This document shows, in pieces, positions 1 through 64,000 of a stretch of 64,000 nt of DNA. Position numbers and translations under genes: made by a program. Source of the stretch: Promethearchaeati archaeon (GTDB lineage Archaea > Asgardarchaeota > Heimdallarchaeia > Heimdallarchaeales > Heimdallarchaeaceae); NCBI GenBank assembly GCA_013166775.1, contig JABLTJ010000002.1, positions 96,001-160,000 of the forward strand, written 5' to 3'. Positions within the stretch are counted from its first letter, which is position 1; the number at the start of each line of letters is the position of its first letter. The notes beneath the pieces were generated by a model. That model ran no database searches, was not told the origin of the DNA, and was given only the letters and a program-made list of their open reading frames with translations.

Positions 1-797
1 CTAATTCTTTGTTCTTGCCTAATAAGTGTTTTATCGAATTTCATTCCTACATAATCTTCTTCGATATATTCATTGTCCCAGAACCATATGTAAGAAGTTG
101 AATTCAGATTTTCAATAATCTGAAGTTTTTGAGAAAGGGTTCCTTCGGAATTATCTATTACTCTTTCTGGTTGGTATCCTTCTATTCTGAATTCTACTCT
201 TTCAGTTATATTACCTTTCCAGGATCTTCCCGTACCAACATCATAGACATAATAAAATTCATCATTGCTAGTATTCCAGCTATATTCAACAGAAGTAAAC
301 GTTCCTCCTTCAAAAGTAATATTAGAAAGAATGAAATCTCTTTCATAATAGTTTATCAGATATCTATTCCACTGAAAAAAAACATTATCAGTTATCTCAG
401 TAAAATTATGCTGTATTTCACGTCCATTTACTTTAACCAATAAAGAATCAACAAAACCTTGATCAACACCATAAAAAGGTGCTGCAATTGTCAGAGTTAT
501 AGTTTCGTGTGGATTGTAAAATTTATAGGAACCTAGAAAACTTACTTCAAATAATTCTTGATGAATACCTTTAGATGGATTTGATTTAATTGTCATTTTT
601 ACATCTGCGTTTTTCATTGAAATATTATAATTGGTCTTACTTGGGATAATACCTCCCATCGTTAATCCATTATAATAATAATAAGATACATAAATTGGAT
701 TAGCTGCTGATTTGTTCATAGGTAAGGTGATACTTCCAGTTAGAAATAATAGGATAATCAACATTATTCTTTTATTATGAGTAGAAATTACAGACAT
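1..797 (-). CDS. Secreted/surface protein, DUF4424-like (partial, runs off the left edge)
   Basis: Not in the ORF track; read manually from ATG at 797: MSVISTHNKRIMLIILLFLTGSITLP (signal peptide) ... YVYDVGTGRSWKGNITERVEF; appears open to position 1. Confidence 0.6.
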   Translation of the reverse strand, partial: MSVISTHNKRIMLIILLFLTGSITLPMNKSAANPIYVSYYYYNGLTMGGIIPSKTNYNISMKNADVKMTIKSNPSKGIHQELFEVSFLGSYKFYNPHETITLTIAAPFYGVDQGFVDSLLVKVNGREIQHNFTEITDNVFFQWNRYLINYYERDFILSNITFEGGTFTSVEYSWNTSNDEFYYVYDVGTGRSWKGNITERVEFRIEGYQPERVIDNSEGTLSQKLQIIENLNSTSYIWFWDNEYIEEDYVGMKFDKTLIRQEQRI

Positions 798-943
798 ATC
801 CCATATACTATAGTTTCAAACCCTTAAATTATTTTCTAGTATGTTTCAAGGATTGGAATTATATCTTTTTTGCATTTTACCAGAAAAGAGAATAGTCAGA
901 CACTAGTAATTCAGTTATTAGAACCAAAATATCCTAATTCTAA

Positions 944-1393
944 TCATGCTCCAATTCTTTCTTGTTTTTCTAGATTTTTCAGTATATTTGCAATATTTTC
1001 TTCGATTTCGTCGATTTCAGTAGGTGAAAAACCTTCATAGTAAATACTACTCATTTCTAATACTATCTTAAAATATCTTTCAAAATCTTGTTGAAATTTG
1101 TCCAACAGTTTTATCAGATGCTTTCTTCTATCTTTCTTCGAAGGAACTCTTTTTACAAGTTTTTTACTTTCAAGTTTATCTATAACTACTGTTAATGTTG
1201 AATTGCTTAATGAAGTTCGATCCGATAATTCTTGCATAGAGATTAAATCTTGCTCTTTAAGTGCAAACAAAACCCGACCTTGTGACGGATTTAAATCGGC
1301 TAAATCATTTTCCCTTAATTTTCTTTGAAACAATCTATCAGAAATCTGGTGGATTTGAGCGATATTTAATCCTATTTTCGAAGGTTTTTTCAT
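944..1393 (-). CDS. MarR-family transcriptional regulator
   Basis: wHTH pattern LSNSTLTVVIDKLESKKLVKR..DRR; divergent from an oxidoreductase gene. Confidence 0.9.
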   Translation of the reverse strand: MKKPSKIGLNIAQIHQISDRLFQRKLRENDLADLNPSQGRVLFALKEQDLISMQELSDRTSLSNSTLTVVIDKLESKKLVKRVPSKKDRRKHLIKLLDKFQQDFERYFKIVLEMSSIYYEGFSPTEIDEIEENIANILKNLEKQERIGA

Positions 1394-1426
1394 CTATGAA
1401 TCCACCTATTCAGACACAAATAAATC

Positions 1427-1455
1427 TTTCGAATGCGTAATTTACGGTTTCGAAA
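1427..1455. promoter_or_regulatory. Imperfect palindrome, probable MarR operator
   Basis: TTTCGAA-TG-CGTAA-T-TTACG-GT-TTCGAAA (24 of 29 positions symmetric) between the divergent marR and NmrA-like genes. Confidence 0.65.
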
Positions 1456-1497
1456 TATTTTTAAACTTCCAATTAATTTTATTTTGGGTGAATCTAA

Positions 1498-2346
1498 ATT
1501 ACTAATATACTAGTTACTGGCGCTACAGGTAATGTAGGTAGGGAAGTAATCAAATTTCTAATAGATGAAGATGTAACTGTTTTTGCAGCTGATATCAATC
1601 CGGAAATTGTTAAAATACGATTTGGTGATGACGTTCAATTTCGCAAACTTGACTTTTATGATCCCACAACTTTTGAATCAAGTCTGGAAGGTATGGGTCG
1701 AGTTTTCCTAATGCGACCTCCGCAAATAGGCAAAGTAAAGAAATACATGTTCCCATTTATAGATTTAATCAAAAAGAAAGGGATAAAACATGTTGTAACT
1801 CTTTCAATAGCTGATGCAATGCCTTTTGTTCCCCATTATAAAATAGAAAAATATCTCGAGAAATCAAAAATAATCTACACACATATTCGAGCAGGATACT
1901 TCATGCAGAATCTGTCAACAACACACAAAGAAGTTATTCAGAAAGAAAAAGACATTTTCATTCCTGCTGGAGATGGAAAGATTAGTTTCACTGACGCAAG
2001 AGATATTGCAGAGGTTGCTGCTACCATATTGATGAAAGGAACACATAAAAACCGTACACTCAAAATTACTGGAGATGCTGCACATAATTTCTATGAAGTA
2101 GCAGAGAAAATGTCCTCAATAACAAATCAACCCATTAAGTATAGTAATCCTACAGGAAAAGAATTTAAGAAAAAAATGCTGAGTTACAAATTTGACAAAG
2201 GAATGGTCAGAATAATGGGTTTTATTTATTCTGCCATAAAAAATCATAAATCTGACAAAACTTATCCCGACTTCAAGAAACTATTAAAGAAAGATCCTAT
2301 AACTATTGACCAGTACATTGAGGATTATGCTGAGAATTGGTTATAA
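1498..2346 (+). CDS. NmrA-like / SDR NAD(P)-binding oxidoreductase
   Basis: The frame extends upstream of the track ORF (1693) to give TNILVTGATGNVG (Rossmann motif). In-frame TAA at 1495-1497, so the start must be ATT 1498 or ATA 1507. Confidence 0.8.
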   Translation: MTNILVTGATGNVGREVIKFLIDEDVTVFAADINPEIVKIRFGDDVQFRKLDFYDPTTFESSLEGMGRVFLMRPPQIGKVKKYMFPFIDLIKKKGIKHVVTLSIADAMPFVPHYKIEKYLEKSKIIYTHIRAGYFMQNLSTTHKEVIQKEKDIFIPAGDGKISFTDARDIAEVAATILMKGTHKNRTLKITGDAAHNFYEVAEKMSSITNQPIKYSNPTGKEFKKKMLSYKFDKGMVRIMGFIYSAIKNHKSDKTYPDFKKLLKKDPITIDQYIEDYAENWL

Positions 2347-2358
2347 AGTACAGAAACA

Positions 2359-3879
2359 TTACAATTTTTTCAGTACTTCATTAGCACATTGCCAACCAGA
2401 CCAAATTGTAGATGAGTATCCACCTCCAGGAAAAGTCCAAGCAGATGCGAAGTACAGATTTTTGACTGGTGATTTGTTTTTCAATCTCATCATACCAGAT
2501 TGTTTAGGAGTATAGGCAAATCCTAGAAAAGTTCCATTTGGATTAAGGGTATATTCCACTTTTGTTCTAGGTGTTGAAACATAATAGTAATCGATATGAC
2601 CTACCATATCTGGCATTAGTTTGTATAAACGATCAATGAACATATGTGCAACTTCTTTCTTCTTTGCAGTATATTCTGCTTTGCTCAAACCCCCCCAGTT
2701 TTCAATATAGTCCACAACGCTGATTACGCCGATACTACGCCCAGAACTAGCAAGCATTGAATCGATTTGGCTAAAATCAACAAAAATGAAATTTCGTTTC
2801 TCATAATCTCCTTTATGATTATCTGCTATTTGATGGAGACTAATAATACTTGGGTCATTCACTACTGTAGTATAACTAGTATTTCCAATTTCTATTGGAG
2901 GTTTATTGAAACCAAGGTAGATGTTAAGTATTGAATGACCTACATCTAGTTTATTAATTTGCTCTCTGAATTTCTTGTGACGCTTTCCTTGTAATAGCTC
3001 ATTTGCAACCTGAGGGACAGGTGCATTTGCGATGATAATTTTTCCACTAATTTTGTGAATTTTTTTGTCGCTTTCTTTTTTAGATATATACTCAACTCCA
3101 CAAGCTTTTCCTCTTTCAACTACAATTCTTGTGACTACTCTATCAAACAGAAAGGTTCCACCATGTTGTTTGATGAATTTTACAAGACCGTAACTAAATT
3201 TGATCGAACCACCTTTAATATAGTGAGTTCCACCCTTAAAGCGTGTTGAGAGTGCGATTGCATAAATTATAGCAGATAGTTTGTAAGGATCGTCTCCATA
3301 GTATTGAATAGTACCTGCTAATGCAAGTTTAAGATCTTCATTATTAAAATGTGAATCAAATAGATCTCCAGCTGTCTTTCCTCCCCATCTAGGAATACTT
3401 GGAAAAATCATAGGCACAAATGGACCAATTATTCCTTGCATGAACTTAGACCTTGGTATATTGTGAGTGTCCTTTGTTATTGCATTTATTGTTTTGAAAA
3501 ATTTCTTTATTGATTTCTCTTCATCAGGAAACCATTCAACTAGTTTCTCTATTGCTTGTTCTTCGTTATCAGGAATCGTAAAATCCTTTCTTTCATTATA
3601 AAATTTGTAAAAACCAGTTAATATCTTCTCAAATTCTATGTTGAAGAATATGTCTAAATCTTCAAAAACTTCTATCTTTGGATCTTTTTCATATAATCCA
3701 TCCATTGCATGAAGACCAAAGTCAATCATATAATCATCGGAAAGTTTAAGACAAGAAGCATAACCACCTGGAGTTGATTCTTGTTCTATTAGCAGAACCT
3801 TCTTCCCTTCTTTTGTTAATTTAGCTCCAGCAATGAGTCCTCCTATACCTGTTCCAATAATAATGGCATCATAATCCAT
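2359..3879 (-). CDS. Phytoene desaturase-family FAD-dependent oxidoreductase
   Basis: N-terminal DAIIIGTGIGGL FAD motif, PGGYAS, C-terminal NLYFASAWTFPGGG. Confidence 0.85.
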   Translation of the reverse strand: MDYDAIIIGTGIGGLIAGAKLTKEGKKVLLIEQESTPGGYASCLKLSDDYMIDFGLHAMDGLYEKDPKIEVFEDLDIFFNIEFEKILTGFYKFYNERKDFTIPDNEEQAIEKLVEWFPDEEKSIKKFFKTINAITKDTHNIPRSKFMQGIIGPFVPMIFPSIPRWGGKTAGDLFDSHFNNEDLKLALAGTIQYYGDDPYKLSAIIYAIALSTRFKGGTHYIKGGSIKFSYGLVKFIKQHGGTFLFDRVVTRIVVERGKACGVEYISKKESDKKIHKISGKIIIANAPVPQVANELLQGKRHKKFREQINKLDVGHSILNIYLGFNKPPIEIGNTSYTTVVNDPSIISLHQIADNHKGDYEKRNFIFVDFSQIDSMLASSGRSIGVISVVDYIENWGGLSKAEYTAKKKEVAHMFIDRLYKLMPDMVGHIDYYYVSTPRTKVEYTLNPNGTFLGFAYTPKQSGMMRLKNKSPVKNLYFASAWTFPGGGYSSTIWSGWQCANEVLKKL

Positions 3880-4005
3880 ATCGTATATTTGAAGAGAGCA
3901 TTTATTATCTTTTTGTAGAGGAGTAGCAAAGGGAATCTAGAACCAATTTCCAGTATCAATGTATTTACGTAAAAATAAATAAAGAATTACGAAACAAAGT
4001 CATAT

Positions 4006-5094
4006 ATGAAAATTTCTTACCTTCCATCTGATTATATAATCAATGGTTTAAGAAACCTTGAAGAGATTCAGAGAAAAGAATCAAGTTTCTTCTTAAGAGC
4101 AGTTAGAATCGAGAATGATTCATCAAACAAGATTAAGCTAACACAATACCAATTTGATATTCAAAGAAATTCTGAAACATTGAAATCAATAATGTATAAT
4201 GAGAAGATGATTCAGAAGAAAGCAGAGGATGTAAGTAAACTAATTGAAGCACTACCACATCCTGATTTAGCTAAGTTTTTCCTAGGTACAGCAGAATTTT
4301 GGAACAAAGATAAACTTTCACTAAATGACCTAGAACAAGACCAAGAAACAGGATTAATATTAGAGTATTTTGAATACATGGATAGAGAACCGGTAGATCA
4401 GCTTAAATTCACTGTTTATTATATAGAGAATGATGAACAGAAAAAAGAAGCAATCATAATCCCTATACAGCACTATGAATGTAAGAATGAGTACATTCTC
4501 CCTCTTAGAGGAGCATGGATACCAGCCAATCCCTTCGACAATCCATATGAGCATAGAAGAATGCATTCACAAGAGTTTGGTTTTGATTTAATAAAAGTAG
4601 ATAAAGAAATGAATCTGAGTTCCAGCTCAGGAAGGGAAAATGAATCACATATCTTTTATGGTGAACAAGTAATTGCAATAGCGGATGGAGTAGTGGTAGA
4701 TACTTTTGATCAGCTACCTGATAATCCCGCAGCTGGTAAGTTATTACCTGAAGAGGATTTAGGAAAAATAATCATGGAATCAGGATATCTTCCTGTTGCA
4801 GCAGGAAACTATGTTGTGATTGAACATCTTGAAGATGAATTTTCTTTTTATGCTCATTTGATACCAGAATCCTTGAAAGTCAAAATCGGAGATAAAGTCA
4901 AACAAGGTCAATGTATAGGTCTTCTTGGTAATTCAGGAAACTCTTCAGCACCTCATCTACATTTCCAACTAATGCAGGGCTCGAATCCATTAACAGCAAG
5001 AGGGTTACCATGTAAGTTTAACAATCTCACTGGTTTAGAAGGAGAAAAAGTAGAACTGGTTGACAAGAATTTCTCTATCATCTATGCAAAGTAA
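4006..5094 (+). CDS. M23-family metallopeptidase
   Basis: GNYVVIEH...YAHL...V.IGDKVKQGQ.IG.LGNSGNSSAPHLHFQ. Confidence 0.85.
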   Translation: MKISYLPSDYIINGLRNLEEIQRKESSFFLRAVRIENDSSNKIKLTQYQFDIQRNSETLKSIMYNEKMIQKKAEDVSKLIEALPHPDLAKFFLGTAEFWNKDKLSLNDLEQDQETGLILEYFEYMDREPVDQLKFTVYYIENDEQKKEAIIIPIQHYECKNEYILPLRGAWIPANPFDNPYEHRRMHSQEFGFDLIKVDKEMNLSSSSGRENESHIFYGEQVIAIADGVVVDTFDQLPDNPAAGKLLPEEDLGKIIMESGYLPVAAGNYVVIEHLEDEFSFYAHLIPESLKVKIGDKVKQGQCIGLLGNSGNSSAPHLHFQLMQGSNPLTARGLPCKFNNLTGLEGEKVELVDKNFSIIYAK

Positions 5095-5392
5095 TGAAAT
5101 CTTAATTATTATAATACACATTTTCCCTTTTCATTACGATGCAAGGCATCCTTCCTAATAGTAAGGTGCCCAATCCAAGAAGGTGAGGTTACTGTTCTGC
5201 TAAGCTTGAGTATTCATGACACTATCTTATAAGAAGGAGACTTTAAAACAAAGTAACGGTTAAACAGAAAAAATCCTATCTAGAACGCTGAACCTGCAGA
5301 ATCTTCATTCGACTTTTTAAACGCTTGTTTATTCAAGTTTTAGACTAACGTAAATATTTTATAAGTGAATTACAACACGTTGATTGTAGAAA

Positions 5393-6622
5393 ATGAGCGT
5401 TGACAGAGAAGGTTTAGAATCCAAAGTAGCCATATTGGGACTCTCACAATCTGGAAAAACTTCCATCAGACAAGTAATTTTTGAAGGATTTGCTCCAGAA
5501 TCCACATCGCAGAATCCAGCAACAGTCAGAATTAACAGGAAGTTGTTCAATCTCGCAGGAAGTTCCATAAACTTATTTGATGTAGGAGGGCAGAGCGCTT
5601 ATCTAAATGAAGTCTTTCAACAGTATCAAGAAAGAACTTTTTCTGATGTGAAAGCAGTTATCTTTGTTGTAGATGTATCTGATGCTGCTAACATAATGAG
5701 ATCTAAATATTATTTTGATCTAACAGTTGAGAATGTCAAAGAGATAAGCAGAACTGCTAAGATATATGTCTTTGCTCACAAAATGGATGTTGTACCTGTC
5801 AATAAAAGACAAGCAGTACTTCAATCCATTAAAGATATCTTTGAAATCGATAATATGGAAAATGCAGAGATTTATGGTACCTCAATCTTTGAAGATACGC
5901 TCTGGGATGCGATGCAGAAGATTCTTGCTTTGGTTTATCCTAAGGATGATAGCAAAACATTAGAAATCAAAGATGTTGTAGGGGCATATGATTTATCATT
6001 TTTAGCTGTATCAACAACTCATGGTCTTGTCCTTTATTCCCAACCAGAAGCTCTTGCAGGAGTAAATTATGAGAGGTTGAGGAATGAGTTGTCCAACACA
6101 TTTTTCCCTGGAATGGTAATGGATTATGCAATTTTCTCATTGGGAAACTTTTGTGTTTTTATGAGGGAAATTGATAATGATTTAGTACTTACTTCAGTTT
6201 TTGAACACGGTCCTGATCTGGGTGATACTCGTAGTAAATTCCTAGAACTTAGTGGAAAGATAATGCAAATCTTCCAACCTGATGAATTAATAGGACAAGC
6301 AAAGGCAAAGATGAAATCAACTCTATCAAAATACTTAGAAAATAACAAAGTAAGAGAGATAGCTACTCTTGAACGAAGGTTCGATGTTAAAGTGAATGTC
6401 AAGTGTGATATTTGTGGAAAACAAGTTCAAAAATCGATTCTAGATGTAGCTGTAGAAAATTCTGAAAAACTTGAAAGAGGAATAAAAATTACTGCAGGAT
6501 TTGGAGTAACAACAATTGAGATGTATCCTATACATGAATGTATAGAAGGAATGAGAGAAATTCCAGTTTTCCTAGATAGTGATCTTGAATATAGAAGATA
6601 TGATAACAGTAGACCAATCTGA
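5393..6622 (+). CDS. Rag/Gtr-like small GTPase (RagA-like) with roadblock/longin-like domain and C-terminal Zn-binding domain
   Basis: G1 GLSQSGKTS, G3 DVGGQ, G4 HKMD, G5 TSIF; then an alpha/beta domain and CDICG...HEC. Confidence 0.85.
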   Translation: MSVDREGLESKVAILGLSQSGKTSIRQVIFEGFAPESTSQNPATVRINRKLFNLAGSSINLFDVGGQSAYLNEVFQQYQERTFSDVKAVIFVVDVSDAANIMRSKYYFDLTVENVKEISRTAKIYVFAHKMDVVPVNKRQAVLQSIKDIFEIDNMENAEIYGTSIFEDTLWDAMQKILALVYPKDDSKTLEIKDVVGAYDLSFLAVSTTHGLVLYSQPEALAGVNYERLRNELSNTFFPGMVMDYAIFSLGNFCVFMREIDNDLVLTSVFEHGPDLGDTRSKFLELSGKIMQIFQPDELIGQAKAKMKSTLSKYLENNKVREIATLERRFDVKVNVKCDICGKQVQKSILDVAVENSEKLERGIKITAGFGVTTIEMYPIHECIEGMREIPVFLDSDLEYRRYDNSRPI

Positions 6623-8470
6623 TTATTCTTCTTGTTCTTCTGTTTCTTTAATTTCTTTATTATTTGTCGCTCCTTTTGTTAAGAAATCTGACATACTTTT
6701 GATTGCTTCCTTTGAAAAAATGCCTTCAGGAACTTCATCTTTTGTTTTCATTAAGAAACTAGCAAAACCTTTGATATCATTTGCGTCGAATTCGATTTGA
6801 GCAGAAGCTTCTTCAGATACTGCTGCGATTTCTTGTGCTGGTTCCTCTTCTGAAGTAACTTCCATTTCTCCATTTACAAATGTTCCAGTTTCTTGTATCA
6901 GCTCTTCAGTTACTTCTGATTTTCCTTCTAAAACAGTTTCCACTTCACCTGGATCAGGAATTTCTAGAATCTCACTCAGACCAGCAGCTAGTTCTCCTTT
7001 AAGCTCAGAATCTACTGGTTTATCAGATGCAATCTTTGGAACTGAATCAGGAACTGCAACTGGCTCTATTACTTTTGGAGGAGCAGGTGTTTCTACTTCT
7101 TTAGCAGGTTCAGAAAAAGGTTCTGGTTTGACTTCAACTTGAATTTCAGGAATAATCTCAGGAGCTTCTTCAGTGGAAGTTTCTTCAACAAACTCTAGAG
7201 AAGTTTCAGCCATAATTTCTACAGGAGTCTCCTCAAGGGGTATGTCTTCTGTTGATTCTACTTGTGCTACTTCTATTGGAATTACTGCAGGAGTTGGTGC
7301 TTCTGTAGCAACTTCAGCTAATGTCTCAACAGCAGCTTCAACAGGTGCTGCAACTGCAGGAGGTTTCTCTATTTTTGTCTCAATTTCCCCTGTTGATTGA
7401 GCAAATTTGAATATTAGTTCATAGAGAATTTCCTTTTTCTGATCTGTAATCTCCGAAAATGATGTGACTAGAAGAAAATTGGTTGCTAGATTAAAGATCA
7501 TTCCGTGTACAGTTCGATCTGCAGAAGAAATAATACTTCCAGTAGAATCAATATCATCTCCTAAATCCTTTATCTGATTTTTAAGGTGATGTAGTCCAAT
7601 TAGATAGTCCATTGATTTTTCGATGTTCACATTAGACTGCGAGGAAGCTCCGATAATTGGAGAATAGGTTGCTTTATCAATTAAAACCATTTCGACAATG
7701 TCATATTCAGTAAGATCAAACTCTAAATCTAATTTGCCAAAAGTTGGAAGAATAGGTTCAGGTTCTGGATTCAAGAACTCTCTTAACTGTTTTATTCTAG
7801 GATCTTCTTGATGTTCCATAACATAGCTTTGGAATTCATTGCTTTGTTCAACTGCTTCACCAACATTTGATACTAACTCGAATCTTCTAGTGTCAATACC
7901 AGATTCTTTCATAACGGTGAACATTAAATCTTTGAGACTTTCATAATAGTAAATACTAGTATTCTCAAATTCTATCTCGAAACGAGGATCATCGAACAGT
8001 TCTCGAATATGTTGATGAATTACTACCATTCTTTCAGGAGTAACTAAATCCACCTTATGACAGAGAACGGTAATATGGCCTTCAGGATTCTCTTTGACAT
8101 ATTGACGAATAGTAAAACTAAATCTTCTTTCTGATTCTTCAAAAAGTTCAGGTTGAGTGACATCAACAACCCATACTAGAAGTTTCACATTGGAAAAAAC
8201 AAGATGTCTAAAATGCGTAACAGCTTCATTCCAGTAGCTCTCTTGTCCTCCAGAATCGATAACTAAACTCTTTTTTTCCTCATCAATAAAGTGACGTTGA
8301 TAATGAACTGTAGCCATATAATCTTCTGCATCAGCAGGTTTTTTATCGAAAAAGACAACATCTTTTATTGCTGTCTTCCCTGCTGACTGTAAACCCATGA
8401 GAAGGATTTTATCCTCTACAGCAGGTGCATCTGATTTATCTTTGTATAATTCATCGAATAAGTAGGACAC
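6623..8470 (-). CDS. Rag/Gtr-like small GTPase (RagC-like) with roadblock/longin-like domain and acidic disordered tail
   Basis: KILLMGLQSAGKT..VVF, DSGGQ, HKVD, TSIY; Glu/Pro/Ala-rich C-terminal region. Confidence 0.85.
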   Translation of the reverse strand: MSYLFDELYKDKSDAPAVEDKILLMGLQSAGKTAIKDVVFFDKKPADAEDYMATVHYQRHFIDEEKKSLVIDSGGQESYWNEAVTHFRHLVFSNVKLLVWVVDVTQPELFEESERRFSFTIRQYVKENPEGHITVLCHKVDLVTPERMVVIHQHIRELFDDPRFEIEFENTSIYYYESLKDLMFTVMKESGIDTRRFELVSNVGEAVEQSNEFQSYVMEHQEDPRIKQLREFLNPEPEPILPTFGKLDLEFDLTEYDIVEMVLIDKATYSPIIGASSQSNVNIEKSMDYLIGLHHLKNQIKDLGDDIDSTGSIISSADRTVHGMIFNLATNFLLVTSFSEITDQKKEILYELIFKFAQSTGEIETKIEKPPAVAAPVEAAVETLAEVATEAPTPAVIPIEVAQVESTEDIPLEETPVEIMAETSLEFVEETSTEEAPEIIPEIQVEVKPEPFSEPAKEVETPAPPKVIEPVAVPDSVPKIASDKPVDSELKGELAAGLSEILEIPDPGEVETVLEGKSEVTEELIQETGTFVNGEMEVTSEEEPAQEIAAVSEEASAQIEFDANDIKGFASFLMKTKDEVPEGIFSKEAIKSMSDFLTKGATNNKEIKETEEQEE

Positions 8471-8578
8471 GATTACGACCCCTAGTACTGTCTAATATAA
8501 AGATGTCTGTGTAATACTAAAGCAAAATTTTACATATCAATATATCGATACTGACTAATGAAAAAGAGGAGAAAAGGA

Positions 8579-19190: not shown

Positions 19191-22160
19191 TTAGTAGTAT
19201 GTTTCTTTCTTCCTTATGAACATCTTATAAACTTCTAGGGTAACCAAAGGTAGAGCTATAGCTACTAATAATATGATCCAGTCTACTACTCCTAATGCTA
19301 CAAATTCTACCCTAAAACCTAACAGATTATTCGCAAGGTTTTGTAGAGGAACAACGTAGATTAATAGAATATGAATAAGAGGAACTATCATTACTAGAAT
19401 AAATACTAACCATTTCCAATCTTCCTTGAAGGATTTGAAAACTGATTTATTCAACCTACGAAGACTAAAGACTACTAGACTTTCTGAAATAACCAATATT
19501 GTTACAAGCATCGTTCGTGCCTTTGCATGTGACCAGTTAATTGGAGAGGAAGCAGTTGCATTAATATCACCTAATAGAATCAAATCAATTCCTGATTGAT
19601 TGAACTCTGTTATAGGTATAATACCACGATATGTTAAGAAGTAAACCAGAAAACCAGCAAAGGCTAAAACTAAAGCTAGTATAACAAGAGCCCAAACATA
19701 TCTTTTATTGAATATTTCTTCATCATCTCTTGGGGGATATTCCATTATTTCCTTAGAAATACTATCGAAGATGAATGCTAAGGGGGGTATAAGATGAGCT
19801 GAAGAGAAAATATACACTCTCTGGAAATCATTCACGAAATGAAATCCTGGAATAAATGAAGTTGAGAAGTAGAGAATTGCTTCAGCAATATTAAGTGTAA
19901 TGTAGAAGAAGATCATAACCCTTATCCTGTCAAATAAACCTCGACCTTCTCTTATCCCTAGAACAGTGCTTGTAAAACTATCATCTGAGATGATGACATC
20001 AGAAGCTTGTTTAGCTACTTCAGTTCCTTCAATCCCCATGCATATTCCTACATCTGCATTAGTTAATGCAAGTGAATCATTTACTCCATCTCCGCACATT
20101 GCTATTATTTTGTTTATTTTTTGATATCTTTCTACAATTACTTGTTTATGTTGAGGTGATACACGAGCGAAAATTCTTGTATTGTAAAAATCAGTTTCTG
20201 TTAGATCTTTTATCTTATTTCCTTCTACTACTAGTTCTTCCCCTTGAATTAACCCAACTTCTTTTGCTATAGCTTTTCCAGTAAGTGGACTATCTCCTGT
20301 TATCATAATGGTTGTTACTCCTGCCCTCACACAGTCTTCTACAGCGCTTTTTACTCCGTATCTTGGTGGATCTAGCATACATACAAAACCATTGTAAATC
20401 ATTTCCTTTTCTGTTTCATCTCTATCATGGTCAAGCAACACATCTCTTGACATTGGTCGAACAGCTAAAGAAATAACTCTATATCCTTGTGATGCAAAAT
20501 CACTGACATACTTGTTGATTAAATTGATATCGTTTTCTTCTAGAGGTTTGTGATCAAAAGGACTCCCAATATGCGAACATAGAGGTAGAACTGTTTCTGT
20601 TGCCCCTTTACAGAACATGGAAAAACCTCTCTCATCTTGGAATGTTCTACTCATTCTCTTAAGAGTGGAATCAAAGTTGAATTCCATTACATATCCATAA
20701 TTTTCTCTTATCTCCTTCTCATTCAAACCTGATTTGTTGAACAGTGCAAGAAAGGCTCCATCTGTTGGATCTCCTGTAGTTTTCCATGAAATCTGATGAT
20801 GAGGTTCAAACACTTCTTCAACTATTAGATGAGCATTATTGTTCAACATTCCTCCAACTAGTAAAAACTCTAAAATTGAATCTTTCGCGAAGGGTTTTAT
20901 GTTATCAGGAATCATCATATCTTCAGGTATTTCAGTTGTATCTTTACCTATAGGAAAAATTGCACCTTGATCACTAAAACCTACACCTGATACGCCATAA
21001 AAATACTCAGTATCCCACACCTTTTGTATTGTCATCTGATTAGTGGTGATTGTTCCTGTTTTATCAGAACACAAAATTGAGCACCTCCCTAGAGTTTCAA
21101 CAGCTGATAGATTTCTGATAATGACTCTATCTTTTGCCATTGATAAGACTCCAGTTAGCAGAATTAAAGTTGTCAAGAGAGGGATACTGATTGGCATGAT
21201 AGCCATTGATGTTGTGATGGAATTAATTGCATCATCTATATAAAGCATATCTGTTCGGTTGTTAACAGCAAAATGGATTATAGCCTTATAAGTTAAAGAA
21301 ACAACTAAAAATACAACTACAGCAAAACCCAGCCATTTTGCTAGTCGATTCACTTTTGTTCGAATTGGTATTTCGTTGCTTCCTATTTCTTGTAGCTCTG
21401 TTGATAATCTGCCGATTTCTGTATAGAGACCTGTATTAACTACAATTGCATTTGCTCTTCCTGCTTCAATAAAAGTACCAGTATAGAGCATATTTACTCT
21501 CTGTGAGATTGGAGTATCTTCATCTATAGTTTTTGTAGGTTCATTTGACTTTTCAACTGCTACTGATTCTCCAGTTAGGGCTGATTCATTGACCAGACAA
21601 TTACTTGAATAGATAATTCGAGAATCAGATGGAACTCTATCTCCTTGATCGAGTTCGATTAAATCTCCTGGGACTAATACTGCTGCACCTAGAGTTTCAG
21701 GTACTCCATCTCTAATAACAGTTGAAGTTGGTGCTGAAAGCTTATGAAGAGCATCTAATTTGAATTGAGCCCTTATTTGTTGGAATATCGTAAAAACAAT
21801 ATTTACGCCTATAATGGCCATCCAGAAACCTATTTGGCTCCACACATCAGAAGAAGGGATTTTCATAACAAAAGTTTTAATCAAACCTAAAATCACCATC
21901 AGTATTGAGACGATTAAATAGATATTAATCAGCCAATTCAGCAATGGAGCTATGTAAACATCCCAGACTGAACCTTTGATTTTAGGAAGAACGTTTTCTC
22001 CGTAGTTTACTAATCTACTATCAGCTTCTTCTTTTTTCAAGCCAAACCTGACATCAGTGTCCAATTCATCACAAATCTCGTCTATTGTTCTATTATGAGG
22101 GCAGAGATTTTTTTGTGTGATCTTCTCTTCAGATTTGGTTTCTCTTTTCATTCTTGTCAA
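19191..22160 (-). CDS. P-type ATPase, P2A-like scaffold with atypical transport site
   Basis: TGES, CSDKTGT, KGA, DPPR, MITGD, MCGDGVND; about 10 TM helices; M4 reads MPISIP rather than PEGLP. Confidence 0.93.
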   Translation of the reverse strand: MTRMKRETKSEEKITQKNLCPHNRTIDEICDELDTDVRFGLKKEEADSRLVNYGENVLPKIKGSVWDVYIAPLLNWLINIYLIVSILMVILGLIKTFVMKIPSSDVWSQIGFWMAIIGVNIVFTIFQQIRAQFKLDALHKLSAPTSTVIRDGVPETLGAAVLVPGDLIELDQGDRVPSDSRIIYSSNCLVNESALTGESVAVEKSNEPTKTIDEDTPISQRVNMLYTGTFIEAGRANAIVVNTGLYTEIGRLSTELQEIGSNEIPIRTKVNRLAKWLGFAVVVFLVVSLTYKAIIHFAVNNRTDMLYIDDAINSITTSMAIMPISIPLLTTLILLTGVLSMAKDRVIIRNLSAVETLGRCSILCSDKTGTITTNQMTIQKVWDTEYFYGVSGVGFSDQGAIFPIGKDTTEIPEDMMIPDNIKPFAKDSILEFLLVGGMLNNNAHLIVEEVFEPHHQISWKTTGDPTDGAFLALFNKSGLNEKEIRENYGYVMEFNFDSTLKRMSRTFQDERGFSMFCKGATETVLPLCSHIGSPFDHKPLEENDINLINKYVSDFASQGYRVISLAVRPMSRDVLLDHDRDETEKEMIYNGFVCMLDPPRYGVKSAVEDCVRAGVTTIMITGDSPLTGKAIAKEVGLIQGEELVVEGNKIKDLTETDFYNTRIFARVSPQHKQVIVERYQKINKIIAMCGDGVNDSLALTNADVGICMGIEGTEVAKQASDVIISDDSFTSTVLGIREGRGLFDRIRVMIFFYITLNIAEAILYFSTSFIPGFHFVNDFQRVYIFSSAHLIPPLAFIFDSISKEIMEYPPRDDEEIFNKRYVWALVILALVLAFAGFLVYFLTYRGIIPITEFNQSGIDLILLGDINATASSPINWSHAKARTMLVTILVISESLVVFSLRRLNKSVFKSFKEDWKWLVFILVMIVPLIHILLIYVVPLQNLANNLLGFRVEFVALGVVDWIILLVAIALPLVTLEVYKMFIRKKETYY

Positions 22161-22337
22161 CCAGTCTCTTAATTACAGATTGTATAAATTTTTCTAATAT
22201 AAAATTTTAACTCAAGAAGGATATGCAATTGTACAATATTATTAATTCTAGTTATGAAAACCTAAAAGATACAAGAAGAAAGTTTAATAAAATAAGAGAA
22301 AAAGGTATCTTACGAAAGAAGTTACAAATATCAACAA

Positions 22338-23132
22338 GTGAGTACGATGAGTCAACAACCCACAGGTCCTCCCGCTGGTCCTCCACGAGGTCCAATGTTT
22401 ATGAGAGACGAATATCAGAACTTAATTGATGAATTTACTAAAGATATAAAAACAGAGTTGAAAAATGAAGTACTAAGCTTACTCTTAGTAGGTAGTGTTG
22501 TTACACAAGAGCATATTGCAGGAGAATCAGATTGTGATTTTATTATTATTCTTAAAGATAAGGCATCTGGAGAAAAACTACAAGAATCAATGGAAAAAAT
22601 AAGCAAAATAGTATTCAAATATCTTGAAGATCCTTTGTACAGCTCCATTTTAGATGTTGAAGTTCTTGGAGATGATGAAATACCAAAGCAGGGAGAGGGT
22701 TCTGAATATCCATGGACTAAAATATTGGTTGCTCAAAGAGGAAAGGCACTAATTGGAGATAATCCTTTTGCTAAACTTAAGGTAGATGAAGGTCAGATAA
22801 AAGAAGCAGCAAAAGAGATGGCAAGAGTTTTTCTAGAACAAATGGAAGAAATTCCTACACTTGAAGAAGTAGATGATTATGATAAACTATATCTTACTGT
22901 CGAAGCAGTATTAGGCTGTGGGTGTGCTTTTCTCTACTATAATGGAGAAAAAGAGTTCTATAGAAGCTCAGCAATTATCTTGTTCGAAGATAAGTATCAA
23001 GATAAAATTAACATTGAACCTCTCCAAACAAGTCACAGATTAAGACTTGCTGCTAAATCTATTGAAACAAAAAATTTCATCCCTAACTCATTAGCTTTCT
23101 GTAAAGAAGTTAATAAAATACTTAATGCATAA
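22338..23132 (+). CDS. Pol-beta-superfamily nucleotidyltransferase domain protein with helical C-terminal domain
   Basis: LVGSV......ESDCDFIII motif and a later acidic LDVE. Confidence 0.75.
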   Translation: MSTMSQQPTGPPAGPPRGPMFMRDEYQNLIDEFTKDIKTELKNEVLSLLLVGSVVTQEHIAGESDCDFIIILKDKASGEKLQESMEKISKIVFKYLEDPLYSSILDVEVLGDDEIPKQGEGSEYPWTKILVAQRGKALIGDNPFAKLKVDEGQIKEAAKEMARVFLEQMEEIPTLEEVDDYDKLYLTVEAVLGCGCAFLYYNGEKEFYRSSAIILFEDKYQDKINIEPLQTSHRLRLAAKSIETKNFIPNSLAFCKEVNKILNA

Positions 23133-23145
23133 ACGAGGTTATTGA

Positions 23146-23802
23146 ATGTCATTAAAAACTAGTATTGATATTCTGGTTCAGAATATCGAGAGATCTTTAA
23201 TTTTAATGCTTGGTGAATCAGGTACTGCTAAAGAAGAAATAGCTTTTCGTTTCCTTGAAGATGGTTTAGCAAAAAAAGAGACAGTACTAGTGGTGCTATT
23301 TTCGCATTCTTCTTTTGATTATTTAGAGGAATTGAAAAAACGAGAGATTGCTGTTGATAAATATCTCAAAGATGGAACACTGAATTTCATTGATGCTATT
23401 TCTTTTAGATCTATTCCTAAAGAAAAACCACCGAATACAATTATATTAGAAAATGCAAGTGATTTACTTGCTCTTTCAATAAACCTGAATGACATTTCTC
23501 TGAAAACTACTAAGTTACGAATTATCTTTGATCAGCTATCGCTCATCGCATTATATAATTCTGCAATGCAAGTAGTTAATTTCTTACAATCTTTAGCTGC
23601 TAGAGTAAGACAAAGGAACCAAAGTGCTCTAATGCTACTAGACACAGGAGTAATCGATGATCAAACTGAAAAAACACTTCATACAATTGTTGATATGGTA
23701 GTAGAAACAAAGAGAACAGAAGAACCTTCTGGGGTTCAGCAACTTGTCAGAATCAAATTTGCAAAACATAAATATGAACCCAGATGGGTGCAAGTAGTAT
23801 AA
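23146..23802 (+). CDS. KaiC/RAD55-like RecA-fold ATPase with degenerate Walker A
   Basis: LMLGESGTAKE, RIIFDQLS, IVDMVVE; single RecA-like domain. Confidence 0.8.
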   Translation: MSLKTSIDILVQNIERSLILMLGESGTAKEEIAFRFLEDGLAKKETVLVVLFSHSSFDYLEELKKREIAVDKYLKDGTLNFIDAISFRSIPKEKPPNTIILENASDLLALSINLNDISLKTTKLRIIFDQLSLIALYNSAMQVVNFLQSLAARVRQRNQSALMLLDTGVIDDQTEKTLHTIVDMVVETKRTEEPSGVQQLVRIKFAKHKYEPRWVQVV

Positions 23803-24097
23803 CAAAAATAAGAGGGAGAAAAACATTCATTCATCACATAAATGAGATTCAAGAAAAAACTAGAACCTAATTTCTTCCCCATGAAGAATTATTAATAGAA
23901 TCTAAATTTTTCATGAGGAAAATCAAAATTCTTGAAGTTCTATTCAAGAGACATGAAATAGTTTCAGAAAATATATTTATTGTAAAAAATACTAATTCAG
24001 AATAATTTACTCGAACATCTCTGCTATAGGAAAATTTATTTTCTTAGTAGCGAAAGTTTTTTTATTCAGATTGAGTATACTATGTATTTGGAGTATT

Positions 24098-26596
24098 ATG
24101 AAATGGACAATATTAAATGTCTTGCTCATTATAGTTATCATAACTACTTTATACCACCCATTCTCTCAAATAATAGAGAATGATATGCCTGAGGGGCCGG
24201 AATTATCTAATACCAGAACTAAGGAGCAGTCTAATGTAATTAAAGTGGATTATATTACACAATATGAGGATTATTACAGTAATATACACAAACAACCCAA
24301 TTCATTTCAAAATATTGGAGAACCTCGTTCTGTTCAATTTTTATGGCAAAATTCTGAACAATTTCTGAATTTATTTAATCAGACAGACATTATTATTTCT
24401 GATAAAGAAGAAATGATGTATAGAGAAATATTGAATTTTTCACATATTGGAGCTCTTCCTATTATAAGTGCTGTCGAAGATTATGACCCAATCCTGTCTC
24501 CTGAAATAAATTATATCCAAAAAAGTGAGACTCTATACATGGGATTTCAAATAAATGGTTCACAAGTTGTTAAAATTAATGGATTTTGGATTTATCTTCG
24601 TGGGGAATCAGAAGGTATAATTAGATTTCAACTGTATCCTGCAAAACCTGGTGTTGAAGCAGTTACTCTTCCAAATACTACATCACCTTTAACTCAAGAA
24701 ATCGATACTCCAATATCACCAAATATTCTATTAGGAGAAGAAAGATGGATTTGGTTAGGGATAGATGAAACATTAATCCTTGATCCACTTGACACTTATG
24801 CAAATACATTTTATATTGGAATCAGTAGACCTGATCAAGATTCCTCAAAAATTAACTGGGTATGTTGTTCTGATAATTCATGGCCCGATGATAATGATGA
24901 AGGGGATGCATATGCATATACATTTGATCTCACTTATCTACAAAAAGATTTCTTTCTTAATTATTCTATTTCACCAGTATTAGATCATCCCTATCCAACA
25001 GATATCAATTTAAAGGTAAACAATACTGCAATCTCTAATCAATTAACGCCAGGAATAGGGAGATGGGATAGTGATGAATTAGTCCCTGCAATTAATATGA
25101 CAAATAATAAAATCTCTTTATCAATAACATATTCATGGCCTGATTTCTATCAATGGCAAATTAATTATGATGTTATATGGTATGGATTTTTCTACGAAAA
25201 TAGTATGGCTGATACAGAATATCAAGTATCGGTTGATCAATCCACTTCTGATTGGAGTATCTCATTTGTAGCAGATTATCCTAGTAATTCAGAAAATCAG
25301 ATGATGAATGTTAGCATAGAAAAAGAATGGACGGTTTTGTCTGTATATAGAAATACGATAAATCACACTTATTGTACGGAATCTCCTTGCAACCTATTGA
25401 TTCAGGAAGCAAGTGATGGTGTATGGGAGATTAATTGTATTTCTCAAAACAAAATTATTGAAATAGATATCTTGGATATAAAAAACAAACCAATCATTGA
25501 ATCATACTATGATGAAGTAGTAAAAATCTGCGGTAAAATCTTAGAGCCAAATGGGGAGAAAGTATCAAGTGGACGAAGCAGTCTTTATATTTATGATCCT
25601 AATGAAGTAGAAAAATATTGTGAATTAGATTGTCTGATTGATAATTCTTCTGAATACTCAGTAATTTTCTTATGGGATATCCATTCAGAATTTCAAATTG
25701 AAGGAAATTTTATAATCAATTTAATCTGGTCTAACGGAACAGAAGCAGGAATTACGAACGCCAATATTTTTATAAAAATCCCAATTCCACCCTTAAAAAG
25801 GATTTTTACTTATCTAGGTTGGTCAGGTTTAGGTGTGTTAGTCTCAGTTAGTGTACTATTTTTGATTAGACAAAGGTATTATGTCCCACAAAAAAGAGCA
25901 CATCTTCTTCGGTTGAAGACAATGATGTATGAATATCAAGATTCGATAAAATTAACTCGATTGTTAATTATTCATAAGCAATCCGGTTTATGTTTTCTGG
26001 ATCCAATGGCTGATGAAAAGAAAATTGATGCAAATCTTATGGCGGGTTTACTTCACGCCTTTTCATCTTTTGGAGGTAGTCTTTTAGAAGAACATTCTTT
26101 TATTATGGAAAAAGAAGGAGAGACTATTCTTCAACATATGAACTACAAAGACCATCATATTGTAATGTTTGATGGTCAAATTACTCGAATTGCTGCTATT
26201 TATACTAGTATTCCAAGTGAGAATATAAAGAATCAACTAAATGAATTTTCAAAGATTTTCGAAGAGCAATTTTACAATGAACTAACTAATTGGACAGGGG
26301 ACTTAGATAAATTTTCATATTCTATAAATCTTATTGAAAAGATTTTTGCTCTTTCATTTATTTTACCACACAAAGTAAAACTAATAGATTTAGATGAAAT
26401 TAATCTTAACAAATTGGAAAAGAAAATTTATAATTACAGTTCGAAACTAAAGGAAACTAAAAATTATTTTTATTTGGAAGATCTTCTTAATAATTACAAT
26501 GATAAAAAAGAAAAAAAAGTTCTATATGCATTAGAAGCGATTATCTCTCTACGGCAGAAGGGAATCCTCTTCTCATATAATATTGAAAAAGAATAA
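24098..26596 (+). CDS. Single-pass membrane protein with extracellular beta domains and cytoplasmic longin/roadblock plus wHTH-like tail
   Basis: ATG 24098 after GGAG; signal peptide; TM YLGWSGLGVLVSVSVLFLI; tail LLIIHKQSGL...DANLMAGLLHAFSSFG. Confidence 0.7.
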   Translation: MKWTILNVLLIIVIITTLYHPFSQIIENDMPEGPELSNTRTKEQSNVIKVDYITQYEDYYSNIHKQPNSFQNIGEPRSVQFLWQNSEQFLNLFNQTDIIISDKEEMMYREILNFSHIGALPIISAVEDYDPILSPEINYIQKSETLYMGFQINGSQVVKINGFWIYLRGESEGIIRFQLYPAKPGVEAVTLPNTTSPLTQEIDTPISPNILLGEERWIWLGIDETLILDPLDTYANTFYIGISRPDQDSSKINWVCCSDNSWPDDNDEGDAYAYTFDLTYLQKDFFLNYSISPVLDHPYPTDINLKVNNTAISNQLTPGIGRWDSDELVPAINMTNNKISLSITYSWPDFYQWQINYDVIWYGFFYENSMADTEYQVSVDQSTSDWSISFVADYPSNSENQMMNVSIEKEWTVLSVYRNTINHTYCTESPCNLLIQEASDGVWEINCISQNKIIEIDILDIKNKPIIESYYDEVVKICGKILEPNGEKVSSGRSSLYIYDPNEVEKYCELDCLIDNSSEYSVIFLWDIHSEFQIEGNFIINLIWSNGTEAGITNANIFIKIPIPPLKRIFTYLGWSGLGVLVSVSVLFLIRQRYYVPQKRAHLLRLKTMMYEYQDSIKLTRLLIIHKQSGLCFLDPMADEKKIDANLMAGLLHAFSSFGGSLLEEHSFIMEKEGETILQHMNYKDHHIVMFDGQITRIAAIYTSIPSENIKNQLNEFSKIFEEQFYNELTNWTGDLDKFSYSINLIEKIFALSFILPHKVKLIDLDEINLNKLEKKIYNYSSKLKETKNYFYLEDLLNNYNDKKEKKVLYALEAIISLRQKGILFSYNIEKE

Positions 26597-26786
26597 AGAA
26601 ATTCATACTCTACAAAAACTTAAAAAATAATATTTAGTGATTTCGGTTCTCCGCAGTTTAAGAAGTTATGATTTTTCAAAAGAATTGTTTAATGATGAAT
26701 TAGTTTAGGTTTAGCAATATTATTCAGTTTTCTGAGAGAGATGGAATTTTTTATTGCTTTGAACTGCAGATAATATTTTCAAATAA

Positions 26787-27800
26787 TTATTTTTTGATGT
26801 ATCTAAAATATACTAAACAAGCTATAGTTACAATAAATAAACTACTTCCGATTATAATGGCTGTCACTATCCACCCTTCTCCTGTAACTTCCTCAGGATT
26901 GGATAAAGCCAAGAGATTATACTCAATCATGTCAATATATGTGCTGATATCATTAATTCCTAAGAGTGGAGTTAATTTAGCTAGTTTTGCATTAGTATCA
27001 CGAGCAATCTGTATTATCATTTTCTCTTCGATTTGAGGTTGAGTAATTATGATGGAAACATTCTCTGCAATCATTGTATCAATTATTTCTCCTATATGTT
27101 GAGCTGAAGGTTCAGATCCCTCATGTTCCTCAATAACACCTACTCTTTCAATCCCTAATAAATCTAGAAGATACATAAAGGAAGGATGGTGAACTACAAC
27201 TTTCAAACCTTCAAATTGATTTTCGTTATCAATCATTGTGATTAAATCATCTAATTCAGATAGATAATCATCTCTGTTTGATTCATATTCAGCTTGATGT
27301 TCAAAATCTAATAAGATTACTTCATTTGTTATTTTTTGCACAAAGGTTTTCGTTATAATTGGACTCATCCATAGATGTGGATTTGGATCACTTGTTACAG
27401 GATCTATTGTCATCATTTCATCGGTTGCTAAATATAATACATTTAAATTATGATTATCTGGTAAAACCTGCTCAGCCCAAGGTTCTAATCCTTCTACTCC
27501 AAAAATGATGAAGAGATCAGAATTTTCTATCATATGAATATCGCTTCCTAATAATTCAAATGTATGAGGATCTTCACCTCCAGTCACAACTGAAGTTGGA
27601 ATAAATAATCCTTCACCAATCTCTCCTACCCAGTCAGCAATAATTGATATTGAGGTTACAACTTTGATTTCCCCAGAAAGTTGTTTAGAGATTATTGAAC
27701 CATCAATTGAATTTGATATAGGACTGCTTAGAAAAGCAAATGAAGATAGTAAAATAAGAAAAAACACTAGATTTTGATTCTTCCTTGTTGGATACTTCAT
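26787..27800 (-). CDS. znuA: Zn/Mn ABC transporter substrate-binding protein with C-terminal TM anchor
   Basis: DPHTFE, PNPHLWMSP, HHPSFMY, EPSA motifs. Confidence 0.88.
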   Translation of the reverse strand: MKYPTRKNQNLVFFLILLSSFAFLSSPISNSIDGSIISKQLSGEIKVVTSISIIADWVGEIGEGLFIPTSVVTGGEDPHTFELLGSDIHMIENSDLFIIFGVEGLEPWAEQVLPDNHNLNVLYLATDEMMTIDPVTSDPNPHLWMSPIITKTFVQKITNEVILLDFEHQAEYESNRDDYLSELDDLITMIDNENQFEGLKVVVHHPSFMYLLDLLGIERVGVIEEHEGSEPSAQHIGEIIDTMIAENVSIIITQPQIEEKMIIQIARDTNAKLAKLTPLLGINDISTYIDMIEYNLLALSNPEEVTGEGWIVTAIIIGSSLFIVTIACLVYFRYIKK

Positions 27801-27884
27801 CTTAAATAGATAACATGGAACACATTTATTATTTTTTGTAAATGCACAAAAAAGATATAGAGCTAAAAGATAAATGATATTTGT

Positions 27885-28904
27885 ATGTCATCATTTCTTG
27901 ATTTCTTCTTAGCGATTGGAGAAGGTTTCATGCTTAAAGCTTTAGCAACAGCATTAATTATAGGAGTTTTGGGAGGAACAATAGGTGTCTTTGTTCTCCT
28001 AAAAGGGATGGTTTTCTTGGGGGAAGCAATCGCTCATTCAGCATTCGCAGGAGCTGCCTTAGGAATTCTACTTGGGATTGACCCTTTAATTACAATAATC
28101 GCATTTGGATTACTAGCCTCTCTTGGTGTCGGTTATGTGAATGAGAAGAAAGTAATGAAAGATGAGGTCATTATCGGAATCGTATTTACAAGTTTCATGG
28201 CTCTCGCGATTCTATTCATAGGTCTGATGCCATTCTATTCCACAAATGTAACTTCGATTCTATTTGGGAATATCTTCTCTGTTTCAAGTGAAAATCTAAT
28301 AATTCTAGTTTTCCTAGCTGCAGCAGTTCTCCTAATATTATTCGGATTGAAGAAGGAGCTATATTTCATGACCTTTAATCCTGAAATGGCTTCTATAGTA
28401 GGTATTCCTGTAAAATTCATAAATTATCTGTTTCTAGCTCTTATGGCTATTACCATAGATATATCCCTTCAAGCAGTAGGAGCAATTCTTGTGTTTGCTA
28501 TGATTATCACTCCAGCAGCAGCTGCTTATCAATGGACCTTTAAACTCAAAAAAATGTTATTTTTGGCAAGTCTTTTTGGAGTTCTTTCTGGTTTCATTGG
28601 TGTATTTTTCTCTTACATCTGGGACTTCCCATCAGGATCAACAATTGTTGGAGTTGCCACATTAATATTCATAGTATCTTTTATTGCATCCCCTAAAAGA
28701 AGAAAATCAGGAACAGGTCATGTAGTAGCAGATTGTGAGTATTGCTCAAGAACTATAGATGGGAGACAATACTGTATTGAAGAAAACTGTGTAGCACAAG
28801 ATATACCTCATAAACACGATGAGAAAGGATTGATTATTTACAAAACTGATCTACATAAGAAGAAGATTCCTTCAAAGCATAAGCATGAGGAGGAGGGGGA
28901 TTAA
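27885..28904 (+). CDS. znuB: Zn/Mn ABC transporter permease with Cys/His-rich tail
   Basis: GEAIAHSAFAG, ILFGNI, AVGAILV..MIITP. Confidence 0.88.
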   Translation: MSSFLDFFLAIGEGFMLKALATALIIGVLGGTIGVFVLLKGMVFLGEAIAHSAFAGAALGILLGIDPLITIIAFGLLASLGVGYVNEKKVMKDEVIIGIVFTSFMALAILFIGLMPFYSTNVTSILFGNIFSVSSENLIILVFLAAAVLLILFGLKKELYFMTFNPEMASIVGIPVKFINYLFLALMAITIDISLQAVGAILVFAMIITPAAAAYQWTFKLKKMLFLASLFGVLSGFIGVFFSYIWDFPSGSTIVGVATLIFIVSFIASPKRRKSGTGHVVADCEYCSRTIDGRQYCIEENCVAQDIPHKHDEKGLIIYKTDLHKKKIPSKHKHEEEGD

Positions 28905-28905
28905 A

Positions 28906-29646
28906 TTGAATTCAAAATCAACAAAAGATATTATCATCTGTTTGAAAGATGTTAATGTAGTATACGGTAATTTAGCAGTTCTTTATGATATCAATTTTGA
29001 TGTTCATAAAGGAGATTTCATAGGAATTTGTGGTCCTAATGGATCTGGAAAAACAACACTTCTAAAAACTATGATTGGGTTGATTGAACCAATCACAGGA
29101 GATGTAAAGCTTTTTGGAAAAGATGTAAAAAATAATATCCCTAAGGAAACAAGATTTAGATTTGGTTATGTTCCTCAAATCACAGAGATTGATCGTAATT
29201 TTCCAGCGTTAGTAAGAGACGTTGTAGAAATGGGCAGATATGCAAAAGCAGGATTAGTAAAATCCCTTACTAAAGAAGATAAAGAAAAAGCTATGAATGC
29301 TTTAGAACTAGTAGAGATGGATTATGCAGCAGATAGACCTATTGGTCATCTCAGTGGAGGACAACAGCAACGAGTTTTAATTGCACAAGCTCTGGCAGCT
29401 GAAGCTGAAGTCTTACTACTGGATGAATTTGATGCGTCACTTGATTTTAGGATGTCTGAAGAGATTATGGAACTCTTAGATTATCTGAAATTCACTCATA
29501 AAATAACTATTGTTACAGTTGGTCATAATTTAGAACTATTGAGAGCTTATTGTAATAGGATTGTTTGTATAAACAAAATGATAGCTTTTGATGGTGAACC
29601 AAAAGATTCAGAATTAGATTCAGCAATTAACAGAATTTTTCATTAG
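28906..29646 (+). CDS. znuC: Zn/Mn ABC transporter ATP-binding protein
   Basis: GPNGSGKT, LSGGQQQR, LLLDE; likely TTG start at 28906 after a G-rich SD-like run. Confidence 0.88.
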   Translation: MNSKSTKDIIICLKDVNVVYGNLAVLYDINFDVHKGDFIGICGPNGSGKTTLLKTMIGLIEPITGDVKLFGKDVKNNIPKETRFRFGYVPQITEIDRNFPALVRDVVEMGRYAKAGLVKSLTKEDKEKAMNALELVEMDYAADRPIGHLSGGQQQRVLIAQALAAEAEVLLLDEFDASLDFRMSEEIMELLDYLKFTHKITIVTVGHNLELLRAYCNRIVCINKMIAFDGEPKDSELDSAINRIFH

Positions 29647-29710
29647 AGGTATATTATCTCAATTAAAAAGTAATAGGGAATAATTGAACCTCAAGAGTTT
29701 ATTGTGGTTA

Positions 29711-30016
29711 CTATTTCGCTGTTTTTCGTTTAAGAACTATATCGATAGTCGAAACTGTTTTCATTCCATATTCGCCTTCAAGTTCTTCAGAACCGATATT
29801 TACTGTATCAATTTCAATGATCTCAGGTAAGAATCTTCTAGATGAAATTTCAGCAACGTCTACCGCTTTACTAATAGATCTGCCACGAGCACGAATAGTA
29901 CAAACGTTTTCCCCCTTGTTGAAGATTGTGACAATAACAAGGCAATAGTTCATTGTACCTTTTCTACCGATGTAGACAGCATTTTTCTCTTCTTTAGACA
30001 TGTTGTTCTTCTCCAT
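29711..30016 (-). CDS. albA: Alba DNA/RNA-binding chromatin protein
   Basis: VYIGRKGTMNY...IRARGRSISKAVDVAEI...VSTIDIVL. Confidence 0.93.
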   Translation of the reverse strand: MEKNNMSKEEKNAVYIGRKGTMNYCLVIVTIFNKGENVCTIRARGRSISKAVDVAEISSRRFLPEIIEIDTVNIGSEELEGEYGMKTVSTIDIVLKRKTAK

Positions 30017-30131
30017 TTTTTGAAAGAGGTAAATGACATAATAGTATCTACTCTTTTAAATCTTATTTTTCAATATAAAGTTTAAAAGAAAAAACTGTTG
30101 TCTAATAAAATGAAAGATATAGTATTTCTTT

Positions 30132-31145
30132 TTATTTTTGTTTAATTCTCTTTATCTTACGCTCTTTGAATGATTCTTCAAAATCTTGGTAATATAGTGA
30201 TTCTTCATAATCATAAGTGTATTCTCTATCTTTAGGAACAATTATTCGAATAGCATCATCAATTCTTTCCATTTCTGCTCTCAAACCTGTCTCATTGAAA
30301 ACTTCTCCTTCTGAAGTCCAACAAAGAGGTTCTTCATCTGTTTCTACAACAAGCTTCTTTCCTCTAGAAAGCCAAATTCCTCTCATACCAACATGATTTC
30401 CAGAACTAGCTTTTAGTAGCATCTTTAATCTTCTTAATCCACGCATTCCATGAGCTATAACTATTCCCAGATCTTTGTTTTTTTGAGAGAAATAAGGATT
30501 ACCTGGAAGGACTTCATATCCAGCAATAACATCACCTACAGCTGCAAAAGCATTTGTTAAATCTTCAATTCTTATAGGTTCTTTGTCATCTATGGTTATT
30601 GTACCTGCTAGATTCTTAAACTTAAGAACATATTTTACTGCAAGATAGTTGTATTTTATAACTCCTACTTTCATCCATTTCATTTCAGATTGAGAGGCTG
30701 CTGCAGCTTTTGCTGTAAATCCTCCATCAGCCATATCTAAAGCATAATAGCTATAATCGCCTGTACATTTAATTGCGGGAAAATTACCTACGTGACCCTC
30801 TGCAAATATTTCCAAACTGCTTTCTAAGTCGTATGGAATGGAGTGAGTTCTATGAATATCACACATAGAACCAGCAGATAGTAATCCTAGCGTTACATCA
30901 GGATGGTTTACAACAACATCTCCTATGTTCGTTGCTGTTCCATCTCCTCCGAGAGCTACAATAGTCCTGTATCCTTCACTGATTGCTTTTAAAGCAAGGT
31001 CAACTTCATGACGAGGTTTTTCAGTAAGTATATATTCAAAATCCCCAACATAGCTTCTTGTAATATTAAGAATCTTTTCTAAATTCTTCCCTAATCTTCC
31101 AGAATTGGCATTTGGGTTAATAATAACAAAAGGTTCCTTGCTCAT
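30132..31145 (-). CDS. Diacylglycerol/sphingosine kinase family protein
   Basis: IINPNANSG, ALGGDGT, GSMCD. Confidence 0.85.
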   Translation of the reverse strand: MSKEPFVIINPNANSGRLGKNLEKILNITRSYVGDFEYILTEKPRHEVDLALKAISEGYRTIVALGGDGTATNIGDVVVNHPDVTLGLLSAGSMCDIHRTHSIPYDLESSLEIFAEGHVGNFPAIKCTGDYSYYALDMADGGFTAKAAAASQSEMKWMKVGVIKYNYLAVKYVLKFKNLAGTITIDDKEPIRIEDLTNAFAAVGDVIAGYEVLPGNPYFSQKNKDLGIVIAHGMRGLRRLKMLLKASSGNHVGMRGIWLSRGKKLVVETDEEPLCWTSEGEVFNETGLRAEMERIDDAIRIIVPKDREYTYDYEESLYYQDFEESFKERKIKRIKQK

Positions 31146-31247
31146 TGATTGTAGAATTTTTGGCTTATTTATAAAATTAGTCTACTTTTGAACTAAAAAC
31201 TTATTTCATTGAATTACACAAGAAATAGATAGGTTTTAAAATCTGGG

Positions 31248-31589
31248 GTGACTAAGAAGAATAGTGATAAAATGATTTGTCCCAAATGTGGAACTGTAAA
31301 TGCTGATAATGCAAGATTTTGCGGAAAATGTGGTAGAGAACTAGATGTTCAACCAGAGCAACCAGCTCAACAGCAAGTAGAACAAAAAAAATCTAGAAAA
31401 TTTGTCAGATGCGCAAATGATAAACAACTCGGAGGAATATGTTCAGGTTTTGCCAAATATATTGATGCTGATGTCAGTTTAGTGAGAATTTTAACTCTCG
31501 TTAGTTTTCTAATATCTGGATCATTTACTTTCTGGGCTTATATTCTCTGCTGGATTATTGTGCCAGAAGAGGAATGTGATCAAAGATAA
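31248..31589 (+). CDS. Zinc-ribbon + PspC domain protein
   Basis: CPKCG...FCGKCG followed by DKQLGGICSGFAKY.DAD.SLVR...AYILCWIIVP. Confidence 0.88.
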   Translation: MTKKNSDKMICPKCGTVNADNARFCGKCGRELDVQPEQPAQQQVEQKKSRKFVRCANDKQLGGICSGFAKYIDADVSLVRILTLVSFLISGSFTFWAYILCWIIVPEEECDQR

Positions 31590-31597
31590 GCCCTTCC

Positions 31598-32377
31598 TTA
31601 TTTTTCTTTGAAAAATTCTTCTAATTTACTATCTTTTGATCGTTTAATTAATGGAAAGATTTCTTCCCACTTAATCACCTTAAATACAAGTTTATGATTA
31701 GTTAAATATTCCGAGACCTTTACAGGAAAATCTGGAGCAACTAATATTCCCTTAACTTCCTTTTTTTCTTTTTCTTGAAAAAATTCGATATAACGCTTTA
31801 ATTGATGAGCATCTTGAGGTGTAGCTTTTCGTTTCTTTACTTCAACTATTGTTTCTCCTTCTTTTCCAATCCCGCGTATGTCAACTGGACCAACATCTGT
31901 GTTATATTCAGTTTTAAGAACCTGAAAACCAGGTTCGATAAGTTCGGGATTAGAAACTAGATACTTAACTAAATCACTCTCATCACCATAGATTTCCAAT
32001 TCAGTTTCATCGTATGCATGCCAAAGTGCAAGAAATTGTAAGTTCGAGAAAAGTATTGTCAAGGTTTCCTCAGTTTTAGTTCTTTTGGTAAACATCTCTA
32101 ATAATTTCTCCTTAAGCTTAAACTGAATAGGTCCAGCCTGAGGTTTTTGCCAATTAAGAGGTTTAACACCTGTAGGTCCATGCATTATTATTGAGAGATC
32201 TTTCTTTATAAAAAGAAAACGATCACCATCTTCTAACGTTGACTTGATTCTACCATCAAAGAAAGCTTTACAGTGACCAGCAAGGATAATCATTTTTTCA
32301 CCCACTGCTGAATTCAATCTCTTAACAACTTCCGTTAATGAATCAAGTGATAGAATTTCAAAGTTAGTTATATCCAT
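31598..32377 (-). CDS. nucS: Endonuclease NucS/EndoMS
   Basis: KPLNWQ, ESDL, GPVDIRG, VEVK, QLKRY, GILVAP. Confidence 0.92.
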   Translation of the reverse strand: MDITNFEILSLDSLTEVVKRLNSAVGEKMIILAGHCKAFFDGRIKSTLEDGDRFLFIKKDLSIIMHGPTGVKPLNWQKPQAGPIQFKLKEKLLEMFTKRTKTEETLTILFSNLQFLALWHAYDETELEIYGDESDLVKYLVSNPELIEPGFQVLKTEYNTDVGPVDIRGIGKEGETIVEVKKRKATPQDAHQLKRYIEFFQEKEKKEVKGILVAPDFPVKVSEYLTNHKLVFKVIKWEEIFPLIKRSKDSKLEEFFKEK

Positions 32378-32527
32378 TTAAAGTCCTCTTGAATTGTGAT
32401 AACTAATCGATAAAGATTAAATCTGTTTTTATATTTATTTACTATTCAACAATAATAAAATCAATAAAAAACTATAAATGAGCAATTAATGAAGATATTA
32501 AATATCATATAATAGATGTGAGAATTA

Positions 32528-33346
32528 ATGGCTGAGATTATCCAAATTATGTTGTATATACAGGTTGCTACAGTTGTTGGCTGTTTAGCATACAGCGCTA
32601 TTATAGACCTGATAAAAAGAGAAATTTCTGATATCCCATGGATAATAATGGCTGTTGAGGGAGTCATTACAACCATAATCATAATCATTTTTTCCAATAG
32701 AAGTAGTTTGTACACAAGACAACAAGTAGGCATATCAGTAGCAATTAACCTTGTCGTGGGAGTACTATTGGGATACTTACTCTATTATACAGGCGTAATG
32801 GGAGGTGCAGATGCTAAAGCTCTAATGGCTTTATCAATAAACTCTTCAGTTTATCCTTTTCTAATTGGAGTAACTCAATTGGATGTTTACAGGTTTATGC
32901 CTTCAGTTTTCAACACATTTTTTAACTGGCTGTTAACAATGGTAATTATCTATCCCTTACCGCTTCTATTTTACAACGTCTACCTAAAATCTAAGGGAGC
33001 AAAACTATTCGAAGTAACTTCTGCTAATTTTGCTAGTAAAATTCTCATGATGATTTCAGGATATCTAATTCCAGTTGAAAAAGCTTTGAATAGAACAGAT
33101 GTTGTATACTCTGAAACATTCGATGAAGAAGAAGAAAAATGGGAAATCAAGCATTTCTTGCAAGTACAGGAAATAGAAGAAGAAGAGGAATTCAAGAAAG
33201 AGATAGAAGAGAAGATAAAAGAAACCAGAAGGAAAAAAATCTGGGTAAAAGTACTACCACCAGGAATTGTATTCCTTTTGATTGGTTACATAATAAATAT
33301 ACTTGCAGGAAATATTCTATTCCTTATTTATCATTTCACCTTGTAG
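32528..33346 (+). CDS. A24 prepilin/prearchaellin peptidase (PibD/FlaK-like)
   Basis: SAIIDLIKREISD and MGGADAKAL aspartate motifs in a polytopic membrane protein. Confidence 0.85.
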   Translation: MAEIIQIMLYIQVATVVGCLAYSAIIDLIKREISDIPWIIMAVEGVITTIIIIIFSNRSSLYTRQQVGISVAINLVVGVLLGYLLYYTGVMGGADAKALMALSINSSVYPFLIGVTQLDVYRFMPSVFNTFFNWLLTMVIIYPLPLLFYNVYLKSKGAKLFEVTSANFASKILMMISGYLIPVEKALNRTDVVYSETFDEEEEKWEIKHFLQVQEIEEEEEFKKEIEEKIKETRRKKIWVKVLPPGIVFLLIGYIINILAGNILFLIYHFTL

Positions 33347-33403
33347 AAGTATTGATTGAACTAAACAAATTTATAGGAATTGTCAACTGTTTAAACGATT
33401 AAA

Positions 33404-34090
33404 ATGGAACCAAATGAAATGGCGGAGAAAGCTATTGAGATGGTTAAGAACAAAAAAACAGATGAAATTGTTCCCTTTATTGTGAGTAAATTTGATGATG
33501 AAAAAGAAGTATTCAAAGCTCTCATTAGTGTTCAAGTACAAATGAAGGAAATAGGAGGAGGGTACCCTCCAGTTGGGGAGCAAATTAGAACTATTGACGA
33601 AATTATAGAATATACAGAGAAAGCTATCAGCTACGCTCTTGAGAATGGTAATACCCTAATAGCTGGAATATTGAATCATAATGTTGCATCATTCTGTTTT
33701 CCAAACATGGATGATGGAGTAGATGAGAGATTAATTGAACCTGGTTACAAAGCTGCAGTTAATGATTATGAACTAAGAAAGAAAATAGGCGATAAAGGTC
33801 CATTGCTTTGGGCTAAGTGGTTGGTTGGTGTTGCTGAGTTCATTAAAGGAGAAACAGAGAAGGGAATCAAAACCTTAGATGAAACAGCTAATTTAGCACA
33901 CGAAGATCCTGAAACAAAAAGCATTGAATCTTGGAGTAAATTAATGATAGGAAAATTCTACTTCAAATCTGATCCTAGTAAAGGAGCTTTAGCAATTGAA
34001 GTATTGGAAGAAGTCAAAGAGGAATTTACTTCTCAAGAAGATAAATGGGGATTGGATATATTAGAAGGAATTTTGAAAATTTATTTTTAA
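33404..34090 (+). CDS. Hypothetical helical (TPR-like) protein
   Basis: Long ORF with amphipathic helical pattern; no motif recognised. Confidence 0.6.
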   Translation: MEPNEMAEKAIEMVKNKKTDEIVPFIVSKFDDEKEVFKALISVQVQMKEIGGGYPPVGEQIRTIDEIIEYTEKAISYALENGNTLIAGILNHNVASFCFPNMDDGVDERLIEPGYKAAVNDYELRKKIGDKGPLLWAKWLVGVAEFIKGETEKGIKTLDETANLAHEDPETKSIESWSKLMIGKFYFKSDPSKGALAIEVLEEVKEEFTSQEDKWGLDILEGILKIYF

Positions 34091-34121
34091 AAAAGGGGAG
34101 ATAGGTCTCCCAATATGCTTC

Positions 34122-34913
34122 TTAATAGCTCATTTCATGCTTCAGTTCAAGCTCTTTCTCTATCTTGTTTTTTATATCTCCAGTAATATAATCTAATACC
34201 TCATTTTGATCAGCTTGTAATCTATGACATCGTTTAAAGTATGTCAAAATTGCGTTTACATCCCTTTGCAGAATACGATAAGCTCTCGTTAAAGGGATCA
34301 ATTTAGAACCTCCATCTATTGAGTCTTTCAGAGCGAATTTTTTTGTTTGTAGAAAATCAATCACTACTATTTCTTCATTATGAAGAATAATATTGTGTTC
34401 ACTGAAATCTCCATGAACATAGTGTAATTGAAATATATCATAAAGGAAATCGATGCATTTCTCCATTAACTCAGACGGATCATCAAAATACTCCTTTGAG
34501 AAATCCTTCAGTAGAGGCGAAGGTCCCGCATTGTCTCCAATTAATTCCATTGAAAAACTGAAATCATGCCATTTGTAAGGTTGAGGAACTGGCAATTTTA
34601 ATTCGAACAGATCTAGCGTTTTATAGAATTCCAACTTAGCAAACTGTTTGATTACTTGGTAAGGAGATATTCTAGAGGTATTGTTTATTCTTTGCCTGTG
34701 TGTTGTACGGTAAATTTTATAGCTTTTTAGAGCAATTTGTCTTTCTTCTTCATCTATTCCCCAGCAAACAAAAGCTTCTTTCCCTTGTCCTATTACCTGA
34801 AAAGCTTCCCTAATAAGATTATTTTCTATAGCTTCCGCTAAAGCTTCTTGAGGAGTCAGCTCATATGCTGAAACTCCTGTTTCACGCCACATCCAATATT
34901 TTTCATTCATCAC
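34122..34913 (-). CDS. RIO-family atypical Ser/Thr kinase
   Basis: GQGKEAFV, ALKSY, HGDFSEHNII, VIDF. Confidence 0.88.
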   Translation of the reverse strand: MMNEKYWMWRETGVSAYELTPQEALAEAIENNLIREAFQVIGQGKEAFVCWGIDEEERQIALKSYKIYRTTHRQRINNTSRISPYQVIKQFAKLEFYKTLDLFELKLPVPQPYKWHDFSFSMELIGDNAGPSPLLKDFSKEYFDDPSELMEKCIDFLYDIFQLHYVHGDFSEHNIILHNEEIVVIDFLQTKKFALKDSIDGGSKLIPLTRAYRILQRDVNAILTYFKRCHRLQADQNEVLDYITGDIKNKIEKELELKHEMSY

Positions 34914-35005
34914 TTTTTGTGCACATCCTTAGGAAGTATCAAGATAAGAGAAAATGATTACAGAGAAAATATCAATCTAAAGCAAATGTGGGTAAGAATA
35001 AAAGA

Positions 35006-35086
35006 TTATCTCGATAATCGAGGTGTCACTGTATCTAGCAAACGAAGACCAACAATTTTCTTTGTATATTTACTTTTCGCTTTCAT
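35006..35086 (-). CDS. Candidate 26-aa leader peptide (MKAKSKYTKKIVGLRLLDTVTPRLSR) upstream of the RIO kinase
   Basis: Strong SD AAGGAGGTG at 35106-35098, ATG at 35086, TAA at 35008-35006. Confidence 0.45.
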   Translation of the reverse strand: MKAKSKYTKKIVGLRLLDTVTPRLSR

Positions 35087-35171
35087 TTTGCTCTTGACAC
35101 CTCCTTACTATACTGAATTGATATTGAAAAACTCATTTATAAGAATTTCTAAAAAAGATAATTATACAAGC

Positions 35172-35375
35172 CTATTCTTCTTCTATGACTCGTTGCATGT
35201 AAATATCACAGTCCTTACAAACTAAGAAATCGTAAGAATCTTTGTCCTTATAGTATATTGTATAGAACATGGTTTTATTGCATTTACCACATTTAATATC
35301 GGATTCTTCTTCTGAAACGAATAACAATTTTTTCACGTCTTCATTGGGTGTTACATATTTGGACAACTTAATCAC
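35172..35375 (-). CDS. Small zinc-finger protein
   Basis: CGKC...CKDC. Confidence 0.65.
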   Translation of the reverse strand: MIKLSKYVTPNEDVKKLLFVSEEESDIKCGKCNKTMFYTIYYKDKDSYDFLVCKDCDIYMQRVIEEE

Positions 35376-35503
35376 CTAGGTTATGTGAATCTTATTCTTA
35401 AATAAAATAGCTCACGGTTATTAATATATATTTTTTTTTGAGTAAAAATATCCTTAAAGGTAAAATTAGATAAATAATGAATAAACATATATATGTGTGA
35501 ATA

Positions 35504-35893
35504 ATGGCACACTACGTTATGATTGGAGATATCTATAACATAAAATTCATCCTCCCAAACATCGGAGAAGCAGAAGGAGAACTAATAAGAATAAGAGGAC
35601 CTCATCTCACAGAACTTATGAATCGTGAGCTCCCAATTAATTCTAGAGGATTAAAGCGAGAAAATCTTTTCCTTATTCCTGTTAATTTTATTTATGCGAT
35701 TGAAAAACCTACTACCACTGCAAAGAGAGGAGATATCGTTTTTGAGCCAAAATCCAAAGCAATCATCATACTGCTAGAGGACAGGAAATTTGATTCAAAA
35801 ATTGCTGCAATAGGTTCAATAGTTAAGAATTTGAAAATGTTTGATAAATTATCCCAATCTACTGGTGTTCGCATAGAGAGTCTGAATGAGTAA
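35504..35893 (+). CDS. Cyclophilin-like fold protein (DUF369/DUF3830-like)
   Basis: P.LTE...RELPI...EKP....KRGDIVF.P.SKAIII pattern. Confidence 0.6.
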   Translation: MAHYVMIGDIYNIKFILPNIGEAEGELIRIRGPHLTELMNRELPINSRGLKRENLFLIPVNFIYAIEKPTTTAKRGDIVFEPKSKAIIILLEDRKFDSKIAAIGSIVKNLKMFDKLSQSTGVRIESLNE

Positions 35894-35974
35894 ACTTTAT
35901 GCTCTACTTGCTCATCAATATTTTTATAAATAGATTATACGTCAGTAAGTCGAAAGGTAATTTAAGGGATAATT

Positions 35975-36316
35975 ATGAGTAGCCGACAAAACATTGGTGA
36001 ATCTTTTAGATCAATAAGAAAGGAAATTGGAAAATTCGAATTCAGTGATAAGGTTTTAGATTTAATTTCATTAGTGGGAGTAGTATTGTTCATAATATCT
36101 TTTATCTCTGTTTTCCTGTCTGATAAATTCAACATAGTAAATATTGTATTTATATTATATCCTCTAGCTATTGGTGGTTTAGCAGCGGCTTTTCGAATGA
36201 AAAGAAGAGATAAACCTGAAGATACACCAAAAATGTTCAGAGAATGGTTAATCATAATGAGTTCCATCACAGTAATTGGTATATTAATCATCATAATTGC
36301 ACATATTCTCTTCTAA
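35975..36316 (+). CDS. Small membrane protein (3 TM)
   Basis: Three hydrophobic segments. Confidence 0.65.
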   Translation: MSSRQNIGESFRSIRKEIGKFEFSDKVLDLISLVGVVLFIISFISVFLSDKFNIVNIVFILYPLAIGGLAAAFRMKRRDKPEDTPKMFREWLIIMSSITVIGILIIIIAHILF

Positions 36317-36369
36317 AAGTATTAGACTATCAGCAATTTTTTTATATCTTGGTAGGGTTACATTATTTA

Positions 36370-37797
36370 ATGACTCATGAAACTTATCGAATTTATTCAA
36401 GAGTTTTAAAGTTTGGACAAAAAATAGGACTCAGAAGATTCATAGAAACTATTGTTTTTTCGTTAACTATCTTTGCTATTACTTCAGTTTATTTTGTAGT
36501 TCTCACTCGAACTTCAGAAGCAATACGTCTTTCAGCGTTTACAGCTGCAGGAACATACATTTTCTTTCCTCTAGGTTTATTCGCTGAAATTGCATTAATC
36601 TTAAGTTATATTGAAAATCGATATCAAATTGATATTTTTGGTGATAGTATAAACAAATTCTTTGGTTTCTTTAGTTTCATTTCAATAACTGTTATAATTC
36701 TATATTCCGCTATTCCTGGATTATATCTAGATAAGGAATTAAATGCTTATAATATCTCAATCATAGTTCTTTTCTTCCTGCTTGCTGTAATTGAAACAGG
36801 GTACTTTCTCTACTCTTCCCCAAGATTAGTAAAATCAGAAACATTTGGTTTGGAATATCAATTCTCAAACATGGAAAAAAGACTTAAAGATAAAAGATTA
36901 ATCGACTTACCGATTGAAAAAGCTATTAACAAAGGATTAAATGCTATAAAGAAGCGAATTAATGAAGAAGGATTATGGGGAGAATTGAGTTCAGTTTATG
37001 AAACAGCTTGCGTTCTTGATTTATTCCATAAGTTGGGGTACAATAGAGATACAGAATGGGTGATTTCTACCTCAGAAGGTAAAAAGACTGTTACTTTAGG
37101 GCAAACACTAGATAATATGGAAGCTATAATAAATACAGCAGAGACAATTGAAACTTCATATGAGCAATTCTATGTTCTTTATGCTCTAAGCTTATTTAAT
37201 CCAACTATATTCGATGATAGAAATCAAGAGATACAAGATTTTCATGATTCAGTTTTTGAAGAAACAGAATGGGATTTCATTAATAAATTGAACAGATTTA
37301 CACCAAATCTTAGATCAAGAACAACTCCTATTCATCTAATAATGGCCTATGTTGGAGATGTAACAGGCAATATTACTACCCTAGATAGAATGGCATCTTT
37401 ATTCTCAGCTAGCATTGAAATCGTCATAAAACGTGGATATGCTCGTTTTTCAACATCACAAACAGGGAGAACACCAATAGAAATGTTCGCAAAGCTATTG
37501 CTTGCCTTACATGATATCAGGAGAGCTCCTACAAGAAGACAACAATTCATTCAAGCTATTACAGGAACACAATTTATTGAAGGTTCTTGGGCTGGAAATG
37601 TAGGAACTACAGCTTATGTGATACAGGCTCTCATTCCTAGCGAAAATGCTGATTCTATCACATTGAAGAAAGCTGCTATCTACTTAGCTGCTATTCAAGA
37701 CAAGGAAGGATTATGGGGAGCAAACATAGAAGATACTACAATAGTTCTAAAAGCTCTAATTTCTCTTAAAAGAATGGCAGAACAAGAGACTGTTTAG
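36370..37797 (+). CDS. Membrane protein with C-terminal prenyltransferase/terpene-cyclase-like alpha-barrel repeats
   Basis: About 4 N-terminal TM helices; repeats NEEGLW, Q.IEGSW, AAIYLAAIQDKEGLW; start taken at ATG 36370. Confidence 0.65.
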   Translation: MTHETYRIYSRVLKFGQKIGLRRFIETIVFSLTIFAITSVYFVVLTRTSEAIRLSAFTAAGTYIFFPLGLFAEIALILSYIENRYQIDIFGDSINKFFGFFSFISITVIILYSAIPGLYLDKELNAYNISIIVLFFLLAVIETGYFLYSSPRLVKSETFGLEYQFSNMEKRLKDKRLIDLPIEKAINKGLNAIKKRINEEGLWGELSSVYETACVLDLFHKLGYNRDTEWVISTSEGKKTVTLGQTLDNMEAIINTAETIETSYEQFYVLYALSLFNPTIFDDRNQEIQDFHDSVFEETEWDFINKLNRFTPNLRSRTTPIHLIMAYVGDVTGNITTLDRMASLFSASIEIVIKRGYARFSTSQTGRTPIEMFAKLLLALHDIRRAPTRRQQFIQAITGTQFIEGSWAGNVGTTAYVIQALIPSENADSITLKKAAIYLAAIQDKEGLWGANIEDTTIVLKALISLKRMAEQETV

Positions 37798-37861
37798 ATA
37801 CAGTTCTTATTTTTCTTTATTATATATAGTTAAAAAGAGATATTTAATTTATAGAAAGGAG

Positions 37862-38362
37862 ATGAAAATGAGTACTGTCTATATTGCTTGTTCTATGATA
37901 AGATCTGTAGGAATCGATTTCTCTCTATTAGATATTTTAGAAGAGTGGATAATAAATCAGCAACTATTACCTTTTACTCCAGGAAAGATGGAAGATACAA
38001 GTCCGGATGTAATTTTCAAAAGAGATATGAAAATGTTGGAAAAATCTGATTTCATTATTGCAGACGTCAATGAACCTTCCCATGGAGTTGGGATGGAAAT
38101 CATGTATGCTTATGAACATGGAATGCCAGTTATTTGTGTACTAAACAAAGAGAACAGACCATTTTCGAGGATGGTAGATGGGAGTCCTCATGTTTACTTG
38201 ATTGAATATGAAAACAAAGAAAATCTGAAAACAAAATTAGAAAGAATCAAATTGAAAGATTTATTGATAGAATTTTGTGAAACTTGCCAGAATAGAACAA
38301 TACACTACGAGAAAGTATGTAAAAGATGTAAAAATAAAGGTAACAGCCCCAAGGCGATTTGA
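37862..38362 (+). CDS. Nucleoside 2-deoxyribosyltransferase / RCL-like N-glycosidase with C-terminal Zn ribbon
   Basis: VYIACS, IFKRD...EKSDFIIA..PSHGVGMEI.YA; CETC..CKRC. Confidence 0.8.
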   Translation: MKMSTVYIACSMIRSVGIDFSLLDILEEWIINQQLLPFTPGKMEDTSPDVIFKRDMKMLEKSDFIIADVNEPSHGVGMEIMYAYEHGMPVICVLNKENRPFSRMVDGSPHVYLIEYENKENLKTKLERIKLKDLLIEFCETCQNRTIHYEKVCKRCKNKGNSPKAI

Positions 38363-38415
38363 ACGCCTGCCTCAGGATCCAGAGTCCCGTATCCTTCCAA
38401 CTAGACTATGGGGCT
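38344..38415 (-). tRNA. tRNA-Gln(CUG), intronless, A1-U72, G73
   Basis: AGCCCCA...CGGGA-CT-CTG-GA-TCCTG...AGGCG-TTCAAAT-CGCCT-TGGGGCT-G. Confidence 0.9.
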
Positions 38416-38549
38416 TTGTTTCTTATGGTGTCTGGTTTTTACCTAAATAAAATTTTTTGGTAATAACAATTAATTGAGTCCTTAATTATAGAGATAAATT
38501 CTTAAATACTTTGTATTTTTTTACTAAATGCTTATCAAAGTGGTGAAAT

Positions 38550-39128
38550 ATGCAAGAAAAGCCACTAAAAAACAGATTTATAGCAATTTTCAAGCTTCTA
38601 AGTAAAGAGTATATTCTTCTCTCGATTTGTACTTTCTTAGTTCTTTTGGCTCTTATAATAGATCTTTTTACTTCAGTAAATTATTTCTTAACAATAGTAC
38701 TTATACTCACATGTTTCTTAGTTGGAATTTTATTAAATAAAAAAATTTCAGTAATATTTGCAAGTGTAATGATTGTTATTTATTGTTCAGCTATATTTTC
38801 GTTGTTGATGGTAAATCAGGATTTATTTGATAATTCTGATCTTGCTTCGATTATGTACAGAATAGGCGGAGGAGCTTGGGGACTTTGGGGATTGTTATTA
38901 TTCCCACCTTTTATAATAATAGGTGGTTCAACTTTTCTAGGAGCATGTATTCAAGTGATTATATTTTATTCTACAACTCCAAAAGAAGAAATAGAAGAAA
39001 AACATGTAAAAAAAATATGTCCTAATTGCCTTTCAGTTAATTCAAAAGAATCAACGAATTGTAAAAAATGTGGAAAAAAATTTCAATCAGTACAGACTAA
39101 TAGTAAAAATGATTCTTTCAATTTATAG
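38550..39128 (+). CDS. Membrane protein with C-terminal zinc ribbon
   Basis: Several TM segments then CPNC...CKKCG. Confidence 0.7.
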   Translation: MQEKPLKNRFIAIFKLLSKEYILLSICTFLVLLALIIDLFTSVNYFLTIVLILTCFLVGILLNKKISVIFASVMIVIYCSAIFSLLMVNQDLFDNSDLASIMYRIGGGAWGLWGLLLFPPFIIIGGSTFLGACIQVIIFYSTTPKEEIEEKHVKKICPNCLSVNSKESTNCKKCGKKFQSVQTNSKNDSFNL

Positions 39129-39141
39129 AAAAGAAAGGTAG

Positions 39142-39244
39142 TTGCCCCAAGGTGATTAATTCAAGGCTTCCCTCGAGAACACCTTTTTGAACACCTGTCT
39201 CTGGGATCAAATCCCAGCGTGATTGACCGCTACACTATGGGGCT
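39142..39244 (-). tRNA. Non-canonical tRNA-Gln(UUG) with 30-nt T-loop intron (39156-39185)
   Basis: Cloverleaf with CTGGG-ATTTGAT-CCCAG anticodon arm and AGGTG-TTCAAA[intron]T-CACCT; A1/A72 mismatch. Confidence 0.7.
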
Positions 39245-39335
39245 GTCGATTATTTCTTTCTATTTCTCTTGATTTCCCTATTTGGTTTTAAATCCTTCTT
39301 TTTTTACCTAGTGTTAATATAACTTGGTTTCTAGA

Positions 39336-40145
39336 TTAGGACTGAACAAAGTTCCTTACTGTATTAATAAAACTATCAAACTGTTCTCTTTGAATATTAT
39401 ATCCTGTCTGCTCATAGAGAACCCATTCACCTTCCTGAAAACTATCTTTTAATGATTGAAAATACTTCTTAGGTATAACGCCATTCTCAGCTACCATTAA
39501 TAAAATTGGGACTTTTATATAAGGTAAAACTTCTCTGTATAATACACGATCTGTTCTTAATTGTCTCAGAGAAGGTTTTTGTTTTAATTGTGCAAATTGG
39601 TATTGAGCTCTAGCCCAACTTTTCTGATCTATAATGTTCCAATCAGTATTTTGCTTCGTACTCCTCTCTATAATTTCTTCCTCAGTTTTATTTCTCATTG
39701 AACTTAACCTCATACTAAAAGCGAAATAAATCATAATCTCTCTAAAGGTTAGAGATGGTTTGAAGTTAAAAGCGGGTTCTACTAAAACGATGCCTTTAAC
39801 AAGTGGTGAATATTCTTTTGCCAATAAACTAGTGATTCTTGCGCCCATCGAATGACCTAAAATCCAAGTTTTATCTAATTCAAGAGTTTTGATAAGTTCT
39901 GCAATTTCTTGCATCATTTCATAGCTATCTATTCCTTTTGAAGAAATAGAAGACAATCCATGATTCCGAAAATCGGGCATGATTACATCAAATTCTTTCT
40001 CAAACACTTGAGCTGCTCTGGTCCAACATAGACCATTGTCTGCATAGCCATGAAGTAGAATTAAAGGTGGTTTATCCCCTCCTGTTCTAGTATAATGTAA
40101 ATTCAAGCTATTGACATTAATGTAATCTGAAGTCCAGTTGTTCAT
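39336..40145 (-). CDS. Alpha/beta hydrolase
   Basis: LLHG, PDFRNHGLS, GHSMG; the expected catalytic His position reads Tyr (TGYNIQRE). Confidence 0.85.
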   Translation of the reverse strand: MNNWTSDYINVNSLNLHYTRTGGDKPPLILLHGYADNGLCWTRAAQVFEKEFDVIMPDFRNHGLSSISSKGIDSYEMMQEIAELIKTLELDKTWILGHSMGARITSLLAKEYSPLVKGIVLVEPAFNFKPSLTFREIMIYFAFSMRLSSMRNKTEEEIIERSTKQNTDWNIIDQKSWARAQYQFAQLKQKPSLRQLRTDRVLYREVLPYIKVPILLMVAENGVIPKKYFQSLKDSFQEGEWVLYEQTGYNIQREQFDSFINTVRNFVQS

Positions 40146-40266
40146 TTTAAATCCATTAGCTGTTTTTCGTAAATAAGGTATCTGAATTAAAAATGTATGT
40201 TTTCATTTGAGTAAATCTTTAATCACATAAGGTTATTCAAGTATTTATAGAATTTTTAAGAAAAAG

Positions 40267-40373
40267 TGGCAGTCCTAGGGAGATATTTTCAGGCTTTCCT
40301 CGCAAGAAACACCTTTTGAACTCCCGGTGCCAGATTCAAAGTCTGGAGTGTTTCCAGGCTACACTATAGGACT
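40267..40373 (-). tRNA. tRNA-Gln(UUG) with 31-nt T-loop intron (40284-40314), A1-U72, G73, encoded CCA
   Basis: AGTCCTA...CCAGA-CT-TTG-AA-TCTGG...GGGAG-TTCAAA[intron]T-CTCCC-TAGGACT-G-CCA. Confidence 0.88.
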
Positions 40374-40460
40374 GTAATGTAAGTCATTCTCTTCTAATAC
40401 GATTTTAAATTTTTCTCTTTAAACTAAAAAAAATTATGGTAAAAGAAGTAATTACTCTTT

Positions 40461-42392
40461 TCAATTACTCTTTTTTGCCCATGTATCTCTTAGTGTTATT
40501 ATTCTGTTAAAGACTAAGTTTTCTTTTGTGGAATCAACTATATCAATTACAAAGTAGCCATTTCTTTCGAATTGAAATCTTGATCCTTGTTCCTTATCCT
40601 TTAGGAATGGTTCCACATAGGAGTTCAGAATAGTTATAGCATTTGGATTAAGATAATCAGTAAACTCTTTACCTTCCTCAGTTTCCATTGGATTCTCTTT
40701 TGTATACATCCTATCATATAATCTTACTTCGGCTTCTAAGGCACTATCTGCTGATAACCAATGAATAGTTCCTTGCACCTTTCTTCCATCTGGGGATTCT
40801 CCTCCTTTACTTTCGGGATCATAGGTGCAATGGATTTCAATTATATCTCCTGTTTCTCTATCTTTAACTACATTTTCACACTTTACGAAATAAGCATATT
40901 TCAGTCTGATTTCTTTTCCTGGAGAAAGACGATAATAATCTTCGGGAGGATTTTCCATGAAATCTTCCTTTTCAATATAGAGGTTTTTTGTAAAGTTAAC
41001 TTTTCTAGTCCCCATTTCCTTATCAGAAGGGTGATTTGGTACAGTAAATTCCTCTATTTTATCATTAGGGAAATTTGTGATAACAAGTTTGATTGGATTA
41101 ATTACACTCATTACTCGTGGGCATCTTTTATCCAAATCATCTCGAATGTAGTGCTCAAAGATTGACATATCTATTAGTTTATCTCGCTTAGTGAAATTTA
41201 TTGCTAATGAGAAATTACGTATAGCTTCAGGAGTTATCCCTCGTCGTCTCATACCTGCGATTGTTAACATCAATGGATCATCCCATCCTTTAACATAACC
41301 CTCTTCAACGAGCATACGTAAACGTCTTTTACTTCCCACCATATATGTGAGATTCATTTTCGCAAACTCTATTTGTTGAGGATGGAAAATAGGATTACCA
41401 TCTTCATCGTCTAGTTGATCCAAATACCAATCATAGAGAAGTCTATGGACTTCAAATTCCAAAGTACATATTGAATGAGTTATTCCTTCTATTGAATCTT
41501 CCAAACCATGAGCCCAATCATACATTGGATAAATGCACCACTTATCACCAGTATTAGGATGATGAGCATGAAGTATTCTATACACTATAGGATCTCGCAT
41601 AAGCATGTTTGGATGAGCCATATCTATTTTTGCGCGGAGAACTTTTTCTCCATCTTTGAATTCACCATTTTTCATCCGCTCAAACAAGTCAAGATTCTCT
41701 TCAATTGATCTATTTCTGTAAGGGCTTTCTTGTCCAGGTTCTGTTATTGTTCCTCTCATTTCTCTGATTTCTTCTACACTAGAATCATCTACATACGCTA
41801 AACCTTTCTTAATCAGCTGAATAGCATAGTCATATAACTGATCGAAGTAATTGGATGCAAAAAGCAATCTGTCTTCAAAATCAACTCCTAACCAACGTAC
41901 ATCTGCAGTTATAGATTCAATGAACTCCTCTTCTTCAGTAATAGGGTTTGTGTCATCGAATCTCAGATTGAATTTCCCACCATATTCCACTGCGAAGTGA
42001 TAGTTCCTATTTATGGAATAAGCATGACCAATATGTAACCAACCATTTGGTTCAGGAGGAAAACGTGTATGAACTCGACCACCATATTTGCCTGTTTTCA
42101 TATCCTCATTGATTATTGTTCGTATGAAATCGACATCCTCTTCAGTATCTTCTTCTACTTCCTCCAATAATTCTGGATACTGCTGTTGTGCTAGTTGTTG
42201 TATCTCAGATGAGTTTAATGAATTGATGTAACTAACTTTCTTAGCTACAATTGCTTTAATGTTCTCTATATCCTTTCGCAGTTCAGGATTGGATTTAGCA
42301 ATTAATCCTATAACTGCTCCAACAACTGCTTCACCATGCTCTAAAGCATTTAGAACGGTGAACTTTTCGCACAACTTTTCTAGTGATGTCAT
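40461..42392 (-). CDS. glnS: Glutamine--tRNA ligase, bacterial-type core with archaeal GluRS-like N-terminal extension
   Basis: TRFPPEPNG.LHIGH, RFDDTNP, YPMYDWAHGLEDSIEGITHSICTLEF, GRKVQGTIHW, FQFERNGYF, FNRIITLRDTW. Confidence 0.92.
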   Translation of the reverse strand: MTSLEKLCEKFTVLNALEHGEAVVGAVIGLIAKSNPELRKDIENIKAIVAKKVSYINSLNSSEIQQLAQQQYPELLEEVEEDTEEDVDFIRTIINEDMKTGKYGGRVHTRFPPEPNGWLHIGHAYSINRNYHFAVEYGGKFNLRFDDTNPITEEEEFIESITADVRWLGVDFEDRLLFASNYFDQLYDYAIQLIKKGLAYVDDSSVEEIREMRGTITEPGQESPYRNRSIEENLDLFERMKNGEFKDGEKVLRAKIDMAHPNMLMRDPIVYRILHAHHPNTGDKWCIYPMYDWAHGLEDSIEGITHSICTLEFEVHRLLYDWYLDQLDDEDGNPIFHPQQIEFAKMNLTYMVGSKRRLRMLVEEGYVKGWDDPLMLTIAGMRRRGITPEAIRNFSLAINFTKRDKLIDMSIFEHYIRDDLDKRCPRVMSVINPIKLVITNFPNDKIEEFTVPNHPSDKEMGTRKVNFTKNLYIEKEDFMENPPEDYYRLSPGKEIRLKYAYFVKCENVVKDRETGDIIEIHCTYDPESKGGESPDGRKVQGTIHWLSADSALEAEVRLYDRMYTKENPMETEEGKEFTDYLNPNAITILNSYVEPFLKDKEQGSRFQFERNGYFVIDIVDSTKENLVFNRIITLRDTWAKKSN

Positions 42393-42466
42393 ACATAGAT
42401 TCTGAAGAAAGGGAAATAATAAATTTTTAGTCTAATGTGTTTTTGAAAAAAGAAAAAAAAGGATGA

Positions 42467-43627
42467 TTATTTCTTCTTTAAGGAAATAATAACCAAGCTA
42501 ATAAGAGATAGAAGTAAAACACCTAAAACTATTGAAGAAAATTCAGGAATAATTACTATGGAATTGAGAGGGTAAGGATCATTGTTATTAGCAGTTCCAT
42601 CAATATTATAGACTCCAGGACCTACATAGTCATCCCAATAGTTACCTTCATTTGTAGCAACATCGTACCATGTGGCATTTTGTGTGGTCAATACTGCATC
42701 ATCCTCTGCTTGTACACCTCCACCATTATTTCCTATAAAGTTATTATGATGAAGAGTACAAAAATCTACACCGGCTTCTAGATACACTCCATAAGAAGTA
42801 GTGTCTTTAATCAGGTTGAACACATAAAGTCCATTATGAGTAGATAGAATTTGGAAACCGTAGGCACCATTTTTTAGTACTGTATTATTTTCTGCAACTA
42901 GATCATTCCCATAATAATGTCCAAATCCTGCATAACTGTTGTCAGTACAATTATTGTAACGAAATGTATTAGAGTGGCTAAAATCATTTCTAATTCCCCA
43001 GGCATTTTTTTCACATTTATTATTCAAAAACAAACCATCGTTTGAGTTATTATCGATGAAAATTCCTTCATCACCATTATTCTTACAGATATTATTTTCT
43101 ACCCACAATACTGGACACTTATCCAATCTAATTCCTGTGTGGAAATTATTAATGCAATCACAATTTATTATTGTGGCTCCATTGCATCTAATAAGATAAA
43201 TACCCACACCATCCCCACCAAGAGTATTAACACAAGTGCAATTATCAATTGTAACTAAACTGGGATAAGCATCAATAATCTTTATACATACTTCTGCAGC
43301 AGTTATCCAACAATCACGGATAATAAACGAAACATTAAAACCTGTACTACCACCACTTGCATCGATTAGAATTCCTATAAGACTACTAGTAGTTATGTTA
43401 TAGTTTTCTATTATGTATGGATCACCAGGTATTCCGTTGCCAGGAAATGAACTGAATCCAGCATCAGTTGTTATTACAATTGGATCATGGTCAATTAAAT
43501 CATTCAATATAATAGGATCAGATATACTTTGATTCTTCGCGTCTGAAGAGTATGATGTAATGGTTAGTAACAGCAAAACCAAAACTACCCAAAATAACCA
43601 TTTAAGTTTGTTAATCTTTGTTTTCAT
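42467..43627 (-). CDS. Surface right-handed parallel beta-helix (NosD-like) protein with PEF-CTERM-like anchor
   Basis: Signal peptide, N.C.NN repeats, GNYWDDY, then IPEF + TM + KKK. Confidence 0.8.
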   Translation of the reverse strand: MKTKINKLKWLFWVVLVLLLLTITSYSSDAKNQSISDPIILNDLIDHDPIVITTDAGFSSFPGNGIPGDPYIIENYNITTSSLIGILIDASGGSTGFNVSFIIRDCWITAAEVCIKIIDAYPSLVTIDNCTCVNTLGGDGVGIYLIRCNGATIINCDCINNFHTGIRLDKCPVLWVENNICKNNGDEGIFIDNNSNDGLFLNNKCEKNAWGIRNDFSHSNTFRYNNCTDNSYAGFGHYYGNDLVAENNTVLKNGAYGFQILSTHNGLYVFNLIKDTTSYGVYLEAGVDFCTLHHNNFIGNNGGGVQAEDDAVLTTQNATWYDVATNEGNYWDDYVGPGVYNIDGTANNNDPYPLNSIVIIPEFSSIVLGVLLLSLISLVIISLKKK

Positions 43628-43762
43628 TTAATTTTCTCCATTAGGATGAATTCTAAAAGCAATTTAGGGATTTCATATTTATAGTTTCCTTGAAAACTTA
43701 CATACCGTAAATCTGCACAAAAGATTTATTTGTTAGAAGAACCTACATATAAGTTGATTAAA

Positions 43763-43939
43763 ATGCCAGAACTTCCAACAACAGTTTATTGCTTTGCTTG
43801 TGGAGAAAAATTCACTAAAAGTGATCCTGAAGGATTTGAACCATGTCCCAGCTGTGGAAAGGGTTTAACAGATTTATCTGAAGATGCTCAATATGCAGTA
43901 AAGATGGTTATGAAATCAATGATAGAACATTTTCGATAA
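43763..43939 (+). CDS. Small zinc-finger protein
   Basis: CFACG...CPSCG; ATG at 43763 preferred. Confidence 0.6.
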   Translation: MPELPTTVYCFACGEKFTKSDPEGFEPCPSCGKGLTDLSEDAQYAVKMVMKSMIEHFR

Positions 43940-43984
43940 GTATTCCAATACTTAATTTTTTTCTCTATTTCAATAATATAGTTA

Positions 43985-44998
43985 TCAAAGAATTAAATCC
44001 AGAAAGTTGAATCTGTTATTCATACCTATAAACACTATTAGAGCACTGAGAACCACAAAAGTTAATACTATTTGGATTATATATAACCTACTAATTTTCT
44101 TATATTGTCTAGTAGAAAATGTACCTCCTTTTACAAAAGATTGTGAGGTCCAGAAGATCATTGCACACGAAGCATAGATTGCTATTACATTCAACACTAG
44201 GAGAATCAAAGACCCAATCGCACCTTCTATTGTAGCCTTACTAGCTAATAAAACACCCACATTAGCTGCTGGTGGGCACAAAGATGCAGCAACAGCTACA
44301 CCCACAATTGCTGTACTTTCTCCGCGCATTATAAAAATTCCAGCTGCTAGTCCACTTGCTATTGCAAAGATTATATCACCATAATTTGGTACAGTTCTTA
44401 TTGTAACTTGATTACTGTTTAAGATTAAATCAGGATTGGAATAATTGTAAATCAAACCAACAATTAACCCAAAAAGAATTATGATGATTAATCCTGTTAC
44501 TTCAGCAAACATAGCTTTTCTAGAATAGATATTCTTTGGAGTCATTGTACCAATAACTGTCAGAGCTATTGGATTTAAGAGTGGAGCAATAATCATACTA
44601 GCGATCACAATAATTACGTTATCATAAATTAATCCAAAAGATGCTAATGCTCCTGCTAAGATAATTAGACCAATAAATGTAGGATTAATCATACCTAATC
44701 CTTTGATATTTGATATAATCTCATCAATACCTATTCCTCTACCTTTATGAGCAAATTCCTTAATTTTAGATCTAATTGCAAATGAAACTGGTGTTACAGT
44801 TATACTTCCAAAAACTGTTCCTACACCAACTCCTTTTAATTCCTCTAAAAGAGTTGAAGTATGATGATTTTCTATAACTGTTTCCAATGTAGCTGTATCT
44901 TCAAAAACTGAAAGGTTGAACGATATGTTTAATTTCTCTTCAAGTTCTCTAACAATTTCCAGCTTTTCAGATGGTATGATTATTTTTACCTCTTTCAT
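43985..44998 (-). CDS. TIGR00341/DUF389 family membrane protein
   Basis: VIIVIASMIIAPLL, IVGVAVAASLCPPA; start taken at ATG 44998. Confidence 0.85.
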   Translation of the reverse strand: MKEVKIIIPSEKLEIVRELEEKLNISFNLSVFEDTATLETVIENHHTSTLLEELKGVGVGTVFGSITVTPVSFAIRSKIKEFAHKGRGIGIDEIISNIKGLGMINPTFIGLIILAGALASFGLIYDNVIIVIASMIIAPLLNPIALTVIGTMTPKNIYSRKAMFAEVTGLIIIILFGLIVGLIYNYSNPDLILNSNQVTIRTVPNYGDIIFAIASGLAAGIFIMRGESTAIVGVAVAASLCPPAANVGVLLASKATIEGAIGSLILLVLNVIAIYASCAMIFWTSQSFVKGGTFSTRQYKKISRLYIIQIVLTFVVLSALIVFIGMNNRFNFLDLIL

Positions 44999-45208
44999 GG
45001 TAAAACCTCTATTGTCTGATATTGATATTATTAATGATGAACCTTTAAAAGTCTTGCACAAATAAACGGTGCGAAAAATAAACAAGAAGCCTTAAAATTT
45101 AGGAATTATGATGTTAGAGTGGGATATTAAAACATTTCTTTCAAACATGATTAATTCCATTACTGTGAAAAATATGAAACGAGAAATGAGATAAAATGTA
45201 GTCTTCAA

Positions 45209-45382
45209 TTATCTGCCATTATTGTATTTGTATAACTCATAATTGAGTTTCTTTGTATCATTATCCATATAACGAGGATACTTCTTCAGAATTTTATCTA
45301 ACTCTCTATTAAGACCTTTAAGTTGTTTATCCATCTTAAATAGAACATTGTTCATTTCTTCAACTAGACTCTTGGAATCCAT
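45209..45382 (-). CDS. Small hypothetical protein (57 aa)
   Basis: Below the track cut-off: MDSKSLVEEMNNVLFKMDKQLKGLNRELDK...; amphipathic, fills an intergenic gap. Confidence 0.4.
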   Translation of the reverse strand: MDSKSLVEEMNNVLFKMDKQLKGLNRELDKILKKYPRYMDNDTKKLNYELYKYNNGR

Positions 45383-45451
45383 ATTAAAAAGATGTAAACT
45401 GTTTTTTATAGAATTAGTATGATAAGGAAACTACCGTGGTAATACAAAATG

Positions 45452-45637
45452 CTAGATTTCTTCTGCTTCCCTTTGACCTGTAATTGTTGTTCTGATATCA
45501 GGAGATAAGCAGTTTGGACAGACAGTTTTAGTTATAAAAATTCCATCTACTTCTTCCTTTAGTACTTTCTTTTCTTCATTATTAAATCTTAAATCGCAGT
45601 TATTACAAATATAAGCATCTGGTCTTTGGACTGACAT
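45452..45637 (-). CDS. Small zinc-finger protein
   Basis: CNNC...CPNC; GGTGA SD-like element upstream. Confidence 0.65.
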   Translation of the reverse strand: MSVQRPDAYICNNCDLRFNNEEKKVLKEEVDGIFITKTVCPNCLSPDIRTTITGQREAEEI

Positions 45638-45787
45638 TACGTCACCTAAAAGACAGTTACAGTTCTGAAATATAACTTTTACTCTGCTTTTTCTTCTTTC
45701 TCAGATAGATTATTGCTTATCCAAGAGATAAAGTTAAGAACTCTCTTTGAAAAAAATAGGATAGGAGGAATATAGGAAAAAGTCTAA

Positions 45788-46924
45788 TTATATACAGCGG
45801 TGCACTGCCGATGAGCCTATTTCTTTATATTCTTTCCTCGTTACCCAAAGTTTGTTAAATGTTTTTAGTGAGCCAAGGATACTTCCTCCAATCCATACAG
45901 AATATCTTCTTTCAGGAGGAGCTATTATTCTTACTTCTGCTGTTTCAGGTACTAGTTCTGTCAATTCTCTATGCAATCTCTCCTTTAATCCAGGAAACAT
46001 TGTTGTTCCTCCAGATAAAACAATATTCGAAAATAGATCTCGACGAAGATCTACATCACAGTTTTGTACCATCTGGTAGATTAGTTCATCTAAAGGAGCT
46101 TCTTCTGAACCTACTACTCCTGGATTGAATAGTAATTCAGGTGCCATGAATCTTTCCGGTCCTATTGTAAGATTTTCTCCATCAGGTAAAACATATTGCT
46201 TCTCCATTCCAGAAACTTTCTCAGAGAGTTTGAGTTCCTTTTCCGGATCAAGTGCAACATAGCATAATCGTTCTTTCAAATCACGAACAATTTCCCTTTC
46301 AGCACTGCTAGTTAGAGAATATCCTCTTTGTTTAAGCAAAGTACGTAAATAGTTAGTTATATCTCTTCCACCAATATCTGTTCTATGTATTGCATGTGAG
46401 ATTGCAAAACCTTCATAGACAGGTACAACGTGAATTACACCGTCTCCTGCATCAACAACTATTCCTGTTGTTCTTCCAGATGCATACAGAGATAGTATTG
46501 CCTGCATCGAGATGTAGAGAGCTGGCACATTGAATGTTTCAAACATTAGTTCTGCCATTTTCTCTTTGTTTCGATTATTGTTCAAAGGTGGTTCAGTCAG
46601 CATAGTAGCATGCTCATTGGGATTTACTCTCAAATCATTGTAGAAGGTGTAATGCCAAATATTTTCCATAGCTTCCCAATCTTTCACTTGTCCATGTTCA
46701 ACAGGATAATTAAGCTTAAGAATCCCTCGAAGATTCATTGCTTCCTCTCCTATGTAGAATTCTCTTACCCAACCCTCTACATCAGGCATAACTACTGGAT
46801 GCTTAGGATATCCTATGATTGTTGGGAATACACTTCGCGGTTGATCTTCACCAGCGAAACCGTTTTTAGTGAAGCCTGTACCGTTATCAATGACCAGAGG
46901 CATGGTATGGAGTTCCTCAGACAA
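45788..46924 (-). CDS. Asgard actin (Lokiactin-type)
   Basis: VIDNGTG, GFAGED.PRSVFP, YPVEHG, LTEPPLN, FETFNVPA, LYASGRTTG, LPDG, IVLSGGTTMFPG, PPERRYSVWIGGSIL; TTG start with GGAGG SD. Confidence 0.97.
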   Translation of the reverse strand: MSEELHTMPLVIDNGTGFTKNGFAGEDQPRSVFPTIIGYPKHPVVMPDVEGWVREFYIGEEAMNLRGILKLNYPVEHGQVKDWEAMENIWHYTFYNDLRVNPNEHATMLTEPPLNNNRNKEKMAELMFETFNVPALYISMQAILSLYASGRTTGIVVDAGDGVIHVVPVYEGFAISHAIHRTDIGGRDITNYLRTLLKQRGYSLTSSAEREIVRDLKERLCYVALDPEKELKLSEKVSGMEKQYVLPDGENLTIGPERFMAPELLFNPGVVGSEEAPLDELIYQMVQNCDVDLRRDLFSNIVLSGGTTMFPGLKERLHRELTELVPETAEVRIIAPPERRYSVWIGGSILGSLKTFNKLWVTRKEYKEIGSSAVHRCI

Positions 46925-46950
46925 ACTAAATACCTCCTATGGTCATTAAT

Positions 46951-47856
46951 TTACTTATTTTTATCTTTGTTTTCATCCTTTTTTTCTTTCGCTTTCTTCT
47001 CATCTTTCTTCACTGCCGCTTGTTTCAATTCTTTTTCAAAAGCAACATACTCTTCATGTTGTTTTTCTGCTTTCATTTTTCCTTCAATTTCTTCAAGTCG
47101 TTTTTCAAGTCTATCAATATCAAGTTCTTGAGCTGACTCTCGTTCACGTCTAGATAATTCTGCTTCAACTGAGTATAGTAGAAACAGCTCTTGAAATACT
47201 TCTAAAAGTTGATCAGTTCTATAAGGATTCTTCAAGTTCTGCCAATGTTTCAGATTATCTTCAATCTTTTTCTCCATGGTTGACCGTTTAGGAGAAAGAT
47301 CTTCCACGGTTTGTTGCACTTTGGTTTTCTTAGTTTTTTGGATGTATTCTAGAGTTGTAACATTAGTCTTAGGAGTTGACTTATCTTTAGTTTTTGCAAG
47401 TTTTTCTGCTAAAAGTACATCGTATGATTTGTCTTCTGTAACAATATTTCTTGAATCAAATTCTCGATCAACCGAAGGCATAATAGCACTCTCTAGAGCT
47501 GCTAGTAGTGGACTATAGTAATTTCGCTGATATCGAGTCTGAATACTATCACGTATTCTTTTCAATTCTTGAATTTCTAAATCCATAAGTTCGGAGGGAG
47601 AATATCGTCTAGTACGATCCTTAATTTGTTCATGAATATCTGAAATTTCTTCAGGAATTTTTTTGTCTGTGTAAGTAGATTTCAATATTTTGCTTTCCAT
47701 TTTATCAATCCTACCTTGTAGTTCTGAAATTCGTTTAGCTCGCGATTCTAATTTGCTCTGTTCTTCTTTCTTACGCTCACGATAGGCCTTTTTTCGTTCA
47801 GCGTCAGTAGCATATTTTCTAGGTCTTCCAGGTCCTTTTTTTTCTTCGCCTTTCAT
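46951..47856 (-). CDS. AT-hook-like basic N-terminus plus coiled-coil protein
   Basis: KKGPGRPRKYATDAERKKAYRERKK followed by heptad-rich helices; ends 26 bp before the actin start. Confidence 0.75.
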   Translation of the reverse strand: MKGEEKKGPGRPRKYATDAERKKAYRERKKEEQSKLESRAKRISELQGRIDKMESKILKSTYTDKKIPEEISDIHEQIKDRTRRYSPSELMDLEIQELKRIRDSIQTRYQRNYYSPLLAALESAIMPSVDREFDSRNIVTEDKSYDVLLAEKLAKTKDKSTPKTNVTTLEYIQKTKKTKVQQTVEDLSPKRSTMEKKIEDNLKHWQNLKNPYRTDQLLEVFQELFLLYSVEAELSRRERESAQELDIDRLEKRLEEIEGKMKAEKQHEEYVAFEKELKQAAVKKDEKKAKEKKDENKDKNK

Positions 47857-47871
47857 TTTAAATCACTTTAT

Positions 47872-47935
47872 TTTCGTCTCGAGACAATAAACGATTCACT
47901 TAATCATATAAAAATATTTTTGTCCAGAGACGAAA
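47872..47935. promoter_or_regulatory. Imperfect 18-bp inverted repeat flanking a TATA-like box
   Basis: TTTCGTCTCGAGACAATA ... TTTTGTCCAGAGACGAAA (15 of 18 complementary) around minus-strand TTTTATAT. Confidence 0.55.
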
Positions 47936-50203
47936 TTAAGAACAGAAACAGCGATTTTTTCTTCTAAATCGATTAATCACAAAGATAATAGAAAAAAGCA
48001 ACAGGTAATATAACGCTATAGGAGCAGATGAAACGTCAGTAGGGACTTCTGTAGGAACTTCAGTAGCATCTTCAGGAGCAAAATCTAACACAGGATATAA
48101 ATCAAAGGATTTAGCAGAACCAGCTATGAAATATCCCCTCTCACCTATCCAATCTGACCAGTAATTTCCTTTTTTAGTGGAAGAATCATACCAAAAATTT
48201 TGAGTTCCGTTGTCTTGTGCTTGGGAATTACCTTGCAGATTATTGTTTGTAAAATTATTAAAGAAAATAATATTTTTTCTAGAATTCGCATCTATTGCAA
48301 TTCCGAATTGGTTATTTTCTTCCAATAGATTTCTAGTAAAAAGGGAGCTATTGGTATTTTTCAAAACAATTCCATTTTCACTATTATTACTTATGATATT
48401 ATTGCTAAATGTACAGTCATATGAATCGTTTAAGTATATACCATCAACTAAGTTGTTATTCATTTCATTCTCGATTATAGAAATTCGATCTGAGTTTTTA
48501 AGCATTAACCCATTATTGTTATTATTACTAATGATATTATAGCTAAATGTGCAGGCATATGAGCTTCTTATGTATGCACCATTAATCAAGTTGTTTCTTA
48601 TTATATTCCCAAGTATAGAAGTTTGTCTTGAACTTATGATTGTTAACCCATTCTTACTATTATAACTCAACTTATTGCCTTGAATTTTACCATCTTTTGA
48701 ATCATAGTAAATACCATGATCTGTATTCCACTTACAGGTATTGTTTTCAACAATATTATTGTCACCCCACACATAAATACCTGTTTCAGAATTGAAATTG
48801 CATGTGTTATCAAATATAGTACAATATTCTGCGTTGTAACTCAATCTTATTCCTATAGAATTGTTGCTACAAATATTATTTCGTATTTTTAATCTACTTG
48901 AGATAGCACGAACAAAAATGCCTGTTGCAGAATTTATGCATATATTATTGTCAATATAGGATTGCTTTAGAGTTTCCACATATATTGCAGCTCCTGAAGT
49001 TGAGTTAAAGACATTATTCCTGATCTTAATCCTATCGCCCATCCCAACTAGAAGACCATTTGTACCAGGTTTGAAATAACAATTTTCTATTATACAATCA
49101 TCTGTATACTCAACTCTAAGTTTCTTTTTGGATGTAAATTCACAATTAGAGATTAAGCAGTTTTTAGAAGTATAAATCGTTAGTCCTTCACTAATTGAAC
49201 AGTTCGCTATTGTAATAGTATCAGATTTGGAAAAATCCAAATAATAATCTATAATTCCTTCAAGGAATATATTAGTACAAGTAAAAATCATAACTTGACC
49301 ATATTCTTGATCTAAAGTAATATTGTCTTGTTTATGATATACAACAAAAGGTTTTGAGTTAACTGTGTTATTGGCAAATGTGTAAGTTCCCATTAGGTTT
49401 ACATTCATTGGGGAAAATACAAATTTCGAAGACACTAAAGTATTGTTTACATATTCTGAATAAGGTGAATCAACAAAGCTTAATGAAGCTCCTTTCAGAT
49501 AATTATTTGATACAGTTGAATATGGACATGTTCCAATATATAATGCTATAATTGGATTAGATTCTAGATTATTATGTTTAAGAATCAAACTATCACCGGA
49601 TAATATTTCAATCCCTCTGTCATTCCCAGAGCAGTTATTATGTAACACCTTAGCATATGCAGACATACCTATTCGGATTCCTGCATTGTAAAAAGAGTCA
49701 CGATTACCATCACATAGGTTTTGTTCTACTATAATATTACTTGAATAGTCTATCCTAATTCCAGAATCACCATTATATGAGCAGTTATTCCCTCTAATAT
49801 TAATCGAATTAGATCCTGAAACAAAGATTCCATATCCATTTTCATAGCAAGTATTGTTTTCAAGTATTACAGTTCCTGATGCAGTTGATTCGATTAGAAT
49901 TCCCACACTAGGACAACCACTTATAGAACAATTTCTGATTATAAAATGCATTGTAGTGCTTTTAACATAAATTCCGTAATCAGCGCTTTCATTAATAATT
50001 ATGTTTTCCATGATATATGGATTTGTTTGAGTTCCATTGCCTGGAAAGCCATAAGTAACGAAATCATCATCTGAATTGATTACAATAGATGTTGATAAAT
50101 CTGCTACTACAAAATCACTTGACCTTAGAACACTAAACACTAACAAGAAGATAATTATTGATTTCAAGTATTTCTTGTTATTCGATTTTGCTCTAAATTT
50201 CAT
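47936..50203 (-). CDS. Large surface parallel beta-helix (NosD-like) protein
   Basis: Signal peptide, many N.C..N/GI repeats, GNYWSDW, ATEVPTEVPTDV linker, C-terminal TM + RRK. Confidence 0.82.
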   Translation of the reverse strand: MKFRAKSNNKKYLKSIIIFLLVFSVLRSSDFVVADLSTSIVINSDDDFVTYGFPGNGTQTNPYIMENIIINESADYGIYVKSTTMHFIIRNCSISGCPSVGILIESTASGTVILENNTCYENGYGIFVSGSNSINIRGNNCSYNGDSGIRIDYSSNIIVEQNLCDGNRDSFYNAGIRIGMSAYAKVLHNNCSGNDRGIEILSGDSLILKHNNLESNPIIALYIGTCPYSTVSNNYLKGASLSFVDSPYSEYVNNTLVSSKFVFSPMNVNLMGTYTFANNTVNSKPFVVYHKQDNITLDQEYGQVMIFTCTNIFLEGIIDYYLDFSKSDTITIANCSISEGLTIYTSKNCLISNCEFTSKKKLRVEYTDDCIIENCYFKPGTNGLLVGMGDRIKIRNNVFNSTSGAAIYVETLKQSYIDNNICINSATGIFVRAISSRLKIRNNICSNNSIGIRLSYNAEYCTIFDNTCNFNSETGIYVWGDNNIVENNTCKWNTDHGIYYDSKDGKIQGNKLSYNSKNGLTIISSRQTSILGNIIRNNLINGAYIRSSYACTFSYNIISNNNNNGLMLKNSDRISIIENEMNNNLVDGIYLNDSYDCTFSNNIISNNSENGIVLKNTNSSLFTRNLLEENNQFGIAIDANSRKNIIFFNNFTNNNLQGNSQAQDNGTQNFWYDSSTKKGNYWSDWIGERGYFIAGSAKSFDLYPVLDFAPEDATEVPTEVPTDVSSAPIALYYLLLFSIIFVINRFRRKNRCFCS

Positions 50204-50295
50204 TAAATATTGTAGGATTGAATACTTATAAAGATTCGTCGAAAAAATGTTAAAAGATAAAAACGAGTTGAATGCCAGCCAACTATCTATATAAA

Positions 50296-51273
50296 CTAAG
50301 ATTTTACTTCCTTATTTTTCGTTTTAGTTTTTCTTTTAGGAAACCACGGAACCATAGCACTTGCTTCTTTCATAACCTGTTTGTAATTAGGTCTTCTTTC
50401 AAGGGAACGTACATCCATGAGCCATGAACTGAAACGAAAGAAAACAGCCATTAATGCAGGTCCAACAAAAACAAGAACTGGAGATGTTTTATGTAAACCG
50501 GCAGAGATACCGAAGAACATCATGGATACCCAGAATAAAACCTCCCCAAAATAATTTGGATGTCGAGAATATTTCCAGAGACCACCGCGAAATATACCTC
50601 CTTTCTTATATTCTTCTGTTGAGCGAAATTTTTGCAATTGTCTATCTGCAAAATACAGAATAAGAACGGCAGAGAGAGCTGTAATAATGCCCAATGCATC
50701 AAAGACAGAAAAGGAGGCCTGTTCTCCTGCTGGAATATTAAGAACAAGAATACCAGGAGCAAATGCAAAGAAAACAAGGATTGTAGGGAACAGATGCATA
50801 CCGAGAAGAGAATTCAACCAGTATGGAACTGAAAAATCACGCATTTTCTCATATCGCCAGTCTTCATGAACTAATCCTGTACGCCATCCAGTCCACCTGT
50901 AGAAAATATGATATCGAGCTGACCATACAAAGAGACATACAACAATTATGATATGTCTAAAGGACCAGGGGCTTGTAAGTCCTCCACTGAATATTACTCC
51001 TAAAGCTAGCAGGGGAGGTGCAATGACCCAATAAGGATCATAGATTGATGAATTCTTATTAGCGATTGAAAATATCCATATAACTGTAGTAGCTACACAG
51101 TCAACTATTAAGACAGTGTACAAATTATTGGAAACCAGATTATACCGTTGGAATAACCACCAAGTTAGTATACCAATAGAGAGAGCGGAGATATATGCAG
51201 CATAGCAAGCAATTGCAGAAACAATCCTTTCCGGAGGTGGCATCAAACCACGATTTTCCTCTGATGAAACCAT
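50296..51273 (-). CDS. DUF1295 / steroid 5-alpha-reductase-like membrane protein
   Basis: NSSIYDPYW, EDWRY, ADRQL, GLWKYSRHPNYFGE. Confidence 0.88.
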   Translation of the reverse strand: MVSSEENRGLMPPPERIVSAIACYAAYISALSIGILTWWLFQRYNLVSNNLYTVLIVDCVATTVIWIFSIANKNSSIYDPYWVIAPPLLALGVIFSGGLTSPWSFRHIIIVVCLFVWSARYHIFYRWTGWRTGLVHEDWRYEKMRDFSVPYWLNSLLGMHLFPTILVFFAFAPGILVLNIPAGEQASFSVFDALGIITALSAVLILYFADRQLQKFRSTEEYKKGGIFRGGLWKYSRHPNYFGEVLFWVSMMFFGISAGLHKTSPVLVFVGPALMAVFFRFSSWLMDVRSLERRPNYKQVMKEASAMVPWFPKRKTKTKNKEVKS

Positions 51274-51429
51274 ATAGAAATTCTCCTATAAGTGCTTTAT
51301 ATAAAATTTAAGCCATTAAAATCTGTTAATGTTTGGAATAGTAAATACAAAATTTTGGAAATATATTAAATCTCTTTTTAGACATCATGCTGAATAATGT
51401 TTTTATCTCATAATTTTATTAGCAAAGCA

Positions 51430-52290
51430 ATGATAATTCCAATTGATGGATTAAAACCGTCTAAACAAGTACTAGAGGAGTTTGGTATTCTAGATAAAGC
51501 AGAGCTTTTACCAGGTGGACTCAGTAGAGCATTTCTAGCGGGGAATATTGTTGTGAAGTATTCCCCTGAGGATACTGAGGAAGAAGTGGTTTGGTTAGCA
51601 ACTATGTTAGATAATATTAGAAGAGAAGATTTCAGAGTTCAAAAGTTTATCAAATCAAAAAAAGGTAGATATCTTGTTGACGGATGGGTAGCCTATGAAT
51701 TTTTAGCTGGAGATTTCCGCAAAGATATAGAACATTTAAAACTAAAAAAAGAGGTACTTAGATCATTTCACGAAGCAATAAAAAATGAATCACTCCCTCC
51801 GAATTACAACTTCGAAAGAACAGATCCTTGGGGAGTAGCAGAGGATATGGTTTGGGGAGAGAGACCTATTGAATGTCACAAACGGATAATGAAAGAGATC
51901 GAAGTTCTAGTGGACTTTCTTGAACCTTTAGAGCTCCCTAGACAATTGATTCAAGGAGATCCTGGTCACGTACTCTTCTCTGATGAAGAACCTCCAGCTT
52001 TAATCGATTTATCTTGGCATTACCGACCAGCTGATTTCTCTTTAGTGGTGCTTGCAGCTGATGCTCTTTGTTGTTGGTGTGGGGATGAGTGTAATTGTCT
52101 TAATGCTGATGAGGTTTACAAAATCTTTGAAGATGTTGAGCATTTTGATCAGTTGTTGCTAAAAGCAGTACTGAGGAGAGTGTTGGAAGTAGAAGGTCAT
52201 CTTAAATTCGACATAAATTATCTTGATATGCTAGATGGACTTAAACCAGCTATTGATTTTGTTTCTAACTTGTTTTCTCGAAAGACTTAA
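51430..52290 (+). CDS. Aminoglycoside phosphotransferase-like kinase (TIGR02569-like)
   Basis: LLPGGL, VDGW, DPWG, QLIQGDPGHVLF, PALIDLS. Confidence 0.7.
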   Translation: MIIPIDGLKPSKQVLEEFGILDKAELLPGGLSRAFLAGNIVVKYSPEDTEEEVVWLATMLDNIRREDFRVQKFIKSKKGRYLVDGWVAYEFLAGDFRKDIEHLKLKKEVLRSFHEAIKNESLPPNYNFERTDPWGVAEDMVWGERPIECHKRIMKEIEVLVDFLEPLELPRQLIQGDPGHVLFSDEEPPALIDLSWHYRPADFSLVVLAADALCCWCGDECNCLNADEVYKIFEDVEHFDQLLLKAVLRRVLEVEGHLKFDINYLDMLDGLKPAIDFVSNLFSRKT

Positions 52291-52335
52291 GGCTAAGAGT
52301 TAAATAAGAATATTATTTTTTTTAATTGATATTGA

Positions 52336-53217
52336 ATGCAAGTTACTTTAACAAACATAGTTGACAATACAGTTAGAATAAAAGACGATTATATTCCAAC
52401 TAGTGGATTATCCTATTTATTAGAAATAGAAGGTAGAAAGATTTTATTCGACGCAGGGGACAATGGTAATGTTTTGATACATCACATGAAACTCCTGGAT
52501 ATAGATCCTAATGAAATCGAATTACTTATTTTAAGTCATGGTCATTGGGATCATACTCATGGTTTGAGAGCATTGATGTATCAAAGAGATACCAAAAAGA
52601 AGCTTAAGATTATTGCTCATCCTCATTCTTTTCGCAAAAGAAGAGTAGCTAAATTCTTACTAATCCTACCTGCATTGATAAAATATCGAATGTACAACTA
52701 TGGTTTTCCTAGATTGCCTAAGGAACTTCAAGAAATGCTTATTCTTGAACCTACTGTTGAACCTTATGAAGTTACACCCTTCCTGAAAACCACTGGAGAA
52801 ATTTCTGATAGAAAGGAGAAAACTTCTACAATTGACAAGCTGAAAATAAAAGAAGGAAGACGATTTATCAAAGATTCTCAATTAGATGATCTTTCCCTAG
52901 TTCTAAAAACTAAAGAGGGTGTTGTCCTAATACTTGGATGTGGTCATTCTGGTGTTTTGAACATTTGTGCTAGAGCTAAGGGATTTTATCCAAACGACAA
53001 GATTGTTTCTATTATCGGGGGTACTCATCTTGTTGCCCTAAAAACAGAATCTGAATTGGAATATGTAGCTAAGATACTTGAAGAAAAGTATGACAAACCT
53101 TTACTCTATTTCAGTCATTGTACAGGAAAGATTGCTTTGAAGTTCTTTGAAAAACGTTTTGGAAAAGAAACAGTTAAATCCTTTATGGTTGGAGATAAAT
53201 TAACTTTTGATTGCTAA
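52336..53217 (+). CDS. MBL-fold metallohydrolase (MJ0301-like family)
   Basis: LFDAG, LSHGHWDHTHG, GCGHSG, IGGTHL, SHCTG. Confidence 0.85.
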   Translation: MQVTLTNIVDNTVRIKDDYIPTSGLSYLLEIEGRKILFDAGDNGNVLIHHMKLLDIDPNEIELLILSHGHWDHTHGLRALMYQRDTKKKLKIIAHPHSFRKRRVAKFLLILPALIKYRMYNYGFPRLPKELQEMLILEPTVEPYEVTPFLKTTGEISDRKEKTSTIDKLKIKEGRRFIKDSQLDDLSLVLKTKEGVVLILGCGHSGVLNICARAKGFYPNDKIVSIIGGTHLVALKTESELEYVAKILEEKYDKPLLYFSHCTGKIALKFFEKRFGKETVKSFMVGDKLTFDC

Positions 53218-53272
53218 AAAAACATCTTCATAGAAAACGATATATAAAAAGACAACTCACTTTCGCTGAATT

Positions 53273-54214
53273 ATGTCAATTGCGAAAACTCAAATTGATC
53301 CAGAGAAGGTAAGAATTTTCTTAGATAAGAAATTTGATTTCAAAGTTGACAATTTAGAATTCCTAAGAGGTGGGGAATTTTCACAAGCGTTTTCTTATGA
53401 TACTCGAGGTCAGAGTCATGTTATTAAAATACGAAATACAAGAAAGCAATTTGAAAAAGAATTAAGGGCTTATGAGAGTATCAGAGAAAAAGATAATACT
53501 ATTCCTATTCCAAGGATATTTGATATAGGATTATTTCAAGAAAACGAAAATAATAAATTATATTATTGTATAAGTGAGAAAGTTGAGGGTAAGATTCTCA
53601 CAGATTACAGATATTCAGAACTGAAAATCATTGATTCATTTGTAATAAGAATGTTAATCAAGATTCACAAAGTGGATATCTCAGACACAAAGAATTTTGG
53701 TAGCTGGAGTAAGTTTGAACAGACTTCTTACAAATCATGGAAAAATTACATCTTGGATTTTATTAATGGTCAGAAAGTGTATTGGAATAAAATCTACTCT
53801 AATGGTATTTTTGAAAAAGAGCTCCATCAAACTCTTTCCAAAGAAATCGAAGAATTACTTGAGTATAGCTCTGAAAAACGATATCTTGTGCATGGTGATT
53901 ATGGTTATGACAATGTTCTAGCGATACCGAGTGGAGAGATAACTGGTGTTATTGACTGGGAAAATTCTATGTTTGGTGATTTTGTTTACGATATTGCTTG
54001 GCTTGATTTCTGGGGTTTTGTGCAAGAGAATAATTATTATAAGATTTACAAAAGAATCTATGAGAAAATTTACGAGGATAAAATCATTAACTACAATGAA
54101 AGGATAAGATGTTATAGACTCTATATAGGCTTAGGAGCACTAGCATTTTTTAGTGATTTATCCCAAAAGAAAAAATATCTCTCAGCTAAAGAAAGGGTTG
54201 AGAAACTGATTTAG
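53273..54214 (+). CDS. APH-family phosphotransferase (hygromycin kinase-like)
   Basis: GGEFSQAF, LVHGDYGYDNVL, GVIDW...GDFVYDIA. Confidence 0.85.
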   Translation: MSIAKTQIDPEKVRIFLDKKFDFKVDNLEFLRGGEFSQAFSYDTRGQSHVIKIRNTRKQFEKELRAYESIREKDNTIPIPRIFDIGLFQENENNKLYYCISEKVEGKILTDYRYSELKIIDSFVIRMLIKIHKVDISDTKNFGSWSKFEQTSYKSWKNYILDFINGQKVYWNKIYSNGIFEKELHQTLSKEIEELLEYSSEKRYLVHGDYGYDNVLAIPSGEITGVIDWENSMFGDFVYDIAWLDFWGFVQENNYYKIYKRIYEKIYEDKIINYNERIRCYRLYIGLGALAFFSDLSQKKKYLSAKERVEKLI

Positions 54215-54230
54215 TTAACAAGCAGCAGTA

Positions 54231-54781
54231 TTGAGGAAAAACCCTATGTCAAAGAAACAAAAGATGGGAACTTATGAGCATTTATGTATCTTGATTATCG
54301 GACAAGATACTTGGAATGAGCAAGATAAACAATCGGTTCGAGATATTTCATTATCAGAGAGAAAGAAGTATGTGGATTATGACTATCATTTTTATCATAA
54401 ATTAACTTATAGAGATAAAAAACCTGAATATGGTGATTGTTGTTATGCAATCAAATTTTTATTCTTTTCAGTAATCTAAAAGGGAATAGAGATAGTCTGC
54501 TTTACCAGGGGCATCACTATCTAGAACCTGATGATGTTAAGGATATTCTAGAATATTCCGAACTAATTCTTGCTCATAGTAAAGTGAAAAAAATGTATGT
54601 CTTATACTTAGATTCATTTAAAGATTTCAAACGAGAAGTACTCAATAGTCTCAATATTGATGGATTTAAAGAACTTATTACTGAAAAAAGTTTTACTCTA
54701 AAAGAATTCAAAACAACTCTTCGAAATCACGAATTTAAGGAAAGAATCCTTTATGAGATATTAAGAGAAAAATATTACTGA
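54231..54781 (+). pseudogene. Probable single hypothetical gene split by a frameshift
   Basis: ORFs 54231-54479 and 54437-54781 overlap in the -1 frame; one extra T in the T5 run at 54456-54460 fuses them (YAIKFFILFSNLKG). Confidence 0.5.
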
Positions 54782-54854
54782 AGAGGGAAAGTCTAATTAA
54801 TCTAATTACTTACAGACTTCTAGAAACAAAATCACAGCAAGATAGTGAATCAAA

Positions 54855-55493
54855 ATGACTTTCACAGAAGAGTGCAAGGAAGCAATTTTAAGAGGGAACA
54901 TTGATCAAGCAGCAGTTCTTGCTCAAAAAGTTTTAGATGAAAAATTAGATATTAACGATGCGATTGATGCATTCTCATTAGCTATACGAGAGGCAGGAGA
55001 TCTATTTGAAGAAGGAGAATTCTTCTTACCTGAACTGATGCGTAGTGCAGAAGCGATGAAAGCTGCAATGACAATCTTTGAACCAGTTCTCAAAGAAGGA
55101 AAAGAAGAAAGAATTCTAGGGAAAGTTGTTATTGGAACAATCGAAGGAGACATTCATGATATTGGTAAAACCCTCGTTGCTGCTATGCTTTCAGCAGAAG
55201 GTTTTGTAGTACATGACTTAGGAGCAGACGTTCCTGTCTCAACTTTCATTGAAAAGGCTCTTGAAGTCAATGCTAATTTAATCTGTATCTCAGCCTTATT
55301 GACAACTACAATGGTAGGTCAGAAGAAATTAATTGATAGTTTGAAAGAGAAAAATCTTAGGGATCGCTTCAAGGTTCTAATTGGAGGTGCTCCTGTTTCA
55401 AAACAATGGGTAGAAGAAATAGGTGCAGATGGTTCTGCGGAAAACGCAGTTAGTGCTGTAAAACTTGCAAAAAAATTAATAGAATCCAAGTAG
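54855..55493 (+). CDS. Corrinoid (B12-binding) methyltransferase protein, MttC/MtbC-like
   Basis: FFLPEL, GTIEGDIHDIGK (DxHxxG), SALLTTT, IGGAP. Confidence 0.93.
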   Translation: MTFTEECKEAILRGNIDQAAVLAQKVLDEKLDINDAIDAFSLAIREAGDLFEEGEFFLPELMRSAEAMKAAMTIFEPVLKEGKEERILGKVVIGTIEGDIHDIGKTLVAAMLSAEGFVVHDLGADVPVSTFIEKALEVNANLICISALLTTTMVGQKKLIDSLKEKNLRDRFKVLIGGAPVSKQWVEEIGADGSAENAVSAVKLAKKLIESK

Positions 55494-56387
55494 GTGTTTC
55501 CGATGGGAGATAAAAAACCAATACTCGATTTACTTCAAGAAGAATTAATAATTCTTGATGGAGCGATGGGATCATTGCTAATCGATCAAGGTTTACCAGC
55601 AGGTGCTCCTCCAGAAATCTGGAATGTCTCAAACCCAGATAAAATCAAGAAAATTCATCAGAAGTATTTTGATGCTGGATCTAATGTTGTACTAACTAAC
55701 ACCTTTGGTGGCTCTGGTTTAAAACTAGCTGCATACAAACGCGAAAATAGTATTGAAGAATATAATCGGAAAGCAGTAGAAATTGCAATAGAATCTTGCC
55801 CAGAGAACGGTTATATAGCAGGAGATATCGGTCCTTCTGGTACATTTTTACTACCTGTAGGTGATATAACTACAATTGATTTTGAATCAAATTATCAAGA
55901 GCAAATGCAAATCTTAGCTGATGCGGGAGTAGACTTGTTTTTTATTGAAACAATGGTAGATCTACAAGAAGCTGAAGCAGCTGTTAAGTCAGTAAAGAGC
56001 GTTTCTAAACTACCTGTTTTTGTTTCCATGACCTATAAAAAGACGAAAAGAGGTTTCTTTACAATCATGGGAAACTCGATAGAACAATGTGTTGCTTCTC
56101 TACAGAAGTTAGGGGTGGATGCAATTGGAGCTAATTGTACTATTGGAAGTGATGATATGATAGAGTTAATCAAGGAACTAAACTTGTTAACAGAACTACC
56201 CATCATTGCAAAGCCTAATGCTGGACAACCTCAATTAATCAAAGGTGAAACAGTATATCCCACCACTTCAAAGGACTTCGCTAAAGACATTTCACAGATA
56301 GTAAAAAATAATGCTAGAATTGTTGGTGGTTGTTGTGGAACTGATCCTGGATTCATTGAGAAAATTGTTCAAAAAATAAAGAGGTAA
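55494..56387 (+). CDS. Homocysteine S-methyltransferase (stand-alone MetH Hcy domain)
   Basis: LDGAMG, TNTFG, GDIGPSG, GANC, PNAG.P, GGCCGT. Confidence 0.92.
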   Translation: MFPMGDKKPILDLLQEELIILDGAMGSLLIDQGLPAGAPPEIWNVSNPDKIKKIHQKYFDAGSNVVLTNTFGGSGLKLAAYKRENSIEEYNRKAVEIAIESCPENGYIAGDIGPSGTFLLPVGDITTIDFESNYQEQMQILADAGVDLFFIETMVDLQEAEAAVKSVKSVSKLPVFVSMTYKKTKRGFFTIMGNSIEQCVASLQKLGVDAIGANCTIGSDDMIELIKELNLLTELPIIAKPNAGQPQLIKGETVYPTTSKDFAKDISQIVKNNARIVGGCCGTDPGFIEKIVQKIKR

Positions 56388-56391
56388 TTCA

Positions 56392-57036
56392 ATGAGATTT
56401 CTAGAAGATATCAAGATAACTCTTGAAGATGATGAAATCATCAGATTATTAAGAAGCAAGAATTCAATGAAGAAATCACCACCCAAAAAAATGCTTGATG
56501 ATGTAAAAAGTATGAAAGAAATAGCTCTCGAATTAATACACCCTAGAGGTGTTTTCGAGTTTTTCGACAGTAAAGAGTTGAAACCTAGATTTCTTTTTAG
56601 TAAAGCTGAAAAAACTGTTTTTGCAGTTTGTACTATCGGAAGAGAATTAGAAGAAAAGGTTTCAAGAACTATAAATGGCGGAGGATTGGCTGAAGGAGTT
56701 ATATTGGATGCAATTGCTTCTCACGCAGCAGAAGAGACAGCAGCGATAGTAAATCAGAAAATCTTAGAAGAAATTGAGAATGAGTTTAAAGATAAGGAAG
56801 CAACTTGTAGGTTTAGTCCTGGTTATTGTCAATGGAATCTGGAGGAAGGACAACAACTAATCTTTCAATTATTACCTACAGAAGTAGTTGATGTTACATT
56901 AAGTGTATCAATGATGATGAAACCAATAAAATCTGTTTCTTTTGCAATTAACATCGGAGAAGAGATCGATAAAGAGCTTGGAATAAGAAGCTGTGAAACT
57001 TGCGATTTAGTTAATTGTGCTTACAGAAGAGAGTAA
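56392..57036 (+). CDS. Methionine synthase activation-domain protein
   Basis: CTIG..LE, LDAIAS, RFSPGY, MMKPIKSVS, CETC..NCAYR. Confidence 0.88.
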   Translation: MRFLEDIKITLEDDEIIRLLRSKNSMKKSPPKKMLDDVKSMKEIALELIHPRGVFEFFDSKELKPRFLFSKAEKTVFAVCTIGRELEEKVSRTINGGGLAEGVILDAIASHAAEETAAIVNQKILEEIENEFKDKEATCRFSPGYCQWNLEEGQQLIFQLLPTEVVDVTLSVSMMMKPIKSVSFAINIGEEIDKELGIRSCETCDLVNCAYRRE

Positions 57037-57043
57037 AGCTGAT

Positions 57044-58096
57044 TTAAATTATTCTAATACCTTCAAAGTGTTTCAAAACGACTAATGCTTGTAAGGTTAT
57101 CCACTTACTTGGTTTCTTATAAGACTCAATTTGAGTGTACATTGGTGAATTATACTGTTTTTCTTTAATCCATGTTCCTTCAACATTTTTCGTTTTTATT
57201 AACTCGAGAGCTGAGCTCAATTCTTCTGTATATTCAAGGTTTATGGAAACTAAAGAACTCATTGCATCAAGTACATCAGAATTATAGTTAAGAGGAAAAC
57301 CGAATTTTGTCCACCCAGCTTTTGCAATATTTTTCATTGCAGGATATTTGTTCTTGAACTTTCTTCTTTCATCTTCCAAATCACTACCTTTCAATTTTCT
57401 TTCTTGTATTATTTTCATCCAATCTCTATTCCTATCTGGAACATATTTGTAGATTTGATTCTTAAGAAGAATTTTGATACAATAGTCTATCCCTTTTTGA
57501 ATTCTAGATGTTCGATCTTTCACAGGTATCGCACCGAATACATGCAGAATCTTTGGAATCGTCATATAACATCCTTCAATTAAACTCAATGTTCTGCAAC
57601 GAATGTATCCATCATTATCTACAAAAGTTGATAGTAGATACTCCAAAGCTCTTTTTGTTCTTTCATCTTCCCAGTAATTAAAAAATAACAATGCTCTAAG
57701 GATATTTGAAGTCAAGCAGGTGATTACTCCACTGTTAGTCCCAAACACCGAAAATCCACCATTAGGAGCTTGCCCTGTAGAAAAGAGATGTTCAACAGCA
57801 TTCTCAATCTGATTGTTTTTCAATGAATTTAGTTCGTAAAGAAAGAAAATTTGCCAAAAAGTCCCCAGATATTTCTTATAATTCTTGTCTTTTCCTTTTT
57901 CAAACCAATAAGTATTCTCTTTTTGGTTTTTCAAAATTGTTTGAATTGGTTGATATGTATTTATCTTACTTTTTGTTTCTTGAACCTCAGAATTTTGTTC
58001 ATTCAATACCAATATTTTGGTTTGTGTAAGATATTTTACTGGAGGATTGTTTTCTTCTAATAACCAGTCTATAATTCCCTGATTAACTTCATACAT
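57044..58096 (-). CDS. Conserved hypothetical protein, prenyltransferase-like alpha-barrel
   Basis: IDWLLE.NPPV.Y, FGFPLNYNSDVLD, PSKWITL.AL. Confidence 0.7.
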   Translation of the reverse strand: MYEVNQGIIDWLLEENNPPVKYLTQTKILVLNEQNSEVQETKSKINTYQPIQTILKNQKENTYWFEKGKDKNYKKYLGTFWQIFFLYELNSLKNNQIENAVEHLFSTGQAPNGGFSVFGTNSGVITCLTSNILRALLFFNYWEDERTKRALEYLLSTFVDNDGYIRCRTLSLIEGCYMTIPKILHVFGAIPVKDRTSRIQKGIDYCIKILLKNQIYKYVPDRNRDWMKIIQERKLKGSDLEDERRKFKNKYPAMKNIAKAGWTKFGFPLNYNSDVLDAMSSLVSINLEYTEELSSALELIKTKNVEGTWIKEKQYNSPMYTQIESYKKPSKWITLQALVVLKHFEGIRII

Positions 58097-58218
58097 GTTT
58101 CTATCAATTTTACATCTATCATGTCTCTATTAAAATTAATCTACTAGTTTTTTCAAAAAAGATTTTATAAGTAAAATGCGATATTCAAATGACTTATCTA
58201 AGTTAATGTGATATATAT

Positions 58219-59667
58219 ATGAGACCTAATATCAGTATTCTTGAAGATGATATCAAAGAAAAAGTCTTTGTTGAAGCAATGGAGATACTTGAAGAGATTG
58301 GATTCTTCGTAGAGAATCAAGAGGCTCTAGAGATTCTCCAAGAAGCAGGATTAAATGTTGATGTTGAAAAGAGGAGAGTTAAACTTCCTCCAGATTTAGT
58401 TAAGAAATCTTTACAATCCGCTCCATCGTCAATCACTCTTTTTGATAGAGAGGGTAAGGAAGTTACCAAGCTAGAAGGAGATAATATTTGTTTTGATCCA
58501 GGTTCAGCAGCGTTGAATGTTTTAGATCCAGAGACTAAGAAAATAAGAACAGCAGTAACCAAGGATTTTGTAGATTTTACAAAAGTAGTGGAACAACTAG
58601 AACATATTCAAGCTCAGAGTACTGCAATTATTTGTTCGGATGTTCCTGAAGAGGTGGGTGATAGATACCGTCTCTATCTTGCATTGATTTATTCCAAAAA
58701 ACCTATTGTTACTGGGACTTTTGCTAAAGAATCATTTGAAATTATGAAAGACATGCTTATTGCTGTCCGAGGAGATAAAAAGGAGTTAAGAAACAAACCT
58801 CTTGCAATTTTTGATGCATGTCCATCACCACCATTAAAATGGAGTGATTTAACTTGCCAAAGCATAATTGATTGTGCGAAATATGGAATACCTTCAGAAT
58901 TCGTATCAATGCCTATGACAGGTGCGAATGCTCCCGTAACATTACTAGGAGCAATTGTTCAACATGCAGCTGAGACTTTAGCCGGCTTAGTAATAACCCA
59001 ACTTGTATCCCCTGGAACTCCGGTCATCTGGGGAGGATCTCCCGCAGCTTTTGATATGAGAAAAGGGACTACTCCCATGGGATCAATAGATACTATGATG
59101 ATTGATTTGGGTTATGCTGAAATTGGCAAATATCTCAATCTTCCAACACATGCGTATCTTGGAATGTCAGATGCAAAAATACTAGACGCACAATCTGGTC
59201 TTGAATCAGGAATGGGAACCTTACTCGCAGGAATTAAAGGTATAAACATGATTTCAGGTGCAGGCATGATTGATTTTGAAACCACACAAAGCATCCAAAA
59301 AGTAATTATAGACAATGAAATTTGTGGAATGACTTACAAATTCATCAAAGGGATTATTCAACGCGATGAACCAATAGCAAAAAATCTGTTAATAGATTTA
59401 GAAGAAAGAACACATCTACTATCTCATGATCATACTCTAAAATGGTTTAGAGAAGAACAATATATTCCAAGTCAAGTGATAGATAGAGCTACAACTGAAG
59501 AATGGATAAATAAAGGAAGGAAAACAATAGGAGATAGAGCAAATGAACAAGTTAAGAAATTTCTTGATAAGTATCCAGGGGTTACACTTGACAAAGATAT
59601 TCTATCTGATATAAGTGAGATCATGAAATACAAAGGCAAAGATTTTAGAGAGAATTTAGATATATGA
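58219..59667 (+). CDS. Trimethylamine methyltransferase (MttB) superfamily protein, non-pyrrolysine
   Basis: SPPLKW, GANAPVTLLG, PGTPVIWG, DMRKG, DAQSGLES, GAGMID; no in-frame TAG. Confidence 0.9.
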   Translation: MRPNISILEDDIKEKVFVEAMEILEEIGFFVENQEALEILQEAGLNVDVEKRRVKLPPDLVKKSLQSAPSSITLFDREGKEVTKLEGDNICFDPGSAALNVLDPETKKIRTAVTKDFVDFTKVVEQLEHIQAQSTAIICSDVPEEVGDRYRLYLALIYSKKPIVTGTFAKESFEIMKDMLIAVRGDKKELRNKPLAIFDACPSPPLKWSDLTCQSIIDCAKYGIPSEFVSMPMTGANAPVTLLGAIVQHAAETLAGLVITQLVSPGTPVIWGGSPAAFDMRKGTTPMGSIDTMMIDLGYAEIGKYLNLPTHAYLGMSDAKILDAQSGLESGMGTLLAGIKGINMISGAGMIDFETTQSIQKVIIDNEICGMTYKFIKGIIQRDEPIAKNLLIDLEERTHLLSHDHTLKWFREEQYIPSQVIDRATTEEWINKGRKTIGDRANEQVKKFLDKYPGVTLDKDILSDISEIMKYKGKDFRENLDI

Positions 59668-59769
59668 GTAGCATGGTTTGAAAGCTTTCTAGCAGTAAAT
59701 CTATTTGAAATTCACAAGAATAAAGCTTATCTTTTTATACTTATTTGACAAGATATTTAGTTGATAATC

Positions 59770-59940
59770 ATGCCAGTTGGAGAATTTCGAGAGGATAAAT
59801 ATGAACTTGATGATCTTTCGTCAATCAATGTAGAGGGATTAGCATTATATGTGAATTTCATTGTACAGAAATTGGATGAGCTAATTGTAGCATTTAACGA
59901 GTTAGAAGCTAAAGTTCTAGGAATGGAAGTAAATAGATAG
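59770..59940 (+). CDS. Small acidic coiled-coil protein (56 aa)
   Basis: Below the track cut-off: MPVGEFREDKYELDDLSSINVEGLALYVNFIVQKLDELIVAFNELEAKVLGMEVNR; co-oriented with its neighbours. Confidence 0.6.
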   Translation: MPVGEFREDKYELDDLSSINVEGLALYVNFIVQKLDELIVAFNELEAKVLGMEVNR

Positions 59941-59972
59941 TACAAAGAAACATATTAAGAGCGGGTGAGCAG

Positions 59973-61700
59973 ATGAATCTTCGATTTACCCAAAGAATGT
60001 CTATTCTAAATTATAGTTCATTGTTCATGAATTCGATTTCAATAATTTTTGGTTTCATCTATTTCTTTTTTCCTAATCGGACAACACTATGGATTTTCTT
60101 TGGTGCTTTTCTTCTTGTAACTCTTGTATTTAATTACACATATATATATCTCGCAGGAAGATATATCAACAAAGAATCTTCTTTTGGGAAGAAAATTAGC
60201 ATACTTAGTTATGTCTACCTGCTTTTTTCTCCCATAGCAGCACTTTTAATGAGTTTCGGGAATATGCTTGTATCTGTTACATATTCAAATAGACTAATTG
60301 ACAATATCGGTTCCTATTTGATGGTTTTTATTGGTTTTTTTGGCTTGTTTGTTTTATGTATGGTGATATCCATTATCATAGTTAACAATAGAAAGGACGA
60401 GAAAATATGGATAAAAACCAATCAACAAATTAAAGGTGAACAAATTCAAAACTGCAAACGGAAAAATCTAAGAATCACTTCGATTATCATTAGTCTATTA
60501 TTTCTAGGACTAGGTATTTTGACTTCTCTTTCTATGATTATAGGAGGAACAAATTCGATGTTAGGTCTTCTTGGAATTGGGGTAGCTCATTTAAGTTTAA
60601 CTTGGTTCATCATTTTTGCAAGTATGTCAGCTTTATTACTTAGAAGCATCGGAAAAGCAAATTCTATTCAATTCTATGCAGCTATGATCCTTGGGTTGAT
60701 GGTCACATCAGTCAGTTTATTTCCTTCCATAGCAATACCAAGCACAGTTAATCAAAACAAACAGAATTTTGATGAAGCTTTTAATCCCGTTTTTGGGGGG
60801 AACTGGGAAACAACTATTCCGTTAGAAATTGAAAAATTCTTTCTCAAAAAGCCTTATCATATAACGCAGTATTTCTTAGGAACTAAGCCTAAAGATTGTA
60901 CTATAATTAGAGACGTACTCTATTTCAATGGTTCTGAAAGCAGCTTTGAAGTTGACAAAAATATCCTATTGCATTTTGATGCATATCTTCCCACTAATGG
61001 AGGTTCAGGTCTTCCAGGTGAAAATTCTATCTTAATAAGAATCCACGGTGGAGGATGGTCTTTTAGTGATAAAGGGTTAACCAACATGATGCAAATGAAT
61101 AAGTATTTTGCTGCTGAAGGATATGCAGTTTTTGATATTCAATATGGATTATTTGATAGTAGAGGGTCAAATCCATTTACTCCTGAATATGTAAAAGGAG
61201 ATTTCACAAAGGAGGATTTAATCAGGCATATAGGTAATTTCACTTATTTCTTAGCTTCTCATGCATCAGACTATAATGCAAATCTAGATTCAGTTTTTGT
61301 TTCAGGAGGTTCAGCAGGTGGTCAATTAGCTTGTGCAACTGCATTGGGATTAGATAGTGGTGTATATTCCGACATCTTTAGTCCAGCATTAAATATTAGA
61401 GGATTAGTTCCTTATTATCCTGCAAACCGAATGCATGATGAGATAAATGTTTTTCAGAATCCTGCATTGCTAGTGGAAACGGATAGTCCGCCTTGCTTAA
61501 TTTTCCAAGGCAAGCAAGATGGATTAGTAGAACCAGAAATCTCTGAAGATTTACTAAATTCATATTTATCAGTAGGAAATACTAATTGCGCATTATTGTA
61601 TATGCCTTTCGCTGGCCATGCAAATGATTTCTTTTTTACTAGTAATTATAATCAAATCTTTCTATATTTCATGGAGAGATTCATGTATCTTTTTCACTAA
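59973..61700 (+). CDS. Polytopic membrane protein fused to an HSL-type esterase/lipase
   Basis: About 7 TM helices, then HGGGW, GGSAGG, QG.QDGLV, AGH. Confidence 0.85.
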   Translation: MNLRFTQRMSILNYSSLFMNSISIIFGFIYFFFPNRTTLWIFFGAFLLVTLVFNYTYIYLAGRYINKESSFGKKISILSYVYLLFSPIAALLMSFGNMLVSVTYSNRLIDNIGSYLMVFIGFFGLFVLCMVISIIIVNNRKDEKIWIKTNQQIKGEQIQNCKRKNLRITSIIISLLFLGLGILTSLSMIIGGTNSMLGLLGIGVAHLSLTWFIIFASMSALLLRSIGKANSIQFYAAMILGLMVTSVSLFPSIAIPSTVNQNKQNFDEAFNPVFGGNWETTIPLEIEKFFLKKPYHITQYFLGTKPKDCTIIRDVLYFNGSESSFEVDKNILLHFDAYLPTNGGSGLPGENSILIRIHGGGWSFSDKGLTNMMQMNKYFAAEGYAVFDIQYGLFDSRGSNPFTPEYVKGDFTKEDLIRHIGNFTYFLASHASDYNANLDSVFVSGGSAGGQLACATALGLDSGVYSDIFSPALNIRGLVPYYPANRMHDEINVFQNPALLVETDSPPCLIFQGKQDGLVEPEISEDLLNSYLSVGNTNCALLYMPFAGHANDFFFTSNYNQIFLYFMERFMYLFH

Positions 61701-61879
61701 CTAGAAATTGAAAGATAGTTTTAAACGCTTGAGACTCTATGGTGGGAGATAGCGATGGTATTTCAGAATAAATACATAAAAACAGGTTGAAAGTTTTTCA
61801 GCTTACCTTCAATATATTATTCTTAAAAAATCAAATCCACTATTAATAATATCATATTTCTATAAAAGAAGAGGAAAAT

Positions 61880-63697
61880 CTAAACTAATTTAGCGGCATG
61901 TTCTACATAATCCAATGATTGGTGTCTGAAGTACATATCATAGAGCTGCCAATATTTTCCCTTGCGTTTCATGAGTTCTTGATGTGTTCCTTCCTCTTGT
62001 ATTTTAGCTTCGTCAATTAGTATGATTCTGTCAGCATTTTCTACAGTTGTTAATCTGTGAGCAATAATTATAGCTGTTCTTCCTTTAAGTAAAACTTTGA
62101 GACCTTCTTGAATAAGAGATTCAGTATATGCATCTATTGCACTTGTTGCTTCATCGAGAATAAGGATCTTTGGATCAGATAGAAGAGCTCGAGCAAAAGC
62201 AACCAGCTGTTTTTGTCCTTCGGATAATTTGGTACCTTTTTCGCCTACTTCAGTATCCAGACCTTGAGGAAGAGTACTGATAAATTCTGATGCATAAACA
62301 GCATTAGCTGCTTCAAGAATCTCTTCTCTTGTTGCATCGAGTTTTCCATATCTAATGTTGTCTTCAATTGTACCAGAGAATAGAATGTTGTCTTGTAAAA
62401 CTATACCGATATGATTTCTGTATTCATCGAGTTTTAATTTTCGTATATCTTCCCCATCAATTGAGATTTTTCCATCTTTCACATCATAAAATCTTGTTAA
62501 TAAGGATACTAATGTAGTTTTACCACCACCAGTTTTTCCAACGATTGCACATGTTTCACCAGCGGGTATAGTAAGATCGAAATCTTTGTACAAAGGTTCA
62601 TTCGGAAGATAAAAGAATGTCATATTATTGAAATCTATTCTTCCTTCAATTTTCTCAACAGGTATAGGTTCTGAATCTTCTTTGACTTGCGGTTCACTAT
62701 CCATTAAACTGAAAATTCTTTCGACTGCTGCTAATCCTGCTTCAAATTGATTAAAGAACTGAGTTATCTGCATAAGAGGGAAGAAGAAGCGATTGAGCAT
62801 TAAGATGAAGAATATTAACGTAGCAATATCTATTCTAGCGGTAACCAGGGTCCAGTACCCTCCATAATAAAGTATAAGAAAAGTTCCTATCCCAAAGAGC
62901 ATCTCCACGAATGGAAAATAAATACTGATTCCTACGGCCCTATTCAATGCTGCTCTATAATTATTCATATTTATCTCTTTGAATCTAGTAAAACCTTCTT
63001 TCTCTTGACTAAAAGATTTTGTTACTTCAATTCCAGAAATAGATTCAGCAACATTAGCGTTGAGTATTGCTATAGTTTTCCTCCATTTCTTTGATGTGGA
63101 ACGTGCTACTAATCTTGCACCCATAGCTACTGCAAAAAGAGGAGGAAGAACAGATATTGCGATTAGCGCTAGGATAGAATCAGTGACTAATAGAAGTACT
63201 AGAATGACTATCATAACTAAAATGTTAATCAGAAATGATGTAGTAATTTGAACCATATTCCCTATGGTATCTGTATCAGAGGTTACTCTACTAACTAGCT
63301 TTCCACTCTTATTTTCATCATAAAAAGCCATGTCTTGAAGAAGTAGAGTATCATAACAATCCTTTCGAACTTCTCTCAACATGTTACCAGATAATGTTGC
63401 TAGTAAATACATACTTCGATATTGCCCTAACCAATTAATAGCATAGAATAAAGCTACACAGGAAGATAAGAGATAAATAAGATAATCAATTCTACCAGCT
63501 TCTACTAGTTCAATAACGAATTTAATGAGATAGGGAATACCTACATTTGAACTTGTAGTAACAAACAACCATAGAATTAGTTTTGTGAAAGTTGGGAGAT
63601 CCTTTTGGCCCATATATGTAAATAATCTCTTAAACAAATAGAGATCACCATATTTTCTGTCATATTTCTCGTCTGGTATATCATCTATGAAACCCAT
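61880..63697 (-). CDS. ABC exporter, fused permease/ATPase (half of a heterodimer)
   Basis: TM domain, GKTGGGKT, LSEGQKQ, ILDEATS, IAHRL; start taken at ATG 63697. Confidence 0.92.
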   Translation of the reverse strand: MGFIDDIPDEKYDRKYGDLYLFKRLFTYMGQKDLPTFTKLILWLFVTTSSNVGIPYLIKFVIELVEAGRIDYLIYLLSSCVALFYAINWLGQYRSMYLLATLSGNMLREVRKDCYDTLLLQDMAFYDENKSGKLVSRVTSDTDTIGNMVQITTSFLINILVMIVILVLLLVTDSILALIAISVLPPLFAVAMGARLVARSTSKKWRKTIAILNANVAESISGIEVTKSFSQEKEGFTRFKEINMNNYRAALNRAVGISIYFPFVEMLFGIGTFLILYYGGYWTLVTARIDIATLIFFILMLNRFFFPLMQITQFFNQFEAGLAAVERIFSLMDSEPQVKEDSEPIPVEKIEGRIDFNNMTFFYLPNEPLYKDFDLTIPAGETCAIVGKTGGGKTTLVSLLTRFYDVKDGKISIDGEDIRKLKLDEYRNHIGIVLQDNILFSGTIEDNIRYGKLDATREEILEAANAVYASEFISTLPQGLDTEVGEKGTKLSEGQKQLVAFARALLSDPKILILDEATSAIDAYTESLIQEGLKVLLKGRTAIIIAHRLTTVENADRIILIDEAKIQEEGTHQELMKRKGKYWQLYDMYFRHQSLDYVEHAAKLV

Positions 63698-63698
63698 T

Positions 63699-64000
63699 CT
63701 AATCCCCCATTCCTTCCATTGGTTTTTCGAATCTTTCTCGAATTTCTGAGAACCTTGCAAAAACTCTCCAGTAATCGATTGAAGTTTTTAGCAATTCTTC
63801 GTGTTTTCCTTTGGCAATTATAGCGCCTTGTTTCATTACAATTATGATATCAGAATGTCTGATTGTACTCAATCTATGAGTTATCACAAAACTTGTTCTG
63901 TTTTGTAAAACTCTATTTATAGCAGTTTGAATATCATCTTCGGTTTCACTATCTACACTAGAAGTTGCATCGTCGAATACTAAAACCTCAGGATTTGATA
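63699..64000 (-). CDS. ABC exporter partner subunit, C-terminal part (partial)
   Basis: VLVFDDATSSVDSETE...ITHRLSTIR..D.IIVM..G..IA.G.HEEL. Confidence 0.88.
   Translation of the reverse strand, partial: SNPEVLVFDDATSSVDSETEDDIQTAINRVLQNRTSFVITHRLSTIRHSDIIIVMKQGAIIAKGKHEELLKTSIDYWRVFARFSEIRERFEKPMEGMGD

What the first reader, a model, noticed from the sequence alone, without database searches (positions are those of the whole stretch)
19191..22160. P-type ATPase with a lipid-flippase-like PISI motif on a Ca-pump scaffold
Seen: M4 reads MPISIP (PISIP at 21194-21180). The M6-equivalent FQRVYIFSSAHLIPPLAF lacks the N/T/D ion ligands, while TGES, M5 N..E and M8 E are retained. Known: P2 pumps have PEGL (SERCA E309) and WVNLVTD; eukaryotic P4 flippases have PISL and DGET and are regarded as eukaryote-specific. 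Inference: the canonical cation site II is abolished. This could be a P2-to-P4 intermediate or a convergent lipid/organic-substrate transporter, located inside the signalling cluster.
Basis: partly seen in the sequence, partly recalled or inferred. Interest (0 to 1): 0.78.

Follow-up and report, generated by a model that had tools for sequence, protein, structure and literature searches.

The report
Asgard calcium-pump relative, rebuilt ion site
This gene encodes an intact ATP-driven membrane pump from a large, apparently uncharacterised, mostly Asgard-archaeal offshoot of the calcium-pump family; its calcium ligands are replaced around a Glu-His pair, so it probably moves a small ion other than calcium, and its flippase-like "PIS" motif is a local variant of the family's "PIN", not a link to eukaryotic lipid flippases.

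Summary
The ORF 19191-22160 (-) is a complete 10-helix P-type ATPase with every catalytic motif. M4 reads PISIP and M6 reads FSSAH where calcium pumps have PEGLP and NLVTD.

The flippase reading is not supported. The gene belongs to a well-separated clade (100% support in two trees) found in at least 134 of 201 sampled Asgard genomes, plus a few other archaea and Dehalogenimonas. The clade's M4 consensus is P-I-N-I-P.

Ser occurs only in the Heimdallarchaeaceae subclade. That subclade sits deep inside the PIN family, and its branches carry S, T, A or M at this position.

Across the family, calcium site II is erased (E309->I, N796->F/Y). A site-I-like set is kept (N757, E760, E893), with His replacing D800 in 99% of members.

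The P4-flippase HMM scores this protein lower (73 bits) than it scores the ordinary Ca-pump paralogs of the same genome (103-129). TGES is kept, no CDC50 was found, and the best structural matches are SPCA1 and SERCA.

The most likely function is a non-Ca2+ small-cation pump, with H+ favoured; the substrate is unproven. This scan has already found the same family many times on other DNA. Adjacency to the GTPase/receptor cluster is not conserved.

The parts
19191..22160 (-). CDS of the P-type ATPase (989 aa from TTG; probably 986 aa from the ATG at 22151)
   Evidence: The ORF is open. All five P2/P3-type Pfam domains hit. Column M4 is conserved in at least 90% of 70 homologues. The AF2 model has pLDDT 89 and pTM 0.85, with 10 TM helices.
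21564..21575 (-). A-domain dephosphorylation motif TGES (residues 196-199)
   Evidence: Direct translation. P4 flippases have DGET here (established knowledge).
21180..21194 (-). M4 unwound segment P323-I324-S325-I326-P327. I324 sits at the position of the Ca2+-ligand Glu of PEGL. S325 sits where the family has Asn.
21051..21065 (-). Phosphorylation motif DKTGT (D366)
20076..20093 (-). P-domain hinge motif GDGVND
19881..19892 (-). M5 N757-I-A-E760 (equivalents of SERCA N768 and E771). N is kept in 96% of the family; E is invariant in all 143 aligned members.
19794..19808 (-). M6 F785-S-S-A788-H789, replacing N-L-V-T-D. His is present in 99% of the family.
19482..19484 (-). M8 E893 (equivalent of SERCA E908). 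It is Glu in 76% of the family and Ile in one Hodarchaeales-type subclade.

Best explanation
This is a functional P-type ATPase with a P2A (calcium-pump) architecture. It belongs to an old, mostly Asgard-archaeal clade that split from canonical PEGLP/NLVTD pumps and rebuilt the transport site.

Calcium site II is erased. The M4 Glu is replaced by Ile, and the first M6 Asn by Phe/Tyr. Acidic residues at the M1/M2 entry are neutralised.

A single site-I-like locus remains. It is formed by M5 Asn757 and Glu760, M8 Glu893, a His (H789) at the position of the bridging M6 Asp, and in most members an Asn next to the M4 Ile.

The pump therefore most likely runs the normal E1/E2 phosphoenzyme cycle but carries a small cation other than Ca2+. 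The Glu-His pair plus the P-I-x-hydrophobic-P form of M4, which is also seen in P3A proton pumps, makes H+ the leading guess. A transition-metal or monovalent cation comes second.

In the Heimdallarchaeaceae subclade that holds this gene, the M4 Asn was replaced by Ser (Thr, Ala or Met on sister branches). That yields a PIS string that resembles the flippase PISL motif by coincidence of descent.

Shown here: gene integrity, clade membership, residue mapping, conservation, and the derived status of Ser. Inferred: that it transports, and what it transports.
For: Integrity:
- All catalytic motifs are present and the ORF is open.
- The AF2 model is confident, with 10 TM helices and unwound M4 and M6.

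P2A descent:
- The best NCBIfam models are PMR1, ENA and SERCA at about 390-410 bits, all below their cut-offs.
- The best solved relatives are LMCA1, SPCA1 and SERCA.
- The deepest family branch scores highest on the P2A models.

Distinct clade:
- In the exhaustive search, motifs switch sharply from PxNxP/His to IPEGLP/NLVTD at about 460 bits.
- The family is one side of a branch with 100% support in FastTree (239 rows) and IQ-TREE (62 rows).

Site conservation:
- I/V/F/W at the E309 position
- N 79% at the next position (98% outside the subclade)
- N757 96%
- E760 100%
- H789 99%
- E893 76%
- E->Q at positions 128 and 132, and D->Q/T at position 109

Paralogy: the same genome has two canonical PEGLP/NLVTD pumps, so this copy is a diverged function, not the cell's only Ca pump.

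Distribution:
- 149 of 201 Asgard genomes match at E<=1e-130, and at least 134 match at E<=1e-180.
- 71 of 85 high-quality genomes match.

Ser is derived: the PIS clade is nested under several branches with 97-100% support inside PIN sequences. It contains PISIP, PITIP, PIAIP and PIMIP.
Against: - No experiment or solved structure exists for any member that I could find. The substrate is pure inference.
- His is an unusual ligand for alkali cations. Nothing distinguishes H+ from a transition metal or something else.
- Gene neighbourhoods differ between lineages and give no functional hint.
- The subclade tolerates Ala or Met at position 325, so that position may not be a ligand at all.
Confidence: 0.6

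Rival explanations
1. Convergent large-substrate transporter. The clade moves a lipid or another organic or amphipathic molecule along the M1/M2/M4/M6 groove. The M4 Ile acts as a hydrophobic gate, as in P4 flippases, without the clade being related to them.
For: - The Ile sits exactly at the position of the flippase gate Ile, in the register P-I-S.
- Charges have been systematically lost along the cation path (E->Q at 128 and 132, D->Q/T at 109).
- The family has gained aromatic residues in M1, M2 and M6 (Y81, W113, F785).
- P4 and P5 pumps show that such substrate shifts do happen (PMC10654040).
Against: - TGES is kept, not DGET.
- The P4 HMM score is lower than for ordinary Ca pumps of the same genome.
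- No P4 structure appears among the top 50 Foldseek matches.
- No CDC50 was found in the genome (88.7% complete; the control was silent) or next to any homologue.
- An invariant Glu and a 99% His inside the membrane suit an ion or proton better than a lipid.
- The Ser is not conserved (S, T, A or M).
- P3A proton pumps also have Ile at this M4 position (established knowledge).
Confidence: 0.1
2. Still a divalent-cation (Ca2+ or Mn2+) pump, as annotated. It would use the single remodelled site: two Glu, Asn and His.
For: - Databases call the family a Ca2+-transporting ATPase.
- The Asgard transportome paper assigns Asgard proteins to the putative Ca2+-ATPase TC 3.A.3.2.21 (PMC7997004). I could not check which clade those proteins belong to.
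- N757, E760 and E893 correspond to SERCA site I ligands.
Against: - All characterised single-site Ca pumps (LMCA1, SPCA, PMCA) keep site II, which is the site erased here (established knowledge; motifs).
- D800, which bridges both sites, is His.
- Scores are far below every Ca-ATPase equivalog cut-off: 411 against 798, 393 against 703, and 369 against 507.
- The genome carries two canonical Ca-type pumps.
Confidence: 0.15
3. Evolutionary intermediate between P2 pumps and eukaryotic P4 flippases, inherited by eukaryotes from Asgard archaea.
For: The PIS string occurs in a Heimdall-group archaeon, and Asgard archaea are the closest archaeal relatives of eukaryotes.
Against: - PIS is derived within a PIN family and restricted to one family-level lineage.
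- The family is no closer to the P4 model than ordinary P2A pumps are.
- No eukaryotic member appeared among the named hits.
Confidence: 0.02
4. An ATPase that cycles without net transport, acting as a sensor or regulator, or a decaying paralog.
For: - The canonical ligands are lost.
- Position 325 is variable in the subclade.
Against: - Strong purifying conservation runs across hundreds of sequences and all Asgard classes, including invariant TM residues E760 and H789.
- The ORF is intact in every relative examined.
Confidence: 0.05

Closest known systems
P2A Ca2+-ATPases (Listeria LMCA1, PDB 6zhf/9euq; SPCA1/PMR1; SERCA1/2)
   Same: - Overall architecture is shared: Cation_ATPase_N, E1-E2, N and P domains, Cation_ATPase_C, and 10 TM helices.
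- TGES, DKTGT, DPPR, TGD and GDGVND are all present.
- The M5 N..E pair and the M8 Glu are kept.
- These are the best sequence and structure matches.
   Different: - M4 PEGLP becomes PISIP (PINIP in the family).
- M6 NLVTD becomes FSSAH.
- The acidic M1/M2 entry residues are neutralised.
- Scores are about half of every equivalog cut-off.
- The clade is separate, with 100% support.
P4 lipid flippases (Drs2, ATP8A1/2)
   Same: Ile at the position of the P2 Ca-ligand Glu, followed by Ser (P-I-S).
   Different: - TGES here, DGET in P4.
- No PhoLip_ATPase_N or _C domains.
- TIGR01652 scores 73 bits against a 431-bit cut-off, below the 103-129 bits of ordinary P2A paralogs.
- No CDC50 partner was found.
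- The Ser is not conserved in the clade, and the family residue is Asn.
P3A H+-ATPases (AHA2, Pma1)
   Same: - M4 has the form P-I-x-hydrophobic-P, with Ile instead of Glu.
- One central protonatable residue sits in M6 at the D800-equivalent position (Asp in P3A, His here). This rests on established knowledge of the P3A motifs.
   Different: - TIGR01647 scores only 302 bits against a 615-bit cut-off, lower than the P2 models.
- M5 keeps the P2-type N..E instead of the P3A Arg.
- Membership was not tested by phylogeny because no P3A references were available.

Membership tests
P-type ATPase superfamily (HAD-IC) | DKTGT phosphorylation site, the TGES-type A-domain motif, the TGD and GDGxND hinge motifs, and TIGR01494 above its cut-off | tested here: met
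   All motifs were found by direct translation. TIGR01494 scores 251.7 bits against a cut-off of 62.3.
P2A Ca2+-ATPase (SERCA / PMR1 / LMCA1 type) | M4 PEGL Glu together with M6 N-x-x-T/N-D (Ca2+ site II) | tested here: not met
   Ile occupies the Glu position. Phe, Ala and His occupy the N, T and D positions.
P2A Ca2+-ATPase (SERCA / PMR1 / LMCA1 type) | Score above the NCBIfam equivalog cut-offs | tested here: not met
   TIGR01522 scores 411 against 798.3. TIGR01116 scores 392.9 against 703.4. TIGR01517 scores 368.6 against 507.
P2-type architecture (broad sense) | Cation_ATPase_N and Cation_ATPase_C domains, 10 TM helices, and closest fold to P2 pumps | tested here: met
   The AF2 model has 10 TM helices. 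The Foldseek top 50 are all SPCA, SERCA, Na,K-ATPase or H,K-ATPase.
P4 lipid flippase | DGET in the A domain | tested here: not met
   The motif is TGES at residues 196-199. 119 of the 121 sequences scanned have TGES.
P4 lipid flippase | M4 PISL motif conserved in the family | tested here: not met
   P-I-S is present in this gene. However, the family consensus is P-I-N-I-P, and the local subclade varies between S, T, A and M.
P4 lipid flippase | Match to the P4 profile (TIGR01652, cut-off 431 bits) | tested here: not met
   The score is 72.7 bits. The canonical Ca-type paralogs of the same genome score 102.7 and 128.6.
P4 lipid flippase | CDC50/LEM3 beta subunit | tested here: inconclusive
   PF03381 was not found in the own genome, which is 88.7% complete, and the control genomes also gave nothing. 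None was found next to the 8 homologues examined. P4B flippases work without CDC50 (PMC10654040).
Asgard PxNxP/His clade (unnamed; noted repeatedly in this scan) | A hydrophobic residue at the E309 position, His at the D800 position, M5 N..E, and placement inside the clade in trees | tested here: met
   This gene departs only at the Asn position (Ser).

The most novel reading that the evidence does not exclude
The Asgard-wide PxNxP/His clade is a P-type pump for a substrate class not yet known on a P2 scaffold. One possibility is a Glu-His proton pump of the archaeal lineage that gave rise to eukaryotes. A bolder one is a convergent carrier of a lipid or organic molecule that uses the M4 Ile as a gate. 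Under either reading, the N->S/T/A/M change in Heimdallarchaeaceae would mark a further shift in specificity.
Probability: 0.12. Interest if true: 0.85.

Novelty: new variant of a known kind. Interest (0 to 1): 0.45.

Why it matters
P-type ATPase subfamilies are defined by their transport sites, and reviews list no prokaryotic subfamily with this site (PMC10654040). Here a clade present in most sampled Asgard genomes is annotated everywhere as a Ca2+-transporting ATPase. A transportome study used an Asgard-wide putative Ca2+-ATPase assignment as support for Ca2+ signalling in Asgard archaea (PMC7997004). If those proteins are this clade, that inference would need revisiting. I could not check whether the proteins in that study belong to this clade.

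Identifying the substrate would add a new specificity class to a textbook pump family. It would also bear on what ion economy the archaeal ancestor of eukaryotes had.

For this particular gene, the practical message is negative: the flippase-like PIS string is not evidence for a prokaryotic flippase.

Tried and rejected
- **Organism names for the family in GTDB genomes.** I used the search for related loci with an M4-to-DKTGT alignment. The generic DKTGT pattern swamped the scan, and only one true family locus (a Promethearchaeota genome) came back.
- **Literature.** Searches for PINIP, FUPA and Asgard P-type ATPases found no description of the clade.
- **Gene context as a clue to substrate.** No partner is conserved across lineages, so I dropped this line.
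- **Taxonomy of the deep branches.** The listing of cluster members returned mostly unnamed metagenome proteins.
- **TCDB entry 3.A.3.2.21 (A9BJX0), the entry to which the Asgard proteins are assigned at 39-47% identity.** I could not fetch the sequence, so whether it is itself a PxNxP/His member is unknown.
- **Phylogeny with P3A, P4 and P5 references.** No reference sequences were obtainable with the tools, so HMM scores with paralog controls were used instead.
- **3D distances in the AF2 model.** Coordinates are not exposed, so only secondary structure, pLDDT and fold matches were used.
- **Co-variation of N325S with A318S and A124T.** The two other, independent N->S sequences (P0132, P0182) keep Ala at position 318 (read), so no general coupling can be claimed.
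Full report
**What is there**

The window carries one open frame at 19191-22160 on the minus strand. It translates to 989 residues. The first codon is TTG. An ATG three codons further (22151) aligns with the start column conserved in at least 90% of 70 homologues, so it is the likelier start.

Pfam finds the full set of P2/P3-type domains: Cation_ATPase_N, E1-E2_ATPase, Cation_ATPase, Hydrolase and Cation_ATPase_C. All catalytic motifs are present, and I re-read them from the DNA: TGES, DKTGT, DPPR, TGD and GDGVND.

AlphaFold2 on a 70-sequence family alignment gives a confident model, with pLDDT 89 and pTM 0.85. It has ten membrane helices, and the characteristic unwinding of M4 (322-325) and M6 (789-791) is present. 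This is an intact pump, not a remnant.

**The observation**

The alignment to the solved Listeria Ca2+-ATPase puts PISIP on PEALS and FSSAH on NLVND. I also aligned 143 relatives with 96 canonical pumps, which fixes the register. SERCA numbers below are textbook values.

| This protein | Canonical position | SERCA |
|---|---|---|
| P323 | M4 Pro | P308 |
| I324 | Glu of PEGL | E309 |
| S325 | Gly of PEGL | G310 |
| N757 / E760 | M5 Asn / Glu | N768 / E771 |
| F785 / A788 / H789 | N / T / D of NLVTD | N796 / T799 / D800 |
| E893 | M8 Glu | E908 |

**What family it belongs to**

Two database searches give hundreds of full-length relatives at 42-91% identity and 830-2000 bits. By comparison, the best solved structure scores 366 bits and canonical pumps about 400 bits.

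In the exhaustive representative search, the motifs change abruptly at about 460 bits. Above that score every full-length protein reads P-[IVLFW]-N-[ILF]-P in M4 and has His in M6. Below it, the proteins read IPEGLP and W-x-NLVTD, apart from a few stragglers and some unrelated longer proteins.

The two groups fall on opposite sides of one branch. Support is 100% in a FastTree of 239 sequences and in an IQ-TREE of 62 sequences.

Named members come from these groups:
- Asgard lineages: Heimdall-, Hod-, Odin-, Thor-, Loki/Promethe-, Hel- and Atabeyarchaeia.
- Other archaea: single Bathyarchaeia and Nitrososphaeria MAGs.
- Bacteria: two Dehalogenimonas species.

In an even sample of 201 Asgard genomes, 149 have a match at E<=1e-130, and at least 134 have one at E<=1e-180. 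Among high-quality genomes, 71 of 85 match. Many genomes hold two copies in tandem.

The window's own genome also carries two canonical PEGLP/NLVTD pumps. This gene is therefore a diverged paralog, not the cell's sole Ca-type pump.

**The transport site**

Across the clade, these positions behave as follows:
- The E309 position is always hydrophobic (Ile 94%).
- The next residue is Asn: 79% overall, and 98% outside this gene's subclade.
- N757 is 96% conserved.
- E760 is invariant.
- The N796 position is Phe or Tyr.
- The D800 position is His in 99% of members.
- E893 is Glu in 76%, and Ile in one Hodarchaeales-type subclade.

Acidic residues at the M1/M2 mouth that canonical pumps conserve are neutral here: E->Q at 128 and 132, and D->Q/T at 109.

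In SERCA terms, site II is erased. That is the site kept by all single-site Ca pumps. A site-I-like locus survives with the bridging Asp turned into His.

This pattern is conserved over very deep divergence, which argues for a changed specificity rather than decay.

**The flippase question**

The Ile and Ser do align exactly with the P-I-S of flippase PISL. Every further test points away from P4:
- The Ser is local. The Heimdallarchaeaceae clade that contains this gene is nested under several strongly supported nodes inside PIN sequences. It holds PISIP, PITIP, PIAIP and PIMIP.
- The A-domain motif is TGES, not DGET.
- The P4 profile TIGR01652 gives 73 bits for this protein and 89-110 bits for other family members. 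It gives 103 and 129 bits for the two ordinary Ca-type paralogs of the same genome. The family is therefore, if anything, further from P4 than a generic P2A pump.
- The 50 best Foldseek matches are SPCA1, SERCA, Na,K-ATPase and H,K-ATPase, best in E2P-like states. No flippase is among them.
- No CDC50 homologue is found in the genome. The genome is 88.7% complete and the control was silent, so this point is weak. None lies next to any of eight homologues.

An Ile at this M4 position is also the rule in P3A proton pumps (P-I-A-M-P; established knowledge). It is therefore not diagnostic of lipid transport.

**Mechanism**

I commit to a normal phosphoenzyme cycle carrying a small cation other than Ca2+ at the single Asn/Glu/His(/Glu) site.

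H+ is the leading candidate. The site has a buried Glu-His pair, the M4 form matches P3A pumps, and charges along the path are lost. This is an inference. A transition metal is second, because His, Glu and Asn are typical ligands. A monovalent cation is third.

The subclade's N->S change comes with A318->S in M4 and A124->T in M2. It may tune this site, but two independent N->S sequences do not share those changes.

A convergent large substrate cannot be excluded. Family-specific aromatic gains in M1, M2 and M6 would fit such a substrate. It has no positive support.

**Context**

Family-wide there is no conserved neighbour.

Within Heimdallarchaeaceae, a divergently transcribed nucleotidyltransferase plus KaiC-like ATPase pair (window 22338-23802) stays next to the pump down to 58% identity.

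The Ras-like GTPase and giant receptor downstream are adjacent only in close relatives. There, two oxidoreductase genes lie in between. In the 58% relative the GTPase and receptor are absent. I see no evidence that the pump is part of the signalling cassette.

**Prior knowledge**

I found no paper describing this clade.

The Asgard transportome study assigns proteins from all five of its Asgard proteomes to a putative Ca2+-ATPase, TC 3.A.3.2.21 (A9BJX0), at 39-47% identity. It takes that as support for Ca2+ signalling. I could not verify which clade those accessions or A9BJX0 belong to.

This scan has already noted the same family many times on other genomes, including another PISIP member, and reached the same conclusions. 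My tests were done independently on this window, and they agree.

**Verdict**

- In kind, this is a new variant of a known type of system, and it is apparently uncharacterised.
- The gene itself is one more member, carrying a lineage-specific Ser.

Noticed in passing
window 22338-23802 (+): A Pol-beta-type nucleotidyltransferase (264 aa) and a KaiC-like ATPase (218 aa) are transcribed divergently from the pump. The pair stays next to the pump in Heimdallarchaeaceae relatives down to 58% identity (L013-L016), but not in other Asgard lineages.
   Followed up: partly
L013/L014 10031-13277; L015 10041-13296: In 71-72%-identical relatives, two oxidoreductase genes (Fer2_4/Pyr_redox_2 and DAO-type) lie between the pump and the Ras-like GTPase gene. 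In the window these two genes are absent, and the GTPase gene (18310-19086) follows the pump directly.
   Followed up: no
G000:C16:111908-114370 (L002 1123-3924) and G000:C75:167204-170008 (L003 1456-4353): The same genome carries two canonical P2A-type pumps with AVPEGLP and INLVTD/LNLLTD. They score 624-644 bits on the SERCA-type model. The genome also has two shorter (728-772 aa open frames) P-type ATPases, which were not examined further.
   Followed up: partly
other Asgard genomes, e.g. G147:C12:8360-14175, G040:C32:125900-131718, G025:C86:1223-7489: Many Asgard genomes hold two family copies in tandem. One genome of the window's own family (G086) has three copies on separate contigs.
   Followed up: no
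P0061-P0110 subclade (Hodarchaeales/Thor-labelled, 33 sequences): One large subclade has replaced the M8 Glu (E893 equivalent) by Ile while keeping N, E and H. The M8 carboxylate is therefore dispensable for part of the family.
   Followed up: no
P0132: This outlier family member reads MPVSIP in M4. It lacks both the M6 His (Gln instead) and the M8 Glu (Gln instead), so it may be a further change of site.
   Followed up: no
L008-L010 (Dehalogenimonas etheniformans, CP058566.2): A bacterial member (P0093) sits inside an Odin-type branch of the family, which suggests horizontal transfer. In Dehalogenimonas it lies divergent from a signal-peptide-peptidase-like gene and near a PAS histidine kinase with response regulators.
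   Followed up: no
PMC7997004 supplement: TC 3.A.3.2.21 is UniProt A9BJX0. Asgard proteins match it at 39-47% identity, within or just below the range seen inside the PxNxP/His clade (40-48%) and above the 33-36% seen to canonical pumps. The TCDB entry may therefore itself belong to this clade.
   Followed up: no

Follow-up and report, generated by a model that had tools for sequence, protein, structure and literature searches.

A gene in a Heimdall-group Asgard archaeon very probably encodes a genuine glutaminyl-tRNA synthetase (GlnRS) of chimeric origin, judging from its sequence. Its product, P0001, is probably a working enzyme of two-source descent that charges native tRNA-Gln beside a retained GluRS and GatDE route. 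The textbook rule, to our knowledge, is that archaea lack GlnRS, and a bacterial-type enzyme in this host runs against it. The gene itself is already known: it is annotated at NCBI under a misleading name (PGAP: GlnRS/YqeY domain fusion protein, NF011291), and GlnRS in Heimdallarchaeia is mentioned in one 2024 preprint. In the literature, we found no description of the fusion with a GluRS domain or of the linkage to tRNA-Gln genes.

P0001 has a bacterial-type GlnRS core

The whole gene lies on the minus strand at positions 40461..42392 of the window (the complete stretch of 64,000 nucleotides analysed here) and comprises 643 codons plus stop, on the evidence of its open reading frame and of TIGR00440 and Pfam matches. 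Against the TIGR00440 (glnS) model it scores 700.1 bits, with an equivalog cut-off of 425.8, and residues 107–640 cover model positions 1–524; the Pfam matches are tRNA-synt_1c, _C and _C2. Sequence comparison places the bacterial-type core at residues 86–643 (40464..42137, minus strand), starting from the DFIR motif. Among proteins of solved structure, the highest scores come from the bacterial GlnRS of P. aeruginosa (5BNZ, 668 bits) and E. coli (1GSG/1QTQ, 653 bits), with which the core aligns end to end; those of eukaryotes reach about 400 bits.

In the alignment to E. coli GlnRS, the HIGH motif and the counterparts of the glutamine-pocket residues R30, Y211, C229 and Q255 are all conserved. 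The acceptor-unpairing loop is present, with I in place of E. coli L136, as is the G36-recognition loop, in which R402 is kept; both loops are bacterial tRNA-Gln recognition modules (PMC2978374). The KMSKS-type motif reads VGSKR, a difference from bacterial GlnRS. The TIGR00440 score, the pocket residues and the recognition loops bear out the earlier note, which had described a full GlnRS with bacterial-type motifs. The predicted activity of P0001 is the attachment of Gln, not Glu, to tRNA-Gln.

Other assignments were considered and rejected. As an archaeal GluRS, P0001 falls below the curated cut-offs (386.9 versus 401.75 for TIGR00463; 365 versus 516 for NF003169), and the source genome has a separate GluRS of its own, which scores 446 bits. 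The NF011291 model behind the current annotation yields 836 bits, which is over its cut-off, but only model positions 8–560 of 769 are covered. Since the match ends there, the C-terminal GatB_Yqey domain is absent from P0001; a Pfam search of P0001 gave no hit to this domain, for which the control protein P0121 scores 131.9 bits. The Deinococcus-type fusion (2HZ7; NF011291) likewise combines a bacterial-type core with an appended domain, whereas the appended domain of P0001 is N-terminal and has no detectable similarity to GatB_Yqey. A eukaryotic-type GlnRS is contradicted by the lack of any match to tRNA_synt_1c_R1/R2 (R1 gives 159.5 bits in the control P0160) and by the position of P0001 in a different clade. 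Eukaryotic enzymes (yeast Gln4, 3TL4; human, 4YE6) also carry an appended N-terminal helical domain, which in yeast improves tRNA-Gln binding (PMC3333875), but it measures about 190–250 aa compared with about 85 aa in the archaeal protein.

The N-terminal domain is homologous to that of archaeal GluRS

Relative to bacterial GlnRS, P0001 has an extra N-terminal domain of about 85 aa of archaeal GluRS origin. This domain (residues 1–85; 42138..42392, minus strand) has its homologue at the N-terminus of archaeal ND-GluRS and leads into an acidic linker at about residues 78–87. The earlier note had quoted the peptide KFTVLNALEHGEAVVGAVIGLIAKSNPELRKD, which corresponds to residues 10–41, and had likened the front end to archaeal GluRS. 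This likeness is confirmed by searches with residues 1–100 alone, which matched archaeal GluRS only: NF003169 with an E-value of 1.4e-13 (positions 4–89), and residues 2–78 of the M. thermautotrophicus enzyme (3AII) with an E-value of 1e-6. In archaeal ND-GluRS, the domain occupies the same place, directly before the Rossmann fold. A profile built from 22 such domains was run on GluRS proteins and scored highest on those from the same family and the same order (58 and 51 bits within the family, 57 bits for family f4).

The AlphaFold2 model of the domain is helical (pLDDT 78), and its composition, as read from the sequence, is not basic. No Pfam family, GatB_Yqey included, matches it, and hhalign comparisons with the C-terminal GatB_Yqey domains of bacterial GlnRS and with GatE of the same genome gave probabilities below 1%. 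Fold searches were nonspecific (best Z 6.2); the sole structural hint towards eukaryotic GlnRS is a weak alignment to residues 119–182 of the human enzyme, with a Z of 4.9 that is within noise.

Origin and distribution of the chimera

The core shares about 64% identity with a Dehalococcoidia-labelled GlnRS of 562 aa. In the tree, the Heimdall and Dehalococcoidia-labelled proteins form one clade (97/99) inside bacterial GlnRS; the eukaryotic-type enzymes, whose N-terminal R1/R2 domains were confirmed, form a separate clade (100*). One Dehalococcoidia member carries its GlnRS on a 2.1-Mb chromosome with bacterial genes around it, and within the joint clade the tree fits either direction of transfer. 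The catalytic and anticodon-binding core would thus share a recent common ancestor with the Dehalococcoidia-labelled GlnRS, so that it probably reached the archaeon by horizontal transfer, as had been suggested. Of the two parts that were to be traced separately, the core falls among bacterial GlnRS in the tree, and the N-terminal domain is, by profile score, closest to the GluRS of the same order. The domain was most likely taken from a resident Heimdallarchaeial GluRS.

GlnRS was identified in 42 of the 83 genomes of the class Heimdallarchaeia, single-contig genomes among them. The fused gene occurs in two families (f1 and f7), including closed genomes, and all 22 sequences from these families have the N-terminal domain and form one clade (support 100/100). 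A single fusion event in the ancestor of the f1 and f7 GlnRS is probable. A third family (f5) has the core without the domain.

Two other readings of the chimera were weighed. An assembly artefact or bacterial contamination of the bin might be suspected from the source genome, a 115-contig assembly with an estimated contamination of 4.5%. However, the gene sits on a 218-kb contig and differs little from its neighbours in GC content (0.354 for the gene, 0.327 for the window). The fused gene with its tRNA-Gln neighbours also recurs in dozens of independently assembled genomes, some of them closed (3.1–3.3 Mb). The contig is not chimeric on this evidence, and we regard an artefact as practically negligible. 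The other reading is vertical descent, in which P0001 and eukaryotic GlnRS go back to one archaeal precursor through a GluRS duplicate that retained its N-terminal domain. This would fit the shared position of the domain in archaeal GluRS and a host class that is reported to contain the closest known relatives of eukaryotes (10.1101/2024.07.04.601786). It is nevertheless highly improbable, given the nesting of the Heimdall core in bacterial GlnRS, its lower identity to eukaryotic-type GlnRS (about 40–45%), the sister family f5 without the domain and the failure to find GlnRS in four further Heimdallarchaeia families (0/18 genomes). The earlier note had stressed the lineage closest to eukaryotes, but the core stands apart from eukaryotic GlnRS; with no special kinship between the two, P0001 tells nothing about how the eukaryotic enzyme arose.

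The linked tRNA-Gln genes are archaeal

Three tRNA-Gln genes lie downstream of the GlnRS gene, all on the minus strand. Gene A (40267..40373) encodes a tRNA-Gln(UUG) with A1-U72, G73 and an encoded CCA; gene B (39142..39244) is tRNA-Gln(UUG)-like, with an A1.A72 mismatch, A73 and no CCA; and gene C (38344..38415) encodes a tRNA-Gln(CUG) with A1-U72 and G73, without an intron or an encoded CCA. Gene C was detected by ARAGORN and Rfam (tRNA, 59.8 bits). Genes A and B were overlooked by both programs because of a T-loop intron, which is 31 nt long in A (40284-40314, at 58/59 or 59/60) and 30 nt in B (39156-39185), the two being related. Removal of this insert restores the cloverleaf in both; after deletion of 28–33 nt, ARAGORN calls each a tRNA-Gln(UUG), and a tRNA-Gln covariance model (R1) gives 69.6, 64.0 and 88.2 bits for A, B and C.

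Intronless syntenic orthologues of gene A were found in four genomes (G013, G020, G001 and G010), and the same intron type is present in G012, G004 and one f3 genome; in relatives, intronless or intron-bearing orthologues of A stand directly 3' of the GlnRS gene. At the splice sites, a 4-bp TTCA/TGAA helix can be drawn with bulges at its two ends, one of AAA and one of 5 nt, a relaxed bulge-helix-bulge form; the minimum-energy fold is an intron hairpin between two loops.

The strand and the downstream position of the three genes were thus described correctly before, but they are not clustered in the sense of being contiguous: an alpha/beta-hydrolase gene (39336-40145, minus strand) and an open reading frame (38550-39128, plus strand) lie between them. 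The linkage holds in all three GlnRS-bearing families (f1, f7 and f5). If the wording that the enzyme was "installed with its tRNAs" is taken as co-transfer, it finds no support, given the A1-U72 pair and the archaeal introns. Bacterial GlnRS faces U1-A72, whereas the tRNA-Gln of the archaeal hosts has A1-U72 and mostly A73, and the linked genes closely resemble tRNA-Gln genes from those Heimdall families that yielded no GlnRS. On the evidence of these sequence features, the tRNA-Gln genes beside the GlnRS gene are native archaeal genes and not imports.

Predicted direct glutaminylation beside the indirect pathway

GluRS (gltX), gatD and gatE are intact in the source genome, and gatE was found in 80 of the 83 genomes of the class. 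Since these genes are retained, direct charging would be an addition to the indirect route and not its replacement. P0001 would glutaminylate the native archaeal-type tRNA-Gln encoded beside it in parallel with GluRS and GatDE; because GatDE is retained everywhere, the part played by GlnRS may be an accessory one, with the main flux elsewhere than through direct charging.

A sharper division is possible but doubtful, in which GlnRS serves the linked tRNAs, with G73 or a weakened 1:72 pair, and ND-GluRS with GatDE serves unlinked A73 tRNA-Gln, so that two dedicated sets of enzyme and tRNA would be kept for one amino acid. As recognition elements, a review (PMC9499178) gives A1:U72 and the D-loop for GatDE and G73 for bacterial GlnRS. 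In the source genome, G73 is found in the linked genes A and C and the A1.A72 mismatch in B; an unlinked tRNA-Gln gene, D (contig C64:952-1057), combines A1-U72 with A73 and contains a canonical intron. In family f5, all GlnRS-linked tRNA-Gln genes, a UUG and CUG pair beside the enzyme that lacks the N-terminal domain, have G73, and further A73 genes occur elsewhere in the same genomes; the near-universal gatE also argues for a continuing need. However, most GlnRS-linked tRNA-Gln genes of f1 and f7 have A73, and G73 is found in three f3 genera in which no GlnRS was detected. G73 is therefore compatible with the indirect route and does not have to reflect adaptation to GlnRS. Each of these patterns reflects one or few evolutionary events, and the association carries no statistical weight.

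Possible roles of the grafted domain and of the X-type genes

The grafted domain would adapt the bacterial enzyme to tRNA-Gln of the archaeal type or to the protein partners it meets in an archaeon, and the change to G73 in some lineages could be an adaptation of the same kind. That the domain acts in tRNA binding or adaptation is possible, though slightly less likely than not. Unlikely, in our view, is a protein-docking module that, instead of aiding tRNA binding, ties the foreign GlnRS to archaeal proteins which normally bind GluRS, for example GatDE or a synthetase/EF1A complex. Docking would agree with the lack of detectable likeness to the RNA-binding GatB/YqeY modules (Pfam, hhalign) and with the disorder of the domain in the GluRS crystal (PMC2978374). 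Against it, the parts of the GluRS literature available to us map no interaction surface to residues 1–85, and Nureki et al. (2010) labelled these residues 'YQEY', a name that suggests a relationship to tails that bind tRNA.

Gene B belongs to a variable 'X-type' paralogue, which in relatives is flanked by the UUG and CUG genes. A barrier is presumed to exclude GlnRS from archaea. A joint reading, which we consider unlikely, combines two Gln-tRNA routes with partly dedicated tRNA sets, a barrier crossed in two ways and an X-type RNA charged by GlnRS. The barrier would then have been crossed by the N-terminal graft in f1 and f7 and by G73 in the linked tRNAs of f5, and a fast-changing X-type RNA would be used in recoding or outside normal decoding.

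More extreme, and very unlikely, is the view that P0001 is not a housekeeping GlnRS and charges aberrant X-type RNAs for recoding or non-ribosomal use. Several relatives do carry this third tRNA-Gln-like gene with intact stems and odd features (an anticodon loop of 6 nt, the anticodon UUA in the case of L052, or the A1.A72 mismatch), and compensatory changes in the T-stem suggest a structure under selection. Yet X-type genes were found in some family f1 genomes only, the anticodon-recognition loops of P0001 are conserved, and the conserved neighbours of the GlnRS gene in all three families are normal UUG and CUG tRNA-Gln genes.

A bacterial-type GlnRS carrying a GluRS-type N-domain

The GlnRS gene is an open reading frame on the minus strand (40461–42392) that encodes P0001, a protein of 643 aa. 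Three GlnRS/GluRS domains were assigned by Pfam from residue 107 onward. Against the NCBIfam GlnRS equivalog TIGR00440, P0001 scored 700 bits, above the cut-off of 425.8, and it fell under both archaeal GluRS cut-offs. Its top solved-structure matches were bacterial GlnRS (653–668 bits), compared with ~400 bits for eukaryotic GlnRS structures and 222 bits for the archaeal GluRS 3AII. The equivalog score and the structure matches confirm the full bacterial-type GlnRS described in an earlier note on this DNA. A residue-by-residue alignment with E. coli GlnRS showed that the HIGH motif, the counterparts of R30, Y211, C229 and Q255, and the G36-recognition loop are all kept, as is the acceptor-unpairing loop except for L136, which is replaced by I; both loops have been described as GlnRS modules (Nureki et al., PMC2978374). 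The bacterial part starts at a DFIR motif, the exact start of bacterial GlnRS.

Residues 1–100 alone match archaeal GluRS only (NF003169, E = 1.4e-13; 3AII residues 2–78, E = 1e-6), bearing out the proposed GluRS-like N-terminal domain. The hybrid GlnRS is real and no artefact. The N-domain is present in all GlnRS of the Heimdallarchaeia families f1 and f7, with the shared motif CEKYAxQNALEHGEAKVGPVM...PELRK. A word-based homologue search with residues 1–95 returned GlnRS N-domains only and zero GluRS, and was replaced by profile searches. Scored against GluRS N-termini, a profile of 22 f1/f7 GlnRS N-domains reached 58 and 51 bits for the window's own family, 57 bits for f4, a family of the same order, and 8–27 bits for f3. 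As the best scores fall on own-family and f4 GluRS, the profile comparison fits an origin of the N-domain in a resident Heimdallarchaeial GluRS.

The AF2 model of the N-domain (pLDDT 78) has four to five helices. Foldseek against the PDB returned no match at E ≤ 0.001, and the VIA wide fold search gave nonspecific helical matches only (Z ≤ 6.2). A kinship of the N-domain with YqeY was not confirmed: no Pfam match linked it to GatB_Yqey, and hhalign comparisons of its profile with own-genome GatE and with 15 C-terminal GatB_Yqey extensions taken from bacterial GlnRS gave nothing significant. In bacterial GlnRS with YqeY the appended domain is C-terminal, whereas the Heimdall graft is N-terminal; the appended N-terminal domain of eukaryotic GlnRS is GatB-like, whereas that of the f1 and f7 enzymes is homologous to archaeal GluRS. 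The graft is a fourth independent domain addition to the GlnRS core; the other three are the C-terminal YqeY of bacteria, the GatB-like domain at the N-terminus of the eukaryotic enzyme, and a GST-like N-terminal extension. Its role is a matter of hypothesis.

Two further proteins, P0122 and P0124, have bacterial-type GlnRS cores 47–51% identical to that of P0001 and a ~196-aa N-terminal extension with weak GST_C/Arc1p-like matches, which is another kind of appended GlnRS domain. A full-length N-domain GlnRS with 66% identity (P0032) lies on a 220-kb contig and is labelled Candidatus Bathyarchaeia at NCBI; either the bin is mislabelled or the gene has moved again from one archaeal group to another.

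Origin and distribution of the GlnRS core

Two trees of the core were built, one of 106 rows with Heimdall GluRS as its root and a careful one of 58 rows; a core phylogeny was among the checks proposed in the earlier note. Heimdall GlnRS and a group including Dehalococcoidia-labelled proteins form one clade (97/99) within bacterial GlnRS. One Dehalococcoidia member of this clade is encoded on a closed 2.1-Mb chromosome with bacterial genes around it. Eukaryotic-type GlnRS forms a clade of its own, apart from Heimdall GlnRS. Being bacterial in type, the archaeal core has no bearing on where eukaryotic GlnRS came from. GlnRS of f1 and f7 together is monophyletic (100/100), as is that of f5 (100/100); the branching of the two groups relative to the Dehalococcoidia group is without resolution in the tree. 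The AU test did not reject a single clade of Heimdall GlnRS (p 0.41) and did not separate one acquisition from two.

GlnRS occurs in 42 of the 83 Heimdallarchaeia genomes, as the N-domain form in f1 and f7 (reading frame ~655 aa) and without the N-domain in f5 (~580 aa), and was not found in 18 genomes of four other families of the class. These proteins are labelled Heimdallarchaeaceae or Heimdallarchaeota at NCBI, and tRNA-Gln genes are linked to GlnRS in all three families. Components of the indirect route persist: gatE is present in 80/83 class genomes, GlnRS holders among them. The earlier note suggested looking for gltX, gatD and gatE; the window's own genome keeps all three with open frames (archaeal GluRS, 446 bits), and GatB was not found there. 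These results are best explained by a bacterial-type GlnRS core to which the N-domain of a resident GluRS would have been joined in a single event, the fused enzyme working on native tRNA-Gln with the indirect pathway retained alongside. A split of labour between the two routes is hypothetical.

The GlnRS neighbours in the window are genes for a hydrolase, a NosD-like protein and a DUF389 protein. Cox genes are absent around it, unlike the neighbourhood in other Heimdallarchaeia given by a 2024 preprint, which in one sentence places GlnRS beside cox genes in Hodarchaeales and Kariarchaeaceae. No description of the GlnRS/GluRS fusion or the tRNA linkage was found in the literature searched, subscription journals excepted.

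In the class-wide survey, GatE of the window's family (own-genome copy at C76:100333-102123) scored 375–410 bits on TIGR00134 and that of most other families 530–650 bits. Two gatE copies occur in f7 (~640 and ~430 bits), and f5 gatE falls into two groups (~550 and ~340 bits). The divergent scores may reflect paralogues or accelerated evolution.

The linked tRNA-Gln genes

Three same-strand tRNA-Gln genes had been proposed beside GlnRS, and all three were recovered on the minus strand. On the uncut window, ARAGORN and Rfam called only tRNA-Gln(CUG) C (38344–38415; A1-U72, G73) and missed the UUG genes A (40267–40373; A1-U72, G73) and B (39142–39244; A1.A72 mismatch, A73). These are interrupted by related T-loop introns of 31 and 30 nt, respectively; with the insert removed, ARAGORN called both tRNA-Gln(UUG), and they scored 69.6 (A) and 64.0 bits (B) on the tRNA-Gln covariance model. 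In relatives, an orthologue of A lies directly 3' of GlnRS, intronless or similarly interrupted.

A further own-genome tRNA-Gln(UUG), D, is not linked to GlnRS and lies on contig C64; its intron is canonical, and it has A1-U72, A73 and CCA. Contamination was rejected for this contig, which has the genome's GC content and an 85-base overlap with contig C33; no copy was present in genome G007. ARAGORN found only 30 tRNA genes in the 3.85-Mb, 89% complete own genome. Many of its tRNA genes probably escape the usual tools because of non-canonical introns; in relatives, D-loop introns turned up at loci L036, L078 and L089.

Several relatives hold a third, tRNA-Gln-like gene, called X-type, between the cluster's UUG and CUG genes (L052:2229-2302 in G043; L019:10105-10179; L020:5593-5667; L023:5676-5750; L022:11900-11976), to which B corresponds. 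Its stems are intact and its anticodon loop is aberrant: the loop is 6 nt (UUUUGG or UUUAGG) or 9 nt long, or it holds the anticodon UUA together with U37. The A1.A72 mismatch of B is shared with the G043 copy, and T-stem differences among copies are compensatory.

Discriminator bases and compatibility with the host tRNAs

All GlnRS-linked tRNA-Gln of f5 carry G73, and the same genomes hold more tRNA-Gln with A73 elsewhere. A73 is found on f7 and most f1 tRNA-Gln, and G73 on the CUG tRNA in one subclade of the window's genus. G73 hints at adaptation to GlnRS but is no proof of it, since it also occurs on tRNA-Gln in three f3 genera (L063-L067; G034, G035, G040), and GlnRS was not found in the 12 f3 genomes searched.

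According to a 2022 review, all archaea lack GlnRS, the reason given being that archaeal tRNA-Gln identity (A1-U72, A73) is mismatched to bacterial and eukaryotic GlnRS (PMC9499178). Contrary to that statement, a bacterial-type GlnRS has persisted and diversified in about half of the sampled Heimdallarchaeia. With GatDE retained and native tRNA-Gln genes linked, this amounts to a natural experiment on the ways in which a foreign synthetase may come to fit its host's tRNAs.

One f7 tRNA-Gln(UUG) (L087, G072:C41:228195-228273) carries U73, the discriminator typical of eukaryotic tRNA-Gln. G12:C23, present in many Heimdall tRNA-Gln, is listed as the eukaryotic state (PMC9499178).

Elsewhere in the window

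The reading frame of an MttB-family methyltransferase gene (58219–59667, plus strand; Pfam MTTB, 299 bits) is unbroken and contains no in-frame TAG. An Rfam PYLIS_3 match inside it (59164–59263, 47.8 bits) is probably coding-sequence homology and not a pyrrolysine signal.
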